Positions 1 through 40,925 of a stretch of DNA of 40,925 bases are shown piece after piece. Positions within the stretch are counted from its first letter, which is position 1; the number at the start of each line of letters is the position of its first letter. The notes beneath the pieces are model-generated. The model saw only the letters and a list, made by a program, of their open reading frames with translations. It was not told the DNA's origin and ran no database searches. The stretch covers positions 1 through 40,925 of IMG/VR virus record IMGVR_UViG_2671180437_000016; one strand, 5' to 3'. A program made the position numbers and the translations under genes. This DNA is from a virus (lineage: Duplodnaviria > Heunggongvirae > Uroviricota > Caudoviricetes).

Positions 1-1251
1 GTGCTTACCGATACAAAATTAAAGAACCTCAAGCCACAGGACAAACTGTACAAAGTTTCCGATCGTGACGGGCTGTATGTAGCTGTGCTTACGTCAGGTA
101 CGGTCTCGTTTCGCTATGACTACCGTATCAACGGTCGCCGCGAAACACTGGTAATCGGGCAGTATGGGCGTGACGGTATCAGCCTGGCAGAAGCGCGAGA
201 AGAACTGATTGCTGCAAAGAAGCTGCTTAAAGCAGGCCAGTCGCCGGCTGCGGCTAAACGTGACGGTATCAAAAAGATTCGTGGTGCCGAGACGTTTGCG
301 GTACATACCGACAGTTATATGAAACACGTCATCCTGGCTGACAGTACCCGCGCAATGAAGCAGGCGGTGATCGACCGTGACATACTTCCGGTTCTTGGCA
401 ACAAAATGATGGCTGAAATTACCACATCGATGGTTCGTGATTTGTGTGACCGGATTGTCGAACGCGGTGGTCGGGCAACAGCAGTACAGGCCAGGGAGAT
501 CATCAGCAGCGTATACCGTCACGCCAATGACCGTGGTCATGGTTTGTTTAATCCTGCGGCTGACATTAAACCTTCGTCTATCGCCATATTTAAACCACGA
601 GAGCGAACACTGACACCAGAAGAAATTGGCCTGTTCTTCCGCATGCTGGATGCCATTGGTGCTATGGGCACTATGAAAATGGCTTTAAAGCTGGTGCTTA
701 TCACTATGGTTCGTAAAGGCGAATTCACCAATGCAACGTGGGATGAAATAGATTTTAAAAAATGGACATGGACAATTCCTTCAGACCGCATGAAGGGAAG
801 CCGGGCGCACGTTATTTACCTGCCTAAACAGGCACAGGATATATTGGTTGGGTTGCAGATGTGCGCAGGTGGAAGTGAATATCTGGTTCCTGGTCGTTAC
901 AATTTCCGGAAGCCATTATCTAATGCCGCGCTGAACTCTCTGATCGACAGAACGGTGAAAATAATAAATGAAGATGGTGAGCATATTCAGGACTTCACCG
1001 TACACGATATGCGCCGTACAGCAAGTACGTTGTTGCATGAGGCTGGTTATCCTTCAGACTGGATTGAAAAGGCTCTGGCACATGAGCAGAAAGGTGTGCG
1101 CGCCGTATATAACAAAGCGGAATACGCCAGACAGCGCGCCTACATGTTGCAGCAGTGGGCCGATATGATTGATTCCTGGATTAACGGGGAGCATACGGAT
1201 CTGATTCCGTTCTCCCCGTCGAAGTTTGAGAAGTGGATGGCGGGGGAATAA
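1..1251 (+). CDS. int: Tyrosine recombinase / phage integrase (P4-type); N-terminus may be clipped by window start
   Basis: 416-aa ORF; N-terminal 'LTDTKLKNLKPQDKLYKVSDRDGLY' arm-binding-like region, C-terminal 'HDMRRTASTLLHEAGY...VRAVY' catalytic region typical of tyrosine integrases; GTG at position 1. Confidence 0.9.
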   Translation: MLTDTKLKNLKPQDKLYKVSDRDGLYVAVLTSGTVSFRYDYRINGRRETLVIGQYGRDGISLAEAREELIAAKKLLKAGQSPAAAKRDGIKKIRGAETFAVHTDSYMKHVILADSTRAMKQAVIDRDILPVLGNKMMAEITTSMVRDLCDRIVERGGRATAVQAREIISSVYRHANDRGHGLFNPAADIKPSSIAIFKPRERTLTPEEIGLFFRMLDAIGAMGTMKMALKLVLITMVRKGEFTNATWDEIDFKKWTWTIPSDRMKGSRAHVIYLPKQAQDILVGLQMCAGGSEYLVPGRYNFRKPLSNAALNSLIDRTVKIINEDGEHIQDFTVHDMRRTASTLLHEAGYPSDWIEKALAHEQKGVRAVYNKAEYARQRAYMLQQWADMIDSWINGEHTDLIPFSPSKFEKWMAGE

Positions 1252-1254
1252 CGT

Positions 1255-1449
1255 TTAATAGTTCTGCTGATTTTCTTCCATCTCTGCTTCTGCTGCCAGT
1301 GATTCAATTTTGTTTTCGAATATTGCTGACAGTGTTGCAAATTCAGCATCAGTGACAGCGGGAATTGGAACAAACCTGATCCCGCTGTGTGCAAGCATGT
1401 TTGCAGTTTCAAGGCATTTTCTTAAATCTGCTGGTGATGCCCTGTTCAT
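1255..1449 (-). CDS. Small acidic hypothetical protein (64 aa), translationally coupled to methyltransferase
   Basis: ATG at 1449-1447 overlaps methylase stop (ATGA overlap); internal start of 104-aa track ORF 1255..1569; no recognisable domain. Confidence 0.3.
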   Translation of the reverse strand: MNRASPADLRKCLETANMLAHSGIRFVPIPAVTDAEFATLSAIFENKIESLAAEAEMEENQQNY

Positions 1450-2096
1450 GCAGCACGCTCCCGCCCCTGGATGTCTGTTGGTGACAGCGGAGCATTGCTG
1501 AATGCATTTGTTAATCCGCCAATATCCAACGCGTATCCAGGGTGTAGTTGCACTGCCGGGTCTTCGCACTGATTACCCCAAACATCGAAGCCATGAGACG
1601 TCTGGCGGGCGAACAGTTCAATGCGAGAAACATCGCCTAATAATTGCACAAGTTTTTCACGAACGATATCTGGCTTTCTTGAATGCTCAAGCCGCGGTGC
1701 GGTAAATGACTGAACGATCCCTGCATTAATGCGCGTAGGTAGTTTTCCCTTTACCGCAAACAGGCAATCTTCACTATTGGCGCGAGTCATGTGTCCCATA
1801 CCCATAACCAGTTTATCTTGTTGTCGACTACCACATTTTATCCACGTGAAGCCCTTCATCGTCATCAGACGGAATCCCCAGGCTTCAACAACTTTTAGTG
1901 CTTCGAGTGGTTGTGTTGGCACCCACCACATGGCCAACAGACAGTTTTCATCGGCCAAATCCCACACAGGAAGGCGGCAGATATCCAGCACACTCATAAC
2001 CGGATATTTGAAACCGGCACCGCGATTACCATCTGCGGCTTTGTCCCGGTATACCCAGGGTGGATCTGCATAGATTAGTGTGTATTTCTTAGTCAT
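1446..2096 (-). CDS. DNA N6-adenine methyltransferase (MT-A70/Dam-like, orphan)
   Basis: Motif 'LIYADPPW' (DPPW catalytic motif) near N-terminus, 'FDVWGN' near C-terminus; start taken at MTKKY (ATG 2096) with GGGGTGG upstream; no adjacent restriction endonuclease. Confidence 0.8.
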   Translation of the reverse strand: MTKKYTLIYADPPWVYRDKAADGNRGAGFKYPVMSVLDICRLPVWDLADENCLLAMWWVPTQPLEALKVVEAWGFRLMTMKGFTWIKCGSRQQDKLVMGMGHMTRANSEDCLFAVKGKLPTRINAGIVQSFTAPRLEHSRKPDIVREKLVQLLGDVSRIELFARQTSHGFDVWGNQCEDPAVQLHPGYALDIGGLTNAFSNAPLSPTDIQGRERAA

Positions 2097-2355
2097 AAAC
2101 CACCCCACAACATCCTATGCCGCTATAGTCGCCACGGCGAAGGCCGTTACCTTTTGTGATACATTGGTCCCTGCGAACCGCGATCCTTGCACGTTCAACA
2201 TCACCAGAAGCAACATCCATACACTGAAGCCAAAGGTGGGCGGCAATGCGGAACTGCCCTTTTTTCTCTCTTTCAATCGCGCGTTTTTCGATCTCTATCG
2301 CCGCAGGAGTAACGGCAACAACCTTTGAAGGGCTGCGCATTGAAACCTTGTTCAT
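2089..2355 (-). CDS. Hypothetical early protein
   Basis: ORF in early-left operon, stop overlaps methylase start by 8 nt; start chosen at MNKVSMRSP. Confidence 0.45.
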   Translation of the reverse strand: MNKVSMRSPSKVVAVTPAAIEIEKRAIEREKKGQFRIAAHLWLQCMDVASGDVERARIAVRRDQCITKGNGLRRGDYSGIGCCGVVYD

Positions 2356-2497
2356 GTGATATTTTTCAAGTCGGCTTAACTTTCTCACTTAATCCAACCC
2401 TCTCTGAAAATTAATGCCAGCAGATAAAGCCATGCTGAAACAGAGGCCAGGAATAAGTACCATCCTGACCATTTGCTCCAGTGCCTTAGCAGCACAC

Positions 2498-2746
2498 TCA
2501 TGCCGCGTTGCTCACAGGACGATATACACGTTGCTGAACAGGAGGCTTTTTACCCTGGAACTCTGCCGGGCTTGCTGCCTGACGTTCATCAAGCCAACGC
2601 TCAACTTCATCACGGTTCCATGCGCAGCGTTTATCGGTGATATACCAGCGTTTAGGAAATTCCCCTGCGCGCTCCATACGGTCGATAGTGCTCCATGACA
2701 GTGGCACCACCGCCAGGAGTTCTTTCTTACCTAATGCACCTTTCAT
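2498..2746 (-). CDS. AlpA-family transcriptional regulator / excisionase-like protein
   Basis: 82 aa; 'WSTIDRMERAGEFPKRWYITDKRCAWNRDEVERWLDER' resembles AlpA/Xis-type winged-helix proteins that accompany P4-type integrases. Confidence 0.7.
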   Translation of the reverse strand: MKGALGKKELLAVVPLSWSTIDRMERAGEFPKRWYITDKRCAWNRDEVERWLDERQAASPAEFQGKKPPVQQRVYRPVSNAA

Positions 2747-2795
2747 GAATACCTCTCTTGGTTGCAGTGCGGCGCACGTGGCGCCGCGGTGGTGG

Positions 2796-3818
2796 TTACT
2801 CGAATTCTGGACGCATATCGTTAAGCGTCATCATGAATTTTTGGTGATATTCATCACCGAGCTTTTCAGCCATGGTGTTAATTTCATTTTCAGCGCGCTT
2901 GAACATCGTTTTTGCATCTTCAGCAGATGGATCCAGGCTATTAAGTATCGCGATGATATATTCTCGAGCTTCTTCTCGTTCTGAATCTGAAATTGGCGAC
3001 AGGTGTTGACGCTCATCGTCAACTACGGAATATTCACCAGTGATAACAGCTGCGTTATCTTGGCTAAGTCCAGCTTCAGCGCGCTCATCCATAACAACAG
3101 CCTTCTGCATTTCAATAGAAACAGGAAGATATTTGAACAGTCGGCGAATTACTGTTTTTTTAGCCATCTCATCGAAGTGATCAACCCATGGGCCACTGCT
3201 ACCGGCTTTGCTCAGTGCACGAACTTTCTCAACGTCTGCCCGGCTCATAACTTCAAATTGGACTCCGCCATCTTTCAGTCGTGCAACGGCGTAAACGTGC
3301 GTTAATTCTCCGCGGTCACCTGTTTCGCAAGGTAAATGCTCGAGCGTTTCTTCCAGGCCGTATGAGTAGCTGAATTTGTCGTTTGTATGTACGGTACGAG
3401 CCGAGATACTCAGGATCTGCCCAGAGCGGCGGGCAAGGTCAATCATTCCGCGATAGCCGATAATCAGCTGTGCTTCTGTAGATACGGTTTCCCATCTTCC
3501 ATTTACTTTCTGGCGTTTGTCGAACGGTATCAGGTAAGCGTGTCCAAGAGCTCCGCCTGGTTCAAGACCCAATTGGGCACATTGCATAATTGCCCCCAGG
3601 AAGCTGGCTTGGTCGCATGATGCAAGTTTTGGAACCTTTCTGATCTCTGTGGTTGCTATGCGCGCCAGACGGTCTGCTGTCATGTGCTTTGGAAGTGCCA
3701 AAGCCATCTGAGCTTTAATTTTTGGGTCTGCCAGAAGTCCGGCCAGAGTTGTTGGTTTCTCATTATGATGTGCAACTTGGTTACCGGTAGCCGCTGCCTT
3801 AAGTGCATTGATAGACAT
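2796..3818 (-). CDS. recT: RecT-family ssDNA annealing recombinase
   Basis: 340 aa; RecT-like central region 'AYLIPFDKRQKVNGRWETVSTEAQLIIGYRGMIDLARRSG'; immediately downstream of exonuclease gene as in RecET/YqaJ-RecT pairs. Confidence 0.85.
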   Translation of the reverse strand: MSINALKAAATGNQVAHHNEKPTTLAGLLADPKIKAQMALALPKHMTADRLARIATTEIRKVPKLASCDQASFLGAIMQCAQLGLEPGGALGHAYLIPFDKRQKVNGRWETVSTEAQLIIGYRGMIDLARRSGQILSISARTVHTNDKFSYSYGLEETLEHLPCETGDRGELTHVYAVARLKDGGVQFEVMSRADVEKVRALSKAGSSGPWVDHFDEMAKKTVIRRLFKYLPVSIEMQKAVVMDERAEAGLSQDNAAVITGEYSVVDDERQHLSPISDSEREEAREYIIAILNSLDPSAEDAKTMFKRAENEINTMAEKLGDEYHQKFMMTLNDMRPEFE

Positions 3819-3827
3819 TTTTTCTCC

Positions 3828-4727
3828 TTACTTCATTCTGAAGACGCGTTGTGTCGTTGTTGTTTTGAATTTTTCGAATAACTCAGGGTGTACTGACTGG
3901 AATAGCTTCTGGTCGAATCTGTTGCTGATCTGAGATTTCCATGTGCAGAGCGGCTTTCCGTCCAGGGTCAGGACTGAGTGCTCTTGCATGTACATCTTCA
4001 GCTTCTCTTCTGATATAGCTATTTCTTCTTCCAGTGATTTTCTGCGTGATTTCATGTCTCGTAGATCGTTGAATAGTGCGAGTGCCTTTCCGTCAGCCTC
4101 GATACTTGTCCCGGCATCTTTCTCAAACATCAGCGATACATCGCTTACGCTGGTAGCTTCCGGCGGGTTAAGATTTTTCACTCGGTCCCAGAAAGCGATT
4201 TCTTTTTCTAAGATCGCCTGGATAGTTTCTTCATCACGCTCAACCCGATAGATTCGGAAGTCGTCGCCACCGATAAGCACACCGAAAACGCATACCTGTT
4301 TGTTTGTAACCATCAACCCGTGCATGGCCTGGGCCGTGTAATGCACAGGAATTGCATCTGTCTGGATTTCTCCCCATTCTTTGGCTTTGAACGGACTAAC
4401 TGTTTTGATCTCAATGTTCTCGCCTGACGCTGCTTCTGCATCGATCTCAGCTGCAATAAAATCGTAATCACGGTGGATATAGCGGTTTCCGCGATGAACG
4501 ATTTCCATCCCTGTTTCCTCAGAAAGCAGGTCTATTACGTATGGCTCCATACGCTGGCCACGCGTGAAAACTTTCTGCTTGCTTGGGTCTACTGGTTTGA
4601 CACGTGGCTGGACCTTATCCAGATAAACCTCAAGCGGGGTGCGCCATGGGCTAATTCCAAGAATCCCTGCAACATCGCTTCCTCCGATGTATTTTGTTCT
4701 ATCCATGATTCCAGCGTTCCGCATCAT
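3828..4727 (-). CDS. YqaJ-like viral recombinase exonuclease (PD-(D/E)xK, lambda Exo-like)
   Basis: 299 aa; N-terminal 'RTKYIGGSDVAGILGISPWRTPLEVY' is the YqaJ signature; partner of RecT. Confidence 0.85.
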   Translation of the reverse strand: MMRNAGIMDRTKYIGGSDVAGILGISPWRTPLEVYLDKVQPRVKPVDPSKQKVFTRGQRMEPYVIDLLSEETGMEIVHRGNRYIHRDYDFIAAEIDAEAASGENIEIKTVSPFKAKEWGEIQTDAIPVHYTAQAMHGLMVTNKQVCVFGVLIGGDDFRIYRVERDEETIQAILEKEIAFWDRVKNLNPPEATSVSDVSLMFEKDAGTSIEADGKALALFNDLRDMKSRRKSLEEEIAISEEKLKMYMQEHSVLTLDGKPLCTWKSQISNRFDQKLFQSVHPELFEKFKTTTTQRVFRMK

Positions 4728-5038
4728 GCCGCGTCCCTCTGCCCATCAAGCTGATCCGCCAGATCCCAGCGCGCTATAATTGCCATTGCCTCGCGCCGGT
4801 AGGCATCCATCAGTTCTTCGAACTCAGGGCTGTCTTTAGCAGCCTCCAGCACTTCCTGACGAACGCCTTTGCCTGTTACAACGTCGAAAGTTGAGGACAG
4901 TTGATGAAGTCGGATGCTCTCAATCAGTTCAACTTGTCGGTCATATAGCTGTTCTGACAGGCGGTAGTCCTTGTCGAATGCCAGCATGATTTTTTGAAGA
5001 TTTTTCTGCTGATTAACGTTCATTATCAGCCCTCCCAT
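4724..5038 (-). CDS. Hypothetical early protein
   Basis: 104-aa ORF overlapping exonuclease start (ATGA-type overlap); no recognisable domain. Confidence 0.5.
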   Translation of the reverse strand: MGGLIMNVNQQKNLQKIMLAFDKDYRLSEQLYDRQVELIESIRLHQLSSTFDVVTGKGVRQEVLEAAKDSPEFEELMDAYRREAMAIIARWDLADQLDGQRDAA

Positions 5039-5178
5039 ATCTCGTTATCGTTGGCTACATCGCGAGCTTCTTTGCTGACGAAAGCCCACTTAATGCCTTC
5101 CTGTAAGGTGCGGAACTTCCAGCTCATGAATCCGCATGCAGTAACGCAGTACCAACCGTTGATGATTTTCCACTGCAT
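5026..5178 (-). CDS. Small hypothetical protein (50 aa), first gene of early-left operon
   Basis: ATG at 5178, stop overlaps next gene start; below ORF-track size cutoff; lies directly downstream of operator-bearing promoter region. Confidence 0.3.
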   Translation of the reverse strand: MQWKIINGWYCVTACGFMSWKFRTLQEGIKWAFVSKEARDVANDNEIWEG

Positions 5179-5210
5179 AACTTGTTACCTCGGTCTGTTA
5201 CCTCAGTCTG

Positions 5211-5225
5211 TTACCGTTGAGGTAA
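5211..5225. promoter_or_regulatory. Operator-like palindrome TTACC-GTTGA-GGTAA (OL-type site)
   Basis: Perfect TTACC-N5-GGTAA inverted repeat between repressor 3' end and early-left operon; preceded by tandem 13-bp repeats GTTACCTC(G/A)GTCT at 5184-5209. Confidence 0.6.
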
Positions 5226-5272
5226 TAATTATGCTTATTTGGTTTGGTGTCAATAGATATGAGTTAAAAAAA

Positions 5273-5287
5273 TTACCCGTAAGGTAA
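5273..5287. promoter_or_regulatory. Operator-like palindrome TTACC-CGTAA-GGTAA
   Basis: Perfect TTACC-N5-GGTAA; identical 15-mer recurs at 33500-33514. Confidence 0.6.
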
Positions 5288-5299
5288 TCTATCTGGCAA

Positions 5300-5322
5300 T
5301 AAAAAAGCCGCCATGAGGCGGC
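5300..5322 (-). terminator. Rho-independent terminator after repressor gene
   Basis: Stem GCCGCC/GGCGGC with ATGA loop; run of A on plus strand (U-run on minus) immediately 3' of repressor stop. Confidence 0.6.
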
Positions 5323-5344
5323 TTACTTACTGAAAAATATAGTT

Positions 5345-5929
5345 TTATTGTTTGCTTTTTTCGTTCTGGTTGATGACAAATTCAATGTAACTTTCGATCT
5401 TTGCTTTCTCGGTTTCGGGTAACAATGCGTAGCGCGAGCGGTCATAGTTGATAGTCGCAGGGTCGTGCGGGTGAATCAGTAATTCATAGCCGTGACGCCC
5501 GAATGCGGATGCAACATTCTCCAGGGTGGAAATGGAAACGCTGACCTCATTGTTTAACAGGCGACTGATTGTCACCTGGGCGACGCCGGATGCGCGGTGA
5601 AGTTTTCCCTGCGTTGAAAGGTCGCGGCTTTCGCTCATCCAGCGTTCCAGGTTGTGAGCCGCCAGCTGACCAATGTCGCTTGGGCCGACAGGCTGAAAAC
5701 CTTCCTGAGAAAGCGAGCGATCGATATCAAGCCAGTTACGGGGTTTATTGGCGGCAGCTTCAATTTTTCGCGCAACCTGGTCGCCGATAACCTTCTTGCC
5801 AAGAGCCCAGCGGTTTACCAGATTTGCCTGAGTTCCAAGTTTTTCTGCCATCCGCGTCTGAACACCATTGAATTCACGGTCGATCAAGTCGTTGAGATTT
5901 TGCCTGCGGACGTCCTGGATACTTTTCAT
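5345..5929 (-). CDS. Prophage repressor (CI-like, two HTH regions, no recognisable S24 autocleavage domain)
   Basis: 194 aa, divergent from Cro-like gene across an operator-rich spacer; HTH-like segments 'MAEKLGTQANLVNRWALGKK' and 'ASGVAQVTISRLLNNEVSVSISTLENVA'; no Ala-Gly/Ser...Lys peptidase motif seen. Confidence 0.7.
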   Translation of the reverse strand: MKSIQDVRRQNLNDLIDREFNGVQTRMAEKLGTQANLVNRWALGKKVIGDQVARKIEAAANKPRNWLDIDRSLSQEGFQPVGPSDIGQLAAHNLERWMSESRDLSTQGKLHRASGVAQVTISRLLNNEVSVSISTLENVASAFGRHGYELLIHPHDPATINYDRSRYALLPETEKAKIESYIEFVINQNEKSKQ

Positions 5930-5984
5930 TTTCTGGAAAATCGCCTCATATATGAATCAGTAGATGATTCAATTTAAAGCAATA

Positions 5985-6047
5985 TTACCCAACAGGTAAA
6001 TGCACCTCATAGGTAACTATCCTTGATTTTTGTTACCTTATGGGTGA
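5985..6047. promoter_or_regulatory. Immunity-region operator cluster (three TTACC-N5-GGTAA-type sites) with divergent promoters
   Basis: Sites at 5985-5999 (TTACCCAACAGGTAA), 6002-6016 (GCACCTCATAGGTAA), 6033-6047 (TTACCTTATGGGTGA) between repressor start (5929) and Cro-like start (6084). Confidence 0.65.
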
Positions 6048-6083
6048 ATATTTATTATCTGAAATAAATATCAGGCAATAGCT

Positions 6084-6314
6084 ATGAGCGATAACGGACA
6101 TTTCGATTTCAAAAAGCACTGGCTTGCACTTACTCCGGATGAGCGTGAAGCCTTCGCACAGGAAGCCGGAACGACGAGTCACTATATCCAGACTCACTTA
6201 ACAGGTAAGCGCAAGATGCCAGGTAAGGTATTGATGAATGGGCTTTTTAAAGCCTGTAAAACAAGACAATGGCTGCGCTCAAAAGCAGAACTGGCATACT
6301 TCTTCTACTCATGA
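6084..6314 (+). CDS. Cro-like HTH regulator
   Basis: 76 aa, divergent from repressor; 'EAFAQEAGTTSHYIQTHLTGKRKMPGKVL' resembles Cro/YdaS-type HTH. Confidence 0.65.
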   Translation: MSDNGHFDFKKHWLALTPDEREAFAQEAGTTSHYIQTHLTGKRKMPGKVLMNGLFKACKTRQWLRSKAELAYFFYS

Positions 6315-6336
6315 TATCCAGCTACAACCCTCTGTA

Positions 6337-6358
6337 GACCGCCACCCGGCGGTCTTTT
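6337..6358 (+). terminator. Rho-independent terminator after Cro-like gene
   Basis: Stem GACCGCC/GGCGGTC, loop ACCC, followed by TTTT. Confidence 0.6.
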
Positions 6359-6369
6359 CATATCTATTC

Positions 6370-6384
6370 GTACCTCAAAGGTAA
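6370..6384. promoter_or_regulatory. Operator-like palindrome GTACC-TCAAA-GGTAA
   Basis: One-mismatch member of the TTACC-N5-GGTAA family, followed by AACC-N6-GGTT inverted repeat and T-run (6390-6413). Confidence 0.5.
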
Positions 6385-6464
6385 TAAAAAACCAAATCTG
6401 GTTGATCTTTTTTTTGTGTCAGCACAAAATAACCGTAATCCCAATACTAATGACAGGGCTTACC

Positions 6465-6665
6465 ATGGAAATCATTACACGTATTGATGCCGCAAAGCGC
6501 GGACTTAAACGCTACTACACCGGAAAAACATGTAAGCACGGACATGACAGTGAACGCTGGGTTTACAACGGACACTGTGTTGAGTGCACCATGGAATCAA
6601 ACCGTCGCATCAGGGCAGAGATTAAGCAGATCATGATTAATTCCTCCCCACAACATTCAAGCTGA
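6465..6665 (+). CDS. Small Cys/His-rich (zinc-finger-like) protein in the cII position
   Basis: 66 aa from internal ATG of track ORF 6402..6665; 'CKHGHDSERWVYNGHCVEC'; function not recognisable. Confidence 0.4.
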   Translation: MEIITRIDAAKRGLKRYYTGKTCKHGHDSERWVYNGHCVECTMESNRRIRAEIKQIMINSSPQHSS

Positions 6666-6680
6666 TAGCGGAGATTAATC

Positions 6681-7496
6681 ATGAGCAGACATGCAACAGA
6701 TTGGGCCTGGGAGACAGATCCAGGTAGCTCGTCATTAAAGCTCATACTGCTCTCGATGGCTGACAGAGCCGATGAATATAACCTCTGCTACCCCAGCATA
6801 GAACGCCTCGTTAAAGACACTTGCCTGAATAAAAAAACCGTACAGGCCGGGCTTATATCGCTCATGAAAATGGGGCTTATTTCAGATACCGGAGAGAGAA
6901 AGGGTGCGACGAAAAGAGTGCGGGTTTTCTCTCTTAATATAACCAAAAACGGGAACATTAAAGGCAACCAGGAAGGGGAGAATGAACCCGAAAACGGTAA
7001 TGTTCCCGAAAACGGGAATATACCCAAAAACGGGATGTTGAATGATCCCAAAAACGGGATGTTGAATGATCCCAAAAACGGGATCCAGAACCAGTCATAT
7101 AACCAGTCATTTAACCAAGAGAGGGAGAGCAGGACAAAAACCGGGGATTCTGTGCCTCATGACCCCGGCGCAAACAACGCCGTGATGAATAACTTTGTTC
7201 CTCATGGTGGGCCAGGGCAATTAGGCAAATTTGTCATGCATGAACAATGGCAGCCATCAGATGACTTTCTTCGGAAAAGCTCATTGCAGGGAATCTACCT
7301 GGACAGTCTGCCAACGGCACAGGAACTTGCAGAGTTCAGAATTTACTGGATGGCTGAGGGTAAGGCATACCATCAGGCACAGTGGGAGCAGAAGCTGGCA
7401 AGGAGGCTGCAGATTAGCAGACAGAAGCAATCAACATTACCTGATAACAACGTTCCGCACTGGAACAGTCCTGAAGCATGGGAGGATTTCTTGTGA
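6681..7496 (+). CDS. Replication initiator (lambda O-like, N-terminal winged-helix) containing internal iterons
   Basis: 271 aa; N-terminal 'LKLILLSMADRADEYNLCYPSIERLVKDTCLNKKTVQAGLISLMKMGLIS'; repetitive 'ENGNVPENGNIPKNGMLNDPKNGMLNDPKNG' encoded by DNA direct repeats. Confidence 0.75.
   Translation: MSRHATDWAWETDPGSSSLKLILLSMADRADEYNLCYPSIERLVKDTCLNKKTVQAGLISLMKMGLISDTGERKGATKRVRVFSLNITKNGNIKGNQEGENEPENGNVPENGNIPKNGMLNDPKNGMLNDPKNGIQNQSYNQSFNQERESRTKTGDSVPHDPGANNAVMNNFVPHGGPGQLGKFVMHEQWQPSDDFLRKSSLQGIYLDSLPTAQELAEFRIYWMAEGKAYHQAQWEQKLARRLQISRQKQSTLPDNNVPHWNSPEAWEDFL
6987..7082. repeat. Iteron-like direct repeats (putative phage origin of replication) inside initiator gene
   Basis: Five copies of CCC(G/A)AAAACGG(G/T) starting at 6987, 7005, 7023, 7047, 7071; 24-bp unit CCCAAAAACGGGATGTTGAATGAT exactly duplicated; followed by AACCAGTCAT x2 (7089-7110). 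Confidence 0.65.
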
Positions 7497-8278
7497 ACAA
7501 CGTTTTTACCGCGATACAAAACCGTGACGGAGAAGCCCTTTCTCGCATGTCAGGTTATGAGCATCAGTACACCAACAATGACAACGTGGTGAACATGTCA
7601 GCAGAGAGGCTTGTTGATGCCCTTTTCAAACAGCTGAAACAACTGTTTCCGGCGGCAGTGGTAACCAACCTGAAGACGCCAGAGCAGGAAGTTGCTGCAA
7701 AACAGCAGTGGATTGCTGCGTTTGCCGAAGGGGGGATCCGAACCCGTGAACAGGTTTCTGCTGGTATGCGCCACGCCCGCGCCAGTGAATCTCCGTTCTG
7801 GCCGTCGCCAGGACAATTTATCAAGTGGTGCAAAGACAGCAAGATGGTTCTTGGCGTCACCATTGACGATGTGATGGCGGAGTTTCACCGGTACAGCAAG
7901 GAAAAAAGTTTATATCCTGGTGGTCCCGAAAGATTCCCGTGGCGACATCCGGTTATGTACTGGGTCGTATGTGATACCCGCCGTGCAATGTATCAGCGCC
8001 AGCTTAGCGAGATTGAGGTTGAGAAACACGCGCGCAGGCTGCTCGATGATTGGGCGAAAAAGGTGGCTTCCGGACAGCAGATACCCGATCCGGTGATCAG
8101 CATACAGGCAAAGCCAGAGCCCATGAGTACACCTCCGGACACAGGGAGAGACGTTTACCATCCACCAGGGCGAAGTTTCGGGTGCATGCCTAACGCCGCC
8201 ACCCTTGGGGGAATAACACCGGCGCAGTGGCTGATGGAGGAATACAGGCGGGGAAAGGCGGCAGGATTTATCAAGTAA
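7493..8278 (+). CDS. Replication protein P-like (helicase loader)
   Basis: Follows initiator gene; start taken at GTG 7493 (GGAGGA SD 6 nt upstream, GTGA overlap with initiator stop; ATG 7478 is the alternative); 'FWPSPGQFIKWC' segment reminiscent of lambda P family. Confidence 0.65.
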   Translation: MNNVFTAIQNRDGEALSRMSGYEHQYTNNDNVVNMSAERLVDALFKQLKQLFPAAVVTNLKTPEQEVAAKQQWIAAFAEGGIRTREQVSAGMRHARASESPFWPSPGQFIKWCKDSKMVLGVTIDDVMAEFHRYSKEKSLYPGGPERFPWRHPVMYWVVCDTRRAMYQRQLSEIEVEKHARRLLDDWAKKVASGQQIPDPVISIQAKPEPMSTPPDTGRDVYHPPGRSFGCMPNAATLGGITPAQWLMEEYRRGKAAGFIK

Positions 8279-8315
8279 TACCAGCGCGATAGCGCATTTT
8301 TTTACGCCTCGATAA

Positions 8316-8330
8316 TTACCTGACAGGTAA
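8316..8330. promoter_or_regulatory. Operator-like palindrome TTACC-TGACA-GGTAA
   Basis: Perfect TTACC-N5-GGTAA in spacer upstream of DUF1064 gene. Confidence 0.55.
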
Positions 8331-8377
8331 TAAAATATTCTAAAATCTATTGATTTCGTGTCTTATGTGGTTTTTAA

Positions 8378-8392
8378 TTACCTCAGAGGTAA
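8378..8392. promoter_or_regulatory. Operator-like palindrome TTACC-TCAGA-GGTAA overlapping ribosome-binding region
   Basis: Perfect site ending 4 nt before ATG at 8396. Confidence 0.55.
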
Positions 8393-8395
8393 ATC

Positions 8396-8740
8396 ATGAG
8401 AAAACAGATACAGGCTCTTGGTCGACTCAAAACAGGCCAGATGAACAAAACAGAATCTGCGTATTGCCAGCACCTTGAGCAGCGTAAACGTGCAGGGGAA
8501 ATCGCCTGGTATCGATTCGAGGGTATCAAGCTGCGGTTAGCTGACAACACGTTCTATACGCCCGATTTCGCTGTGATGCTCGCCACCGGAGAGATGGAAC
8601 TGCACGAAGTGAAAGGTTTCTGGACCGACGACGCCAGGGTGAAAACCAAAGTCGCCGCAGATCAGTATCCGTTCCGAATCATCGGGGTAACGGTTAAACC
8701 AAAGAAAGCAGGTGGTGGCTGGAACATCGAAGAGTTCTGA
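8396..8740 (+). CDS. DUF1064-like phage protein
   Basis: 114 aa; 'YTPDFAVMLATGEMELHEVKGFWTDDARVKTKV' resembles DUF1064 proteins common in phage replication/nin regions. Confidence 0.6.
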   Translation: MRKQIQALGRLKTGQMNKTESAYCQHLEQRKRAGEIAWYRFEGIKLRLADNTFYTPDFAVMLATGEMELHEVKGFWTDDARVKTKVAADQYPFRIIGVTVKPKKAGGGWNIEEF

Positions 8741-8801
8741 ATCGACGATCTTTTTAGTTATCAATGTAATCAATAAGTTATGTGGATAAGCGAGGGTAAA
8801 G

Positions 8802-9416
8802 ATGGAAAGTAATATCAAAGGGTTAGTTTCCGCCGGGCATGAGATGGCTTCGGAACTGAAAGCAGAATGTGGTGCCGTTGATATGCGCAGTGTGGCAAAG
8901 CTGATCAGCGATTTGGCAACGCAACTGGAAGTGCAACTGGTGCGTGCTAATGCGCTGGCCGAAGACCAACAGAAAGCGCTTGAGTCAATTAAGCAGGCTG
9001 ATGCGGCTGTTAAGTTGGCACACGAGAAGTTTTCAGCTCTGGCGGCGGAGAATGCGGGGCTTAAGGCCTTCAAAACCGCCGTTTATCAGCAGATGGGCGT
9101 TGGATGTGATGCTCCTGAATTCTCCATTACGGTAGGTTTGAGTAACTTACGTCGTTTTGCTGACACACTCCACGCCATTGAGCGTGAGTTCTTTACCAAA
9201 GAGCTACCTGATGAAGAGCACGAAGGCGAAACATTCAATGAATGTCCACTTAGCTGGGGAATGAGCGTCGAACAGTACGTTTCCGAGTTTCGCAAATGCC
9301 TGGCTGAAGTACGGGCGCAGGGCGTGGAGATGTTTGCGGAGTGTGCATACACACTTGAACATCATGATCACGCAGTTGCCTTCGCCGCTGAGCTTCGCAA
9401 AGGAGGCAACCAGTGA
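8802..9416 (+). CDS. Hypothetical phage protein
   Basis: 204-aa ORF with SD GAGGGTAAAG; no recognisable domain. Confidence 0.55.
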   Translation: MESNIKGLVSAGHEMASELKAECGAVDMRSVAKLISDLATQLEVQLVRANALAEDQQKALESIKQADAAVKLAHEKFSALAAENAGLKAFKTAVYQQMGVGCDAPEFSITVGLSNLRRFADTLHAIEREFFTKELPDEEHEGETFNECPLSWGMSVEQYVSEFRKCLAEVRAQGVEMFAECAYTLEHHDHAVAFAAELRKGGNQ

Positions 9417-10030
9417 GCGAAATTAATTACCAGGCACTGCTGGCCAAGGCAGAAAAAGCAACGTGTGGTGAGTGGTCGCTCGAATATGGAGAGAGCCGAT
9501 TTGATGGTGATGATGCGCTAATTCATCGTGAAGTTGCTGGATATATTCCTATTTGCAGAATTGAAGGAGCGCATCCAGAAAGCGGTTTCGATGAAGATTT
9601 CCAAATGGAACAGCAGGCCAATGCTGAATTCATCGCCGCAGCCAATCCCGCTACCGTCTTGGCGCTGCTGGATGAGCTGGAAAGAAACCAGCAATACATC
9701 AAACGCCGCGACCAGGAGAACGAGGATATTGCGCTAACGGTAGGGAAGCTGCGCGTTGAGCTTGAGGAGACAAAATCAAAACTCAACGAGCAACGCGAGT
9801 ATTACGAAGGTGTTATCTCGGATGGGAGTAAGCGCATAGCAGAGTTAGAAAGTGGTTCTCAGGCACAAAAGTTAGTTGAAGCAATCATTGTTGCGATAGA
9901 AAACGAACAGGAAAGGCTTTTTGATGAAGATTACCTAATGGATTCGAAAGAATGCATTGACGTAATTCGTGAAGAAGTAAAGCGATGGAATGATTCCCGT
10001 GCCGCTGGCATTCGCATCAAAGGAGAGTGA
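9413..10030 (+). CDS. Ead/Ea22-like protein
   Basis: GTG start overlapping upstream stop, AAGGAGG SD; N-terminus 'SEINYQALLAKAEKATCGEW' is the characteristic Ea22-like signature; coiled-coil C-terminus. Confidence 0.7.
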   Translation: MSEINYQALLAKAEKATCGEWSLEYGESRFDGDDALIHREVAGYIPICRIEGAHPESGFDEDFQMEQQANAEFIAAANPATVLALLDELERNQQYIKRRDQENEDIALTVGKLRVELEETKSKLNEQREYYEGVISDGSKRIAELESGSQAQKLVEAIIVAIENEQERLFDEDYLMDSKECIDVIREEVKRWNDSRAAGIRIKGE

Positions 10031-10031
10031 T

Positions 10032-10547
10032 ATGGCGTTAACACACCACGAACTCTGTCAGATTGCGTACAAGTTCCTTAAGCGCAACGGGTTCAAGGTT
10101 TGCTTTCATGACCGCTTTGTTGCTGTAACCAGTACCGGAGAACAGCCAGATGCTATGGGATTCAGAAATTCAGCATCATGCCTGATAGAGGCGAAGTGTT
10201 CTCGTGCTGACTTGTTGGCAGATAGAAAAAAGCGTTTCCGTAAAAATCCCTCACTTGGCATGGGCGACTGGCGATTCTTTATTAGTGAGCCGGAAATTAT
10301 TTCAGTTGAGGATTTACCTCCCGGCTGGGGATTACTTCACGTTGTTAACGGAAGAGTACGGAAAGTACATGGATGGCCCAGGGGTAATTGCTGTTGGGGT
10401 AATCCTGACGATAAGCCATTTACCGGGAATAAGCAGGTTGAATGCGATTACATGTTATCTGCATTAAGGCGCATGGAGTTGAGAGGGCACCTTAATGAAA
10501 TATATGACGGTGTGATTGTTAATAAGAAAGAAGGAAACGCGGCATGA
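10032..10547 (+). CDS. Putative PD-(D/E)xK-type nuclease-like protein
   Basis: Start at MALTHHELCQ (ATG 10032, SD AAAGGAGAG); 'GEQPDAMGF...LIEAKCSRADL' resembles D...E-x-K nuclease motif; inference only. Confidence 0.45.
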   Translation: MALTHHELCQIAYKFLKRNGFKVCFHDRFVAVTSTGEQPDAMGFRNSASCLIEAKCSRADLLADRKKRFRKNPSLGMGDWRFFISEPEIISVEDLPPGWGLLHVVNGRVRKVHGWPRGNCCWGNPDDKPFTGNKQVECDYMLSALRRMELRGHLNEIYDGVIVNKKEGNAA

Positions 10548-11617
10548 TCACTATTACCAAAGGGCGACTGCTGACAATCAAGCAGTGGCGCGAAACATAC
10601 GGACCGGGTAGCAACGTTGTACTGCCAGCAGAAGAAGCGGAAGAACTGGCACGGATTGCACTGGCATCATTGGAAGCAGATCCAGTTAAACGAGTTAACT
10701 CAGATCAGATGCACCGAGTCTGCTTAGAAGCTAATCGCTATTTAGATAAATATGACGCGATGGCGAAAGAGGTAAATAAGTTGCTTGGACGCATCGCCCC
10801 GCCAGCGCCAGTATTTAACGGCGAATACGGTGACGCATATCAGGGCGCACGGAAGACCTGTCCATCTGGAAACGGCGAGCGCTTGAAGCTGATGAGCACT
10901 TCCCGACTGGAGCAAATCAATGACCACATGTTGAAAGAGGCGCAGGGAGAATCACGCATGGGCGAGCCTGTAATACGTGAGCCAGCACCGGTAGTGCCTG
11001 AAGAAGCAACTCCGGAAAACGTAGAAATGCTCTCTGGCTATGTTTCAACGTACAAATTAACCGATAGCGAGCGCGATATTGCTGCCGAAATATGGAACGC
11101 CTGCCGCGCCGCCATGCTTCAGTCCGGAAACTTTCGGGAAAACAAGAATTCGTCAACCAATAATTTTCGGGAAATCGCGGAAACGTCAACCAACTATCCG
11201 GCAATTCCTAGTGAGGTGTTGTCCGCAATCCTGAAGGTTGCCAGGATTCGTGCCGATTTCGATGATTTTGACGGTGACAGGCGAGGTATCGGTGATTGTC
11301 TGGATGAGGCTGAGCAAGAGCTTATCGTTACCATTAACAAATATGCCAGTCAGTTGGCAGCAGAACCTATAGCGCCTAATGACGTTCGAGAGCAGACAGC
11401 CATTCCACAAGTTCCGGTAACTCCGGATGGTTGGATAAGCTGTAGTGAGCGAATTCCCGCTCAAGACGATTGGGTTTTAATTTATTCAAAGCACGGCGAG
11501 TATATGGCAGGACAGGTACAAGGGGAATACGTGGAGTTGAGCGACGGCACTTTATCGTGGTTAGGGAACGCCTTGTACTGGATGCTGCTACCAGAACCGC
11601 CGCAGGAGGTGAAGTGA
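10544..11617 (+). CDS. DUF551-domain-containing phage protein
   Basis: 357 aa; C-terminal '[28 protein letters not shown]' resembles DUF551. Confidence 0.6.
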
Positions 11618-11958
11618 TGGACTATTCACAGTTAAGTGATTTTGAAATTAACAGAATGGTAGGAGACATAATTTTTAAAGGCCTTTGGGCATGTAAACCG
11701 GAAACATCAGGGAATAACACCAACAAATGGTATTACGGAAATGCTGATACAACTTTTGAGCCATTAACCCCTTTACCTGACTACTGCAATGATCCGATCG
11801 CTTCATGGCCGATTATTGAGAAATACAGGATTTCTATCTTAGACCAGTTAACTGAATGGTGTGTGGATGCAAAAGACGTAAGACCAATATTTGATACCAG
11901 ACCTCTCCGCGCCGCCATGATTGTATTTCTCATGATGCAGGAAAATCAGAATGGCTAA
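11617..11958 (+). CDS. Hypothetical phage protein
   Basis: 113 aa from ATG 11617 (overlaps upstream stop TGATG); internal start of track ORF 11470..11958. Confidence 0.55.
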
Positions 11959-12289
11959 ATCAGCAGCAGAGCGCAAAGCCGCTCAGAGAGCCAGACAAGC
12001 TGCATCTGGTGTGCGTAAGATGGAGATTGTGCTTGATGCTCAGGAAATTGAAATGCTAGAGCGTAACTGTGCCACGCGTCGCCCCGGGCGTGCGCCTTAC
12101 GAATTTGGTGAGTATATAGCGTCACTGATCCGCCAGGATGATGCACGCGTGCGCGGGCGTATAAAATCGATCAGCAGAAAACGTTGCGGTAAGTGCGGCG
12201 AGAGAGTTCCAGTTAATTCATGCCCGTGCAATGGTGACTCGCAATGCTGGGTGACTAAAGGCTGGCATGAAACGAAATTAATAGTGTGA
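11951..12289 (+). CDS. Basic Cys-rich small protein, candidate late-gene regulator
   Basis: 112 aa; '[17 protein letters not shown]' zinc-ribbon-like; last gene before terminator and packaging genes; function inferred from position only. Confidence 0.5.
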
Positions 12290-12298
12290 CATGTCACG
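12285..12298. promoter_or_regulatory. 14-bp near-palindrome TGTGACATGTCACG (copy 1)
   Basis: Core GTGACATGTCAC (12286-12297) is a perfect 12-bp palindrome overlapping the stop codon of 11951..12289; recurs at 32512-32525 and, with one change, at 15361-15374. Confidence 0.5.
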
Positions 12299-12338
12299 AG
12301 TAGATTATGCATGATGAATTTGATGTGTTTTGAATACT

Positions 12339-12364
12339 GCCGCCAACTATGGCGGCTTTATTTT
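12339..12364 (+). terminator. Rho-independent terminator upstream of terminase small subunit
   Basis: Stem GCCGCC/GGCGGC, loop AACTAT, followed by TTTATTTT. Confidence 0.6.
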
Positions 12365-12407
12365 GCATGGTACTATTACCACAACGGTAACTATTACCAC
12401 GGTGGTT

Positions 12408-13004
12408 ATGATGCCTGCTGAACCTAAAACCTATAAACGCAAATCAACGCAATTTAAGCCACTAACAGCAATGCAGGAGGCTTATTGCCAGTCATACATC
12501 AAAACGCCTGAAAACCAGACTCAGGCAGCGATTAACGCAGGATTCTCCCCAAATACAGCGGCAGTTAAAGCCAGTGTAATGATGCGCGATGAACGTATTC
12601 AAAAACGGATTGCCGAGTTGATGGAGGAGCGCAACAAACGAATGCGCGTCAGTGCTGATTACGTTCTCATGCGCCTGGTGGAGATCGACCAGATGGACGT
12701 GATCGACATCCTCAACGACGATGGGAGCCTTAAGCCAATCCGCGAGTGGCCGAAAATCTGGCGCACTACGCTTAGCGGCTTTGATCTGTCATCGACCATC
12801 ATGAACATGAACGAGGATTCGATAGAGACAATCCTCAAAAAAATTAAATGGCCTGACAAGGTGAAGAACCTCGAACTGATTGGTAAGCACGTCGACGTCA
12901 ACGCATTCAAAGAACGCTTGGATGTTAATGTGAATGTGACAATTGCTGATCGCATAGCAGCAGCCAGGAAGCGACTCAAAGAACGTCAGGATGGCAATCA
13001 GTGA
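12408..13004 (+). CDS. Terminase small subunit
   Basis: Start at MMPAEPK (ATG 12408, GGTGG SD); the track ORF start at 12330 would read through the terminator hairpin; directly precedes and overlaps large terminase. Confidence 0.6.
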   Translation: MMPAEPKTYKRKSTQFKPLTAMQEAYCQSYIKTPENQTQAAINAGFSPNTAAVKASVMMRDERIQKRIAELMEERNKRMRVSADYVLMRLVEIDQMDVIDILNDDGSLKPIREWPKIWRTTLSGFDLSSTIMNMNEDSIETILKKIKWPDKVKNLELIGKHVDVNAFKERLDVNVNVTIADRIAAARKRLKERQDGNQ

Positions 13005-14476
13005 CAGATACAGCGTTATCTCCTGAAGAGCAGTTAATCGAGGATATTGCAGGGTTCACTCACGATCCGCTTGGCTATGCCCTCTATGCGTTCCCTTGGG
13101 GGGAAGAGGGGACTGAACTGGCACATGCTACCGGCCCACGTCAGTGGCAGGCTGATGCGTTCCGAGAGATACGTGATCACCTGCAGAATCCAGAGACGCG
13201 CTATCAGCCGCTTATGCTGGCACGCGCTTCTGGTCACGGTATTGGTAAATCCGCATTCATCTCAATGCTGATCAACTGGGGCATGTCCACTTGCGAGGAT
13301 TGTAAGGTCGTGGTGACCGCCAACACCGACAACCAGCTACGAACGAAGACCTGGCCGGAAATTATCAAGTGGTCGAACCTTGCTATCACGAAAGACTGGT
13401 TTACCTGTACCGCTACCGCGATGTACAGCAATGACCCTGGGCACGACAAGCGGTGGCGGGCTGACGCAATACCCTGGTCTGAGCACAACACTGAGGCGTT
13501 CGCCGGACTACACAACGAGCGCAAACGCATCATCGTGGTGTTTGATGAAGCGTCGAACATTGCGGATCTGGTGTGGGAAGTTGCCGAGGGGGCGCTTACG
13601 GACGAAGACACTGAGATTATCTGGGTGGCGTTCGGAAACCCGACGCGTAATACCGGACGTTTCCGCGAATGTTTCCGCAAATATAAACACCGCTGGAAAA
13701 CTGCGCAGATTGACAGCCGGACGGTGGAAGGCACTAACAAACAGCAGTTGCAGAAATGGGTTGATGACTACGGGGAAGACAGCGACTTCGTTAAAATCCG
13801 TGTGCGCGGCATATTCCCTGATGCATCTGAATTGCAGTTTATCCCTACCGGCCTTACTGACGAGGCAATGAAACGGGTGGTAACTGCTGCGCAGGTGGCA
13901 CATGCTCCGGTGATAATCGGCGTTGACCCGGCATACTCCGGCGTTGATGACGCTGTGATATACCTGCGGCAGGGGCTGCACAGTAAGGTGCTGTGGACTG
14001 GCAACAAGACCACTGACGATCTGATTATGGCGAAGCGCATCGCTGACTTTGAAGACCAGTATCAGGCTGACGCGGTATTCATCGACTTCGGTTACGGAAC
14101 CGGTTTGAAGTCAATCGGTGATGGCTGGGGACGTACATGGCAACTTGTTCCGTTCGGTGGCGCGTCTACTGACCCGCAGATGCTCAACAAGCGTGGGGAG
14201 ATGTTCAACTCATGTAAGACATGGCTGAGGCTGGGCGGTATGCTGGATGACCAGGAAACAGCGGACGACCTGTCGACGGCAGAGTACAAAGTTCGCGTGG
14301 ACGGTAAAATCGTTATCGAACCGAAGGAAGATATCAAAGAACGACTTGGGCGTTCGCCGGGGAAAGGCGATGCGCTATTGCTGACGTTTGCTTTCCCTGT
14401 GTCGAAGCGCCTGCGAATTCCCGGTCAGCAGAACCAGCAAGGCAAGGCCATCACAGATTACGACCCGTTTGCGTGA
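13001..14476 (+). CDS. Terminase large subunit
   Basis: 491 aa; Walker-A-like 'ASGHGIGKS', nuclease-domain 'VDPAYSGVDDAVIY'; GTG start overlapping terS stop. Confidence 0.85.
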   Translation: MTDTALSPEEQLIEDIAGFTHDPLGYALYAFPWGEEGTELAHATGPRQWQADAFREIRDHLQNPETRYQPLMLARASGHGIGKSAFISMLINWGMSTCEDCKVVVTANTDNQLRTKTWPEIIKWSNLAITKDWFTCTATAMYSNDPGHDKRWRADAIPWSEHNTEAFAGLHNERKRIIVVFDEASNIADLVWEVAEGALTDEDTEIIWVAFGNPTRNTGRFRECFRKYKHRWKTAQIDSRTVEGTNKQQLQKWVDDYGEDSDFVKIRVRGIFPDASELQFIPTGLTDEAMKRVVTAAQVAHAPVIIGVDPAYSGVDDAVIYLRQGLHSKVLWTGNKTTDDLIMAKRIADFEDQYQADAVFIDFGYGTGLKSIGDGWGRTWQLVPFGGASTDPQMLNKRGEMFNSCKTWLRLGGMLDDQETADDLSTAEYKVRVDGKIVIEPKEDIKERLGRSPGKGDALLLTFAFPVSKRLRIPGQQNQQGKAITDYDPFA

Positions 14477-14477
14477 T

Positions 14478-15218
14478 TTATTGCTTATTTTTCACGGCTT
14501 CAGCAATCATTCTCTCAGCCTGTGATGTATATGTTTTTCGCAAGGGTTCATGGCCCATATGCAATACGATACTTTCCTTTTCTTTTTCCTTTAATTCTTG
14601 TATGAGATTATTTATTTTGGCCTCCCTATCTTCAAGCATTCTGGCGGACTTTTCTGCCTCAATCTTTAACGCTGCAGCCACTGATTGCATGTTTTCCAGC
14701 TTCTTATTCAATTCCAAAACCTTATCGGAGAGCCTATCTCTTTCCGACGTTAGCTCACCCATCCTGGCCTGTGACTCCGTAATTCTTTCCTTCATAGCCT
14801 GTATGTCTTTTTCGGCGCCAGTCTTAACTTTGTCGTATGTCACATCGTGCTTTGCCTTCAGGCGCTGCAGGCGTGTGGCGCGATGAATGCGCTTGGCCTT
14901 CCGGTGGTTCTCTATCGAATCGTAATTATCAAGAGGTTTGGCTTGCCACTTTGAAATCACGTTGTTGATCCAGGGCATGCCGCCGCACAGGATTATTGCT
15001 GAAACACATGGGAATGCTAATACCGTTTTCCAACTGCTATTGCTGGAAATGTAGGTGATCTTGTCGATGATGCTGGAGTCGCTGAGGAGTAAGTATAAAA
15101 TCGACTTCCAGTTAAAGGCGCACCATGACAGTGCGAACGCTCCAAACACTGGATTTCTGACCCTTTGCGAAGCGGTATTAACGGTTGAAGATAGGTATTC
15201 TTTAAGTGATTCAAGCAT
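14478..15218 (-). CDS. Moron: predicted membrane-anchored coiled-coil protein of unknown function
   Basis: 246 aa on opposite strand inside structural region; visibly AT-rich; two hydrophobic segments ('VFGAFALSWCAFNW', 'VLAFPCVSAIILCGG') then long charged coiled-coil-like tail; own operator site upstream. Confidence 0.6.
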   Translation of the reverse strand: MLESLKEYLSSTVNTASQRVRNPVFGAFALSWCAFNWKSILYLLLSDSSIIDKITYISSNSSWKTVLAFPCVSAIILCGGMPWINNVISKWQAKPLDNYDSIENHRKAKRIHRATRLQRLKAKHDVTYDKVKTGAEKDIQAMKERITESQARMGELTSERDRLSDKVLELNKKLENMQSVAAALKIEAEKSARMLEDREAKINNLIQELKEKEKESIVLHMGHEPLRKTYTSQAERMIAEAVKNKQ

Positions 15219-15248
15219 GTCCAGGCCCTTTTAGGTTTTTTTCTGATT

Positions 15249-15263
15249 CTACCTTTAAGGTAA
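15249..15263. promoter_or_regulatory. Operator-like palindrome CTACC-TTTAA-GGTAA upstream of moron
   Basis: One-mismatch family member 31-45 nt upstream of moron start codon. Confidence 0.5.
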
Positions 15264-15360
15264 TCTTCGGTCATTATGAAAAACGTATCCCTATGAGGGG
15301 ATAATGTCGTTGATATCCTCTGATGAGGATAAAACAAAGCCAGCTTATCGGCTGGCTGTT

Positions 15361-15374
15361 TGTGACGTGTCACG
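15361..15374. promoter_or_regulatory. 14-bp near-palindrome TGTGACGTGTCACG (copy 2, one substitution)
   Basis: Differs from 12285-12298 by a single central A to G change. Confidence 0.45.
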
Positions 15375-15416
15375 ACATTAAAATCCATCGAATTCGTATT
15401 TCATGATTCACACCTT

Positions 15417-15440
15417 AAAAAAATGCCCGGTGAACCGGGC
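15417..15440 (-). terminator. Rho-independent terminator downstream of tRNA
   Basis: Stem GCCCGG/CCGGGC, loop TGAA, A-run on plus strand (U-run on minus); a second hairpin AGCCAGC/GCTGGCT at 15331-15364 has A- and T-rich flanks. Confidence 0.55.
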
Positions 15441-15603
15441 GAACTGGAAGCAATGAGTTATGCCTTCCGTGGCTGTACGGGTTTACAGCATGAAGTCATC
15501 GCAATGGCGTCCTGCTGTAAAAAGGGCGGTGATAGTCCTTCAATGGAAACCATCACCGCCAAGCACCTGGAACTTCTGGCATCACGGTCCTTAGGCGTGA
15601 TTC

Positions 15604-15680
15604 TGGCGTGGCATGCAGGATTCGAACCTGCGACCAACCGCTTAGAAGGCGGTTGCTCTGTCCAACTGAGCTAATGCCAC
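15604..15680 (-). tRNA. tRNA-Arg (anticodon UCU)
   Basis: 77-nt cloverleaf read on minus strand: acceptor GTGGCAT/ATGCCAC, D-arm GCTC...GAGC, anticodon stem ACCGC/GCGGT with loop CTTCTAA (anticodon TCT), T-arm GCAGG-TTCGAAT-CCTGC, discriminator G + CCA. Confidence 0.85.
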
Positions 15681-16002
15681 AACGCTGAGAGCACTTAGCC
15701 TGTTAAGGCGCCACACTTTGTCGCGGCTCCATAAATGCTCTCATCGTTGTACCCTCGTCTCTTCCGAGGCGTCACACCGAATCGCCGGGATGGTGTATCC
15801 CCGTGCGCGGAATAAAACCGCTCGACTTGCACATTCCGGCTACCTGGTTCGTTTGCCCGAGCAAGGGAGGGTGCCCCTTAAACGTATCCAGACCGCTATC
15901 GGCGCATGTGCCATACGCCGTACTGCTCAAAATAAAAGCTCACTCCACCTGTTTAATTTAACGACAAGCCAGTCAGGTTAATAACCGGAATGAACTCTTT
16001 GC

Positions 16003-16017
16003 TTACCTGAAAGGTAA
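16003..16017. promoter_or_regulatory. Operator-like palindrome TTACC-TGAAA-GGTAA upstream of portal operon
   Basis: Perfect site; followed at 16060 by CATATGTGGTTAAA motif. Confidence 0.55.
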
Positions 16018-16107
16018 TAATTTGTGCGTTAAATGTCAACTATCTACGATAAATAAATCATATGTGGTTAAATTGGTGATAATTTAATTGCGTACGGAGT
16101 CATTGAT

Positions 16108-16314
16108 ATGTGCATGGGTAGCTCACCATCAGTGCCTGCAACACCAGAAGTTCAGGCAGCACCACAGGAGCAGGATGCCGCCGTTGTTGATGCCCGCGAC
16201 GAAGAAACACGTCGCCGTCGCGCTGCTGCTGGTCGTAGTTCTACGCTGCTTACCGGTTCTCAGGGCGACACATCAACCGCTAATACCAGCGGTAAAACGC
16301 TGCTTGGTCAGTAA
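16108..16314 (+). CDS. Small hypothetical protein (68 aa) upstream of portal
   Basis: Translation initiation region ACGGAGTCATTGATATG is near-identical to that of the portal gene; Q/A/T-rich product. Confidence 0.4.
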   Translation: MCMGSSPSVPATPEVQAAPQEQDAAVVDARDEETRRRRAAAGRSSTLLTGSQGDTSTANTSGKTLLGQ

Positions 16315-16328
16315 CCGGAGTCATTGAA

Positions 16329-18008
16329 ATGGCGGAAACAACTAAAGAGCGATTGAACAAACAGTTCGCACAACTTGAAAGCGAGCGTCAGTCGTTCGAG
16401 CCGCACTGGCGCGAGTTGAGTGATTACATCAACCCGCGTGGTTCCCGCTTTCTGACTTCTGAGGCCAACCGTAACGATCGGCGCAATACACGCATTATTG
16501 ATTCGACCGGGACTATGGCGGCGCGCACTCTCGCCAGCGGCATGATGTCAGGCATCACAAGCCCCGCGCGTCCGTGGTTTCGCCTGGCTACGCCAGATCC
16601 TGAAATGATGGATTATGGCCCTGTTAAGTTGTGGCTTGAGGCGGTGCAGAACCGCATGAACGATATGTTCAATAAGTCGAATCTCTATCAGTCGCTGCCG
16701 CAGTTATACGGAAGCCTCGGCACATACAGCACCGGTGCAATGGCGGTACTGGAGGATGATGAGGACATCATTCGCACAATGCCATTCCCGATAGGCAGTT
16801 ACTACCTGGCTAACTCACCTCGTGGCAGTGTTGACACCTGTTTTCGCAAGTTCTCTATGACTGTTCGTCAGCTTGTTCAGGAGTTCGGGCTAAATAACGT
16901 CAGCGAATCCGTAAAAAGCATGTGGGAAAGCGGCACCTACGAGAAGTGGATTGACGTGATGCATTCGGTTTACCCGAACATTGACCGCGATACATCGAAG
17001 CTGGATAGCAAGAACAAGCCATTCAAATCGGTTTATTACGAGGTTGGTGGCGATAACGACAAGTTGTTGCGTGAGTCCGGATTCGATGAGTTTCCAATTA
17101 TGGCTCCGCGCTGGGAAGTTAACGGCGAAGATGTTTATGGATCATCATGCCCGGGTATGCTGGCGCTTGGACCTGTTAAGGCATTGCAGCTTCTCCAGAA
17201 GCGCAAGTCGCAGTTGATTGATAAAGCCACCAATCCGCCGATGGTTGCTCCGACTTCCCTCAAGAATCAGCGCGCCTCCCTTCTTCCTGGCGACATCACG
17301 TATATCGATCAGATTACTGGTCAGGATGGCTTCAGGCCTGCTTATCTGGTTAACCCCAGTACAGCAGATTTGGTGGCAGACATTCAGGACACTCGTCAAA
17401 TCATTAACAGCGCCTACTTTGTCGATCTGTTCATGATGTTGCAGAACATCAATACCCGCTCGATGCCTGTTGAAGCGGTGATCGAAATGAAAGAAGAAAA
17501 ACTTCTGATGTTGGGGCCGGTTCTGGAGCGTCTGAACGACGAATGTCTTAATCCTCTCATTGACCGCGCTTTCTCGATGATGGTGCGTAAAAACATGCTG
17601 CCGCCACCGCCTGACACGATGGAAGGCATGCCCCTGAAGGTCGAATACATTTCCGTCATGGCTCAGGCGCAGAAGTCTATCGGCCTGTCCAGTCTGGCGT
17701 CCACGGTTAACTTCATTGGTCAACTTGCGCAAGCGAAACCAGAAGCTCTCGACAAACTCAACGTTGATCAGGCGATCGATGCATTCGCTGATATGTCCGG
17801 AGTGTCTCCAACCGTCATTGTTCCGCAGGAACAGGTTGAGCAGGCTCGCCAGCAACGGGCACAGCAGCAACAGCAGCAACAAATGATGGCGATGGGGATG
17901 GCGGCGGCACAGGGGGCCAAGACGCTAAGCGAAGCTAAAACTTCGGATCCGAGTGTTTTGTCAGCTATGGCGAATGCAGTTAGTGGTCAGGGTGGGCAAT
18001 CACAATGA
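16329..18008 (+). CDS. Portal (head-to-tail connector) protein
   Basis: 559 aa, acidic, downstream of terminase and upstream of scaffold and capsid; size and position as in T7-like/epsilon15-like podoviruses. Confidence 0.8.
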   Translation: MAETTKERLNKQFAQLESERQSFEPHWRELSDYINPRGSRFLTSEANRNDRRNTRIIDSTGTMAARTLASGMMSGITSPARPWFRLATPDPEMMDYGPVKLWLEAVQNRMNDMFNKSNLYQSLPQLYGSLGTYSTGAMAVLEDDEDIIRTMPFPIGSYYLANSPRGSVDTCFRKFSMTVRQLVQEFGLNNVSESVKSMWESGTYEKWIDVMHSVYPNIDRDTSKLDSKNKPFKSVYYEVGGDNDKLLRESGFDEFPIMAPRWEVNGEDVYGSSCPGMLALGPVKALQLLQKRKSQLIDKATNPPMVAPTSLKNQRASLLPGDITYIDQITGQDGFRPAYLVNPSTADLVADIQDTRQIINSAYFVDLFMMLQNINTRSMPVEAVIEMKEEKLLMLGPVLERLNDECLNPLIDRAFSMMVRKNMLPPPPDTMEGMPLKVEYISVMAQAQKSIGLSSLASTVNFIGQLAQAKPEALDKLNVDQAIDAFADMSGVSPTVIVPQEQVEQARQQRAQQQQQQQMMAMGMAAAQGAKTLSEAKTSDPSVLSAMANAVSGQGGQSQ

Positions 18009-18301
18009 CAGATTACGAAGACGATCAACTGAAAGAAGAAAACGCCCGTAAGCAACGTGACATGGCACAGCGTGAAATTGATGACATTCGCTTTGTCATG
18101 AGCTGTGAACAGGGGCGTCGGGTTGTCTGGTCGGTACTGGAGAAAGGCCGTGTGTTTTCCGCTATCTCGCCGATGGACGCTATGGCAATGGCATTTAATG
18201 AGGGGCAACGCAATCTGGCGCTGGAACTGTTTCAGCGCGTTATGGCGCATTGCCCTGAACAGTATTTGAAGATGGCCAAAGAGGCCAGTGAACAGGAGTG
18301 A
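18005..18301 (+). CDS. Hypothetical head-module protein
   Basis: 98 aa, overlaps portal stop and scaffold start. Confidence 0.5.
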   Translation: MTDYEDDQLKEENARKQRDMAQREIDDIRFVMSCEQGRRVVWSVLEKGRVFSAISPMDAMAMAFNEGQRNLALELFQRVMAHCPEQYLKMAKEASEQE

Positions 18302-18999
18302 TCATGAATTTATTTGAGCGTTTGCTGTATAGCCGTCTTTGCAATGAGCAACCAGTCGATGGTGGAGCAGCTCCGGCTGCGTCAGAACCGTCAGCGCCTG
18401 CAGGTGATAACCCTGCTCCAGTTGGTGATCCATCACAACAGGAAGGTGATAAGCCACAACCTGTTGCTGATGGCGATAAACCTGCTGCTGACAAAAAGCC
18501 TGAAAACGATAAGCAGGATGAAAAAAAGGACGGCGATAAACCAGAGGGTGCGCCTGAGAAGTACGAGTTTCAGGCTGCCGAAGGCGTAGAGCTGGATACA
18601 GAAGCGTTGAAGGAATTCGAGCCGGTGGCGCGAGAACTAAACCTGACCAACGAGCAAGCGCAAAAGCTGGTTGATGTTTATCCGAAGATTCTGGCAGGTG
18701 TTCAGCAGCGCCAGGCAGAAGCCTGGCAGAAAACAACCGAGCAGTGGGCTGCTGATGTAAAAGCTGACAAAGAAATCGGTGGCGACAAGTTGATTTCTAA
18801 CCTTAGCGCCGCGCAGCGTGCGCTTGACCAGTTCGGGACACCTGAGCTCAAAGAATATCTGAACACCACCGGACTGGGTAATCACCCTGATCTGGTCAAG
18901 ACGTTCGTGAAAATCGGAAAGGCGATGTCTGAAGATGGCATGGTCACCGGTGGTAATGAAGGCCAGCGTAGTGCGGCCGAAGTGCTCTATGGCAAATAA
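18298..18999 (+). CDS. Scaffolding protein (putative)
   Basis: 233 aa, highly acidic, low-complexity Pro/Ala/Asp/Lys-rich N-terminal half; immediately upstream of major capsid gene. Confidence 0.6.
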   Translation: MIMNLFERLLYSRLCNEQPVDGGAAPAASEPSAPAGDNPAPVGDPSQQEGDKPQPVADGDKPAADKKPENDKQDEKKDGDKPEGAPEKYEFQAAEGVELDTEALKEFEPVARELNLTNEQAQKLVDVYPKILAGVQQRQAEAWQKTTEQWAADVKADKEIGGDKLISNLSAAQRALDQFGTPELKEYLNTTGLGNHPDLVKTFVKIGKAMSEDGMVTGGNEGQRSAAEVLYGK

Positions 19000-19013
19000 G
19001 AGAGGAAATGACA

Positions 19014-20000
19014 ATGGCTGTTAAAGGCTTAACTGCGCTAACGCTGGCTGACTGGGGTAAGCGCGTCGATCCAAACGGGAAAGTCGATAAGATTATCGAG
19101 CTTCTCGGTCAAACTAACCCGATCCTTCAGGATATGCCTTTTGTCGAAGGGAACCTTCCTACCGGACACCGAACCACCATTCGTTCTGGTTTACCTTCAG
19201 CTACCTGGCGTTTGCTGAACTATGGCGTACAGCCAAGCAAATCAACCACAGTGCAGGTAACCGATTCCGTTGGCATGCTGGAAACCTATGCTGAAGTCGA
19301 TAAGTCACTGGCTGATCTGAACGGCAATACCGCCGAATTCCGCCTGTCTGAAGACCGCGCATTTATTGAAGCGATGAATCAGCAGATGGCGCAGACGCTG
19401 TTTTATGGTGATTCCAGCGTTAACCCTCAGCAGTTTATGGGACTGTCCTCCCGCTATTCCAGCCTGTCTGCGGGTAATGCTCAGAACATCATTGATGCTG
19501 GTGGCACGGGTACAGATAACACCTCTATCTGGTTAGTGGTGTGGGGCGAAAACACCGTGCATGGCATCTTCCCGAAAGGGCAGAAGGCTGGCATCCAGAT
19601 GGAAGATAAAGGCCAGGTGACACTGGAAGATGCGAATGGCGGCAAGTACGAAGGCTACCGTACCCATTACAAATGGGACAACGGGCTTGCTCTGCGTGAC
19701 TGGCGTTATGTTGTTCGCATTGCAAACATCGATGTCAGCAATCTTTCAGAACCTTCCTCTGCCGCAAATATTGCGAAGTTGATGGTTAAAGCACTGCATC
19801 GCATTCCAAACCGTGGCATGGGTCGCCCGGTGTTCTACATGAACCGCACTGTAGGCCAGGCTCTTGATCTGCAATCTCTGGAGAAAACATCTCTGGCGAT
19901 CAGCGTAAAAGAGACAGAAGGCGAGTGGTGGACGTCATTCCGTGGTGTACCAATCCGTGAAACTGATGCGCTTCTGGAAACAGAAGCCCGCGTGGTGTAA
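19014..20000 (+). CDS. Major capsid protein
   Basis: About 328 aa; strong SD AGAGGAA 6 nt upstream of ATG 19014; position after scaffold; stem-loop GTGGGTC/GACCCAC at 20016-20035 follows. Confidence 0.8.
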   Translation: MAVKGLTALTLADWGKRVDPNGKVDKIIELLGQTNPILQDMPFVEGNLPTGHRTTIRSGLPSATWRLLNYGVQPSKSTTVQVTDSVGMLETYAEVDKSLADLNGNTAEFRLSEDRAFIEAMNQQMAQTLFYGDSSVNPQQFMGLSSRYSSLSAGNAQNIIDAGGTGTDNTSIWLVVWGENTVHGIFPKGQKAGIQMEDKGQVTLEDANGGKYEGYRTHYKWDNGLALRDWRYVVRIANIDVSNLSEPSSAANIAKLMVKALHRIPNRGMGRPVFYMNRTVGQALDLQSLEKTSLAISVKETEGEWWTSFRGVPIRETDALLETEARVV

Positions 20001-20051
20001 CGCCTGTTATTAACCTGTGGGTCGTAACAGACCCACTAATGGAGAAAGAAG

Positions 20052-20489
20052 ATGATCACCGACAAACTGTTGATGTTCTCCGAAGCTCAGGCGGTTACGA
20101 ATACCGCGGCTTCTACTGACGTAATCGATCTCGGTCCAATTGACGGAAAACGTCGTGATATCGGCGTGGGTTACCCGCTTGAGTTTTGGGCGCTGGTTAA
20201 CACAGCCGCCGCGGCAAGCGGTGATGCAACTGTAAACATCCAGTTGCAGACGAGTGAGAATAACAGCTCATGGACCACTATTTATGATAGTGGCGCACTG
20301 GCAAAGACCGCCCTGACAGCAGGTAAACGAGTTGTTTCTGCAAAGGTGCCTGCCGGTGTTCAGCGATATCTGCGTGTTAACTACTCCGTCGCAAATGGCC
20401 CACTAACGGCTGGCGAATTCACTGCTGGTATCAGTCTTGATGTTGATGCCAATACGCCGTATCCGATCCGCTCAAAAGTAACTGGTTAA
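20052..20489 (+). CDS. Hypothetical virion protein (possible capsid decoration/staple)
   Basis: 145 aa directly after capsid gene; function inferred from position only. Confidence 0.5.
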   Translation: MITDKLLMFSEAQAVTNTAASTDVIDLGPIDGKRRDIGVGYPLEFWALVNTAAAASGDATVNIQLQTSENNSSWTTIYDSGALAKTALTAGKRVVSAKVPAGVQRYLRVNYSVANGPLTAGEFTAGISLDVDANTPYPIRSKVTG

Positions 20490-20499
20490 GGTGATATTG

Positions 20500-20835
20500 A
20501 TGTCAGGTGAGAAACCAAGATACCGCGTTCTGCGCCTCTCTCATATCCATAACACGCTGTGGCCGGAGGGGGCAGAAATCGAATACGAAGGTGAGCCTGG
20601 TAGCGCACTGGAACCTGTTAACGATGCGGCCAGACAGGCAAAAGCAAAAGTTGCAGGAAAGGTGTCAATGGCAGCAACCAGCACCAAAATCATCAACGAT
20701 GTGTCAGATGATGGTGAACTGGATAAGCTCCGTGAAGAGTACGAATTGCTCTTTAACGAGAAGCCACACCATAACGCCAAAGCCGAAACGCTCCGCGAGA
20801 AGATCGCAGATAAGCGTAAAGAACTGGGCGTGTAA
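20500..20835 (+). CDS. Hypothetical virion-module protein
   Basis: ATG 20500 with AAGGTGA SD; track ORF starts at GTG 20491. Confidence 0.5.
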   Translation: MSGEKPRYRVLRLSHIHNTLWPEGAEIEYEGEPGSALEPVNDAARQAKAKVAGKVSMAATSTKIINDVSDDGELDKLREEYELLFNEKPHHNAKAETLREKIADKRKELGV

Positions 20836-20852
20836 GCCTCGCGGATCAGACA

Positions 20853-20873
20853 AGGGGCTTCGGCCCCTTTATT
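20853..20873 (+). terminator. Intra-operon stem-loop/terminator
   Basis: Stem AGGGGC/GCCCCT, loop TTCG, followed by TTATT. Confidence 0.45.
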
Positions 20874-20885
20874 GCAGGAGTGTAT

Positions 20886-21209
20886 ATGGAACTCGTAAAC
20901 CTCAAAACCGGCACTGACAGCTACCAGGATGAGAGCGGAGAAACCAGAACTCGCGATGAATACCCGTGGGGGCTGTGCATCACTCTTAATAACGACACAT
21001 TGAATAAGCTGAAGGCGCAACCTCAGGGCGTCGGAACAGAAGTGATGATAACTGCAAAGGCTGTTATTCGAGGCCTGTCTGCCAGAGAAACTGACGATGG
21101 TGTTAATCGCAGCGCCGATCTGCAGATCACTGATATGGCGATCGCTCCTGTTTCCGGGGATGTAGAAAAATCAGCGGCTGAAACTCTGTACGGCAATGGG
21201 GGGGAGTAA
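20886..21209 (+). CDS. Hypothetical virion-module protein
   Basis: ATG 20886 with GCAGGAG SD; track ORF starts at GTG 20880. Confidence 0.5.
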   Translation: MELVNLKTGTDSYQDESGETRTRDEYPWGLCITLNNDTLNKLKAQPQGVGTEVMITAKAVIRGLSARETDDGVNRSADLQITDMAIAPVSGDVEKSAAETLYGNGGE

Positions 21210-21814
21210 TGGCCTCTGTAGTAGAGATCTGCAATCGTGCGCTGTCCAATATTGGCAACAGCCGCAGCATTAACAGCCTGACGGAAGCCAGCAAGGAAGC
21301 TGGGGAATGTTCGCTGCACTTTGAGGCCTGCCGTGATGCTGTTCTTTCTGATTTTGACTGGAACTTTGCTACCAAACGCGTGGCGCTTGCAGATACGAGC
21401 AATCCACCTCCTGACTGGGAATATGCGTACCAGTACCCGTCCGATTGTCTGCGCATTACTGAAATTATGCTTCCTGGTGTACGTAATCCAACAGCAGCAA
21501 TGCGCGTTCAGTACGAAGTTGGTGCAGACACCAACGGAACAGGAAAATTGATCTACACAGACCAGCCGCAGGCATGGCTCAAGTATGTCTCTCGCGTTAC
21601 AGATGTGAACATGTTTGATGCCATTTTTATGGAGGCGCTGGCCTGGCGTCTTGCGGCAGCTATTAACATGGCGCTGACTGGGAATGCAGACCTCGGTACG
21701 TTTGCCCTCAATATGTACAATCGCGTGATTCTTAGTGCTGGCTCGCATAGCCAGAATGAATCACAGGAACCACAGCCACCGGTTGATGAGTTTACCATTG
21801 CGAGGTTGTCCTGA
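21209..21814 (+). CDS. Tail tubular protein A-like (T7 gp11-like), putative
   Basis: 201 aa, followed by about 820-aa protein as in T7 gp11/gp12 pair; weak motif similarity ('ICNRALSNIG', 'FDWNF'). Confidence 0.5.
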   Translation: MASVVEICNRALSNIGNSRSINSLTEASKEAGECSLHFEACRDAVLSDFDWNFATKRVALADTSNPPPDWEYAYQYPSDCLRITEIMLPGVRNPTAAMRVQYEVGADTNGTGKLIYTDQPQAWLKYVSRVTDVNMFDAIFMEALAWRLAAAINMALTGNADLGTFALNMYNRVILSAGSHSQNESQEPQPPVDEFTIARLS

Positions 21815-24285
21815 TGGCTATCAGTTGGATTCAGCCCAGCTTTGCTGGTGGTGAGATTGGACCGTCGTTGTACGGACGTATCGACATGGCGAAGTACCAG
21901 GTGGCATTGCGCAAGTGCGATAATTTTATCGTGCGGCAGTATGGCGGCGTTGAGAATCGACCTGGTACGCGTTTTGTCGGTGCCGCCAAATACCCAAATC
22001 GGAAATGCCGTCTGATACCGTTCCAGTTCTCGACGGTTCAGACTTATGCTCTGGAGTTCGGACACCAGTACATGCGCGTTATCAAAGATGGTGCGTTGGT
22101 GCTGAACAGCAGCAATGTTATTTATGAAATTGCCACGCCATATACTGAAGCCGATCTGTTCCGAATTAAATTCACGCAAAGCGCAGACGTGCTTACGCTG
22201 GTTCACCCGGCATACCCGCCGAAAGAGTTGCGCCGCTATGCGCATGACAACTGGCAACTGGTTGATGTGGTAACGAAGAACGGGCCATTTGAAGATATCA
22301 ATATTGACGAGTCAGTGACGGTTTATGCCAGCGCCAGCACCGGGACAATTACGTTAACGGCAAGCGCCTCTATTTTTGGCGCGGAGCAGGTAGGCAAATT
22401 GTTCTATCTGGAACAGCCTGCAGTGGATTCTGTGCCGGTATGGGAAACCAGTAAGAGTACGTCGATTGGCGATATTCGCCGTGCAGACAGTAACTACTAT
22501 CGCGCCGTTACAGCAGGCAAAACAGGCACTTTGCGCCCTTCGCATACAGAAGGCACATCATGGGATGGCTGGGGCGGCTCCGGTGATGATGATACTGGCA
22601 TTGAGTGGGAGTATCTGCACAGTGGTTTTGGCATTGCCCGTATAACTGCTGTAAATGGCACTACTGCAACTGCTGAGGTGATTTCCTATATCCCTTCGCA
22701 GGTCGTTGGCGAGGATAATGCCAGCTATAAATGGGCTAAATATGCCTGGAACAGTGTTAATGGTTATCCTGGCACTGTTGTTTATTATCAACAACGTCTT
22801 TACTTCGCCGCATCGACTGCGTTCCCTCAGACTATCTGGGCCAGCCGTACTGGGGATTATAAGGATTTTGGCAAAAGCAATCCTACGCAGGATGACGACA
22901 GAATTATCTACACCTATGCCGGGCGTCAGGTTAATGAGATCCGTCACCTGATTGATGTTGGTTCTCTGGTGGCGCTGACTTCCGGAGGTGAGTACGTCAT
23001 CACCGGCGACCAGAACAAAGTGTTAACCCCATCATCATTTGCATTCAGCTCTCAGGGATCAAATGGCTCAAGCAACGTCCCGCCAATTGCCGTGGCGAAT
23101 ATTGCTTTGTTCGTCCAGGAGAAAGGCAGCGTTGTCCGTGATCTGGCCTACTCATTCGATGTTGACGGCTATCAGGGGAACGACCTGACCATCCTTGCCA
23201 ATCATCTTTTTCAGAAGCACAGCATTGTTGACTGGTGCTTCTCGATTGTCCCTTACTCCAGCGCCTTCTGCATTCGTGATGACGGTAAATTACTGGTGAT
23301 GACCTATTTGCGTGATCAGCAGGTTTTTGCATGGGCACCACAATCCAGTACCGGGAAATATGAAAGCACATGCAGTATCAGCGAAGGCAATGAAGATGCG
23401 GTGTATTTCGTCGTTAACCGAACCGTTAACGGGCAAACAGTGAGATACATAGAGCGTCTGTCCAGCCGTTTATTTACCAGCAATGAAGATGCCTTCTTTG
23501 TTGACTCTGGTCTTAGCTATGATGGCAGAAATACGTCAGAAAGAACGATGACCATCACTGGTGGTTCTGGCGAATGGGATTACCGCGCGGAATATACAAT
23601 CAGTGTTTCTGGTGGTGCGTACTTCACCAGTAGTGATGTCGGTGCGCAACTACAGTTCCCTTATACCGGAACTGTTCCTGATACTGGCGATGAAGTGTCA
23701 AAAGAATTACGTTGCGACATTATTTCTGTAACCAGCAATACCGCTGTAGTGGTTCGTGCTAACAGGAACGTCCCGCCATCCCTCAGGAATGTGGCCACCA
23801 CGAACTGGCAGATGGCGCGCCGGACATTTGGAGGTCTGTCTCATCTTGAAGGCCAGACCGTAAACATTCTCTCTGATGCGAACGTGGAACCACAGAAAGT
23901 GGTTTCCGGAGGTGCCGTCACGCTGGAATCTCCGGGGGCTGTAGTGCACATCGGCCTGCCAATAACTGCTGAATTCGAAACACTGGATATCAACATTAAC
24001 GGACAGGAAACGCTGCTGGACAAAAAACAGGTGATCCCCTCCGTTACTCTGGTTGTGAATGCCAGTCGCGGCATCTGGGCGACTACGCCCGGCGGTAAAT
24101 GGTACGAATATCCACAGCGTGAATTCGAGTTCTACGATGATCCTGTTGATGATGCTACCGGAAAAGTAGAAGTGAAACTGGACAGTAACTGGGGCAAAAA
24201 CGGGCGTGTAAAAATCCGTCAGCTTGACCCGTTGCCGCTGTCTGTTCTTGCCGTTATTCCTCGCCTTACTGTTGGGGGATTCTGA
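21814..24285 (+). CDS. Tail tubular protein B-like (T7 gp12-like), putative
   Basis: 823 aa, size and position consistent with podovirus nozzle protein. Confidence 0.5.
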   Translation: MAISWIQPSFAGGEIGPSLYGRIDMAKYQVALRKCDNFIVRQYGGVENRPGTRFVGAAKYPNRKCRLIPFQFSTVQTYALEFGHQYMRVIKDGALVLNSSNVIYEIATPYTEADLFRIKFTQSADVLTLVHPAYPPKELRRYAHDNWQLVDVVTKNGPFEDINIDESVTVYASASTGTITLTASASIFGAEQVGKLFYLEQPAVDSVPVWETSKSTSIGDIRRADSNYYRAVTAGKTGTLRPSHTEGTSWDGWGGSGDDDTGIEWEYLHSGFGIARITAVNGTTATAEVISYIPSQVVGEDNASYKWAKYAWNSVNGYPGTVVYYQQRLYFAASTAFPQTIWASRTGDYKDFGKSNPTQDDDRIIYTYAGRQVNEIRHLIDVGSLVALTSGGEYVITGDQNKVLTPSSFAFSSQGSNGSSNVPPIAVANIALFVQEKGSVVRDLAYSFDVDGYQGNDLTILANHLFQKHSIVDWCFSIVPYSSAFCIRDDGKLLVMTYLRDQQVFAWAPQSSTGKYESTCSISEGNEDAVYFVVNRTVNGQTVRYIERLSSRLFTSNEDAFFVDSGLSYDGRNTSERTMTITGGSGEWDYRAEYTISVSGGAYFTSSDVGAQLQFPYTGTVPDTGDEVSKELRCDIISVTSNTAVVVRANRNVPPSLRNVATTNWQMARRTFGGLSHLEGQTVNILSDANVEPQKVVSGGAVTLESPGAVVHIGLPITAEFETLDININGQETLLDKKQVIPSVTLVVNASRGIWATTPGGKWYEYPQREFEFYDDPVDDATGKVEVKLDSNWGKNGRVKIRQLDPLPLSVLAVIPRLTVGGF

Positions 24286-24749
24286 TGATCGATGTTCAAA
24301 TTATTCCCGCTACCGAAGAGCATCTTCAGATGATTTTGCCGGATGTTCGTCAGGCTGATATTGACGAACTGTATGCGGTATCGCTGATGACTACCGAAGA
24401 TGCGCTGCGCGTTGGTCTTCGCACTGCGACTATGGCCTGGTCAGGGTTCGCGAACGGAGAACTGGTAACCATGTTTGGTGTATCTCCGGCGTCAATGATC
24501 GGTGGCAATGGTACGCCCTGGCTGGTAGGAACCAGCCGTATTGAAAAATATCAGAAGACATTTCTGCGCCACTGCCGCCCTGTATTGCAGCAGATGCTGG
24601 CAGTTTATCCGCGCCTGGAAAACTACGTCGACGAGCGAAACCATGTTGCCAAAGCATGGCTGCACTGGCTTGGATTCAGGCTTGAAGAAGCCGCGCCTTA
24701 TGGTGCTCTTGGTCTTAATTTCCACAGATTTCACATGGAGAGAAAATAA
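24285..24749 (+). CDS. Internal virion protein (small), putative
   Basis: 154 aa, ATGA-coupled to upstream gene; position equivalent to T7 gp13. Confidence 0.4.
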   Translation: MIDVQIIPATEEHLQMILPDVRQADIDELYAVSLMTTEDALRVGLRTATMAWSGFANGELVTMFGVSPASMIGGNGTPWLVGTSRIEKYQKTFLRHCRPVLQQMLAVYPRLENYVDERNHVAKAWLHWLGFRLEEAAPYGALGLNFHRFHMERK

Positions 24750-25294
24750 TGTGCGATCCGGTTATTGCTGGTGGCGCAATGCTCGCCATGAGTGGCATTC
24801 AGGCATACACCCAGTACCAACAGGGAAAGTATGCCTCGAAGGTTGCAGAAGCGAACGCAGATATAGCCACTGCTCAGGCAAATGATGCAATAAACAGAGG
24901 TAACGCTGAAGCTGAGCAACGGCGCAGAGAGACCCGACAGCGGCTTGGTACACAGGCGGCGACAATGGGGGCGACCGGCGCTGATTTATCTACCGGTAAC
25001 GCGCTGGATATATTTGGCGACACTGCCCAGTTTGGCGCCCTTGATTCGCTGACGACGGTGAATAACGCGCAACGCGAGGCTTACGGTTATCAGGTTCAGG
25101 CTGCCAACTATAAAGCAGAAGCCAGTTCAGCCCGTAAACAGGGGAATGTGGGAGCAGCAACAACATTGCTCACCGCGCCTCTGAGGGCATACGGTGCGTA
25201 CCAGATGTTTGGTGGGACGTGGAGTCCGTTTACTCAAAGCACTCCTGCGCCAATCGGGGCAGCAGCAGGAACCAGATTACCCGGAGGATTATAA
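24749..25294 (+). CDS. Internal virion protein, putative
   Basis: 181 aa, Ala/Gly/Gln-rich; position equivalent to T7 gp14. Confidence 0.4.
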   Translation: MCDPVIAGGAMLAMSGIQAYTQYQQGKYASKVAEANADIATAQANDAINRGNAEAEQRRRETRQRLGTQAATMGATGADLSTGNALDIFGDTAQFGALDSLTTVNNAQREAYGYQVQAANYKAEASSARKQGNVGAATTLLTAPLRAYGAYQMFGGTWSPFTQSTPAPIGAAAGTRLPGGL

Positions 25295-27807
25295 TGCCAG
25301 TCGTACCAACAGTATCCGGACGTCAGGTTGAGAGCCGTGGAGTTCAGTCAGCAGGCTTGCAGACGTTTTCTCAGCCAGGTATTGGTGATGCTTTTGTTCG
25401 GGCAGGGGCAGAGGCTATTGATGTTTTTGGTCAGGCAAAACAGCGTGCCAATATCGCTCTGGCTCAGGAGGCATCTCTTAACCTCAGTCAGATAAGCAGT
25501 GATCTGCTGAATAATCCTGAAACAGGATTGCTTAACCTGAAAGGGAAAAATGCTATTGGAAAAGGCCATGAGTATACGCAGCAGTTTGATGCTCAGGTCG
25601 AACAACTGGCTATGTCGCTGCCGGATGAACAGGCCCGTAATGCTTTCATGCAGCAGGCGCAGCAGCAGCGCATTCAGTTCACTACGCAGGCCGGGCGGCA
25701 CGAGATAGGGCAAATAAATGCCTACGAAGAAGGCCAGTTTCAGGCTACGCTGCTGAACAATGGTAAAAATGCCGCAGCATTGTATGGCGACAACGCCGCA
25801 TACGTATTGGCTAATAAGCAAACTTTCCAGCAAATTGAGGATTACGGCATTGCACATGGCTGGAGTGACGAGCAAATCCAGGCCAAAAAAATCGAGTTTA
25901 AAGAAGCAACAGCAAAAGCAACTGCTCAAAATGCTATTGGAGCAAACTATCTTCAGGTAAGACAGCAAAACGGCGAGTTAAGCGATACTGCTGCTGGTTC
26001 TCGCCGTGCTGTAGCAGATAGTGGCTCTTCCGATCGTACCCGCGGTATACGCAACAATAACCCCGGCAATCTTGAATACAGCAAAACTAATCCGTGGGTT
26101 GGGCAGACTGGTGATGATGGTCGCTTTGCCAAATTCGAAACCCCTGAACACGGTATTCGTGCATTAGGGCGGAACCTGATGTCGTATCAGCGGCAGGGTA
26201 TTGATACCGTCAGCGAGATAATTAATCGCTGGGCACCGCCTACTGATAAAAATGACACTATGTCGTATATCAAAGCAGTGTGCGAACAACTTGGCGTTTC
26301 TGCTGATGAGCCTCTCGATGCATCAAATCCTGATACCCTGAAGGCGCTTTGTGCAGCCATTATCCATCATGAAAACGGTAGCCAGCCATACAGTGATCAG
26401 CAGTTAACTGCAGGTGTTAGTGCTGCGCTGGGGCTTTCTCAGCTACCGACAAAAAATAAACGTTATACCGGTGTAGCCTGGTTCGATGCTTTAAGTGAAT
26501 CAGATCAGGCCAGCGTGTTGCGACAGACTGATGCACTAGCCAGACAACAGCAGGCTGAATATAAAACGATGCTCGACAGCCGGGTTCGCGATGCGACGGC
26601 TGCGTATATGCGTGGCATTGAATTTCCTAACCCACCTGGTGAGGATGATTTTATTGCAGCTTATGGAGTCAGAGAAGGAAACCTGCGATATACCGAGTTT
26701 AAGAATACGCAGATCGCCGGACAGTATATAGGCTCTTTCCGCAACATGCCGACAAGCAGCATTACAGCATATGTTGAGCAATTACGCCCGGATACTGGTG
26801 ATACAGGGGAGGGGTATGCGGCACGCGCAGCTCTTTATGACAACGTTGTTTCGGCTGCAAATCAGGTGATAAAGCAGCGGCAGTCGGATCCTGTGCAGTT
26901 CTCTCTTGCCTCCGGACAGGCAAAGCCTATCGACATGAGCAATAAGGATAACTTTGGACAGAGCGTTGCCTTGCGTGCCGCTCAGGTCAGTGACCTTGCT
27001 AAGTCATATGGCACTCCACTGACGTTCTTTTCCAAAGACGAGGCCAATCAGATCGGTGTTTTCTTTCGTGATGCTCCAGTTTCCCAACAGGCAGCATATC
27101 TCGATACCATCAGGCAGAGCACTGGTGGTGGGCAGGTGTATATGTCAGCACTACAGCAGATCAGTGCCAACGCTCCATCTGCTGCCGTTGCCGGGATACT
27201 GATGGACAAGCCTGGTGGTATTTTGGCAGAAAAAAACTGGTTTAATCCGGATGTTTCCGTGTCTCCTGAAACCGCTGCGCAGACAATTCTTACTGGCGCG
27301 GCGGCTCGTAAAGGTACTGATGATGCGAAAGGTATTCCGATGCCTAAAGATGCTGATCTTCGCCTTGAGTTTTCTGACATGGTGAAGGATGCATTTGCTG
27401 GTGATGCTCAGGGGGCATCAATGGCATACGAGATCGCAAAGGACTATTACGCTGGTGTGATGGCGAAAAAAGGCGTGATATCAGGCGAAATTGACACTGA
27501 TATCTGGAAGCAGGCTGTTAACGTAGCTACAGGTGGCGTGCATGACTATAACGGAATGGGGAATGTCCTTTTGCCGTGGGGAATGTCTGCAGAGCAATTC
27601 GATAAGCAGGTTGATCAGGCTTGGAATGAACAAGTGGTCGGCACCGGGATAAAAACACCGCCTGGTCAGTATGGTTTGCAAAGTTACGGCGATAGTCAGT
27701 ACCTGGTGAAACTTGGTACTGGTTATCTGCTGAAAGATGATGGTTCTCCTGTTGTTCTTGATCTGACACAGAAGCGTCAGAGATTCTCCGGAGATATTCC
27801 GCAATGA
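25294..27807 (+). CDS. Internal virion/ejection protein with conserved 'RNNNPGNL' module
   Basis: Start at MPVVPTVSGRQ (SD CCGGAGGA); about 837 aa; conserved-looking block 'TRGIRNNNPGNLEYSKTNPWVGQTGDDGRFAKFETPEHGIRALGRNLMSY'. Confidence 0.55.
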   Translation: MPVVPTVSGRQVESRGVQSAGLQTFSQPGIGDAFVRAGAEAIDVFGQAKQRANIALAQEASLNLSQISSDLLNNPETGLLNLKGKNAIGKGHEYTQQFDAQVEQLAMSLPDEQARNAFMQQAQQQRIQFTTQAGRHEIGQINAYEEGQFQATLLNNGKNAAALYGDNAAYVLANKQTFQQIEDYGIAHGWSDEQIQAKKIEFKEATAKATAQNAIGANYLQVRQQNGELSDTAAGSRRAVADSGSSDRTRGIRNNNPGNLEYSKTNPWVGQTGDDGRFAKFETPEHGIRALGRNLMSYQRQGIDTVSEIINRWAPPTDKNDTMSYIKAVCEQLGVSADEPLDASNPDTLKALCAAIIHHENGSQPYSDQQLTAGVSAALGLSQLPTKNKRYTGVAWFDALSESDQASVLRQTDALARQQQAEYKTMLDSRVRDATAAYMRGIEFPNPPGEDDFIAAYGVREGNLRYTEFKNTQIAGQYIGSFRNMPTSSITAYVEQLRPDTGDTGEGYAARAALYDNVVSAANQVIKQRQSDPVQFSLASGQAKPIDMSNKDNFGQSVALRAAQVSDLAKSYGTPLTFFSKDEANQIGVFFRDAPVSQQAAYLDTIRQSTGGGQVYMSALQQISANAPSAAVAGILMDKPGGILAEKNWFNPDVSVSPETAAQTILTGAAARKGTDDAKGIPMPKDADLRLEFSDMVKDAFAGDAQGASMAYEIAKDYYAGVMAKKGVISGEIDTDIWKQAVNVATGGVHDYNGMGNVLLPWGMSAEQFDKQVDQAWNEQVVGTGIKTPPGQYGLQSYGDSQYLVKLGTGYLLKDDGSPVVLDLTQKRQRFSGDIPQ

Positions 27808-29606
27808 GTTACTTTGGCCTTAATCCAGTAAATCAGAATCAGCAACTTGACGAAGCAGCATCAAATCCAGCGGGCTTTAACAGCGATGTTGGTTTTTTCG
27901 ACAATGCTGTAGGAGCGGCATTGTCTGGTTTGTACTCCGGGCTGGTGGCAAAGCCAGATCAGTTGCTATGGGCAGGGATGGATAAAATCGTATCCCCGAT
28001 TGCTCAGTTTATTAACGAAAACACCTCGCTCAATGATACTTCAGTTTCATACATTGCCGAGCAGAGAAAACTAGCAGAGCAGCAGGTTAAGCGGCTGACG
28101 CCTGATGCCGCGACAACCGGAACCGCCGGGCAGGTTCTTTATGGGTTGTTCGATATGGGCGGGCAGGCTGTTGTCGGTACAACGCTCGGTGGTCCTGTCG
28201 GAGGTGCAGCGGCGGTAACTTCGCTACAGGGTTTTTCTGAGTTTGAACGGCTGACAGCACAGGGTGTTGATTTCAGGACGGCGCAGGAAGCGGGATTAGT
28301 GCAGGGCATTACTGCTGGTGCCGGAACACTGATCCCTATGAGCCTCGGGTTACGTGCTGGTGGTGCGCTGGCGGAAGGTGTGGCGGCTCAGCTTGCGCGG
28401 ACGGGTGAGAGTTCAGTGCGACGCGCCGCAGCAACAGCAGTACGTGCAACGCCAGATATTGCCTATGCCGCAGGTACAAATATTGCTTTCGGTATGGCAC
28501 AGCGTGGGCTTACTGCAAAAACACTTCGTGATGGTGGCTATAGCGAAATGGCTAACCAGTATGATGTGTTGGATCGACAGGCAATTGCTATTGATGCTGT
28601 TCTTGGGGTGGCGTTTAGTGGTGTCGGCAGATTTATTAACTCTCGCGGAGAGTCTACAAACGCACCAAATTTTTCACCAGTTGATATCGATGCTGCACTG
28701 GCGGCGAATGCCGCTCATCATGCTGAAATTGATATTGCGCCCGGCGTGCCGATCAACGTGCTTTCGCGTAATTCGCACATTCAGGCTCTGCGAAAAGCCA
28801 TGTCTGATGTTAGCCAGGGGAGACCTGTAGACGTTGCCAGCATTGTTGAGTCTGCATCTTTCAGTGAAATTCCTGGTCGCAAGAGTCTGCTGTCTCAGGC
28901 AGTTAATGAGGCTCTGTCATCTGTAGATGATGGAGTAACGGCGCGCGCTATAGAAAATCGGTTGCTTGAAGAACAGGCCGCGCAGCTTTTGCCGCGTGGC
29001 GATAGACAGGTTTACCAGTCTGAAATCGCTAATAGCCAACGAATTATTGAAAATCTCACTGAACAGCGCGCACAAATTCTTGCAGAAGAGCCAACCGGTA
29101 GCGGTAAGGCTTTATCTCGTGCTCGATCAGATAAACAGGCCAGACTTCGCGATATTGACCAACGAATCCGGCAGGCACAAGAACGCCTGGAATTTTCTCG
29201 TAACGCGTTGGCACCGCATGAATCTGGCGGTCAGTTTTTTGAAGCTCGAGCAGAACTGGCACGGCGACTGCAGGTAGAAAGTGAACTTAATGCTCAGGCT
29301 GTTTCATTCTATAAAACAGCAGAGGTCAGGACGCCAGACGAAGTAGCTCCTTTTGAGCCTGATAAAATATTGCAACAGGCAGAACAAAAAATGATGGCGG
29401 ATCAGGCAGGAGATATTGATCTGCGCATAGCTGAAGACTCGCTGCTTGAATCACCTGACATGATAATCACCGTGCTGGATGATGATGGTAATCCACAATC
29501 GCGCAGCGCGCGTGAAGTACTGGATGAAGCGAACAGGGAAAGTGAGCAGGCAATACAGGATTCCAGCCTGTTTGATGTCGCTGTGGCGTGTTTCTTGAGA
29601 GGTTAA
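27804..29606 (+). CDS. Internal virion/ejection protein
   Basis: 600 aa, Ala/Gly-rich N-half and coiled-coil C-half, coupled to neighbours. Confidence 0.5.
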   Translation: MSYFGLNPVNQNQQLDEAASNPAGFNSDVGFFDNAVGAALSGLYSGLVAKPDQLLWAGMDKIVSPIAQFINENTSLNDTSVSYIAEQRKLAEQQVKRLTPDAATTGTAGQVLYGLFDMGGQAVVGTTLGGPVGGAAAVTSLQGFSEFERLTAQGVDFRTAQEAGLVQGITAGAGTLIPMSLGLRAGGALAEGVAAQLARTGESSVRRAAATAVRATPDIAYAAGTNIAFGMAQRGLTAKTLRDGGYSEMANQYDVLDRQAIAIDAVLGVAFSGVGRFINSRGESTNAPNFSPVDIDAALAANAAHHAEIDIAPGVPINVLSRNSHIQALRKAMSDVSQGRPVDVASIVESASFSEIPGRKSLLSQAVNEALSSVDDGVTARAIENRLLEEQAAQLLPRGDRQVYQSEIANSQRIIENLTEQRAQILAEEPTGSGKALSRARSDKQARLRDIDQRIRQAQERLEFSRNALAPHESGGQFFEARAELARRLQVESELNAQAVSFYKTAEVRTPDEVAPFEPDKILQQAEQKMMADQAGDIDLRIAEDSLLESPDMIITVLDDDGNPQSRSAREVLDEANRESEQAIQDSSLFDVAVACFLRG

Positions 29607-29611
29607 ATTAA

Positions 29612-32086
29612 ATGAGACAGGAATGTATACAAGCGGTCCAGCAGGCGGCGCAGCGCACGTTAACGGCGCGAGAAATACAGAACATTGAAGACCGCATTTA
29701 TCGAAATATGCGCTCTATTGCTCGTGATGACCCGATGTCGTGGAGACAACTTTCCGAATCAGAGCGGCTATATCGTGCAGCACAATTGGCATCTGAAGAA
29801 TTACAGCGAGAAGCGGCATTAAATAAACGTCGTGTGGCCCTCACTATAGCCGCACGTCAGAGATTGGATAAATTTATCAATAGCTATCAAGGGGCTGATG
29901 GGAAACTTGGCGCTCTTAACCGTACTATTGCTTTTAATGCAGACGGTAAATCGAATTTCCTCTCTGTTGAGTCCAGAACAAAAGCCACTCGTGATTATGC
30001 ATTGAGTCAATTGCAAGAGGCATTTGAAGCAGTTGATCCTCGCTTTTTTGGCCTGTTTGAAGATGAAGCTGGCGTGCGTGACCTGGTATATGAAATGCGA
30101 GGGCAAAATACTGGCAATGCTAAAGCAAGAAAAGGTGCTAAGGCGTGGAGAGAAGTGACAGATCTACTGCGCCGCCGGTTTAATGATGCTGGTGGGGACA
30201 TTGGCTATCTCGAAAACTGGGGGATCCCTCAACATCATTCTATGGAAAAGGTTGGGGCGGTATCAAAGGATAAGTGGGTTAGCGATGTTATAGGTAAGCT
30301 GGATCGCAAATATTATATCCGAGCCGATGGACAACTGATGAACGATGCCGAGTTGTCTGCATTTCTTGGAGAGGCTTATAACACGATCGCTACTGGTGGG
30401 CTGAATAAGCTTACTGATACCGGAATGCGAATTTCCGGCGCACGTGCTAACCGTGGTAATGCATCACGACAGATACATTTCAAAGATGCAGATTCCTATC
30501 TGCAATATCAGCAACTTTATGGCGATCGCTCTCTATGGGAAATCATGGTCGGTCACCTGGAAGGTATCAGTAAAGATATTGCACTGGTGGAAACATATGG
30601 CCCAAACCCCGATCATGTTTTCCGCTCTCTTCTTGATCAGGTGAAGGCAGAAACGGCAACAGCTAACCCGAGCAAAACCGGTAAAGTCGAGCGGCTGGCG
30701 AACAACACAGAGAATCTGTACAACTTTATTTCCGGAAAGACACAGCCTGTAGCGAATCCGCACATCGCGCGATGGTCTGACAATATCCGCAACTGGCTGG
30801 TTGCCAGCAGACTCGGATCCGCGTTGCTGTCATCGTTCTCTGATCTTGGAACCATGTATCTGTCTGCGAAGGTTACCAACCTTCCAATGAACCAGTTATT
30901 TCGCAACCAGCTTGAAGCTATGGACCCAACGAACCGTACTGAGCTTGCGCGGGCGCGCCGCGCTGGCCTGGCGATGGAATCTCTACTTGGCAGCGTTAAC
31001 CGCTGGGCGATGGATAATATGGGGCCGTCTGTGTCTCGTTGGGCGGCAACGGCGGTAATGCGTGCCAGTGGGCTTACAGCATGGTCAGATGCGCACAAGC
31101 GCGCCTATGGCGTAACCATGATGGGAAGCCTGGGAGAAGTAGTGTCACGGACACCAGACCTTCGTAGCCTCGATGACTCTGATTTTCGTATCCTGAAAAG
31201 TAAAGGGATTACTGACACAGACTGGAGCGTATGGAAGCTGGCGCAACAGGAGGACTGGGGGAACGGTAATAATACGATGCTGACACCGGAAAGCATTATG
31301 CGTATCCCTGATTCAGCAGTTAAACATCTTGGTGAGCCTGAACGCGTGAAATTTGAGGCAATGCGTAAACTGCTCGGTGCCGTAACTGAAGAAGTTGATA
31401 TGGCTGTTATTACACCGGGCGCACGTGAGCAGATGTTCGTAGGGTCTGGTCTTCAGCGTGGAACATGGAAAGGTGAATTAACGAGAAGTGTTTTCCTGTT
31501 TAAATCGTTCCCTATCTCGGTTGTTATGCGTCACTGGTCACGCGCTATGGGTATGCCGTCTGCTGGTGGGCGTGCAGCATATATAGCAACGTTTTTAGCA
31601 AGCACAACCATGCTTGGTGCTCTTTCCATGCAGATTACTGATCTTATTAATGGGAGAAATCCAAAGGAAATGACCGGTGACCACATGGTTAAATTCTGGA
31701 TAAATGCATTTTTAAAAGGTGGCGGGGCTGGGTTGTACGGTGATTTTCTTTTCTCTGACCACACTAGGTACGGGAGCGGCGCGCTGGCGTCGATGCTTGG
31801 CCCGGTAGCTGGTCTGGTTGATGACGTAGTGAAGATAGCTCAGGGCATACCGCTAAATGCTGTGGAAGGGAAGAGTGAGCAGACTGGTGGTGATCTGGTT
31901 AAGCTGGGGAAGGGGCTGATGCCAGGTGCGAATCTCTGGTACTTGAAGGCGGCTCTCGATCATATGATCTTTAACCAGATGCAGGAGTATTTTTCACCAG
32001 GCTATTTGCGTAAAATGGAGCAACGTTCGAAGAAAGAGTTTAACCAGACATACTGGTGGCGACCTCAGGATGTTACTCCGCAATAA
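29612..32086 (+). CDS. Internal virion/ejection protein (large)
   Basis: 824 aa; last gene of contiguous virion block. Confidence 0.5.
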   Translation: MRQECIQAVQQAAQRTLTAREIQNIEDRIYRNMRSIARDDPMSWRQLSESERLYRAAQLASEELQREAALNKRRVALTIAARQRLDKFINSYQGADGKLGALNRTIAFNADGKSNFLSVESRTKATRDYALSQLQEAFEAVDPRFFGLFEDEAGVRDLVYEMRGQNTGNAKARKGAKAWREVTDLLRRRFNDAGGDIGYLENWGIPQHHSMEKVGAVSKDKWVSDVIGKLDRKYYIRADGQLMNDAELSAFLGEAYNTIATGGLNKLTDTGMRISGARANRGNASRQIHFKDADSYLQYQQLYGDRSLWEIMVGHLEGISKDIALVETYGPNPDHVFRSLLDQVKAETATANPSKTGKVERLANNTENLYNFISGKTQPVANPHIARWSDNIRNWLVASRLGSALLSSFSDLGTMYLSAKVTNLPMNQLFRNQLEAMDPTNRTELARARRAGLAMESLLGSVNRWAMDNMGPSVSRWAATAVMRASGLTAWSDAHKRAYGVTMMGSLGEVVSRTPDLRSLDDSDFRILKSKGITDTDWSVWKLAQQEDWGNGNNTMLTPESIMRIPDSAVKHLGEPERVKFEAMRKLLGAVTEEVDMAVITPGAREQMFVGSGLQRGTWKGELTRSVFLFKSFPISVVMRHWSRAMGMPSAGGRAAYIATFLASTTMLGALSMQITDLINGRNPKEMTGDHMVKFWINAFLKGGGAGLYGDFLFSDHTRYGSGALASMLGPVAGLVDDVVKIAQGIPLNAVEGKSEQTGGDLVKLGKGLMPGANLWYLKAALDHMIFNQMQEYFSPGYLRKMEQRSKKEFNQTYWWRPQDVTPQ

Positions 32087-32095
32087 GGAACAACA

Positions 32096-32509
32096 ATGAA
32101 GGAATTATTGCTGTTATCGGTATTTTTGATATCCGCTTGCTCGACATCCTATGATGTTTATGACGGTGTTGATAAGGCATATTGCGACAAAGTTAAAATG
32201 GATTTTTCTCTTGCCAAGACGGCGAAGGATAGTTGTATTGATCACTACGTCAAGACTTATACCAAGCCAGCATCATCGGCATCTGATATTGCTGAAGGTG
32301 CTGTGTTTGAGTGTAACAAGGTGATATCCATCGCAGCGAGTTCTTCATACGATGCTGCTGTATGTGCAATGGCTGAAAGAAACGGCATGTCAGTGCAAAA
32401 AGTTAATAGCATGATAAACAGTAATGACGAAGCCAAAATAAGAACTGATATCAGCTCGGTGAAAAAAGATGCCATGAACAGAGTTGTAAAATATCAGTCA
32501 TCTTTATAA
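32096..32509 (+). CDS. Predicted lipoprotein (cargo; candidate superinfection-exclusion factor)
   Basis: 137 aa; signal peptide with lipobox 'LISAC'; SD AAGGAA; immediately after ejection-protein genes; followed by palindrome and terminator. Confidence 0.6.
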   Translation: MKELLLLSVFLISACSTSYDVYDGVDKAYCDKVKMDFSLAKTAKDSCIDHYVKTYTKPASSASDIAEGAVFECNKVISIAASSSYDAAVCAMAERNGMSVQKVNSMINSNDEAKIRTDISSVKKDAMNRVVKYQSSL

Positions 32510-32511
32510 GT

Positions 32512-32525
32512 CGTGACATGTCACA
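32512..32525. promoter_or_regulatory. 14-bp near-palindrome CGTGACATGTCACA (copy 3, inverted relative to copy 1)
   Basis: Exact reverse complement of 12285-12298; core 32513-32524. Confidence 0.5.
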
Positions 32526-32549
32526 GGCCGCAAAAGCGGCCTTGTTTTT
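32526..32549 (+). terminator. Rho-independent terminator after lipoprotein gene
   Basis: Stem GGCCGC/GCGGCC, loop AAAA, followed by TTGTTTTT. Confidence 0.6.
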
Positions 32550-32709
32550 AACGAATGCCACCGCCGCCAGGGCGGGAATCTGCAGAACGCCCACCGCAGC
32601 GGGAGCCGTCAGCGGCAGTATCGCTGTCGTGCTGGCAACGACCGGCAAAGGCCTGAGTTGAAGCTACCAGAGACAACAAAACGAACAGTGCAGCAAATGC
32701 TTTTTTCAT
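32548..32709 (-). CDS. Small secreted Cys-containing peptide (53 aa precursor), hypothetical
   Basis: Internal ATG (32709) of 77-aa track ORF; 'MKKAFAALFVLLSLVASTQAFA' signal peptide then about 31-aa Gly/Arg/Asp-rich region with two Cys; weak SD. Confidence 0.3.
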   Translation of the reverse strand: MKKAFAALFVLLSLVASTQAFAGRCQHDSDTAADGSRCGGRSADSRPGGGGIR

Positions 32710-32781
32710 TGTGAAATTTCCATCTATAAGCCACCTCAATGTGGCGTCAATGAGTGTAGCACTGACTTTTGTTTCGTCCAC

Positions 32782-32802
32782 AAAAAAGCCCGCGTTGCGG
32801 GC
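32782..32802 (-). terminator. Rho-independent terminator after orphan gene
   Basis: Stem GCCCGC/GCGGGC with plus-strand A-run (minus-strand U-run) immediately 3' of stop at 32808. Confidence 0.55.
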
Positions 32803-32807
32803 TTCTA

Positions 32808-33440
32808 TTAATGCAGTTTATCTTTGCTTATAACCAGTAGTCTGTGGGTATGCACATCTTTATCACTGCCCCAACAGAAATCAGCCCACTGGCTATAGAA
32901 ATCATCCCATGATGTCATGAAGCTAAGAGGTCTATCTTCTTCAGAGCCATCTGAAACGTATACATTATATCCTGGGGTGTTTATAGCCCAAGAAATCATT
33001 CTTTCCCAGAATCTTCTCCCATCGATTGTTTGTTGCTCATCAGATACAACGATCGCATATTGCTCTAGGAAGAACTGAAAAAAAATCTGAGGCAAACCAT
33101 GAACAGCACGGTCATGAATAACATTAGGCGTACGCCATACCATGATCTGCGTACATGTTCTTTTGGCTTCGACGATATCTTCCCGAAAGATTAACTTAAC
33201 CGCATACACCGTTTCTGGAGTATCGCTGGTAGTAATCATTCTGTAATGATCGCCATTACAAGATTTTACAAGGCGATAACCATAAGGTGTTGTGAATCCC
33301 GGAAGAACGAAATCAACCACACCTTTCGCTAAGTAGCTTTCGGTGTGACTAGTGTTCTTCTCAGACATGTTCAGTTTTCTGTCGAAATCTGCTTCTGGGA
33401 TAATGTATGGCATCGCTTTTCTTGTTGTATTTGTTTTCAT
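32808..33440 (-). CDS. Orphan cargo protein of unknown function (210 aa)
   Basis: Strong SD GGGAGGA; AT-rich gene with own operator (33500-33514) and own terminator; no motif recognised. Confidence 0.6.
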   Translation of the reverse strand: MKTNTTRKAMPYIIPEADFDRKLNMSEKNTSHTESYLAKGVVDFVLPGFTTPYGYRLVKSCNGDHYRMITTSDTPETVYAVKLIFREDIVEAKRTCTQIMVWRTPNVIHDRAVHGLPQIFFQFFLEQYAIVVSDEQQTIDGRRFWERMISWAINTPGYNVYVSDGSEEDRPLSFMTSWDDFYSQWADFCWGSDKDVHTHRLLVISKDKLH

Positions 33441-33499
33441 TTCGTCCTCCCATGTTTGGCTACAGGACGCGTTTTGAAGGGAAGATTAAAAACGCTTTC

Positions 33500-33514
33500 T
33501 TACCCGTAAGGTAA
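33500..33514. promoter_or_regulatory. Operator-like palindrome TTACC-CGTAA-GGTAA
   Basis: Identical 15-mer to 5273-5287; about 60 nt upstream of orphan gene start. Confidence 0.55.
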
Positions 33515-33580
33515 TATTACGCGAATCTACATCACATCGCCAATGATTATTTTAAAGGCACATCCCTGTGCCGCCGCCCG

Positions 33581-34267
33581 TCAGAAGAACCCTGCTTTGT
33601 CGTTGATATACTCCGCGTGGGTCTGGATATCACGCAGGCATTTGCTCACACCGACGATGTAGCAGAACATGGTGGTCAGCTCCGCCGCCGCGCCCGATAC
33701 GTCGTGCCCGTCTTCCTGTAACTGGTTCAGCAGATTCATCAGCAGTGAGTTCTCCGTCAGGCCGAGAACACCAGACGGCGAGTGAATCAGACTGCGGTAG
33801 CCGGGCTTTAGTGGGGCGCTGTAGGTTTTGTTCTCTATCTTCATTGCCTGCATCACTGCTGATGCTGTGGCGTTGGCTACCTGGTCGGCAACCATCTTTA
33901 TGCGTTCTTCTTGCGGGAGCGAGTTTTTAATGTAACTTCCGGTGCGGCGGATCTGAGGAAGAACCTCACCTGTAACCCATTTACGAAAGCGGTATGGGAT
34001 AGTGCCTGGTGTCACCGCATCGCGGCAGCGGAGGATCAGTGTGTAGAGGCCTGACTCGTTGATAATATTGGTTTCGCCTTGACGGCCTAAGTTAAATTTA
34101 GCCCTTTCATCATCATCAAGAGATTTTATTGACATAGTGGGGTTTGTCAGTTGAAGAGCTTTAATAACGTCTTTGGCAACAAACCAAGGATTTCCATCAA
34201 TAACAATGGCTCGAATGGTTGCTTCTGATTCAAAATGAAAAACAGATGGGGTTACGTTAGCAGTCAT
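33581..34267 (-). CDS. Antirepressor (BRO-N domain N-terminus, Ant-like C-terminus)
   Basis: Start at MTANVTPSVF (ATG 34267, SD AAAGGTGA); 'VFHFESEATIRAIVIDGNPWFVAKDVIKALQ' is a BRO-N signature; C-terminus homologous to 35413..35670 product. Confidence 0.7.
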   Translation of the reverse strand: MTANVTPSVFHFESEATIRAIVIDGNPWFVAKDVIKALQLTNPTMSIKSLDDDERAKFNLGRQGETNIINESGLYTLILRCRDAVTPGTIPYRFRKWVTGEVLPQIRRTGSYIKNSLPQEERIKMVADQVANATASAVMQAMKIENKTYSAPLKPGYRSLIHSPSGVLGLTENSLLMNLLNQLQEDGHDVSGAAAELTTMFCYIVGVSKCLRDIQTHAEYINDKAGFF

Positions 34268-34533
34268 AGTGATCACCTTTGTAGTTAGGTTAATCACCAC
34301 TACCGACGCCAATCGGTTGGTGGTGAACTGTGCAGGGTTGGCGTAACCGGCTACAAAGGACCCGGCGCACCTTTCGGTGCCCCCACACAGCCCACCATAG
34401 AATAGGTGCGCTTTACACATAAAAAAACCGCTTATGCGGCATATGTGCCCCTGTAGTAATCCGGGACGCCAATCCCGGCACTGGATTTTGCCAGTACCCG
34501 ATTACTATGGCACAAGAGGAGTGCAATGTAAAT

Positions 34534-34548
34534 TTACCGCAAAGGTAA
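34534..34548. promoter_or_regulatory. Operator-like palindrome TTACC-GCAAA-GGTAA
   Basis: Perfect site in 394-bp divergent spacer; followed by CAACC-N6-GGTTG inverted repeat (34575-34590). Confidence 0.55.
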
Positions 34549-34626
34549 TGATAAACGCGAAGAAATATTAAAATCAACCGTATTTGGTTGATTGCGTTTA
34601 ACGCTTGATCACCTGAAAGCAAGATA

Positions 34627-34641
34627 TTACCTTTAAGGTAA
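34627..34641. promoter_or_regulatory. Operator-like palindrome TTACC-TTTAA-GGTAA
   Basis: Perfect site 20 nt upstream of ATG 34662. Confidence 0.55.
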
Positions 34642-34661
34642 TGTTATTGTGAGGAAAAGCA

Positions 34662-35390
34662 ATGGAAGTTTTCTGGATAGTTGTTGGTGTGGTTGCGGTG
34701 ATTATTTACGTTATCAACCAGAACAAGACTAAGATCTCTGATCGTACGGTCGTTAATCATAACAAAACGATAAAGACCGAAGATGGGGAGATAACGATTA
34801 ATCGTACACAGGTTATAGAACACACCTCTACTCAGTTTCAAAAAACTGGAGGTAATGCGCCTAATATTTCCGCACCTCCTGCTTATGATAGTGCGGTAAT
34901 CCAGACATATTATAAACAGCAGGAGTTAGCAAAAGAGAGGCAACTGATTCAGCCAAAGCCGTTTACAGCTGAGCTTCCACCTGGAGTGTCAACGCGTCCG
35001 GCATATCATGGAAGATTCCCTGGTGATGACATATCGTCTCAGTCATCTAAAAAAGCACCTCAGGCAGTATCAGAGCCAGCAAGAATACCTTCTGTATCGC
35101 CGCCAAAAGAAGAATCAGCTAACAGAGTTTCAAGTGGTAGCAAGCAGTGCTTGCGATGCAGAATAAACCTACCATATGAAAAATTCAGGAAATCGTCAAA
35201 AAATCCAGATGGATTGACTAAGTGGTGTGCAAGGTGTCTCGATGGCCCAAAGAATACACGCCATATGAAGTGGTGCCCAATTTGTAATGTCCGCAGAAAA
35301 CGAACAAGCTTTTACCCTAATAATCAAAATGCGGATGGCTTAATGGCATGGTGCAAAACGTGCTGGGACGAGCACAAAGCGAAACGATAG
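34662..35390 (+). CDS. Membrane-anchored protein with four C-terminal CxxC motifs (zinc-ribbon-like), unknown function
   Basis: 242 aa; N-terminal TM helix 'VFWIVVGVVAVIIYVI'; C-terminal 'CLRC','WCARC','WCPIC','WCKTC' with internal repeat 'DGL(T/M)(K/A)WC'; SD GAGGAA. Confidence 0.6.
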   Translation: MEVFWIVVGVVAVIIYVINQNKTKISDRTVVNHNKTIKTEDGEITINRTQVIEHTSTQFQKTGGNAPNISAPPAYDSAVIQTYYKQQELAKERQLIQPKPFTAELPPGVSTRPAYHGRFPGDDISSQSSKKAPQAVSEPARIPSVSPPKEESANRVSSGSKQCLRCRINLPYEKFRKSSKNPDGLTKWCARCLDGPKNTRHMKWCPICNVRRKRTSFYPNNQNADGLMAWCKTCWDEHKAKR

Positions 35391-35414
35391 GCCGCTCTTG
35401 CGGCCTTTAAATTT
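35390..35414. terminator. Bidirectional terminator between convergent genes
   Basis: Stem GGCCGC/GCGGCC, loop TCTT, followed by TTTAAATTT. Confidence 0.5.
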
Positions 35415-35670
35415 ACCGGGTTTGTTTTCGTAATTGTTCGGCACAATAGTCGAGATGTGTTTGCAGATCCTGCATAGACATCTGTGAGCTGGTGACATAG
35501 TTAATCAGTGCAGTCAGTTCGGCAAGTGGGCCATCGACATTAAATCCATCCTTATCGAGATCCCGGAGTAATTTCATCAAGTGCGATCCCTCCACCAGTG
35601 ACCTGACGCCTCCCGGCGTGTGAATCCTTTCGGTAAATCCGTCTTCCAGTGGATAGTGATACTGCTGCAT
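35413..35670 (-). CDS. Small antirepressor-like protein under a LexA box (candidate SOS-induced antirepressor)
   Basis: 85 aa from ATG 35670 (SD GGAGAAG; track ORF uses TTG at 35688); 'RIHTPGGVRSLVEGSHLMKLLRDLDKDGFNVDGPLAELTALINYV...DLQTH' aligns with C-terminus of 33581..34267 product; LexA box 20 nt upstream. Confidence 0.6.
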   Translation of the reverse strand: MQQYHYPLEDGFTERIHTPGGVRSLVEGSHLMKLLRDLDKDGFNVDGPLAELTALINYVTSSQMSMQDLQTHLDYCAEQLRKQTR

Positions 35671-35689
35671 CTTATCTTCTCCATGCAAT

Positions 35690-35709
35690 AACTGTATATT
35701 TATACAGTA
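35690..35709. promoter_or_regulatory. LexA (SOS) box AACTGTATATTTATACAGTA
   Basis: CTGT-N8-ACAG with AT-rich spacer, 18/20 match to E. coli consensus TACTGTATATATATACAGTA; only such site found in the window. Confidence 0.75.
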
Positions 35710-35744
35710 TCAAATAATTTGTTTGCTATCCAGCACGTTTTGCA

Positions 35745-35759
35745 AATTACCCGAAAGGT
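35745..35759. promoter_or_regulatory. Operator-like palindrome TTACC-CGAAA-GGTAA upstream of tail fibre gene
   Basis: Perfect site; followed at 35793 by CATATGTGGTTTTT motif. Confidence 0.55.
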
Positions 35760-35865
35760 AATATCTATTCGTATTCACAGTCTTTCTATCCATATGTGGT
35801 TTTTCAGGTAATAAAATAACCAGATATGCGGCGCAACGGGTGCTGCGACTATCTGGAGATTTAAC

Positions 35866-37626
35866 ATGACGGTCTCAACCGAAGTTGACCACAACGAATA
35901 CACCGGTAACGGTGTTACAACGACATTCCCTTATACCTTCAGGATTTTCCAGAAATCTGATTTAGTAGTGCAGGTTGTTGACCTGAACGAGAACATCACA
36001 GAGCTGATTCTTGATACTGATTACATAGTCACTGGTGCGGGAGGGTATAACGGCGGCAATGTAATTCTGTCGAAGGCGTTGGTTAACGGTTATCAGATTT
36101 CTATATCAAGAGAGCTACCGGTTACGCAGGATACCGATCTGCGCAACCAGGGTAAGTTCTTCGCTGAGGTGCATGAGGACGCGTTTGATAAGCTAACGAT
36201 GCTGATCCAGCAGGTTCGCAGTTGGTTTGCCTTGGCGCTGCGCAAGCCATCAACCATCGCTAACTGGTACGACGCGCTGGGGAATTACATTCGCAACCTG
36301 CGCGACCCACGAGACCCGCAGGATGCTGCCACTAAAAATTATGTAGACACGATTAGTAACAACAACTATCTACACACGTTAAGGGTTCCAGAATCATTTA
36401 CGCGGCAACTCCCTCCTGCTGCAGAACGTGCAAATATGATCCATGCATATGATTATGCAGGTGAGTCCATTATGGTCTTGCCTGAGAGCGGTAGTGCAGC
36501 AGATGTTCTGTTATTGCTGGCGCAACCTGACGGGCTTAAGAGGATTGGCACAAAAGTTAATTACGGTATACCGGTTGGATCTACTTTAACCGATGGCGTC
36601 ACTTTTTCTTTTGATAAGGATAAAGGTTGGCTGAGAATTGGTGGTGCCGATCTCCTACCACTTGACGATGAAAAGAACTTCTGGAGAGGCTTGCCTACAC
36701 CGAGAAATTCATGGTGTAACCCGGCTCTTATCGGTGATTACTCAGTATCTTTTAACAGAAACGGTGCGTCATTCGCGGTATACACCACAACTTTCGGGCA
36801 TGACTGCGTTACGTATGGCGTGGCATCTATTGCCGGTGGTGCTGGTTCTGCTACTGGCGACCCAGATCAAATTACCTCACCAAATGCTGAAGGGTACTGC
36901 TCTTTTGCATTTGGGAAAAATGTCATTGCTCTTGGCGCAAAATCTGCCGCATTCTGTGAAGAAACGGAAGCGCTTTCAAGGGCGGCTTTTACAACAGGTT
37001 ATTTTACGCAAGCCAGACCGGGATACACTACAGACCCCGGCGGGGTTGCAAGTGATGGCATTGGTGCGGCAGCCATTGGATATCGAACTCGCGCGGCAGG
37101 AGATGGCTCTTTTGCTGTAGGTAAGAATATTCAGGCTTATGGTGGTTCGATTGCGATAGGGAGCGGCACTAATGACGATAAGCCAGCAATCAATCCACAT
37201 AAAGACTCAGTGATGCTTTTTGCAGAATCGCTTATTCCAGGTATTGCCGTCGTCCCTGGTGGTGGTTCGCTGACGCGTGTAGGGGTGCACACAAAATATC
37301 CTAAAGAAATTTTGGAAGTAGTTTTAGAGGATGGGGGTCGCGCAGCTATCAGAATACCAGGGGTAGGAACTGGAAGGATCTTGCTACAAGGGACAGATCA
37401 CAACGGCAATGCACTTTCTATTGCGTCGCTTGAATGGATAAGCGGAAACGAAGGTAGTGCTGTTGGTTCGTTGAAAATAAACATGAACAACGACGCACCA
37501 TGCATTGAATTTCTGGAAGATGGCAAGGTGGTTTTGAAGAACGTAAAAACGCTTGAGGAGATAAACGGCGCCACCGCGGGCACCATCTATAAGGATGCTT
37601 CAAATTTCCTTAAAATTGTTGTTTAA
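35866..37626 (+). CDS. Tail fibre / tailspike protein
   Basis: 586 aa; N-terminal 'EYTGNGVTTTFPYTF' is typical of podovirus tail-fibre particle-binding domains; Gly-rich C-terminal region. Confidence 0.75.
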   Translation: MTVSTEVDHNEYTGNGVTTTFPYTFRIFQKSDLVVQVVDLNENITELILDTDYIVTGAGGYNGGNVILSKALVNGYQISISRELPVTQDTDLRNQGKFFAEVHEDAFDKLTMLIQQVRSWFALALRKPSTIANWYDALGNYIRNLRDPRDPQDAATKNYVDTISNNNYLHTLRVPESFTRQLPPAAERANMIHAYDYAGESIMVLPESGSAADVLLLLAQPDGLKRIGTKVNYGIPVGSTLTDGVTFSFDKDKGWLRIGGADLLPLDDEKNFWRGLPTPRNSWCNPALIGDYSVSFNRNGASFAVYTTTFGHDCVTYGVASIAGGAGSATGDPDQITSPNAEGYCSFAFGKNVIALGAKSAAFCEETEALSRAAFTTGYFTQARPGYTTDPGGVASDGIGAAAIGYRTRAAGDGSFAVGKNIQAYGGSIAIGSGTNDDKPAINPHKDSVMLFAESLIPGIAVVPGGGSLTRVGVHTKYPKEILEVVLEDGGRAAIRIPGVGTGRILLQGTDHNGNALSIASLEWISGNEGSAVGSLKINMNNDAPCIEFLEDGKVVLKNVKTLEEINGATAGTIYKDASNFLKIVV

Positions 37627-37727
37627 GAGAAGTCATCGCCAAGGAATGCAGCGAGAAAACGCAAATATTGTATGTTGGCTATCATGCCCTAACTCTAATT
37701 TTAAATGACACAAGGATATTTATGATA

Positions 37728-37742
37728 TCACCTTTAAGGTAA
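37728..37742. promoter_or_regulatory. Operator-like palindrome TCACC-TTTAA-GGTAA upstream of lysis cassette
   Basis: One-mismatch family member; followed at 37776 by ACATATGGTTTATT motif. Confidence 0.5.
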
Positions 37743-37847
37743 TTTCGTTAAGAATTATCAGATCAAGTTTAATCCACATATGGTTTATTGTGTATGATGA
37801 ACTAACCAACTAAGGGGATTCTTTATGCACATTAAACGGTGTTTTTT

Positions 37848-38252
37848 ATGTCAGTTCAGCTAACCAGTGAGTCTTTAAATCAGTGGCTTAGTGCGAGTTC
37901 TCTTGCTGCGGTGATAGCAGGGGTTCCTCCAGAGGTGGCTTTGGGAGCTTTGGCTGGGGCGGTAATTTTTGTTACCTCAGCCATCGAGTATCCCATTCAT
38001 CGCCGGGTTCTCCTGTCTATGCTCAGCTTCCTCTGCGGCCTTCTCTTTTACAAACCTACAGCATCCATCCTTATCGGTGTAGCCAGCCTGATCCCTACCA
38101 TCACGCAGGACTCTTTCGAGAAAGGGATCGTCTTCTCTGCTGGCGCATTTGTGTCGTCAATTGTCGCTGTGCGAATTGGTATATGGCTTTATCACCGTTC
38201 CGATAATCCACGCGAGTTAATTCCGGGGAGAAAAGACGATGGTAACGCATGA
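37848..38252 (+). CDS. Holin-like membrane protein (about 4 predicted TM segments)
   Basis: Hydrophobic 134-aa protein at head of lysis cassette; start ambiguous (GTG 37839 or ATG 37848); preceded by 12-codon uORF with strong SD. Confidence 0.5.
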   Translation: MSVQLTSESLNQWLSASSLAAVIAGVPPEVALGALAGAVIFVTSAIEYPIHRRVLLSMLSFLCGLLFYKPTASILIGVASLIPTITQDSFEKGIVFSAGAFVSSIVAVRIGIWLYHRSDNPRELIPGRKDDGNA

Positions 38253-38547
38253 GTTTTTTTTGCTTATCACCAATGCAGTTATTTGCACTGGCATAGCAAT
38301 TCGCGTTGTCACATTCCGGCGTAACGGCTCTCAACACCGAAGGTGGGGAGGATGGCTTGCTTATTTCCTGATTGTTGCTGCGGCCAGTATTCCTGTTCGT
38401 GTCGCCTATGCAATCTGGTTACGTACGCCAATGGCTGTGGATTTATCTGAGGTCATTATCAACGCTGTCATGCTAGCTGCGGTTATTAAAACGCGCGGTA
38501 ACGTCGTGCAGATTTTTAAAATAACGAGGTCTAAACATGGAGATTAA
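38239..38547 (+). CDS. Second small membrane protein (holin/antiholin-like)
   Basis: 102 aa, about 3 hydrophobic segments, overlaps neighbours on both sides; immediately upstream of endolysin. Confidence 0.5.
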
Positions 38548-39166
38548 ACAATTCCAGCGAGCTGCTGGTATTAGCGAGGCGCTGGCCGCACGCTGGTTCT
38601 CGCATATAACTTCTGCGATGAAAGAGTTTGGTATCAGCAAAGCTGAAGATCAGGCAATGTTTATTGCTCAGGTCGGGCATGAGTCTGGTGGATTCACCCG
38701 GTTGCAGGAAAATTTCAACTACAGCGTCACCGGACTGGCTAACTTCGTTCGGGCTGGGCGTCTCACTCAGGGACAGGCTAATGCACTTGGTCGCCGTGCT
38801 GGTGAACCACCATTGCCACTCGAGCGCCAGAGAGCGATCGCCAATCTGGTGTACAGCAAACGCATGGGGAACAATGCCTCTGGTGATGGCTGGAATTACC
38901 GTGGCCGCGGACTTATCCAGATTACCGGTTTGAATAACTATCGTGATTGCGGAAACGGCCTGAAAGTGGACCTGCTGGAGAATCCTGAACTGTTGGCGCA
39001 GGACGAATACGCGGCTCGTAGCGCGGCGTGGTTCTTCTCCAGCAAAGGTTGCATGAAGTATACCGGCGATATTGCACGTGTAACTCTGATTATCAATGGT
39101 GGCAGGAACGGCATCGACGACCGGCGCGCTCGGTACATCACTGCCAGTAAGGCGCTGGCGGTATGA
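38537..39166 (+). CDS. Endolysin, glycoside hydrolase family 19-like (chitinase-class lysozyme)
   Basis: 209 aa; '[12 protein letters not shown]' and '[17 protein letters not shown]' resemble GH19 catalytic motifs; between holin-like and spanin genes. Confidence 0.8.
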
Positions 39167-39660
39167 TCTGGGCATTCGTAAAAGCATACTGGAAACAGTT
39201 GGTTATCATGGCGATGCTTGCTGTTCTGGTCATATCAGGAGTTGTAGCCTGGAATGCACACGGCAGTCGTCAGTACGACGCCGGGTATGCGCAGGCACAG
39301 GAAGATCAGAAACAGGCTAATGATAAGGCTAGGTCACAACGTGATCAGGAGAAAACACAAATTGAACGTGAAGCACAATCCCGTATCGATGTGGCGCGTG
39401 TTGATGCTGAGCATGCTAATGCCGCTGCTGACAGCCTGCGCGCCGAGCTTGACAAAACCAAGCGACTCGCCGAACACTATACCGGATCTTTCCCCACTGG
39501 CACGCCAGCCAGCAAGGTCATCGGTGTGCTCGCCGACATGCTTGAAGAAAGCAATCGAGTTTACAACGCAACAGCAGCTGAGGCTGAAAAGTATCGGATT
39601 GCAGGAGAATCCTGCGAACAGCAATACGATTCACTGAAGAAGCAAAAATCGTGGTACTGA
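39163..39660 (+). CDS. i-spanin (Rz-like)
   Basis: 165 aa; N-terminal TM '[18 protein letters not shown]' then coiled-coil; ATGA overlap with endolysin stop. Confidence 0.7.
39389..39637 (+). CDS. o-spanin (Rz1-like lipoprotein) embedded in +1 frame of i-spanin
   Basis: Nested ORF with signal peptide and lipobox 'LLTAC', Pro-rich mature region; start codon uncertain (39389/39404/39413). Confidence 0.5.
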   Translation: MWRVLMLSMLMPLLTACAPSLTKPSDSPNTIPDLSPLARQPARSSVCSPTCLKKAIEFTTQQQLRLKSIGLQENPANSNTIH

Positions 39661-39784
39661 TTTTCGGTGACGGTATATAAAACGGTACGGTGAAAATCAG
39701 GTTGCAGAAAGTTGTTATCAGTCAATTGGTTATGCGTGTCGTAAATAATTGAGTGGGAATGATTTGACCCTGCACTATGAATGA

Positions 39785-39816
39785 ACAAAACCCTCTGTTA
39801 CTACAGAGGGTTTTTT
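39785..39816. terminator. Bidirectional rho-independent terminator after lysis cassette
   Basis: Stem CCCTCTG/CAGAGGG, loop TTACTA, A-run upstream and TTTTTT downstream. Confidence 0.65.
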
Positions 39817-39854
39817 ATCTTCAAGAATTATAGGATTGAAGTTACTAACATCGA

Positions 39855-40394
39855 TTAATTAAACCAGCTGTCCGATTTGTTCTCTTCTGCTTTGCCCACG
39901 CTTTTCATCAGATCGCGACCGCCTTCAGTCATATTTCTGTTGGCGTCAGCTTCAGATTGCACCACATCGGTTTGCGCAGCTTTGTGCTTCAGTTCCTGAT
40001 CGATAAATTCGTTTTCTCGCTTAACGCGGGCTTCTTCTTTTGCCAGCGCCAGTTTTTGTTTCTGAATCTCTAAGCTGCGTAGCTCATCTTCATAACTTTG
40101 ATCGCGTTTTTTGTCCGCAGAGGCTTCGGCGTCCAGTTTATCCTGACGAGCTTTCTTATTTGCCGCTGCCGTTGCCGCTCTTTTGTTAGCGGCGGCCTGG
40201 GCATTTGCGCGACGTTGCTTCTCTTGCTGGATTTCCCTGTTGCGCTCCGCGACCCATTCGTCATGCTGCCTTTGCTCTTCATTTTTACCTTGCTGTTCCG
40301 CTTCTGCGACAGCAGAGAGTTGATCCTGCAATGATGAGGCGATAGCCGGATAGCTTAAGGAGGCTAAGATGGCGCAAAGAAAAACTTTCTTCAT
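39855..40394 (-). CDS. Secreted coiled-coil protein of unknown function
   Basis: 179 aa; signal peptide 'MKKVFLCAILASLSYPAIASS'; Lys/Glu/Ala/Gln-rich coiled-coil body. Confidence 0.6.
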   Translation of the reverse strand: MKKVFLCAILASLSYPAIASSLQDQLSAVAEAEQQGKNEEQRQHDEWVAERNREIQQEKQRRANAQAAANKRAATAAANKKARQDKLDAEASADKKRDQSYEDELRSLEIQKQKLALAKEEARVKRENEFIDQELKHKAAQTDVVQSEADANRNMTEGGRDLMKSVGKAEENKSDSWFN

Positions 40395-40409
40395 GACTCC
40401 TCCTGATTA

Positions 40410-40925
40410 TTAGCTCTTTTCAGGACATTTGGTATTTGGCTGAATACGCGTTTCGTTATACGTCGTGGTAATAACAACGGCTAAACCTGTCGTAAACTGG
40501 CACTCTTTACCCACCTGGGTAGAGGTATACACTTTGGTGCCTTCCTTATAGGTTAAAGAAACACCTTCCACTAAGGTTTTATCATTCACCATAGAACCCG
40601 CTGCCGCGCCTACAGCTCCGCCGCCAACTGCACCTGCCGTCGTTCCGGAATTGCTGCCAGACCCGACGTTGTGGCCGATAACACCGCCAGCGACTGCGCC
40701 AATAAGCGCGCCGAAGGCTTGTGCGTTCCGTTTATTTTGGGAGTTGTCTACGGCAACTTTTGCGGGAAGAATGGAAATAATATTAACGGTTTTAGTTTCT
40801 TGTTTGGTATTCAGTTGATCGGTTTGATAAACATCGGCAGCATGATCGTCAGCATTTGACTGGCATCCTGCCAGAGTGAATGACGCTAACATTGCCACAG
40901 GCAGAAGACATTTTTTAAATTTCAT
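40410..40925 (-). CDS. Glycine-zipper outer-membrane lipoprotein (SlyB/YcfJ-like)
   Basis: 171 aa; lipobox 'LAGC'; 'GALIGAVAGGVIGHNVGSG' glycine-zipper motif resembling YcfJ/SlyB family; ATG at window end 40925. Confidence 0.6.
   Translation of the reverse strand: MKFKKCLLPVAMLASFTLAGCQSNADDHAADVYQTDQLNTKQETKTVNIISILPAKVAVDNSQNKRNAQAFGALIGAVAGGVIGHNVGSGSNSGTTAGAVGGGAVGAAAGSMVNDKTLVEGVSLTYKEGTKVYTSTQVGKECQFTTGLAVVITTTYNETRIQPNTKCPEKS

Follow-up and report, generated by a model that had tools for sequence, protein, structure and literature searches.

We analyzed a 40,925-nucleotide viral DNA (IMG/VR record IMGVR_UViG_2671180437_000016; its full length is called the window below), in which a lipoprotein gene, a small secreted-peptide gene and a gene for a 210-aa protein are situated between the ejection-protein operon and the c4/IsrK–ant switch of a Uetakevirus prophage. 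The features of this region are the following.

29612–32086, plus strand: gp17-like virion/ejection protein of 824 aa, homologous to phiV10 p20 (phrog_684 "virion structural protein", E = 0)
32096–32509, plus strand: predicted outer-membrane lipoprotein precursor of 137 aa (open reading frame with lipobox ISAC, Cys15)
32525–32542, plus strand: intrinsic terminator of the late virion operon (7-bp stem, 6 of its pairs GC, then TTGTTTTT)
32548–32709, minus strand: precursor of a predicted secreted peptide, 53 aa (phrog_14503)
32778–32806, minus strand: intrinsic terminator for the 210-aa gene (UUUUUU after a hairpin of −15.1 kcal/mol with z = −3.0)
32808–33440, minus strand: 210-aa cytoplasmic protein, cargo of the second of two exchangeable slots (phrog_1349; divergent GNAT-like predicted fold)
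33445–33451, minus strand: Shine-Dalgarno sequence GGGAGGA of the 210-aa gene (direct sequence reading)
33500–33514, no strand: operator palindrome TTACCCGTAAGGTAA (palindrome count; homology with relatives resumes exactly there)
33514–33543, minus strand: putative weak σ70 promoter of the 210-aa gene (manual reading)
33581–34267, minus strand: Bro-N antirepressor gene ant (Pfam Bro-N, 7.8e-20; phrog_130)
34316–34497, minus strand: C4 antisense RNA (34316–34402) and IsrK (34421–34497), immI-type control of ant (Rfam)
34534–34548, no strand: operator at the promoter of the isrK–c4–ant unit (palindrome and promoter scan)

Inspection of the open reading frames and of the sequence found every feature named in a preliminary description of this DNA where that description had placed it. 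No large gene follows the 824-aa gene in the late operon. Both Rfam matches in the switch (RF01695, 79.5 bits, and RF01394, 73.5 bits) exceeded the gathering score. Because these RNA genes fill 34316–34497 and relatives are annotated at 227–231 aa, the true start of ant is probably Met52 of the mechanical 279-aa open reading frame.

Blastn comparison with the relatives TL-2011b, phiV10 and phiv142-3 revealed sharp homology breaks at 32090, 32511, 32803 and 33500, which delimit two distinct replaceable slots (32090–32511 and 32804–33499) with a conserved segment between them. Other cargos are annotated at these slots in the three phages: small inner-membrane proteins replace the lipoprotein in the first slot of relatives, and a YafO toxin-antitoxin pair occupies the second slot of TL-2011b. 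The proposed "cargo island" is thus indeed an accessory, variable region directly after the ejection/virion genes, but it consists of two separate slots split by a conserved segment rather than of one block. None of 5,426 complete E. coli genomes contained the exact three-gene combination; the 210-aa gene alone was found in 93 (1.7%; APEC O1 and an ST131 strain are among them) and the lipoprotein gene in 22. As an overall reading, the region would comprise three separate, independently exchangeable accessory modules in an epsilon15/phiV10-like temperate podophage prophage of E. coli; taken jointly with the roles proposed below for all three genes, this reading is a tentative one, which we put somewhat short of an even chance.

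The 210-aa gene was expected to be AT-rich and to carry a strong Shine-Dalgarno sequence, an operator and a terminator, and all of these were confirmed. Its GC content is 40.8%, against 49% for the whole window (lipoprotein gene, 39.1%; peptide gene, 57%). GGGAGGA lies 4 nt ahead of the ATG, and GGAGG is conserved among homologues. The terminator at 32778–32806 had been missed by the pattern scanner because the stem extension swallows the U-run. Manual reading suggested a promoter with a −35 box TTGGCG (33538–33543), an 18-nt spacer and a −10 box TAATAT (33514–33519); it matches 8 of 12 positions, which is under the scanner threshold. The final base of this candidate −10 box is the first base of the operator, a similar abutment is seen at the site at 8378, and the LLS and Enterobacter homologues are preceded by a homologous element (TTGGCT...TACTAT). 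Homologues share a recurrent CTCC/GTCC element ahead of GGAGG. A hairpin sequestering the Shine-Dalgarno sequence in the 5′ UTR was considered but found no support: RNAalifold gave no consensus structure and the pairing probability of the Shine-Dalgarno sequence was 0.72 versus 0.67 in shuffles.

The palindrome TTACC-N5-GGTAA occurs 16 times in the window, where 0.56 occurrences are expected. Copies flank the HTH_3 repressor gene at 5345–5929 and also precede the terminase, tailspike, holin and ant units; from this placement only, we infer that the CI-like HTH_3 repressor binds the palindrome. Since the candidate promoter of the 210-aa gene abuts an operator that also flanks the repressor gene, the 210-aa gene would be silent in a stable lysogen and would be switched on at induction or early in infection, together with the antirepressor unit. 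The operator is not intrinsic to the gene family, because most other homologues lack it or have only a degenerate form. It precedes the gene in the Uetakevirus set from E. coli, in the LLS/Enterobacter set and at one 70%-identical homologue, and is best read as an element of the Uetakevirus backbone that was exported on some occasions. In lambdoid phages, the same palindrome and a promoter-like stretch precede the homologue and the cognate repressor is absent, so that expression from this orphan operator in the lambdoid LLS would be constitutive.

The 210-aa protein had been regarded as an orphan with no recognisable motif, a view that did not hold. It has 63 homologues across Enterobacterales, the family comprises 914 clusters at 50% identity in the representative library, and all 76 sampled relatives matched phrog_1349. 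At the sequence level, the protein had no Pfam or NCBIfam match, no GNAT Pfam model matched in the 76 distant relatives, and a PDB sequence search returned noise only. The structure prediction that had been proposed as a check yielded a model (pLDDT 81.7) with the characteristic alpha/beta fold of GNAT proteins, whose fold matches were almost exclusively GNAT structures. Foldseek matched it to phage "NAT_SF" proteins and to a protein of Agrobacterium phage Atu_ph07, which we take to be a jumbo phage, with E values of 1e-10 to 1e-6. The 210-aa protein thus belongs to a large, uncharacterised phage family whose predicted fold is divergent and GNAT-like. A search by regular expression showed that the pyrophosphate-binding motif A loop Q/R-x-x-G-x-G/A was absent from the 210-aa protein and from 69 of the 76 relatives; the family has a conserved loop of its own, S-D-x-x-Q-T-x-x-G-x-x-F-W. 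Sporadic fusions among the 76 relatives involved an MqsA zinc-ribbon, a weak SRA-like match and DUF5397. Full-text literature searches found no characterisation of the family.

Two more specific identities were tried and rejected. A Mom-like DNA modifier was not supported, since hhalign of Mu Mom against the family profile gave a probability of 0.2, and Mom matches PF25680 at 2.4e-75 whereas the 210-aa protein does not. A GNAT toxin–antitoxin system of the AtaT/TacT/KacT type was set aside because the cassette at 32804–33499 contains a single open reading frame, with no adjacent RHH/DUF1778 antitoxin; the gene is also solitary in Serratia, Enterobacter and Xenorhabdus contexts.

The settings of the 210-aa gene in other genomes are diverse. 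In lambdoid phages the homologue lies between Rz and terminase, a classic moron slot; a P1-like context also carries one, and in Serratia phages it abuts Ant and Arc. Tandem paralogues stand beside a DUF3289 gene, and Xenorhabdus has a solitary chromosomal copy between ppc and metF. Relatives are also carried by very large viral contigs (112–607 kb). A count of Pfam families over the 111 neighbours from 29 distinct viral contexts gave Arc (5) and Bro-N (4) most often, followed by P22_AR_N (2), KilA-N (1) and ORF6N (1).

Most likely, the 210-aa protein made at induction or infection would modify or sequester a host or immune component and so serve host takeover or counter-defence, much as AcrVA5, Rac or Mom does. 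Lacking the CoA pyrophosphate loop, it may rely on some donor other than acetyl-CoA.

Several observations would suit a constitutive gene of benefit to the host better than such a lytic-phase role: the solitary Xenorhabdus copy, the lambdoid Rz–terminase slot without the cognate repressor, the toxin-antitoxin pair in the equivalent slot of TL-2011b and the tandem paralogues. The weak candidate promoter, with matches at 8 of 12 positions, also counts against the lytic-phase reading.

The preliminary description had proposed a single-gene defence or exclusion protein, which in its prophage-expressed form would protect the lysogen against other phages or superinfection. The AT-rich single-gene cassette itself is real, and the hallmarks of a moron (low GC, own promoter region, own terminator), the occupation of classic moron/defence slots in unrelated prophages and the copy kept between ppc and metF in Xenorhabdus all speak for it, as do the YafO pair in the corresponding slot of TL-2011b, the constitutive expression expected from the orphan operator in LLS and the MqsA zinc-ribbon or weak SRA-like fusions, which point to conflict systems. 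However, the proposed comparison with defence-system databases gave nothing: PADLOC-DB v2 (2023 library) matched none of the three proteins and none of their neighbours at E ≤ 0.1. The native candidate promoter abuts a repressor operator, like those of lytic units, and the predicted silence in the lysogen weakens the reading of the 210-aa gene as a defence gene. Moreover, relatives are found on very large viral contigs and in Atu_ph07, and no sensor or effector domain of the kind usual in single-gene abortive-infection proteins is recognisable in this one. We therefore consider defence or exclusion unlikely, though by no means negligible.

Another possibility is that the protein is a non-catalytic GNAT-like scaffold in the antirepressor/immI circuitry, binding for example the repressor or antirepressor. 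The prominence of Arc and Bro-N among the neighbours, the abutting Ant and Arc genes in Serratia phages, the missing catalytic loop and the position of the 210-aa gene in this window, where it follows the c4/IsrK–ant unit on the same strand, are consistent with this idea. Many contexts are nonetheless free of Ant or Arc (lambdoid Rz–terminase, P1-like, chromosomal), and the association may be positional only, since immI regions are general hotspots for accessory genes; we find a scaffold very improbable. Equally doubtful is a GNAT-type detoxifying or immunity enzyme that acylates an antibiotic, bacteriocin or toxin and so confers resistance on the host: the tandem paralogues by the DUF3289 gene resemble immunity-gene arrays and the solitary chromosomal copy would fit, but the protein lacks the CoA-binding loop and matched nothing in NCBIfam or Pfam, resistance families included, and its family is overwhelmingly phage-borne.

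Taken further, the reading of the 210-aa protein as a phage effector of the lytic phase could extend to a new class of GNAT-derived effectors that are without the acetyl-CoA loop and hence employ another donor or act by binding; set free by loss of the prophage repressor, the protein would disable a host or rival-phage function. There could also be cross-talk between prophages: as the lambdoid homologue is preceded by this palindrome and promoter-like stretch, an epsilon15-like prophage could control in trans a gene of an unrelated prophage resident in the same cell. We regard this extended version as a long shot.

The lipoprotein gene, described earlier from its lipobox, is real and conserved. 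It starts 9 nt past the stop codon of the 824-aa gene, and its homologues always follow the gp17-like gene by 2–9 nt, even at 54% identity. The N-terminus, MKELLLLSVFLISAC, has a signal peptide and a lipobox that fits [LVI][ASTVI][GAS]C. The lipobox I-S-A-C is conserved (L-S-G-C in the 54%-identical Cedecea homologue), its Cys being invariant, and four additional Cys besides Cys15 are conserved (five in all). By the established +2 rule, the Ser at position +2 predicts sorting to the outer membrane. The terminator at 32525–32542 is the strongest within 16.7 kb; read on the minus strand, its hairpin is without a U-tract. A palindrome and terminator scan found no operator and no strong terminator between 16003 and 32525, and the lipoprotein gene is the final cistron of the late virion operon.

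The lipoprotein would thus be translated as the terminal cistron of a ~16-kb operon, exported, lipidated and sent to the outer membrane, where it would present a disulfide-stabilised helical hairpin to the periplasm. Most likely it serves exclusion at the level of the envelope, where it may disturb the periplasmic DNA-ejection step of incoming related phages or protect progeny. A spanin role was set aside, given the separate holin gene (37839–38252) and a protein that is long, helical and cysteine-rich.

T5 Llp and phi80 Cor are established precedents for phage lipoproteins that block receptors, and the lipoprotein had been likened to them. A receptor blocker of this type, inactivating an outer-membrane protein receptor, would suit a predicted outer-membrane lipoprotein encoded beside virion genes, and the analogy stands as one of position and function. 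It does not extend to sequence: no Pfam or PHROG match of the Llp/Cor kind was obtained, nor any tblastn match of that type in 50,697 phage records. The structure prediction suggested for the 137-aa protein gave an all-helical hairpin bundle (pLDDT 86), but its fold matches were uninformative, being generic helical hairpins (AcrA/EmrA/TolC, colicin coiled coils, BAR domains) with no lipoprotein exclusion factor among the matches listed. In addition, this phage group recognises O-antigen via the tailspike, we know of no protein receptor for its members, and the gene is tied to the late operon, not run as a lysogenic-conversion gene. Receptor blocking is accordingly improbable.

The small signal-peptide open reading frame on the minus strand also proved to be a real and conserved gene, located in the segment conserved among Uetakeviruses between the two slots. 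It is 100% identical in TL-2011b, phiv142-3, HEMP4 and EC.W1-9, and 57 homologues are annotated as "transmembrane anchored protein". The signal peptide (MKK..AFA|G) predicts a mature peptide of 31 aa with two cysteines (GRCQHDSDTAADGSRCGGRSADSRPGGGGIR). Across Enterobacterales, the mature part is nearly invariant and the signal part variable. By manual reading, we take an upstream TTGACG-16-TATAGA to be the gene's own promoter; as this promoter has no operator, the peptide may be a constitutive product expressed by the lysogen. The invariant secreted 31-aa peptide, whose gene stands beside the c4/IsrK–ant switch, could be a phage-encoded extracellular signal, which we offer as a remote possibility.

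This analysis gives phrog_1349, which spans many phage types in Enterobacterales and beyond, a first description in terms of fold class, conserved residues and regulatory context, and makes of a "hypothetical protein" a candidate enzyme of phage offence or defence that can be tested. The two bounded slots swap envelope proteins, toxin-antitoxin pairs and the 210-aa protein, and so provide natural "allele swaps" between phages that are nearly identical elsewhere, which is convenient for experiments. A lead on regulatory elements that travel with cargo comes from the orphan operator of lambdoid phages. The functions that we infer leave the textbook view unaltered.

The region resembles several known systems. 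Like T5 Llp, phi80/N15 Cor and TP-J34 Ltp, the last a helical protein of about 140 aa that blocks DNA injection, the lipoprotein is phage-encoded and would act at the envelope. In P22 the gene order is 16–sieA–mnt–arc–ant–9, with the tailspike last, and ejection genes, a small envelope protein, an antirepressor module and the tailspike follow one another in the same order here. The lipoprotein, however, has no homology to SieA, is predicted to be in the outer membrane and is coupled to the late operon, and ant is controlled by c4/IsrK RNA instead of Mnt/Arc. As in P1/P7 immI (c4–icd–ant) and Gifsy-1 IsrK–AnrP, C4 and IsrK lie directly upstream of a Bro-N ant gene, in a unit that has a main-repressor operator; this likeness concerns the neighbouring ant unit, whereas the 210-aa gene has its own operator and candidate promoter downstream of ant. 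With low GC, its own terminator, sharp bounds at 32804/33499 and occurrence on unrelated phage backbones, the 210-aa cassette is as autonomous as a moron, apart from a promoter with no more than a weak match. Expression from the repressed prophage is typical of classical morons, whereas this cassette bears the operator of the resident repressor, and the abutment of that operator on the candidate −10 box argues against such expression. As for effectors, AcrVA5 is a phage protein with the GNAT fold. Mu Mom (PMC13219725, PMC7261163) and phiKMV Rac (PMC7552054) are GNAT-fold phage offence proteins. All three are phage-encoded, of about 90–240 aa and of the GNAT-type fold seen in the 210-aa model, and in the lytic programme they counter host restriction, transcription or CRISPR.

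The most useful result of this analysis is the reclassification of a "210-aa orphan", now placed in a very large phage family of GNAT-like proteins and given a defined regulatory setting. The gene lies in a region of an ordinary kind, a phage accessory-gene hotspot with real, conserved, uncharacterised genes. The 4.5 kb around it were 90–96% identical, piecewise, to Escherichia phages TL-2011b, phiV10, phiv142-3 and HEMP4 and to other Uetakevirus (epsilon15-like) podophages. Two large upstream ORFs of 600 and 824 aa matched phrog_1145 and phrog_684, conserved virion proteins of the Uetakevirus group, and further along the window lay a Bro-N antirepressor gene (ant), a 242-aa ORF, a 91-aa ORF and the tailspike gene.

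Features of the region and its surroundings
15604–15680, minus strand: tRNA-Arg (anticodon TCT), between the terminase and portal regions
32096–32509, plus strand: 137-aa lipoprotein gene
32548–32709, minus strand: 53-aa peptide ORF
32808–33440, minus strand: 210-aa gene
32090–32511, slot 1: lipoprotein gene in the window; 46-aa two-TM protein in phiV10; 98–118-aa multi-TM protein in phiv142-3 and E. coli 4/1-1
32804–33499, slot 2: 210-aa gene in the window; YafO-type toxin gene after a small ORF in TL-2011b; two small ORFs in phiv142-3
34316–34402, minus strand: C4 antisense RNA (Rfam RF01695, 79.5 bits)
34421–34497, minus strand: IsrK (Rfam RF01394, 73.5 bits)

The three ORFs were all present where the preliminary description had placed them, but not as the single island it had proposed. 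In blastn comparisons, homology to TL-2011b, phiV10 and phiv142-3 broke sharply at 32089/32090, directly past the stop codon of the 824-aa gene, and returned at 32511/32512 to span a terminator, the peptide gene and the 210-aa gene's own terminator. A second break followed at 32803, and homology resumed at precisely 33500, where an operator has its first base. These sharp breakpoints delimit two exchangeable slots with a conserved segment between them. Among 5,426 complete E. coli genomes, 93 carried the 210-aa gene and 22 the lipoprotein gene, and none had the combination found in the window. In TL-2011b (locus L001), slot 2 (2794–3493) holds the YafO-family toxin gene and its small upstream ORF behind an equivalent operator at 3554.

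The 210-aa gene had the expression signals previously ascribed to it: a strong Shine-Dalgarno sequence (GGGAGGA, 4 nt 5′ of the ATG), a terminator of its own (a hairpin of −15.1 kcal/mol followed by U6) and its own operator, the palindrome TTACCCGTAAGGTAA at 33500–33514. It was also AT-rich (40.8% GC, against 49% for the window). Allowing one mismatch, the window contained 16 copies of TTACC-N5-GGTAA where 0.56 were expected, and no shuffle reached 16.

Positions of the TTACC-N5-GGTAA copies
5211, 5273, 5985, 6033, 6370, 8316, 8378, 12376, 12394, 15249, 16003, 33500, 34534, 34627, 35747, 37728

The copies flank the HTH_3 repressor-like gene (5345–5929, minus strand) on both sides and stand ahead of most transcription units, including those of DUF1064, the terminase, the tailspike, the holin, the 242-aa ORF and ant; several directly follow terminators. 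This is the pattern expected if the palindrome is the operator of the main repressor, which is predicted to bind it. A weak promoter, TTGGCG-18-TAATAT, stands directly before the 33500 operator, the last base of its −10 box being the first operator base; the 8378 site has the same geometry. Because the 33500 operator coincides exactly with a mosaic junction, operators may also serve as sites where modules recombine. Almost all homologues carried a CTCC/GTCC element 10–15 nt upstream of the GGAGG Shine-Dalgarno sequence in otherwise divergent UTRs (window 33441–33490; comparison loci L004–L061). A hairpin sequestering the Shine-Dalgarno sequence through this element was not supported, as the predicted pairing did not exceed that of shuffled controls.

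C4, IsrK and a near-threshold Rfam match to the c4-a1b1 target element all lay within the 5′ portion of the 279-aa "ant" ORF as mechanically called. That ORF is therefore probably over-extended, with the true start at Met52 (about 34267). The two RNAs upstream of ant mark its unit as an immI switch of the P1/Gifsy type, with the antirepressor under RNA control of that kind, and ant would be the most tightly controlled unit of the lytic switch. The 210-aa gene lies directly downstream in the same orientation, with its own operator in addition, and from this arrangement we infer that the stable lysogen keeps it silent and that induction or infection turns it on.

Two further ORFs lie close by. 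The 91-aa ORF (35413–35688, minus strand) is a free-standing copy of the antirepressor C-terminal domain: phrog_450 matched its residues 7–91 and residues 196–277 of Ant. TL-2011b, phiV10 and phiv142-3 each have a 258-nt ORF at this position, annotated in the phiV10 record as similar to epsilon15 p19. The 242-aa ORF (34662–35390, plus strand), divergent from ant and with its own operator at 34627, is hydrophobic over an N-terminal segment and carries CxxC repeats towards its C-terminus, which weakly matched Pfam Stc1 and PHROGs of the endonuclease VII, Lar-like and HNH kinds.

The 210-aa protein matched phrog_1349 over its full length (E = 2.5e-113). It had 63 homologues, each of about 210 aa, in Escherichia, Enterobacter, Klebsiella, Raoultella, Serratia, Pectobacterium, Dickeya, Yersinia, Photorhabdus, Xenorhabdus, Providencia and Plesiomonas, and a profile run against 1.84 billion representatives found 914 clusters; full-text literature searches found no study of it. 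The protein had been said to lack a recognisable motif, but an AF2 model (pLDDT 81.7, built on 42 sequences) gave a GNAT-like fold, and Foldseek matched it to viral models of uncharacterised phage proteins, one from Agrobacterium phage Atu_ph07, and of "NAT_SF" proteins (E 1e-10 to 1e-6). GNAT Pfam models matched neither the protein nor any of 76 relatives, there was no PDB sequence match, and the CoA loop Q/R-x-x-G-x-G/A was absent from the protein and from 69 of the 76. Residues N29, Y79, Q98, W102, R103, D134, Q137, T138, G141, F144, W145, Y161, W190 and G191 were conserved family-wide. We class the protein as GNAT-like on the strength of its fold alone, as a candidate acetyltransferase at most. 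A relationship to Mu Mom was rejected at the profile level.

Genomic contexts of the 210-aa family
Serratia siphophages: between a tail chaperone and an Arc/P22-antirepressor pair
Enterobacter lambdoid prophages and phage LLS: between Rz and the small terminase
Citrobacter P1-like elements: adjoining P1-type baseplate/tail-fibre genes (gp6-like, gp16, R)
Distant branch: two tandem paralogues, divergent to an adjoining DUF3289 gene (L011 851–2148; L012 4186–5480)
Xenorhabdus chromosome: solitary member between housekeeping ppc and metF (L016/L017 6001–6639)

For the tandem paralogues hhalign gave a probability of 99.7, and no phage genes lay within 6 kb on either side of the Xenorhabdus copy. 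Across 29 distinct IMG/VR contexts, the commonest neighbour families were Arc (5) and Bro-N (4), with P22_AR_N (2), KilA-N (1), ORF6N (1) and ParA-type ATPase models (3 each) also present. Some family members (P0171, P0153 and P0157) were fusions: one to the zinc-ribbon half that forms the N-terminus of the MqsA antitoxin (E 3e-20), one to a weak SRA-like domain (E 0.002) and one to a 300-aa uncharacterised N-terminal region.

In phage LLS (PQ299149.1), the 210-aa homologue was preceded at a distance of 73 nt by the only exact palindrome in 42.9 kb (42053–42067), and in three Enterobacter prophage loci of 14.6 kb a lone exact copy (6914–6928) occupied the same position. Since the upstream sequence also aligned with the promoter region of the window, promoter-operator and gene appear to have travelled together into phages with no other copies. 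There, constitutive expression of the homologue would be presumed, except where an epsilon15-like repressor acts in trans. In most remoter homologues the palindrome was absent or degenerate.

What the protein does was weighed on a close balance of evidence. We rank first, tentatively, a role as a lytic-phase effector, consistent with its own operator, its linkage to ant, relatives on viral contigs of 112–607 kb and in the jumbo phage Atu_ph07, and the GNAT-fold precedent AcrVA5. Mom and Rac are further such precedents (PMC13219725, PMC7261163, PMC7552054). The preliminary description had instead proposed a single-gene defence or exclusion protein, which we consider less likely. A host-beneficial defence or immunity role is favoured by the moron features of the cassette, the lone gene in Xenorhabdus, the TL-2011b slot 2 genes counted as a toxin-antitoxin pair, the presence of an orphan operator in lambdoid phages, the paralogues in tandem and the fusions to conflict-system domains, whereas a PADLOC search of the protein, a comparison the same description had suggested, matched no known defence system, which counts for the lytic effector.

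The 53-aa ORF, downstream of the 210-aa gene's terminator, begins with a signal peptide of classical type, MKK…AFA|G. Among 14 homologues the signal part varied while the mature core, C-x-H-x-x-D-T-A-x-D-G-S-R-C-G-G-R-S-x-D-S-R-P-G-G, was invariant or nearly so, indicating selection on a secreted peptide of about 31 aa. Identity was 100% in several Uetakeviruses and about 82–86% in Klebsiella phages. The 57 homologues across Enterobacterales are annotated "transmembrane anchored protein", probably a misnomer given the cleavable signal peptide. By manual reading, the gene has a promoter-like TTGACG-16-TATAGA element without an operator, so that expression in the lysogen would be expected.

The 137-aa ORF starts 9 nt past the stop codon of the 824-aa gene, and its signal peptide ends, as claimed for a lipoprotein, in the lipobox I-S-A-C (L-S-G-C in a 54% identical Cedecea homologue). 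Nine homologues all kept the lipid-acceptor cysteine and four others. Members of this narrow family came from E. coli, Enterobacter, Citrobacter and Cedecea, and deposited phage records contained none. In all contexts examined, even at 54% identity, the gene lay 2–9 nt past the gp17-like gene (824/848 aa) in a Uetakevirus-like prophage. This fixed position, the lack of operators between the 16003 and 33500 sites and the sole strong terminator within 16.7 kb, directly 3′ of the gene, make it read as the cistron that closes the late virion operon. The suggested analogy to Llp and Cor found no echo at the sequence level: there was no similarity to either, or to any Pfam or PHROG family of known function. 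The slot 1 product was a small envelope protein in every case. P22 has the order 16–sieA–immI–9, and the ejection genes, envelope protein, antirepressor module and tailspike of the window mirror that layout; by this analogy, and from the constant nature of the slot 1 product, we infer that the lipoprotein may act in envelope-level exclusion or ejection interference.

What the first reader, a model, noticed from the sequence alone, without database searches (positions are those of the whole stretch)
33581..35688. Paralogous antirepressor pair flanking a membrane zinc-ribbon gene
The full-length BRO-N/Ant gene (33581..34267) and the short Ant-C-like gene (35413..35670) are both on the minus strand and bracket a plus-strand gene (34662..35390) for a protein with one N-terminal TM helix and four CxxC motifs with an internal repeat. 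Each of the three has its own regulatory site (palindromic operator or LexA box). A membrane-tethered zinc-ribbon protein between two antirepressors is not a textbook arrangement; it could be an anti-sigma-like signal transducer, an exclusion protein or a regulator of Ant activity.
Basis: partly seen in the sequence, partly recalled or inferred. Interest (0 to 1): 0.65.

Follow-up and report, generated by a model that had tools for sequence, protein, structure and literature searches.

The report
Antirepressor hot spot with mobile zinc-ribbon gene
In this epsilon15-like prophage, two already-understood antirepressor genes flank an inserted, self-contained gene for an uncharacterised membrane-anchored zinc-ribbon protein, which in other phages sits right behind the repressor gene and is most likely a phage-competition (exclusion) factor, not a part of the antirepressor machinery.

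Summary
The Bro-N antirepressor (33581..34267, -), the 242-aa membrane/zinc-ribbon gene (34662..35390, +) and the 85-aa gene (35413..35670, -) are all present, and each has its own control site.

Both antirepressors belong to known systems. The 85-aa protein is the ortholog of Salmonella phage SPC32H Ant (PDB 5D50, E 4e-47) and keeps its LexA box. The Bro-N protein carries the same Ant module at its C-terminus and lies behind isrK and C4 RNAs, as in Gifsy-1 and P1.

The palindrome TTACC-N5-GGTAA occurs 11 times (0.04 expected). It occupies the same places in SPC32H, so it is inferred to be the Rep operator.

The zinc-ribbon gene is an 858-bp cassette with its own promoter, operator and terminator. 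phiV10, ZX5 and SPC32H lack it.

Its family (PHROG 6762) has no characterised member. The architecture is an N-terminal TM helix, a variable linker, and two basic zinc ribbons with no catalytic histidine.

Homologs change position and strand within the same podophage region. In four very divergent lambdoid phages they lie directly downstream of cI.

The most likely role is exclusion or defence at the membrane, but this is untested. Interest is moderate to low.

The parts
5345..5929 (-). rep: non-cleavable phage repressor, the target of the antirepressors
   Evidence: Homolog of SPC32H Rep, PDB 5D50_A, E 3.5e-42. Pfam finds HTH_3 but no Peptidase_S24.
33500..33514 (.). TTACC-N5-GGTAA operator upstream of the 210-aa accessory gene (32808..33440, -)
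33581..34267 (-). Bro-N / Ant-C fusion antirepressor (228 aa)
   Evidence: Pfam Bro-N 5e-20. PHROG 130 'anti-repressor Ant' 8e-57. Residues 147-223 match SPC32H Ant, E 1e-13. Overexpressing the ZX5 counterpart (the Bro-N gene at the aligned position) cut lysogens about 1000-fold (PMC9782041).
34268..34420 (-). Leader ORF, in frame with Ant and overlapping C4 (the position of Gifsy-1 orf45)
   Evidence: Translation has no stop before the Ant ATG. Analogy to orf45-anrP coupling (PMC4825925).
34316..34402 (-). C4 antisense RNA
   Evidence: Rfam RF01695, 79.5 bits against a gathering score of 45.
34421..34497 (-). isrK RNA with its terminator (34427..34440)
   Evidence: Rfam RF01394, 73.5 bits against a gathering score of 50. 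Terminator scan.
34504..34532 (-). Promoter-like site for isrK-C4-ant (TTTACA-17-CATAGT, with TG)
   Evidence: Consensus match only.
34534..34548 (.). Operator abutting the -35 of the isrK promoter
   Evidence: Retained in ZX5, whose homology runs to 34554; phiV10 homology ends at 34538, within the site.
34555..35412 (+). 858-bp inserted cassette carrying the zinc-ribbon gene
   Evidence: In ZX5 this stretch is replaced by 25 bp; in phiV10, 34539..35412 is replaced by 41 bp. Present in 133 of 5426 complete E. coli genomes.
34572..34593 (-). Hairpin plus T-run (terminator-like) at the left edge of the cassette
34605..34633 (+). Inferred zinc-ribbon promoter: -35 TTGATC, 17-bp spacer, -10 TACCTT inside the operator
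   Evidence: Read from the sequence. The same geometry is conserved in Citrobacter/Enterobacter-type, Serratia and Pectobacterium homolog loci.
34627..34641 (.). Operator TTACCTTTAAGGTAA over the -10 of the zinc-ribbon promoter
34662..35390 (+). 242-aa protein: membrane anchor, variable linker, tandem zinc ribbons (PHROG 6762)
   Evidence: Intact in 51 of 51 fully covered viral loci; dN/dS 0.12-0.39.
35389..35406 (+). GC-rich terminator hairpin closing the cassette, convergent with ant
35413..35670 (-). ant: SPC32H-type small antirepressor (85 aa)
   Evidence: PDB 5D50_E, E 4e-47. PHROG 450.
35692..35707 (.). LexA box CTGTATATTTATACAG
   Evidence: Conserved in SPC32H, phiV10 and ZX5.
35747..35761 (.). 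Operator in the ant / tail-fiber intergenic region
   Evidence: SPC32H has a site at the homologous place.

Best explanation
The region is the accessory, immI-like hot spot of an epsilon15-like (Uetakevirus) prophage. It lies between the 824-aa virion-protein gene and the tail-fiber gene and holds three independent transcription units.

1. **ant (85 aa).** This is the SOS-inducible antirepressor known from SPC32H. LexA keeps it off. After DNA damage it is made and removes the non-cleavable Rep from its operators.
2. **The Bro-N protein.** It carries the same Rep-binding Ant module at its C-terminus. It is expressed from a Rep-operator-flanked promoter through an isrK / C4 / leader-ORF riboregulatory cascade, like Gifsy-1 isrK-orf45-anrP and P1 c4-icd-ant. 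It is a second route to Rep inactivation with a different input.
3. **The 242-aa gene.** It is not part of either circuit. It is a mobile cassette with its own promoter, operator and terminator that landed between the other two units.

The 242-aa protein is anchored in the inner membrane by residues 3-20, with the N-terminus outside. A flexible linker holds a strongly basic pair of Cys4 zinc ribbons in the cytoplasm. These ribbons are of the type that decorates His-Me (HNH / EndoVII / PacI / Hpy99I) nucleases, but they lack the catalytic histidine. That makes it a likely nucleic-acid binder at the membrane.

In this phage its -10 lies inside a Rep operator, so it should be made when Rep is absent or inactivated. 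In distant lambdoid phages it is co-transcribed with cI.

Inferred function, untested: a phage-versus-phage competition factor that acts at the inner membrane on incoming nucleic acid or on the entry machinery.
For: **Shown**
- The window is an epsilon15-like phage: it matches TL-2011b, phiV10 and ZX5.
- ant and rep are homologs of the two chains of PDB 5D50. Rep has no S24 domain.
- The LexA box and the intergenic region are conserved with SPC32H.
- C4 and isrK score well above Rfam thresholds.
- The Ant C-terminus is homologous to ant.
- Overexpressing the ZX5 Bro-N counterpart lowers lysogeny.
- The isrK-orf45-anrP mechanism is described in PMC4825925.
- The operator occurs 11 times here and 10 times in SPC32H, at homologous places that include the rep-cro intergenic region and PL. 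Pairs 62 bp apart flank promoters.
- The cassette boundaries are defined against phiV10 and ZX5. SPC32H lacks the gene.
- The promoter/operator geometry is conserved across genera. In Providencia a different palindrome sits at the same place.
- The gene changes position and strand within the hot spot across about 30 divergent loci.
- cI-to-ZnR gene pairs with 17-35 bp gaps occur in four phages whose cI proteins are only 21-34% identical. One further case lies downstream of an Arc/Mnt-like gene. One is a moron among tail genes.
- The C-terminal domain has net charge +9 to +17 in all 28 members. There are 3-6 K/R residues after the TM helix, against only 'ME' before it.
- The gene is under purifying selection.

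**Inferred**
- Rep binds the palindrome.
- The C-terminal domain faces the cytoplasm.
- The domain binds nucleic acid.
- The protein has an exclusion role.
Against: - No experiment or annotation exists for any family member. PADLOC, NCBIfam and Pfam give nothing above threshold.
- A Rep operator over the -10 predicts silence in a stable lysogen here. That fits a classical lysogen-expressed exclusion gene poorly, and it differs from the cI-operon placement in lambdoids.
- Recurrent linkage to repressor and antirepressor genes could instead mean a role in the switch itself.
- The papers that would confirm the Rep operator sequence (Kim & Ryu 2013; Kim et al. 2016) could not be read.
- Promoter assignments are consensus readings. 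The scan tool did not call the zinc-ribbon promoter.
Confidence: 0.55

Rival explanations
1. The zinc-ribbon protein is a modulator of the lysis-lysogeny switch. It might hold Ant, Rep or the prophage DNA at the membrane and so tune induction. This is the first reader's 'regulator of Ant' idea, and is loosely comparable to lambda RexA/RexB assisting the switch.
For: - The gene is persistently linked to immunity genes. It lies beside ant in many epsilon15-like loci, directly after cI in four very divergent lambdoids, and after an Arc/Mnt-like repressor.
- In the window its operator lies 93 bp (about 9 helical turns) from the isrK operator, so a Rep tetramer could in principle bridge both.
- Stc1/LIM-like tandem zinc fingers can be protein adaptors (weak Pfam Stc1 hit).
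- Genes just beside cI, such as rexA, have been proposed to act in induction as well as exclusion (PMC12315714).
Against: - The switch works without it. SPC32H, phiV10 and ZX5 lack the gene, and in TL-2011b it is annotated only as a misc_feature; a protein-to-DNA search there matched only residues 19-242.
- The lambdoid hosts have S24-cleavable cI, and no SPC32H-type ant was seen near the gene.
- Other copies lie in tail clusters or on an island with no antirepressor nearby.
- Position and strand relative to ant are not conserved.
Confidence: 0.17
2. It is an early lytic-cycle helper. It would either tether phage DNA to the membrane (like phi29 p16.7) or take over a host process, and would be made only once Rep is gone.
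For: - The operator over the -10 predicts expression only on infection or induction.
- The architecture of N-terminal TM helix, linker and C-terminal basic nucleic-acid-binding domain parallels p16.7 (own knowledge).
Against: - The gene is dispensable in close relatives.
- In lambdoids it sits in the cI operon, which is expressed when the phage is not replicating.
- It has no homology to p16.7 or to known takeover proteins.
Confidence: 0.13
3. It is an anti-sigma-like transmembrane signal transducer.
For: Only the combination of a TM helix with cysteine motifs.
Against: - No anti-sigma or zf-HC2 Pfam hit.
- Only about 2 residues lie outside the membrane, so there is no sensor domain.
- No sigma factor gene lies in the neighbourhood.
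- The Cys4 ribbons resemble the zinc modules of nucleases, not ZAS domains.
Confidence: 0.02
4. It is an active membrane-bound His-Me (HNH / EndoVII-type) nuclease that degrades incoming DNA.
For: - PHROG hits to EndoVII/HNH families.
- Some repeat-containing relatives are fused to HNH domains.
Against: - The matches cover only the accessory zinc ribbons, not the catalytic core.
- The window protein has no Pfam HNH or Endonuclease_7 hit.
- The conserved motif is D-G, not D-H. No invariant His or Asn lies in the catalytic positions.
Confidence: 0.03

Closest known systems
SPC32H Rep/Ant/LexA antirepression switch (Kim & Ryu 2013; Kim et al. 2016; PDB 5D50, 5D4Z)
   Same: - The 85-aa protein and the 194-aa repressor are clear homologs of the two crystallised chains.
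- The gene position is the same, just upstream of and divergent from the tail-fiber/tailspike gene.
- The LexA box and a TTACC-N5-GGTAA site are conserved in the ant-to-tail-gene intergenic region.
   Different: - SPC32H has only ant in this region.
- The window adds a Bro-N/Ant-C fusion with isrK/C4, the zinc-ribbon cassette, and three further small accessory genes.
- The mechanistic details of Rep/Ant come from my own knowledge and from secondary citations. The primary papers were not readable.
Gifsy-1 isrK-orf45-anrP module and P1/P7 immI (c4-icd-ant)
   Same: An isrK RNA with its own terminator, a C4-family RNA overlapping a short leader ORF, then a Bro-N antirepressor, all on one strand (PMC4825925; the same RNA pair lies next to a Bro-N gene in APSE phages).
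   Different: - Here the leader ORF runs in frame into Ant without a stop codon.
- The Ant C-terminus is the SPC32H-type module.
- A Rep operator abuts the isrK promoter.
- Base-pairing between the RNAs and the leader was not analysed here.
Phage N15 dual antirepressor design (LexA-controlled AntC plus small-RNA-controlled AntA/B)
   Same: Two antirepressor routes with different inputs, SOS and riboregulation, acting on one non-cleavable repressor. This is own knowledge and was not tested here.
   Different: No sequence comparison was made. N15 is a linear-plasmid siphovirus.
Lysogen-side passengers of immunity loci: lambda rexA/rexB (cI operon), P22 sieA (next to mnt), HK97 gp15 (tail-gene moron)
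   Same: - Positional analogy. Family members sit directly after cI (4 phages), after an mnt-like gene, and among tail genes.
- The protein is membrane-located and the gene is accessory.
   Different: - No sequence or fold similarity to any of these proteins.
- In the window the gene is predicted to be Rep-repressed, not lysogen-expressed.
- No phenotype is known.
Accessory Cys4 zinc ribbons of His-Me finger nucleases (T4 EndoVII-type and HNH phage proteins, PacI, Hpy99I); Pfam Stc1 (PF12898)
   Same: - The repeat pattern is CxxC-(~16)-F...DG.T.WCxxC.
- PHROG 1035, 2633 and 2255 match.
- Multi-repeat relatives pass the Stc1 threshold.
   Different: - There is no nuclease core and no catalytic histidine.
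- The window protein itself is below the Stc1 gathering score (21.0 against 24.8 bits).
- The combination with an N-terminal membrane anchor distinguishes it from these relatives.

Membership tests
SPC32H-type small antirepressor (Ant) | Sequence homology to the crystallised Ant over its full length | tested here: met
   E 4e-47; residues 2-84 align to 3-85 of 5D50_E.
SPC32H-type small antirepressor (Ant) | LexA box at the ant promoter | tested here: met
   CTGTATATTTATACAG at 35692..35707, 22 bp upstream of the ATG. Conserved with SPC32H. LexA binding itself was not tested.
SPC32H-type small antirepressor (Ant) | Cognate repressor of the Rep type without an autocleavage domain | tested here: met
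   Rep homolog, E 3.5e-42. Pfam finds HTH_3 only, no Peptidase_S24.
SPC32H-type small antirepressor (Ant) | Physical binding to Rep and release of Rep from DNA | not testable with these tools
   Needs biochemistry.
isrK / C4-riboregulated Bro-N antirepressor (Gifsy-1 anrP, P1 immI type) | isrK and C4-family RNAs upstream on the same strand | tested here: met
   Rfam, 73.5 and 79.5 bits, both above the gathering scores.
isrK / C4-riboregulated Bro-N antirepressor (Gifsy-1 anrP, P1 immI type) | Short leader ORF coupled to the antirepressor | tested here: inconclusive
   An ORF from 34420 overlaps C4 but continues in frame into Ant, not as a separate ORF.
isrK / C4-riboregulated Bro-N antirepressor (Gifsy-1 anrP, P1 immI type) | Bro-N domain protein with antirepressor activity | tested here: met
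   The Bro-N domain is present. Activity is known only for the ZX5 counterpart, from the literature.
Moron (Juhala/Hendrix sense) | Extra gene between genes that are adjacent in related phages | tested here: met
   Absent from phiV10, ZX5 and SPC32H.
Moron (Juhala/Hendrix sense) | Own promoter and terminator | tested here: met
   Conserved -35/-10 upstream. Terminator at 35389..35406. Sequence evidence only.
Moron (Juhala/Hendrix sense) | Expressed from the repressed prophage | tested here: inconclusive
   The operator over the -10 argues against this here. The cI-operon position in distant homologs argues for it there.
Superinfection-exclusion membrane proteins (SieA, HK97 gp15, T4 Imm) | Homology to a known exclusion or defence protein | tested here: not met
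   No PADLOC hit. PHROG 6762 has no assigned function. No fold match.
Superinfection-exclusion membrane proteins (SieA, HK97 gp15, T4 Imm) | Inner-membrane location | tested here: inconclusive
   Predicted TM helix at residues 3-20 (pLDDT 85-90 over residues 1-20) and positive-inside bias. This is a prediction only.
Superinfection-exclusion membrane proteins (SieA, HK97 gp15, T4 Imm) | Blocks infection by other phages | not testable with these tools
   Needs plating and DNA-entry assays.
ZAS-type anti-sigma factor | HxxxCxxC zinc-binding anti-sigma domain, extracytoplasmic sensor domain, and a partner sigma factor gene | tested here: not met
   No such Pfam hit. The Cys4 motifs are C-terminal and only 2 residues lie outside the membrane. 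No sigma factor gene is adjacent.
His-Me finger (HNH / EndoVII) nuclease | Beta-beta-alpha-metal core with a catalytic histidine | tested here: not met
   No HNH or Endonuclease_7 Pfam hit. The invariant motif is D183-G184, with no conserved His or Asn in the catalytic positions. Matches are confined to the accessory ribbons.
Pfam Stc1 domain (PF12898) | Score at or above the gathering threshold | tested here: not met
   21.0 bits against a cut-off of 24.8. Multi-repeat relatives do pass.

The most novel reading that the evidence does not exclude
The 242-aa protein would found a new, widespread family of immunity-linked phage proteins. The family is defined by a single-pass inner-membrane anchor carrying a nuclease-dead, basic tandem zinc-ribbon DNA-binding head. 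It has been kept next to the master repressor (cI operon) or its antagonist (ant locus) across phages whose repressors are only 21-34% identical. On this reading it either excludes incoming phage DNA by a mechanism not yet described, or it ties the repressor/antirepressor switch to the membrane.
Probability: 0.3. Interest if true: 0.6.

Novelty: new variant of a known kind. Interest (0 to 1): 0.36.

Why it matters
The two antirepressors add nothing new in kind. They do show clearly that one Rep-binding module (SPC32H Ant) is used twice in one phage, under two different inputs: LexA/SOS and isrK/C4 riboregulation.

The useful lead is the zinc-ribbon family. It is conserved, under purifying selection and present in about 2.5% of complete E. 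coli genomes. It has about 50 full-length cluster representatives at 50% identity and no known function. It recurs exactly where phages keep exclusion and defence genes.

It is a cheap, well-defined candidate for a new superinfection-exclusion or switch-modulating protein. The inferred genome-wide operator set (16 sites here, 10 in SPC32H) also gives a testable regulatory map for epsilon15-like phages.

Tried and rejected
- **Foldseek of the full AF2 model against PDB:** nothing below E 1. Most of the chain is disordered.
- **Profile search of PDB sequences:** only marginal PacI and 1V9W hits.
- **PADLOC and NCBIfam:** no hits for the zinc-ribbon protein or for the neighbouring accessory genes.
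- **Genome-contig scan:** only 2 loci, both already known.
- **Primary SPC32H papers:** attempts by DOI and by PMC id failed. 'Rep binds TTACC-N5-GGTAA' therefore remains an inference from site positions.
- **Generic promoter scan:** it did not call the zinc-ribbon promoter or the ant promoter. The promoter was read by hand and supported by cross-genus conservation.
- **ATATGTGGTT as a late-promoter motif:** 6 matches against 2.5 expected, and 4 of 100 shuffles did as well. Not pursued.
- **Rejected ideas:** anti-sigma factor, active HNH nuclease, and an obligatory three-gene Ant/ZnR/Ant module.
- **One contig look-up (P0046):** it returned only a 799-bp contig with no context.
Full report
**What the window is**

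The 3.1 kb around the finding matches Escherichia phages TL-2011b, phiV10 and vB_EcoP_ZX5 and many E. coli prophages at 92-96% identity. These are epsilon15-like podoviruses of the genus Uetakevirus.

The finding lies between an 824-aa virion-protein gene (29612..32086) and the tail-fiber gene (35866..). In Salmonella phage SPC32H the same interval holds only a small membrane-protein gene and ant.

**Check of the observation**

All three ORFs exist as described.

- The 228-aa protein has a Bro-N domain (E 5e-20).
- Its residues 147-224 are 40% identical to the 85-aa protein (E 1e-19).
- The 242-aa protein has four CxxC motifs in two repeats and an N-terminal hydrophobic helix.
- TTACC-N5-GGTAA occurs 11 times in the window against 0.04 expected. 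Four of those copies lie in this 2.3-kb region.
- A LexA-type box lies 22 bp upstream of the short gene.

Both score well above their Rfam thresholds.

**The short gene is a known antirepressor**

The 85-aa protein aligns over its whole length with chain E of PDB 5D50, the antirepressor of SPC32H (E 4e-47). The 194-aa product of 5345..5929 aligns with chain A, the repressor Rep (E 3.5e-42). Rep has an HTH domain but no S24 autocleavage domain.

The ant-to-tail-fiber intergenic region aligns with that of SPC32H and keeps the LexA box and one TTACC-N5-GGTAA site.

From my own knowledge of Kim & Ryu 2013 and Kim et al. 2016, and from secondary descriptions: Rep is not cleaved in the SOS response, LexA represses ant, and tetrameric Ant binds Rep and releases it from DNA. 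I could not open the primary papers.

**The Bro-N gene is a second, riboregulated antirepressor with the same Rep-binding module**

Residues 147-223 match SPC32H Ant directly (E 1e-13) and match PHROG 450, the family of the short protein.

Upstream lie isrK with its terminator, then C4, which overlaps a leader ORF that runs in frame into Ant. This is the layout of Gifsy-1 isrK-orf45-anrP. There, read-through of the IsrK terminator gives an inactive mRNA, and short IsrK activates it through translation of orf45 (PMC4825925). It is also the layout of P1 c4-icd-ant. APSE phages carry the same RNA pair next to a Bro-N gene.

In ZX5, overexpressing the Bro-N gene at the aligned position (about 86% nucleotide identity to the window across this region) reduced lysogens from 10^9 to 10^6 (PMC9782041).

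The 'paralogous pair' is thus one Rep-binding module deployed under two inputs. In TL-2011b a third, P22-type Ant carries a C-terminus 95.7% identical at the DNA level to that of the window's Ant. The module is evidently shuffled between different N-terminal domains.

**The palindrome is most likely the Rep operator**

Counting one mismatch, there are 16 sites against 1.4 expected. They lie in these places:

- in the rep-cro intergenic region (5985 and 6033);
- as pairs 62 bp apart that bracket a -35/-10 at the leftward early promoter (5211/5273) and at 8316/8378;
- ahead of the packaging, portal, tail-fiber and lysis blocks.

SPC32H has 10 exact copies at the homologous places. Paired sites fit a tetrameric Rep that engages palindromes with DNA-binding domains from different dimers. 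Binding itself is an inference.

**The zinc-ribbon gene is an inserted cassette**

Against ZX5, window 34555..35412 is replaced by 25 bp; against phiV10, 34539..35412 is replaced by 41 bp.

The 858 bp contain, in order:

- a terminator-like hairpin facing ant (34572..34593);
- a -35 (TTGATC), a 17-bp spacer and a -10 (TACCTT) embedded in the operator at 34627..34641;
- a GAGGA ribosome-binding site;
- the gene;
- a GC-rich terminator at 35389..35406.

The same promoter/operator geometry precedes homologs that are only 44-63% identical, in Citrobacter/Enterobacter-type, Serratia and Pectobacterium phages. In a Providencia phage a different palindrome, TTAACC-N5-GGTTAA, sits at the same place.

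Because the operator lies between the -35 and the ribosome-binding site, any protein bound there must repress. The gene should therefore be made when Rep is absent or inactivated.

The cassette is present in 133 of 5426 complete E. coli genomes. It is intact in all 51 fully covered viral contigs, and dN/dS is 0.12-0.39. In TL-2011b it is annotated only as a misc_feature, and a protein-to-DNA search there matched only residues 19-242.

**The protein**

The family is PHROG 6762, with no assigned function. A word-indexed search found 33 sequences, all from Enterobacterales. A full HMM scan found 1793 proteins that share the ribbon repeat, including roughly 50 full-length cluster representatives.

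The alignment shows four parts:

- a conserved TM helix;
- a conserved segment predicted as a beta-hairpin at residues 26-55, with low confidence;
- a variable Pro/Ser-rich linker;
- two conserved ribbons with eight invariant cysteines.

AF2 gives pLDDT >90 for residues 160-242. The flank after the TM helix holds 3-6 K/R residues, against only 'ME' before it. The C-terminal domain has net charge +9 to +17 in all 28 members. Together these argue for an N-out/C-in topology and for nucleic-acid binding.

Multi-repeat relatives are fused to HNH, helicase or HEAT domains.

**Genomic context of homologs**

In about 30 divergent viral loci the gene stays within the interval between the gp824-like gene and the tailspike gene of epsilon15-like podophages. 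Its position and strand change from locus to locus:

- after the Bro-N gene, on the ant strand (L071-L077);
- directly after ant (L079, L080, L088; Providencia);
- against the 824-aa gene (Serratia, Yersinia YeP5 and others).

Outside this lineage, other copies show different contexts:

- One copy is a moron among siphovirus tail genes.
- One copy lies on a small integrated island in Buttiauxella.
- One copy lies 14 bp after an Arc/Mnt-like repressor gene in a P22-immI-like locus.
- Four copies lie 17-35 bp after a cI-type (HTH_3 + S24) repressor gene on the same strand. These are Aeromonas phage phiARM81mr and three metagenomic lambdoids. Their cI proteins are only 21-34% identical to each other, and their zinc-ribbon proteins 28-36%.

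The position just after cI is where lambda keeps rexAB, and it is routinely read as co-transcription with cI (PMC12315714).

**Interpretation**

The adjacency of the zinc-ribbon gene to two antirepressors is best explained by insertion of a mobile accessory cassette into the phage's hot spot for such genes. It does not indicate a three-part machine.

For function, the following features point to a phage-competition role at the inner membrane: accessory status, a membrane anchor, a basic DNA-binding-type head, and placement in cI and mnt operons and in moron sites. I put this at about 35-40% within the overall model.

The main difficulty is the predicted Rep repression in this phage. That fits a factor used early in infection or after induction better than a lysogen-expressed one. 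The recurrent linkage to repressor and antirepressor genes keeps a switch-modulating role alive (about 17%). An early lytic helper is a further option (about 13%). Anti-sigma and active-nuclease readings are disfavoured.

**Verdict**

The antirepressor pair is already explained by known systems. The zinc-ribbon gene is a real, conserved and uncharacterised accessory gene with suggestive context.

Overall interest is moderate to low (0.36), and novelty lies only in the zinc-ribbon family.

Noticed in passing
window 5211, 5273, 5985, 6033, 6370, 8316, 8378, 12376, 12394, 15249, 16003, 33500, 34534, 34627, 35747, 37728: There are 16 TTACC-N5-GGTAA sites (one mismatch allowed) spread over the genome. 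They lie in the rep-cro region and ahead of the early, packaging, portal, tail-fiber and lysis blocks. Two pairs 62 bp apart bracket promoters. SPC32H has 10 exact sites at homologous places. This suggests that a single repressor controls many dispersed promoters, as P1 C1 does.
   Followed up: partly
window 34268..34420 (-): The leader ORF that overlaps the C4 RNA has no stop codon before the Ant ATG. A 279-aa long form of Ant is therefore possible, reminiscent of P1 Ant1/Ant2. In ZX5 the same stretch is annotated as 'ash family protein'.
   Followed up: partly
L001 (TL-2011b) 415..1359 and 1126..1382; window 33558..33814: TL-2011b carries an extra Arc plus P22-type Ant module. The 3' end of that Ant gene is 95.7% identical at the DNA level to the 3' end of the window's Bro-N Ant gene. 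The Rep-binding C-terminal module is evidently exchanged between different N-terminal domains.
   Followed up: partly
window 32096..32509 (+), 32548..32781 (-), 32808..33440 (-): Three further accessory genes lie in the same hot spot. One is a 137-aa protein with a lipoprotein-like N-terminus (PHROG 8691). One is a 77-aa protein matching PHROG 14503, 'membrane associated protein, moron'. One is a 210-aa protein (PHROG 1349, unknown function) with its own operator at 33500. None has a Pfam, NCBIfam or PADLOC assignment.
   Followed up: partly
L008 (Pectobacterium prophage) 4141, 5398, 5967, 10361: In this phage each accessory unit of the hot spot (the Bro-N gene, a hicA/hicB-like pair and the zinc-ribbon gene) is preceded by its own TTACC-N5-GGTAA site.
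   Followed up: no
L071-L077, about 60-75 bp upstream of the zinc-ribbon ATG: A conserved palindrome, TTGTGACATGTCACA, sits just upstream of the -35 of the zinc-ribbon promoter in the Citrobacter/Enterobacter-type loci. Its role is unknown.
   Followed up: no
window 8363, 16060, 35792: The motif (A/T)TATGTGGTT lies 40-55 bp downstream of three operators, ahead of gene blocks. It is only weakly enriched: 6 matches with one mismatch against 2.5 expected.
   Followed up: partly
proteins P0048, P0087, P0094, P0103: The same zinc-ribbon repeat occurs up to 10 times per protein elsewhere. It is fused to HNH nuclease, SF1 helicase or HEAT-repeat domains, so it is a widely reused module.
   Followed up: partly
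window 15607..15680 (-): A tRNA gene (Rfam, 73 bits). SPC32H has tRNA-Arg at the corresponding place.
   Followed up: no

Follow-up and report, generated by a model that had tools for sequence, protein, structure and literature searches.

What are two hairpins that carry the same 8-nt loop doing upstream of the anti-repressor gene of a prophage? The window analyzed here, i.e., the whole 40,925-nt stretch of DNA (IMG/VR record IMGVR_UViG_2671180437_000016), is an integrated E. coli prophage of the phiV10/epsilon15 type (Uetakevirus-like). Its gene ant (33581..34267, minus strand; ATG at 34267..34265) encodes a 228-aa protein with a Bro-N domain (Pfam, 5e-20) that belongs to PHROG 130, "anti-repressor Ant" (8e-57). 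In the related phage ZX5, an anti-repressor occupies the same position, and its overexpression causes a shift towards lysis (PMC9782041). A first-pass annotation of the bare sequence had described the DNA upstream of ant as a long, GC-rich, non-coding leader in which the shared loop might be a repeated binding determinant for a protein or an RNA, by analogy with the sar/Arc/Mnt control of P22 ant.

Our analysis points to a different relationship. The spacer is very probably a P1/P7-type immI RNA cassette in the form found at Gifsy-1 (isrK-C4-antirepressor), with the antisense RNA C4 silencing ant. By their complementarity, the twin same-loop hairpins are the docking sites of C4, one upstream and one downstream, with C4 itself encoded between them. 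The identification draws on RNA family matches, complementarities, site positions, and coordinated change in relatives. Such cassettes have been described before, in phages P1/P7 and in Salmonella Gifsy-1; the observation is real but ordinary.

Hairpins of the ant spacer and the RNA encoded between them

The spacer (34268-34661) has the length of 394 bp first ascribed to it. Its supposed GC-richness holds for the ant-proximal part (34268-34500; GC 0.541), but not for the spacer overall (0.462 vs. 0.490 for the window), the distal part (34501-34661) having a GC content of 0.348. Four small open reading frames (69, 45, 32, and 30 aa) were without a match in Pfam, and the RefSeq annotation is empty there. 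A conserved small spacer protein, either an orf45 analogue or an Arc/Mnt protein, was considered and rejected, as no Pfam match was found and the frame is inconsistent across loci.

All three hairpins originally claimed are present, at coordinates that were right within one base. Read on the plus strand, hairpin 1 (previously placed at about 34296-34326) is composed of CACCACTACCG (34295-34305), the loop ACGCCAAT (34306-34313), and CGGTTGGTGGTG (34314-34325); hairpin 2 of CCGGG (34461-34465), the same loop ACGCCAAT (34466-34473), and CCCGG (34474-34478); and hairpin 3 of GGCGCACC (34364-34371), TTTC (34372-34375), and GGTGCCCC (34376-34383). Because ant lies on the minus strand, the transcribed twin loop reads AUUGGCGU. 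A tRNA-like identity of the hairpins was rejected, the only tRNA reported by ARAGORN being a prophage-borne tRNA-Arg (anticodon TCT) at 15604-15680 on the minus strand.

Such hairpins might have no function in common, being inverted repeats that arose by chance or ordinary terminators or attenuators. The loop 8-mer by itself is indeed not over-represented in the window (ACGCCAAT occurs four times vs. 1.75 expected, and four or more copies arose in 11 of 100 shuffles), and its count was dropped as evidence on these grounds. The spacer also contains one hairpin, at 34440..34421, that is a genuine terminator by scan. However, the twin-loop configuration—a 7-mer present twice, each copy looped on a stem of 4 bp or more and the reverse complement lying between the copies—was found in just one of 3000 dinucleotide shuffles of the spacer, and a U run follows neither of the twin hairpins. 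We consider this explanation vanishingly improbable. The claim of a structured RNA upstream of ant is upheld both by Rfam matches (below) and by folding, the 281-nt minus-strand RNA (-121.6 kcal/mol) folding far better than its shuffles (z = -5.5).

In an Rfam scan of the whole window, the C4 antisense RNA family (RF01695) matched the minus strand at 34316..34402 over its full length (model positions 1-87), scoring 79.5 bits (cut-off 45). A mature RNA of 78 nt (34396..34319) is predicted from alignment with the 77-nt C4 annotated in P1, and its 3' end (...CACCACC) lines up with that of P1 C4 (...GCCACC). In the predicted fold, a long stem closes the molecule around two internal hairpins, of which the first (GCACC-GAAA-GGUGC, 34364..34383) is hairpin 3 by both the Rfam alignment and the fold. 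The loop of the second carries b' (CCUUUGUAG, 34351..34359), and a' (ACGCCAA, 34338..34344) lies unpaired 3' of that hairpin. Both segments find complements next to ant. Specifically, a' is the exact complement of a2 (UUGGCGU, 34312..34306) in the loop of hairpin 1, hereafter the a2 hairpin (CACCACCAACCG-AUUGGCGU-CGGUAGUGGUG, 34295..34325, minus strand), and b' is the perfect complement of b2 (CUACAAAGG, 34276..34284), which overlaps the ant Shine-Dalgarno sequence AAGGUGA (34279..34273), 5 nt ahead of the ATG. Two features of the a2 hairpin may be recorded here: its outer 5' strand (CACCAC) coincides with the predicted 3' end of mature C4, and the same bases pair with the 5' strand of C4, such that the two helices (34295-34325 vs. 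34319-34396) are mutually exclusive. In some relatives (e.g., loci L030 and L116), a change from CACCACC to CAUCACC is matched downstream by one from GGUGGUG to GGUGAUG.

The upstream docking site belongs to a second RNA, of IsrK type, that carries the a1/b1 module (34421..34497, minus strand; RF01394, 73.5 bits, cut-off 50). Its elements are ordered as a 5' hairpin, the a1 hairpin, b1, and a terminator. The a1 hairpin (CCGGG-AUUGGCGU-CCCGG, 34461..34478) is hairpin 2 and holds a1 (UUGGCGU, 34472..34466), likewise an exact complement of a'. The b1 site (CUACAGGGG, 34448..34456) pairs with b' over 9 positions, including two G-U pairs. A terminator scan finds an intrinsic terminator (GCCGC-AUAA-GCGG plus a U run) at 34421..34440, which the phiV10 record marks as putative rho-independent. 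The c4-a1b1 motif (RF03163), which comprises two hairpins with a1 in the loop of the second (Weinberg et al., 2010, PMC2864571) and counts P1 in its seed alignment, scored 44.2 bits at 34510..34458 in a sensitive scan, narrowly under its cut-off of 46.7. The isrK model fits the window better and also spans b1 and the terminator.

A promoter scan places a predicted sigma-70 promoter on the minus strand at 34504..34532, with a -35 element TTTACA (34532..34527), a 17-nt spacer, and a TG-extended -10 element CATAGT (34509..34504); it is the only promoter-like site found upstream of C4. The predicted start, G34497, is the first base of the isrK match, and the geometry agrees with that of the Gifsy-1 isrK promoter and start as mapped in this analysis. 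By prediction, then, the RNA has the isrK-type attributes of its own promoter and three hairpins, the last of which is an intrinsic terminator.

These assignments change how the three hairpins are to be seen. Only in part do they form a leader of ant: the distal one is the middle hairpin of the IsrK-type RNA, and the third is internal to C4. The proposal that the twin loops are a repeated RNA-binding determinant fared well, as ACGCCAA in C4 complements both exactly. No protein partner is needed to explain the repeat; the spacer itself encodes the partner RNA. Across the entire window, the minus strand has no bipartite (a plus b) targets other than the two in the ant spacer. Considered as isolated duplexes, the sites have energies of -10.3 (a), -12.6 (b2), and -11.7 kcal/mol (b1). 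Predictions for the whole RNAs did not set the interaction apart from shuffles, with z = -0.5 for C4 against the ant leader and -1.6 against the IsrK-type RNA with duplexfold, a tool that does not model loop-to-strand contacts. Cofolding, also blind to loop contacts, left C4 and the ant leader unpaired and joined C4 to the IsrK-type RNA by a marginal, terminal pairing only.

Coordinated change across related loci

We searched IMG/VR with a C4-scaffold pattern in which b' was free and a' was free save for its last two bases, which yielded 120 stretches. Together with phage records and the window, these gave 112 non-identical loci that contain 15 a' variants. In nearly every locus, an exact complement of the resident a' occurs about 79 nt upstream and about 21 nt downstream of C4. 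For the window's own type, ACGCCAA, a1 and a2 were each present in 64 of 65 loci; the complements were found in 8 of 8 loci each for types CTGTCAA and GTTCCAA and in 6 of 6 for GTGCAAA. Complements of non-cognate a' variants were met in 24 of 1568 tests upstream and 13 of 1568 downstream. Classes that lack a perfect a1 have a copy with one or two mismatches.

The b segments behave similarly. A perfect b2 (at least 7 nt) for the resident b' was found in 84 loci, which comprise 34 variants and 40 (a', b') combinations, and its end usually lies 8-12 nt ahead of the start codon. In relatives, b1 sits 8-9 nt past a1 and pairs at 0.925 with its cognate b' vs. 0.719 with non-cognate ones; where b1 is mismatched to b', this is usually at the last position only. 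The plan of the upstream module (hairpin, a1 hairpin, b1, terminator) is constant, and the terminator hairpin with its U-tract is present in nearly all related loci. Among 65 distinct sequences of the a2 hairpin, 86.2% of cells are paired vs. 28-61% when the partner strand is slid. The alignment contains 88 double-sided changes vs. 38 +/- 4 in shuffles, a value that none of 500 shuffles reached. The twin hairpins are thus conserved with covariation across many phages, which, together with the one-in-3000 shuffle result, rules out chance.

The same data bear on the proposal that an RNA- or DNA-binding protein recognizes the identical loops, much as Arc/Mnt act in P22 immI. A pair of identical 8-nt loops could serve as a protein determinant, and RNAs of the isrK family are described as Hfq-binding in their Rfam name ("Hfq-binding RNA"). 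Against this, the exact complement of the loop sits between the twin loops, and the spacer contains neither a sar RNA match nor an Arc/Mnt-like open reading frame. Moreover, the conservation that the first-pass annotation had asked about in related phages holds for the hairpins but not for the loop sequence, which takes at least 15 forms, each matching the a' of its own C4; a conserved protein partner would not permit such variation. Recognition by a protein is therefore highly improbable, and pairing with C4 is the reading that we carry forward.

Proposed mechanism and parallels with P1, Gifsy-1, and other phages

In P1 and P7, C4 and its target are transcribed from one promoter, and RNase P cuts C4 out to about 77 nt; P1 C4 control works partly by Rho-dependent polarity through icd. 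The P1 genome record annotates the promoter P1c4, a1, b1, c4 (77 nt), a2, b2, and icd, and describes a2/b2 as C4 binding sites that repress icd-ant translation. The window has the same order: promoter, a1, b1, terminator-like hairpin, c4, a2, b2, and first open reading frame. It also shares with P1 the C4 fold (b' in the second loop and a' just 3'), an a2 hairpin whose 5' strand is the C4 end, a b2 that lies on the ribosome-binding site, and an anti-repressor as regulated product. All six interacting segments differ between the two, in matched fashion (P1: a' CUGUCAA, a1/a2 UUGACAG, b' CACUAAC, b1/b2 GUUAGUG), and hence so does the specificity. An icd frame between b2 and ant, on whose translation ant transcription depends, occurs only in P1/P7, and is absent from the window and Gifsy-1; as b2 in the window lies directly on the ant ribosome-binding site, polarity via icd would not be required. 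P1 further differs in being a plasmid prophage, in contrast to the integrated prophage of the window. The P1/P7 immI region (c4 antisense RNA, icd, ant1/ant2) was reportedly studied by Citron and Schuster in 1990 and 1992.

Carrying over from P1 and Gifsy-1 how the RNAs are transcribed and processed, in which direction they regulate, and that a1/b1 serve as a decoy, we arrive at a model in which C4 most likely blocks ant translation at a2/b2 and is counteracted by the IsrK-like a1/b1 RNA. The sigma-70 promoter, either constitutive or modulated by the repressor, would start transcription at about 34497, and the terminator (34440..34421) would stop most transcripts, giving an IsrK-type RNA of about 77 nt that presents a1 in a hairpin loop with b1 just behind. 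Read-through transcripts would carry C4, which would probably be cut out as an RNA of about 78 nt. C4 would then pair through a' with the a2 loop and through the loop b' with b2 on the ant Shine-Dalgarno sequence, such that ribosome binding is blocked, no anti-repressor is produced, and lysogeny is kept stable. The a1/b1 module may compete for a'/b', in cis on read-through transcripts or in trans on the short RNA, and so relieve or tune repression; the ratio of short RNA to C4 would set whether ant is translated.

Gifsy-1 offers the closest comparison. Its isrK, c4-a1b1, and C4 matches lie in the same order as in the window, upstream of anrP. Its a1 (UUGGCGU) and a' (ACGCCAA) are identical to those of the window, its b' (CGGUGAU) differs from CCUUUGUAG, and its b2 is likewise placed directly on the antirepressor ribosome-binding site. 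The two cassettes differ in location (behind the antiterminator Q gene in Gifsy-1, beside the tail-fibre region in the window). In Gifsy-1, the read-through mRNA is silent, and short IsrK supplied in trans raises anrP translation 139-fold; the compensatory pairs G28-C162 and G31-C159 were shown to pair (Hershko-Shalev et al., 2016, PMC4825925). With the IsrK start taken at position 34316 of the Gifsy-1 sequence (L124), our mapping makes G28 and G31 the first and last G of a1, and C162 and C159 two of the C residues of a', so that on this alignment the published base pairs join a1 to a'. Within "orf45", the first AUG (nt 107) likewise maps to the AUG in the conserved C4 5' end, UAUGGUGGG, and by these coordinates "orf45" is a reading frame across the C4 gene (within L124 34076-34316, minus strand). 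The nucleotide sequence of orf45 is conserved and its amino-acid sequence is not (PMC4825925), as expected of an RNA gene. STnc1160, an RNA that is processed and stable, spans the orf45 region (PMC4825925). Among the publications consulted, those that mention both RNAs treat IsrK and c4 as separate entries.

The Gifsy-1 experiments also raise the alternative of a purely cis conformational switch, in which the read-through mRNA is silent through pairing of a1/b1 with a'/b' and the short IsrK-type RNA opens it in trans; C4 would be no separate trans repressor, and a2/b2 would be minor. Consistent with such a switch, the 281-nt transcript in its minimum-free-energy fold has a1/b1 paired in cis with a'/b' and the a2 hairpin closed, and native gels and mutants of Gifsy-1 back a structure A of this kind (PMC4825925). 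On the contrary, a2/b2 covary with a'/b' as strictly as a1/b1 do, which a cis switch leaves unexplained, and Gifsy-1 double mutants in which a1:a' pairing is restored still show basal expression of 224-327 units vs. 4 in the wild type (PMC4825925). This residual expression would fit a need for a':a2 pairing as well. Furthermore, the translational coupling of orf45 to the antirepressor, a requirement in Gifsy-1, cannot operate in the window: in Gifsy-1, orf45 runs through C4 to the anrP start codon, whereas the corresponding frame of the window, opened by the AUG of UAUGGUGGG, closes within C4 after 15 codons, and the behavior of this frame is inconsistent across related loci. P1 C4, for its part, acts in trans according to the P1 annotation and established literature. 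We consider a purely cis switch rather unlikely and its operation as part of the mechanism possible, with repression by C4 at a2/b2 the preferred account. The role of a1/b1 within that account is less certain, in that an a1 mutation in cis raises basal translation in Gifsy-1 (PMC4825925), an effect that a simple sponge model does not predict.

Sequence similarity was found neither between the window's Ant and the P1 antirepressor (Ant1, KilAC/ANT domain) nor between it and that of Gifsy-1 (AnrP, an ORF6N protein). The genes behind the cassette are thus diverse—Bro-N Ant in the window and phiV10, ORF6N AnrP in Gifsy-1, icd plus KilAC-domain Ant in P1, and a Rha-type gene in an IMG/VR stretch described below—and the RNA cassette is therefore portable between unrelated target genes.

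Two further systems place the cassette in context. P22 relies on two protein repressors, Arc and Mnt, that act at operators, and its sar RNA is read off the opposite strand, spanning the ribosome-binding site of ant. P22 immI resembles the window in devoting a second immunity region, small antisense RNA included, to keeping an anti-repressor gene silent in the lysogen. The specific analogy first drawn with sar/Arc/Mnt proved mistaken: no sar RNA was found at gathering score in the whole window, nor at E up to 5 in 34150-34750, and arc/mnt were not found, the four small spacer frames being without a Pfam match at E up to 1. It is P1/P7 immI and Gifsy-1 isrK that fit. The CI RNA of P4 causes premature transcription termination on replication genes. 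With its sites seqA and seqC, it is like C4 a leader-processed small RNA that has one complementary site upstream and one downstream, a parallel noted previously (PMC4825925); the window has no Rfam match to a P4 CI-type RNA.

Prophage setting and immunity specificity

One base upstream of the predicted -35 element lies a palindrome, TTACC-N5-GGTAA (34534..34548), whose half-sites are kept at this position in 19 phiV10-type loci while N5 varies. Judged from its sequence and placement, it is probably a candidate operator of the prophage repressor. The motif occurs 16 times in the window (11 perfect copies and 5 with one mismatch) vs. 0.56 expected, with 15-bp sites starting at 5211, 5273, 5985, 6033, 6370, 8316, 8378, 12376, 12394, 15249, 16003, 33500, 34534, 34627, 35747, and 37728. 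All are intergenic, 20-170 bp ahead of gene starts, and several come after terminators; pairs spaced 48-62 bp apart flank promoter-like hexamers, and copies cluster near an HTH_3 repressor-like gene (5345-5929, 194 aa). The 16 palindromes probably form a dispersed operator set of the prophage repressor, which recalls the many C1 operators of P1. Weak Rfam matches on the plus strand at 34532-34668 (lysM-TM7, CRISPR-DR57, and IMES-4; E 0.5-4) were dismissed as products of the TTACC/GGTAA palindromes.

Two neighboring frames deserve mention. A divergent 242-aa frame on the plus strand (34662-35390; PHROG 6762, function unknown) carries a hydrophobic segment at its N-terminus and, at its C-terminus, two Cys-rich motifs that weakly match endonuclease VII and Lar-like PHROGs. 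Beyond it, a 91-aa frame on the minus strand (35413-35688; PHROG 450, function unknown), with a TTACC-N5-GGTAA site upstream, shares 40% identity (E 1e-19) with the C-terminal 78 residues of Ant and resembles a free-standing copy of the Ant C-terminal domain.

Sequence resembling this spacer occurs in 948 of 5426 complete E. coli genomes, where it is unannotated. Some phages carry the cassette more than once. In one IMG/VR stretch (L025, UViG_2671181028_000005; 9678-11290), three 656-bp units stand in tandem, head to tail, each with an IsrK-type module, C4, and a nearly identical Rha-domain gene. Their a'/b' segments differ (CTGCGAA/TCCTTGATCG, ACGCCAA/CTATGTTGA, and GTTCCAA/TCCGTATGC). A further stretch (L057, 4621-5577) has two IsrK/C4/Rha units like these.

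Tentatively, and with some doubt, we suggest that the (a', b') pair is a combinatorial address for RNA-level immunity groups among enterobacterial prophages and that the cassette is a two-layer, three-RNA switch. Under this suggestion, the terminated IsrK-type RNA would act as a decoy dedicated to C4, if a slightly weaker one, and pairing of the C4 3' end with the alternative strand past a2 would toggle the transcript between a processed and a cis-locked state. Were the address reading true, co-resident or superinfecting phages of one address would cross-regulate their anti-repressors, and phages with several tandem cassettes would respond to several addresses.

The general picture of how such cassettes work is left unchanged by these data. 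Their practical value is in annotation, as RefSeq and the phage records leave these RNAs unmarked in this prophage type, in a spacer that would control the anti-repressor, a trigger of prophage induction. Further, the Gifsy-1 "IsrK/orf45" and P1 "c4" loci emerge as one architecture, a correspondence that could help to reconcile the two mechanistic models proposed for them.

Follow-up and report, generated by a model that had tools for sequence, protein, structure and literature searches.

A probable LexA-Ant-Rep antirepression switch of the SPC32H type, and a Bro-N-fused antirepressor paralog, in an Escherichia coli Uetakevirus

The stretch of DNA analysed here (40,925 nt, hereafter the window) was identified by DNA and protein searches as a temperate E. 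coli podophage of the phiV10/TL-2011b/ZX5 type, an epsilon15-like member of the genus Uetakevirus. Table 1 lists the features that are discussed below. A small antirepressor gene, ant, is divergent from the tailspike gene, which starts at 35866 on the plus strand; this layout is common to SPC32H, epsilon15, phiV10, Tyrion and BUCT554. On its other side, ant is separated from a second, longer antirepressor gene by a 242-aa ORF on the opposite strand. The latter shows weak matches to Stc1, endonuclease VII and a Lar-like zinc finger. It is absent at the equivalent spot in phiV10 and ZX5, is represented only by a misc_feature in TL-2011b and looks like a moron insertion. The hairpin towards which this ORF and ant converge is probably a bidirectional terminator. 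Elsewhere, the window includes a tRNA-Arg gene (anticodon UCU; 15604-15680, minus strand) and a single exact copy, at 39748-39764, of ATTGAGTGGGAATGATT, which has been reported as the attP core of phiV10, epsilon15 and ZX5, phages that integrate at the 3' end of guaA.

Table 1. Coordinates of the antirepressor and repressor genes and of the associated regulatory features, counted from the first letter of the window
Feature	Position	Strand	Basis
Rep, prophage repressor, 194 aa, presumed Ant target	5345..5929	-	5D50_A match
Long antirepressor, 228 aa, Bro-N plus small-Ant-like C-terminal domain	33581..34267	-	Pfam Bro-N 5e-20
C4 target sites a2 (34306-34312, TTGGCGT) and b2 (34276-34284, CTACAAAGG)	34276..34312	-	Complementarity to C4
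C4-type antisense RNA in the long ant leader	34316..34402	-	Rfam RF01695, 79.5 bits (gathering score 45)
isrK-type sRNA with its own terminator	34421..34497	-	Rfam RF01394, 73.5 bits (gathering score 50)
Promoter-like TTTACA-17-CATAGT, TG before the -10	34504..34549	-	Promoter scan; palindrome 34533-34549 directly precedes
Second palindrome, perfect ATTACC-N5-GGTAAT, between the long ant leader and the divergent 242-aa ORF	34626..34642	.	
242-aa ORF	34662-35390	+	Hydrophobic N-terminus, Cys-rich C-terminus; full match to phrog_6762
GC-rich hairpin where the 242-aa ORF and ant converge	35389..35406	.	Terminator-like; 7 nt beyond the ant stop codon
ant, small antirepressor gene, 85 aa, SPC32H Ant ortholog	35413..35670	-	5D50_E match; 87% identity
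Shine-Dalgarno GGAGAAG of ant	35676..35682	-	Direct reading; GGAG invariant in the nine-phage alignment
LexA (SOS) box	35690..35709	.	18/20 consensus, unique in the window, position conserved in the nine-phage alignment
Perfect ATTACC-N5-GGTAAT, putative Rep operator, ant-tailspike intergenic region	35746..35762	.	Conserved in the nine-phage alignment
Inspected 17-mer palindromes	5210, 5272, 5984, 6369, 8315, 8377, 12375, 12393, 16002, 33499, 34533, 34626, 35746, 37727		

The 85-aa product of ant matches chain E of PDB entry 5D50 ('Anti-repressor protein') over residues 2-84 (E = 4.1e-47), and 75 of its 86 aligned positions are identical to the SPC32H ant product, which has 86 aa. The identity reaches 100% in ZX5 and 97.6% in phiV10. 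Among PHROG profiles, the protein matches phrog_450 and phrog_15539 (unknown function) as well as the C-terminus of phrog_1760. At E <= 1, the Pfam search yielded nothing beyond a sub-threshold DUF724 match, and there was no NCBIfam match. The ATG at 35670 agrees both with the annotated SPC32H start and with the length of the crystallised chain. A longer frame of 91 aa, starting from a TTG at 35688, was rejected because it overlaps the LexA box and disagrees with the SPC32H start.

Positions 35690-35709 read AACTGTATATTTATACAGTA, which is TACTGTATAAATATACAGTT on the ant (minus) strand. This sequence carries two mismatches to the E. coli SOS-box consensus TACTGTATATATATACAGTA. The first-pass annotation had placed an 18/20 LexA box just upstream of the 85-aa ORF. 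This is confirmed, with a measured gap of 19 nt between box and ATG (35671-35689) that includes the conserved GGAG at 35679-35682. With a cut-off of at most three mismatches to the 20-mer, no other site was found in the window and none at all in 100 dinucleotide-preserving shuffles of it. The looser pattern CTGT-N8-ACAG occurs three times in the window for 0.55 expected. The two other occurrences, at 15473 and 20015, have GC-rich spacers and more than three mismatches to the 20-mer; they were rejected as SOS boxes and are probably due to chance.

The regions upstream of ant were aligned over a 231-nt stretch for nine phages (the window, phiV10, SPC32H, SPC32N, epsilon15, Tyrion, BUCT554, BUCT711 and Kp4865-1). 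The SOS box lies at an equal distance from the ATG in all nine despite diverged flanks, and it is conserved although the neighbouring genes diverge by roughly 40% at the protein level. The two Klebsiella phages of the alignment have a degenerate CTGT arm. The box of the window aligns column for column with that of SPC32H. SPC32H and SPC32N differ by a single base in this stretch, and this base is located inside the box: TATACAGT in SPC32H is replaced by TATAAAGT in SPC32N, a C to A change that turns CAG into AAG and destroys the CAG arm. According to the 2013 work of Kim and Ryu, this single change reportedly makes Ant expression constitutive and SPC32N effectively lytic.

The consensus promoter scan detected no sigma-70-like site at the LexA box under its thresholds. 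Weak candidates for an ant promoter are TTGCAA-17-ACAAAT or, overlapping the box, TGGATA-17-TACTGT. The TTGCAA -35-like hexamer of the former (35740-35745, minus strand) is abutted by the perfect palindrome of the ant-tailspike intergenic region, whose epsilon15 homologue is annotated as a protein_bind feature ('repressor / lysogeny'). Given the position of this operator-like palindrome next to the ant promoter region, ant might be acted on by Rep as well; the copy may serve ant, the divergent tailspike gene or both.

Rep is composed of two HTH-type regions followed by a C-terminal tail. It matches chain A of 5D50 ('Repressor') over residues 1-190 (E = 3.5e-42) and 5D4Z_A, a C-terminal fragment, with E = 3.6e-20. 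It is a full-length homolog of SPC32H Rep with 42.5% identity, distributed unevenly: it stands at 54% at both ends (residues 1-70 and the C-terminal 39, 156-194) and drops to 28-32% between them. At this level of identity, Ant-Rep binding in the window phage is extrapolated from SPC32H. Every Uetakevirus record found contains both Ant and Rep, and ZX5 combines an identical Ant with a 99.5% identical Rep. The Pfam scan of Rep (E <= 1) returned HTH families alone (HTH_3 at 1.2e-09, HTH_26 and similar), and Peptidase_S24 was not found in 5345..5929. This bears out the earlier reading of the repressor as lacking an S24 autocleavage motif, and a self-cleaving repressor was rejected on this Pfam result. 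In SPC32H Rep, the C-terminal CAD/TetDloop domain is the tetramerisation and Ant-binding domain (PMC9986798).

The palindrome ATTACC-N5-GGTAAT is strongly over-represented in the window, with 18 copies at no more than two mismatches where 1.2 are expected (0/100 shuffles). Fourteen of the 18 were inspected (Table 1). They are mostly intergenic and frequently paired at a spacing of about 62 nt, with promoter-like TTGACA or TTGATT elements between the two copies. The GenBank record of epsilon15 marks homologous palindromes as sites of predicted repressor binding, and the same consensus is present upstream of ant in SPC32H, though its Rep has diverged to the extent given above. Judged on these sequences, the palindromes are probably the operators of Rep. 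Another motif, CATATGTGGTTT-like, recurs at approximately 35785-35800, 8355-8370, 16050-16060 and 37780-37790, following several of the operator palindromes at a distance of about 40-50 nt downstream, on the side of rightward genes. In the nine-phage alignment of the ant-tailspike spacer the motif is invariant; it could belong to a phage promoter or represent an IHF or activator site.

The long antirepressor resembles the small one in its C-terminal part. Small Ant aligns with residues 147-224 of the long protein at 40% identity over 78 aa (E = 8e-16), as the first-pass annotation had stated for the C-terminal region of the BRO-N protein, and a tblastn search of the window gives the same result. 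The C-terminus of the long protein also matches phrog_450. The protein is 82% identical to ORF4 of ZX5, annotated as 'anti-repressor'.

The leader of the long ant gene carries an isrK-type sRNA followed by a C4-type antisense RNA. Over 9 nt, the loop CCUUUGUAG of C4 shows perfect complementarity to CUACAAAGG (b2), a segment that spans the Shine-Dalgarno sequence of long ant and stops 8 nt short of the ATG, while the C4 segment ACGCCAA is perfectly complementary over 7 nt to UUGGCGU (a2) upstream. Decoy targets are located within isrK (a1, 34466-34472; b1, 34448-34456). The b1 copy, CUACAGGGG, pairs imperfectly with C4, via two G-U pairs, and the corresponding RF03163 c4-a1b1 model scores 44.2 bits, slightly below its gathering score of 46.7. 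These pairings come from an exact-complement search across six phages; RNAduplex, run with the entire C4 against the entire leader, returned end-to-end pairings only. The pairing covaries three ways among the six phages, with compensatory changes in Tyrion, in Kp4865-1 and in ZX5/phiV10/TL-2011b. The a' segments ACGCCAA, AGACCAA and GTCTCAA are matched by a1 and a2 sequences reading TTGGCGT, TTGGTCT and TTGAGAC, respectively, and the b' segments CCTTTGTAG and CCTTTTAG by b2 sequences reading CTACAAAGG and CTAAAAGG. The promoter-like site of Table 1 ends 7 nt before the 5' end of isrK. The isrK/C4 module is found upstream of the Bro-N ant gene in TL-2011b, ZX5, Tyrion, Kp4865-1 and phiV10, and is absent from the SPC32H locus. 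The C4-type control predicted for long Ant is a known kind of control. In the ZX5 record (MW722083.1), an 'ash family protein' CDS (1382-1495) sits over the C4 RNA (1368-1453) and is likely a spurious gene call.

The leader also bears on a proposal of the first-pass annotation, that the long Ant carries a palindromic operator instead of a LexA box and responds to a different input. The isrK/C4 leader argues for the different input. However, the palindrome does not take the place of a LexA box, since a perfect copy (35746-35762) is also present directly upstream of small ant, which thus has both elements.

We estimate at about 0.9 the probability that the window encodes an SPC32H-type LexA-Ant-Rep antirepression switch, operating in an E. 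coli phage. In the lysogen, host LexA would silence the 85-aa Ant by binding the box, which falls inside the ant promoter or immediately downstream of it. Upon DNA damage, activated RecA would trigger LexA self-cleavage and ant would be transcribed. Ant would then bind the C-terminal region of the non-cleavable Rep and remove the Rep tetramer from its operators, which would open the lytic promoters and lead to lytic growth. This order of events, LexA self-cleavage, Ant synthesis and inactivation of the repressor by protein-protein contact, is the one described for SPC32H (PMC7380047, citing Kim & Ryu 2013). There, the DNA-bound form of Rep is a tetramer, which is broken up when an Ant tetramer takes hold of two Rep dimers (PMC9638917). 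For the E. coli lineage, indirect support comes from ZX5, with its identical Ant and near-identical Rep, whose titre rises from 10^7 to 10^9 PFU/mL with mitomycin C (PMC9782041). Orthology to SPC32H Ant and Rep, together with the conserved position of the box, supports the earlier proposal that the small protein is the SOS-induced antirepressor. That LexA binds this box, that Ant binds this Rep and that induction of this phage depends on SOS is what we infer by analogy with SPC32H.

Could the long Bro-N antirepressor instead be the real induction factor, leaving the small LexA-controlled protein accessory or redundant, for example as a trigger whose loss is tolerated? Overexpression of ZX5 ORF4 reduces lysogens from 10^9 to 10^6, and the study, the one experimental paper on these E. 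coli phages, credits antirepression to the Bro-N protein, the small ORF being unmentioned (PMC9782041); the homology of its C-terminal domain to small Ant points in the same direction. The control region of the gene does not. The window scan places no LexA box at the long ant gene, its ribosome-binding site is predicted to be masked by the C4-type antisense RNA and its promoter abuts operator-like palindromes, so that long Ant appears to be without evident direct SOS input. Moreover, Salmonella members of the group, SPC32H included, are devoid of a Bro-N Ant and are still SOS-inducible via small Ant (PMC7380047, citing Kim & Ryu 2013). We therefore regard this explanation as improbable.

A different target for small Ant, such as the repressors of other resident prophages or a host function rather than its own Rep, would account for the conservation of Ant at 87% while Rep has diverged to 42.5%, and trans-acting antirepressors are known in Gifsy prophages (PMC3121763). 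Yet the C-terminal Ant-binding region of Rep is among its best-conserved parts (54%), the two proteins occur together in every Uetakevirus record found, and there is no alternative SOS sensor because Rep is devoid of an S24 domain. This makes another target very unlikely. Least probable of all, to the point of being almost negligible, is that the CTGT-N8-ACAG palindrome arose by chance or serves something other than LexA, and that expression of the small ORF is independent of SOS. The two further loose matches in the window are what could be said for it. Against them stand the 18/20 agreement with the consensus and its absence from all 100 shuffles, the conservation of the box across roughly 40% protein divergence of its neighbours, and the location inside the box of the sole SPC32H/SPC32N difference in the 231-nt stretch.

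The LexA-Ant-Rep switch thus remains the preferred reading, and it may be accompanied by a second antirepressor under separate control. The promoter of this Bro-N ant, flanked by operator-like palindromes, would be followed by a P1-immI-like isrK/C4 leader that masks its ribosome-binding site. Tentatively, and with somewhat more doubt than confidence, the Uetakeviruses of E. coli, Enterobacter and Klebsiella might possess a two-tier antirepressor circuit in which one Rep-binding domain is used twice. The LexA-gated small Ant would be the SOS trigger. The Bro-N::Ant fusion would be made only once Rep begins failing, or on infection, and would either lock in induction by positive feedback or counter the immunity conferred by related resident prophages. 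The C-terminal domain of Rep would be the binding site of both proteins. To our knowledge, the pairing of a LexA-gated small Ant with a C4-controlled Bro-N::Ant has not been described to date. The SPC32H work of 2013 (Kim and Ryu) and 2016 (Kim et al.) is said to have dealt with the short protein only, and the ZX5 study dealt with the long protein only (PMC9782041).

The practical value of the finding is in annotation. The records of phiV10, ZX5, TL-2011b and epsilon15, as well as RefSeq PGAP annotations, describe small Ant as a 'hypothetical protein'; no Pfam or NCBIfam model matches this structurally solved protein, and phrog_450 is marked 'unknown function'. The segment that includes ant and the LexA box is present, at no less than 95% identity, in 529 of 5,426 complete E. 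coli genomes, with carriers among O157 and other STEC or APEC backgrounds. Among the 12 matches listed, the RefSeq label is 'hypothetical protein' in 11, and no feature is annotated under the twelfth. From these counts and labels, roughly one in ten complete E. coli genomes would carry an unlabelled SOS-inducible prophage switch. The mechanism itself adds little scientifically, the Ant-Rep structure and the role of the LexA box being settled already in another Uetakevirus, SPC32H. A modest lead is offered by the association of small Ant with a Bro-N::Ant paralog under C4 control, which could help to account for induction lock-in or immunity override.

The observation reported here is correct but already known, as it corresponds to the published SPC32H Rep-Ant-LexA system (J Virol 87:11775; PNAS 113:E2480). 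Kim and Ryu in 2013 and Kim et al. in 2016 are said to have worked out this antirepression, including the Ant-Rep structure (PDB 5D50, 5D4Z). At the sequence level, the locus has all that characterises the SPC32H system: Ant, a Rep devoid of S24, the box and the synteny. Like the window, SPC32H carries an Ant ortholog and a full-length Rep ortholog with HTH and a C-terminal Ant-binding tail but no S24 domain, a LexA box 19-20 nt upstream of the ant ATG, and an ant gene divergent from the tailspike gene with ATTACC-N5-GGTAAT upstream; both are Uetakeviruses. They differ by the host, Salmonella instead of E. coli, and by a Rep with only 42.5% identity. Compared with SPC32H and epsilon15, the second, Bro-N-fused Ant paralog with its isrK/C4 leader is found only in the lineage of the window.

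The first-pass annotation had drawn a parallel with the Gifsy and Tum antirepressors, and this holds for the mechanism. The antirepressors of 186 (Tum), Gifsy-1, Gifsy-3 and Fels-1 follow the same logic, in which LexA represses a small antirepressor of a non-cleavable repressor. In 186 and in Gifsy/Fels-1, the repressor is inactivated by protein-protein contact (Shearwin 1998; Lemire 2011, PMC3121763). The parallel does not extend to the protein family. Small Ant belongs to the SPC32H Ant family (phrog_450), and no sequence relationship to the Tum or Gifsy families was found with Pfam, NCBIfam and PHROG profiles. Kim and Ryu reportedly describe Ant as a structurally distinct class of Podoviridae antirepressor.

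In its leader, the long ant locus resembles the immI region (c4-icd-ant) of P1 and P7. As in immI, a C4 RNA (RF01695) is located in the antirepressor leader, and the a'/b' pair faces a2/b2 at the ribosome-binding site and a1/b1 upstream. The a1/b1 copies of long Ant sit in an isrK-like terminated sRNA, which is reminiscent of the isrK-orf45-anrP arrangement of Gifsy-1. However, unlike P1 immI, the locus has no icd-like ORF: the spacing between C4 and the ATG is 48 nt, which leaves no room for one. Also unlike P1 immI, the promoter of long ant abuts Uetakevirus operator-like palindromes, and the protein combines Bro-N with an SPC32H-Ant-like domain (phrog_450), an architecture that differs from that of P1 Ant1/2. 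Translation of anrP, an antirepressor-like gene of Gifsy-1, is under the control of isrK (PMC4825925), and the same combination of isrK, c4 and Bro-N as in the window has been reported in APSE phages (PMC7313666). Set beside these systems, the duplicated Rep-binding domain is the sole modestly new angle of the window: its predicted presence in two proteins, one LexA-gated and the other fused to Bro-N behind C4, suggests a trigger-plus-lock or anti-immunity arrangement.

Follow-up and report, generated by a model that had tools for sequence, protein, structure and literature searches.

Host genes yfgI and yfgH follow the attR site of a Uetakevirus prophage integrated at the 3' end of guaA

Results

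We analyzed the right end of a 40,925-nt stretch of viral DNA (that whole stretch is called the window here), where the lysis genes of a prophage are followed by two minus-strand ORFs. Both ORFs, which an earlier note made from the sequence alone had described, are present in the ORF list, and they lie at the end of the following series of features:

39163-39660, plus strand: Rz-type i-spanin, the last prophage gene; DUF2514 family in RefSeq lysogens
39661-39747, plus strand: phage-derived arm of attR; the attP arm found downstream of Rz in the free phage, absent from K-12
39748-39764, plus strand: attR core ATTGAGTGGGAATGATT, 17 bp, made up of the final 15 nt of guaA followed by TT
39765-39854, no strand assigned: host guaA-yfgI intergenic DNA, identical to K-12 MG1655, containing a hairpin terminator
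39855-40394, minus strand: yfgI, a 179 aa ORF for an exported DUF5384 protein, host core gene; annotated yfgI (DUF5384 family protein) in RefSeq genomes
40395-40409, minus strand: yfgH-yfgI spacer, 15 nt, with a strong Shine-Dalgarno sequence, AGGAGGAG, on the coding strand
40410-40925, minus strand: yfgH, a 171 aa ORF for a SlyB-like glycine-zipper outer-membrane lipoprotein, host core gene; annotated yfgH (outer membrane lipoprotein) in RefSeq genomes

The region does lie behind the spanins, as the earlier note had stated: an o-spanin ORF with the lipobox LLTAC is embedded in the +1 frame of the i-spanin gene at 39163-39660, and the homologues in phage Tyrion are annotated as a spanin with an embedded o-spanin.

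Direct reading of the ORF at 39855-40394 gave the N-terminus MKKVFLCAILASLSYPAIA|SS, a typical Sec signal peptide. The encoded protein, which is very rich in charged residues and 100% identical to K-12 YfgI (b2506), belongs to the Pfam family DUF5384 (PF17358), which it matched with 208 bits (E 7.5e-62; cut-off 25) over profile positions 1-145 of 145. A single-sequence AlphaFold2 model of YfgI consists of one unbroken helix spanning residues 16-178, with a mean pLDDT of 88. YfgI would be exported by Sec as a single helix of ~160 residues. Previous work found that yfgI deletion mutants show 7% of wild-type survival on nalidixic acid and near normal survival on ampicillin and kasugamycin, and this sensitivity to nalidixic acid is the only phenotype reported for the deletion (PMC3536626).

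In YfgH, direct reading of the sequence revealed the lipobox L-A-G-C, with Cys21 followed by Gln at position +2, and residues 72-113 form a glycine zipper that matched PF05433 with 33.2 bits against a cut-off of 24.2 (Pfam). The protein thus has both the lipobox cysteine and the 2TM glycine-zipper domain of a SlyB-like lipoprotein and is predicted to reach the outer membrane by Lol sorting and to have a glycine zipper of two helices. For this pair, the earlier description of a signal peptide with a helical body and of a SlyB-like lipoprotein agrees with the sequence, with Pfam, and with AlphaFold2. The part of YfgH encoded in the window is identical to residues 2-172 of K-12 YfgH (b2505), and the start codon annotated in RefSeq (GTG) lies 3 nt past the window end.

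YfgH has been described in a preprint as an outer-membrane glycine-zipper lipoprotein, reported to stabilize the outer membrane under stress; its loss confers sensitivity to SDS/EDTA, as well as to the depletion of genes for outer-membrane biogenesis, the yfgH phenotype is suppressed by clsA mutations, and the protein is predicted, in AF3 models only, to form SlyB-like rings (bioRxiv 10.64898/2025.12.22.696046). YfgH would probably stabilize the outer membrane as SlyB-like rings. YfgH and SlyB share the lipobox and the 2TM glycine zipper, and according to the preprint they are structurally similar and stress-protective. They differ in their suppressors, which the preprint places in the Mla pathway for slyB and in clsA for yfgH, and in their gene context, since slyB is without a yfgI-like partner gene whereas yfgH has yfgI. 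In addition, SlyB forms ring nanodomains, whereas the YfgH oligomers are so far predicted only.

Together, yfgH and yfgI are a single two-gene host operon for envelope proteins. Published work likewise handled yfgHI as one operon, which SdiA regulates in S. Typhi and which S. Typhimurium lacks (PMC11619404).

The DNA at 39748-40925 of the window differed from that of K-12 MG1655 by 1 mismatch in 1178 bases, and MG1655 has an empty attB, with no prophage at guaA-yfgI. When 5,426 complete E. coli genomes were searched by megablast with window positions 39661-40925 as the query, the yfgI-yfgH stretch was present in 5422 of them, with at least 80% coverage in 5367. In contrast, the phage sequence directly to its left (39400-39747) was present in only 250 complete E. 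coli genomes. The gene order in K-12 MG1655 is pdeF, yfgG, yfgH, yfgI, and then the convergent guaA and guaB. In a synteny survey of contigs, one genome per species, this order (pdeF-yfgG-yfgH-yfgI-guaA-guaB) was kept in E. coli, Shigella, E. ruysiae, E. whittamii, and E. albertii, and it was also found in cryptic Escherichia clades and in some Citrobacter. The yfgH-yfgI pair is therefore part of the E. coli core chromosome, standing in the same context in prophage-free strains. K-12 yfgH (b2505) and yfgI (b2506) have the same neighbors and the same terminator as the window copy, and nothing substantive differs between the two, guaA being displaced by ~40 kb by the prophage in this genome.

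The match to K-12 begins at 39748, where ATTGAGTGGGAATGA supplies the final five codons of guaA (IEWE-stop), and phage genomes (Salmonella phage E15, Enterobacter phage Tyrion, and phiv142-3) match the window only to ~39765. Because the phage match and the host match overlap at ATTGAGTGGGAATGATT, positions 39748-39764, this 17-mer was taken as the core. In the Uetakevirus phages phiV10, epsilon15, and vB_EcoP_ZX5, the attP/attB core described previously is this same 17-mer, and for ZX5 it was confirmed experimentally by junction PCR and Sanger sequencing (PMC9782041). The window thus holds an exact copy of the 17-bp core at the phage/host junction, at the guaA stop codon, which is the same place as in phiV10, epsilon15, and ZX5. 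The Rz-attP-int order and a distance of 190 bp between the core and int are also common to the Uetakevirus guaA site. The only difference from the published site is that attR alone lies inside this window, attL being known from related lysogens. We conclude that the right end of the prophage, which the earlier note had considered not identifiable, is identifiable: attR is at 39748-39764, and the DNA from 39765 on is that of the host.

A search with up to 3 mismatches found ATTGAGTGGGAATGATT as a single copy in the window, so that a direct repeat could not be found there and the boundary could not be set from the window alone. The earlier note had likewise found neither a direct repeat nor a tRNA fragment marking attR or attL. 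At either prophage end we found no tRNA or tRNA fragment as an attachment target, and an Rfam scan of 39600-40925 gave no matches. The only tRNA in the window, a tRNA-Arg (tct) at 15604-15680 on the minus strand, lies mid-prophage.

Both attachment sites can be seen in related lysogens. Isolate A357 carries the intact 17-mer twice, as attL at the end of an intact guaA and as attR beside yfgI; in strain 25-07338 the 17-mer is found as attL at the guaA end, and the attR copy is without one base. In both lysogens, int begins 190 bp after attL. The attL of the prophage studied here lies outside the window, which opens at the int start codon, and has been seen in the related lysogens only; judged from their sequences, it would lie just to the left of the window, ~190 bp upstream of int, in line with what the earlier note had thought probable. 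In strain 25-07338, the attR core (L002:3088-3103; ATTGAGTGGG-ATGATT) is one base shorter than the attL core of the same strain and than every other copy. The missing base reflects either an error in sequencing or a mutation, and such a mutation could impair excision.

Within the host intergenic DNA, a G+C-rich hairpin followed by a T-run is located at 39787-39814. Of the bidirectional terminator claimed earlier, the plus-strand hairpin with its T-run is real; the terminator scan called the plus strand only, and the minus-strand tail of the hairpin is a weaker TTTTGTT. We also considered the terminator as a part of the phage lysis operon and rejected this, because base for base it is the K-12 guaA/yfgI terminator; it belongs to the host. 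The phage arm on the int side (core to int, outside the window; L003:2519-2710 on the minus strand, L007:1134-1323, L005:2606-3113, and L006:2599-2788) has its own hairpin terminator, AACCCTCTGTTTTTACAGAGGGTTTTT, with a stem that is nearly the same as in the guaA terminator of the host, AACCCTCTGTTACTACAGAGGGTTTTTT. The spacer between core and hairpin is unrelated between the two.

Over its body, the prophage shares 97-98% identity with the Uetakevirus phages phiv142-3, PAS61, ZX5, and phiV10. The genomes of these phages are 39.1-39.9 kb long, and int through attR, with 190 bp added, measures ~39.95 kb. In the free phages Tyrion and E15, spanin, attP, and int follow one another in this order, with 0 genes between. 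Between the tail-spike ORF and the first holin of the prophage (37627-37838) there is just ~210 bp of noncoding DNA of low GC (39%); in E15 and Tyrion an O-antigen ligase or acyltransferase gene is present between tail spike and holin. This serotype-conversion gene appears to be missing at 37627-37838 in the prophage. Rfam also identified, inside the prophage, a C4 antisense RNA (34316-34402, minus strand; 79.5 bits) and, adjacent to it, the Hfq-binding sRNA isrK (34421-34497, minus strand; 73.5 bits). The two are a P1/P7-type immunity RNA module in a Uetakevirus.

Discussion

We conclude, with a probability of about 0.97, that the region 39765-40925 is host chromosome outside the prophage. 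The earlier note had named host genes beyond attR as one of its two readings, and this one is correct: the DNA has a single difference from K-12 in 1178 bases, and 5422 of 5426 genomes contain the yfgI-yfgH stretch, whereas only 250 contain the phage end. The host status of yfgI and yfgH is in itself ordinary, already known biology.

The arrangement is explained as follows. A podovirus of the phiV10/epsilon15 type (genus Uetakevirus) has integrated by means of a P4-like tyrosine integrase, with recombination of attP and attB at the 17-bp core, at the extreme 3' end of guaA, and with strand exchange inside the core. At attL, guaA would remain intact, its last five codons being restored by the core. 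The phage arm carries a look-alike terminator, and guaA would therefore keep both its last codons and a terminator before int after integration. At attR, the DNA originally downstream of guaA (the terminator, yfgI, and yfgH) now follows the phage spanin genes, and integration has placed the host guaA/yfgI terminator behind the phage lysis genes.

The other reading in the earlier note was that yfgI and yfgH are lysogenic-conversion cargo, that is, a moron after the lysis cassette that is packaged and alters the envelope of the lysogen, like lambda bor. The two genes directly follow the spanins on the opposite strand and encode exported envelope proteins, and an envelope lipoprotein gene next after the spanins on the opposite strand is also what lambda has in bor. 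However, bor is inside the prophage and packaged, whereas yfgH and yfgI are outside attR and are found in prophage-free strains, and a Pfam scan gave no match to the Bor family at E<=0.1 for either protein. P7-like phage-plasmids do carry a paralogous pair as genuine cargo, but the pair considered here lies beyond the att core, is essentially identical to that of K-12, whose attB is empty, and occurs in ~5400 genomes as compared with 250 that have the phage end. Furthermore, both genes are absent from all free Uetakevirus genomes examined, in which Rz is followed by attP and int.

The cargo reading could also draw on GenBank, since the record of Escherichia phage TL-2011b includes yfgI and yfgH. 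This "complete genome" runs ~3.6 kb past attR (JQ011317.1 41164-44784; L004:4001-7621), through yfgI, yfgH, yfgG, and part of pdeF. We rejected it as evidence for cargo because it continues into yfgG and pdeF; the sole phage record with these chromosomal genes is an overshoot. Strains that lack the prophage have both genes as conserved parts of their chromosome, which is the very outcome that the earlier note had named as refuting cargo. The cargo reading is thus refuted; we assign it a very small probability.

With yfgI and yfgH placed in the host chromosome, the window extends ~1.16 kb beyond the prophage end. It opens at the int start codon and closes at the yfgH start of the gene caller, which suggests a cut at gene boundaries. 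We infer that a prophage predictor set both ends at its gene calls, by which attL would have been lost on the left and the right end would have run two genes past attR. The same over-extension affects at least one deposited phage genome, that of TL-2011b. The main value of the present result is therefore one of curation, in that it corrects a boundary. The right boundary of the prophage is fixed at 39764, and two host genes leave its supposed cargo. Counting yfgH and yfgI as phage-borne envelope factors would be an error, and a false "moron" call is avoided.

Annotation of a yfgH-like lipoprotein gene is inconsistent among phage records. The RefSeq records NC_019445.1, NC_050152.1, NC_031129.1, and NC_042128.1 label it 'DNA methyltransferase', while the GenBank originals of these records have 'outer membrane lipoprotein'. 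The methyltransferase label looks like a propagated misannotation.

In each of the 26 informative loci (L010-L037), which range from Escherichia to Pseudomonas and Haemophilus, yfgH was found directly upstream of yfgI, and the pair occurs without guaA nearby in Xenorhabdus, Pantoea, Pseudomonas duriflava, Haemophilus haemolyticus, and several MAGs. A tblastn search of phage and plasmid collections detected a diverged yfgH/yfgI pair (69% and 47.5% amino acid identity) in phage P7 and in P1-like phage-plasmids, with about 190 plasmids of ~80-145 kb among the matches listed. In P7 the pair is upf50.5/upf50.0 (AF503408.1 49507-50571; L009:4476-5540), located between the c4/icd/ant immI region and tubA. 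The arrangement is the same in P7, SJ46, RCS47, and JL22: a lipoprotein gene and then one for a DUF5384 protein, both products having signal peptides. The family can thus be phage-plasmid cargo. The P7/P1-like pair is true cargo of this kind and consists of diverged paralogues, whereas the window carries the chromosomal orthologues.

The consistency with which yfgH and yfgI occur together, on P7-like phage-plasmids as well, suggests that they act as a two-gene unit and that studies of YfgH should include YfgI; the YfgH preprint makes no mention of yfgI (bioRxiv 10.64898/2025.12.22.696046). It is conceivable, though we consider it rather unlikely, that yfgH and yfgI constitute an obligate envelope module in which YfgI partners the YfgH ring, and that this module is horizontally mobile, its diverged phage-plasmid copy being lysogenic-conversion cargo. 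The long helix of YfgI might then serve, for example, as a spacer or tether from the YfgH ring into the periplasm.

A more speculative view of the chromosomal pair is that yfgH-yfgI is of phage or plasmid origin, being what is left, now fixed, of an ancient mobile element that formerly had guaA as its attachment site. Such an origin would be consistent with the patchy distribution of the pair outside Escherichia and Citrobacter, where guaA is not nearby, with its presence in S. Typhi and absence from S. Typhimurium (PMC11619404), and with the diverged copy that travels on P7-like phage-plasmids, although in the last case the transfer could equally have gone from chromosome to plasmid. The yfgI-guaA gap hosts other insertions elsewhere, namely acyltransferase genes (L015) and an integrase fragment (L020), but the flanks of yfgHI in E. 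coli hold 0 att repeats, integrase genes, or other mobile-element genes, and the synteny of yfgHI is stable across the whole genus. Composition lends no support either, the GC content of yfgHI (~46-50%) being unremarkable, and we discarded composition as evidence for a foreign origin. Taken together, we regard descent from a mobile element as improbable.

Among the other occupants of the yfgI-guaA gap, Escherichia sp. E1V33 has two Acyl_transf_3 genes (L015:5541-10337), which are of the O-antigen acetylase type, as carried by Uetakeviruses. In Citrobacter sp. ANG330, the gap contains a truncated integrase (L020:5541-8300). With such remnants, the gap looks like a hot spot where integration has recurred.
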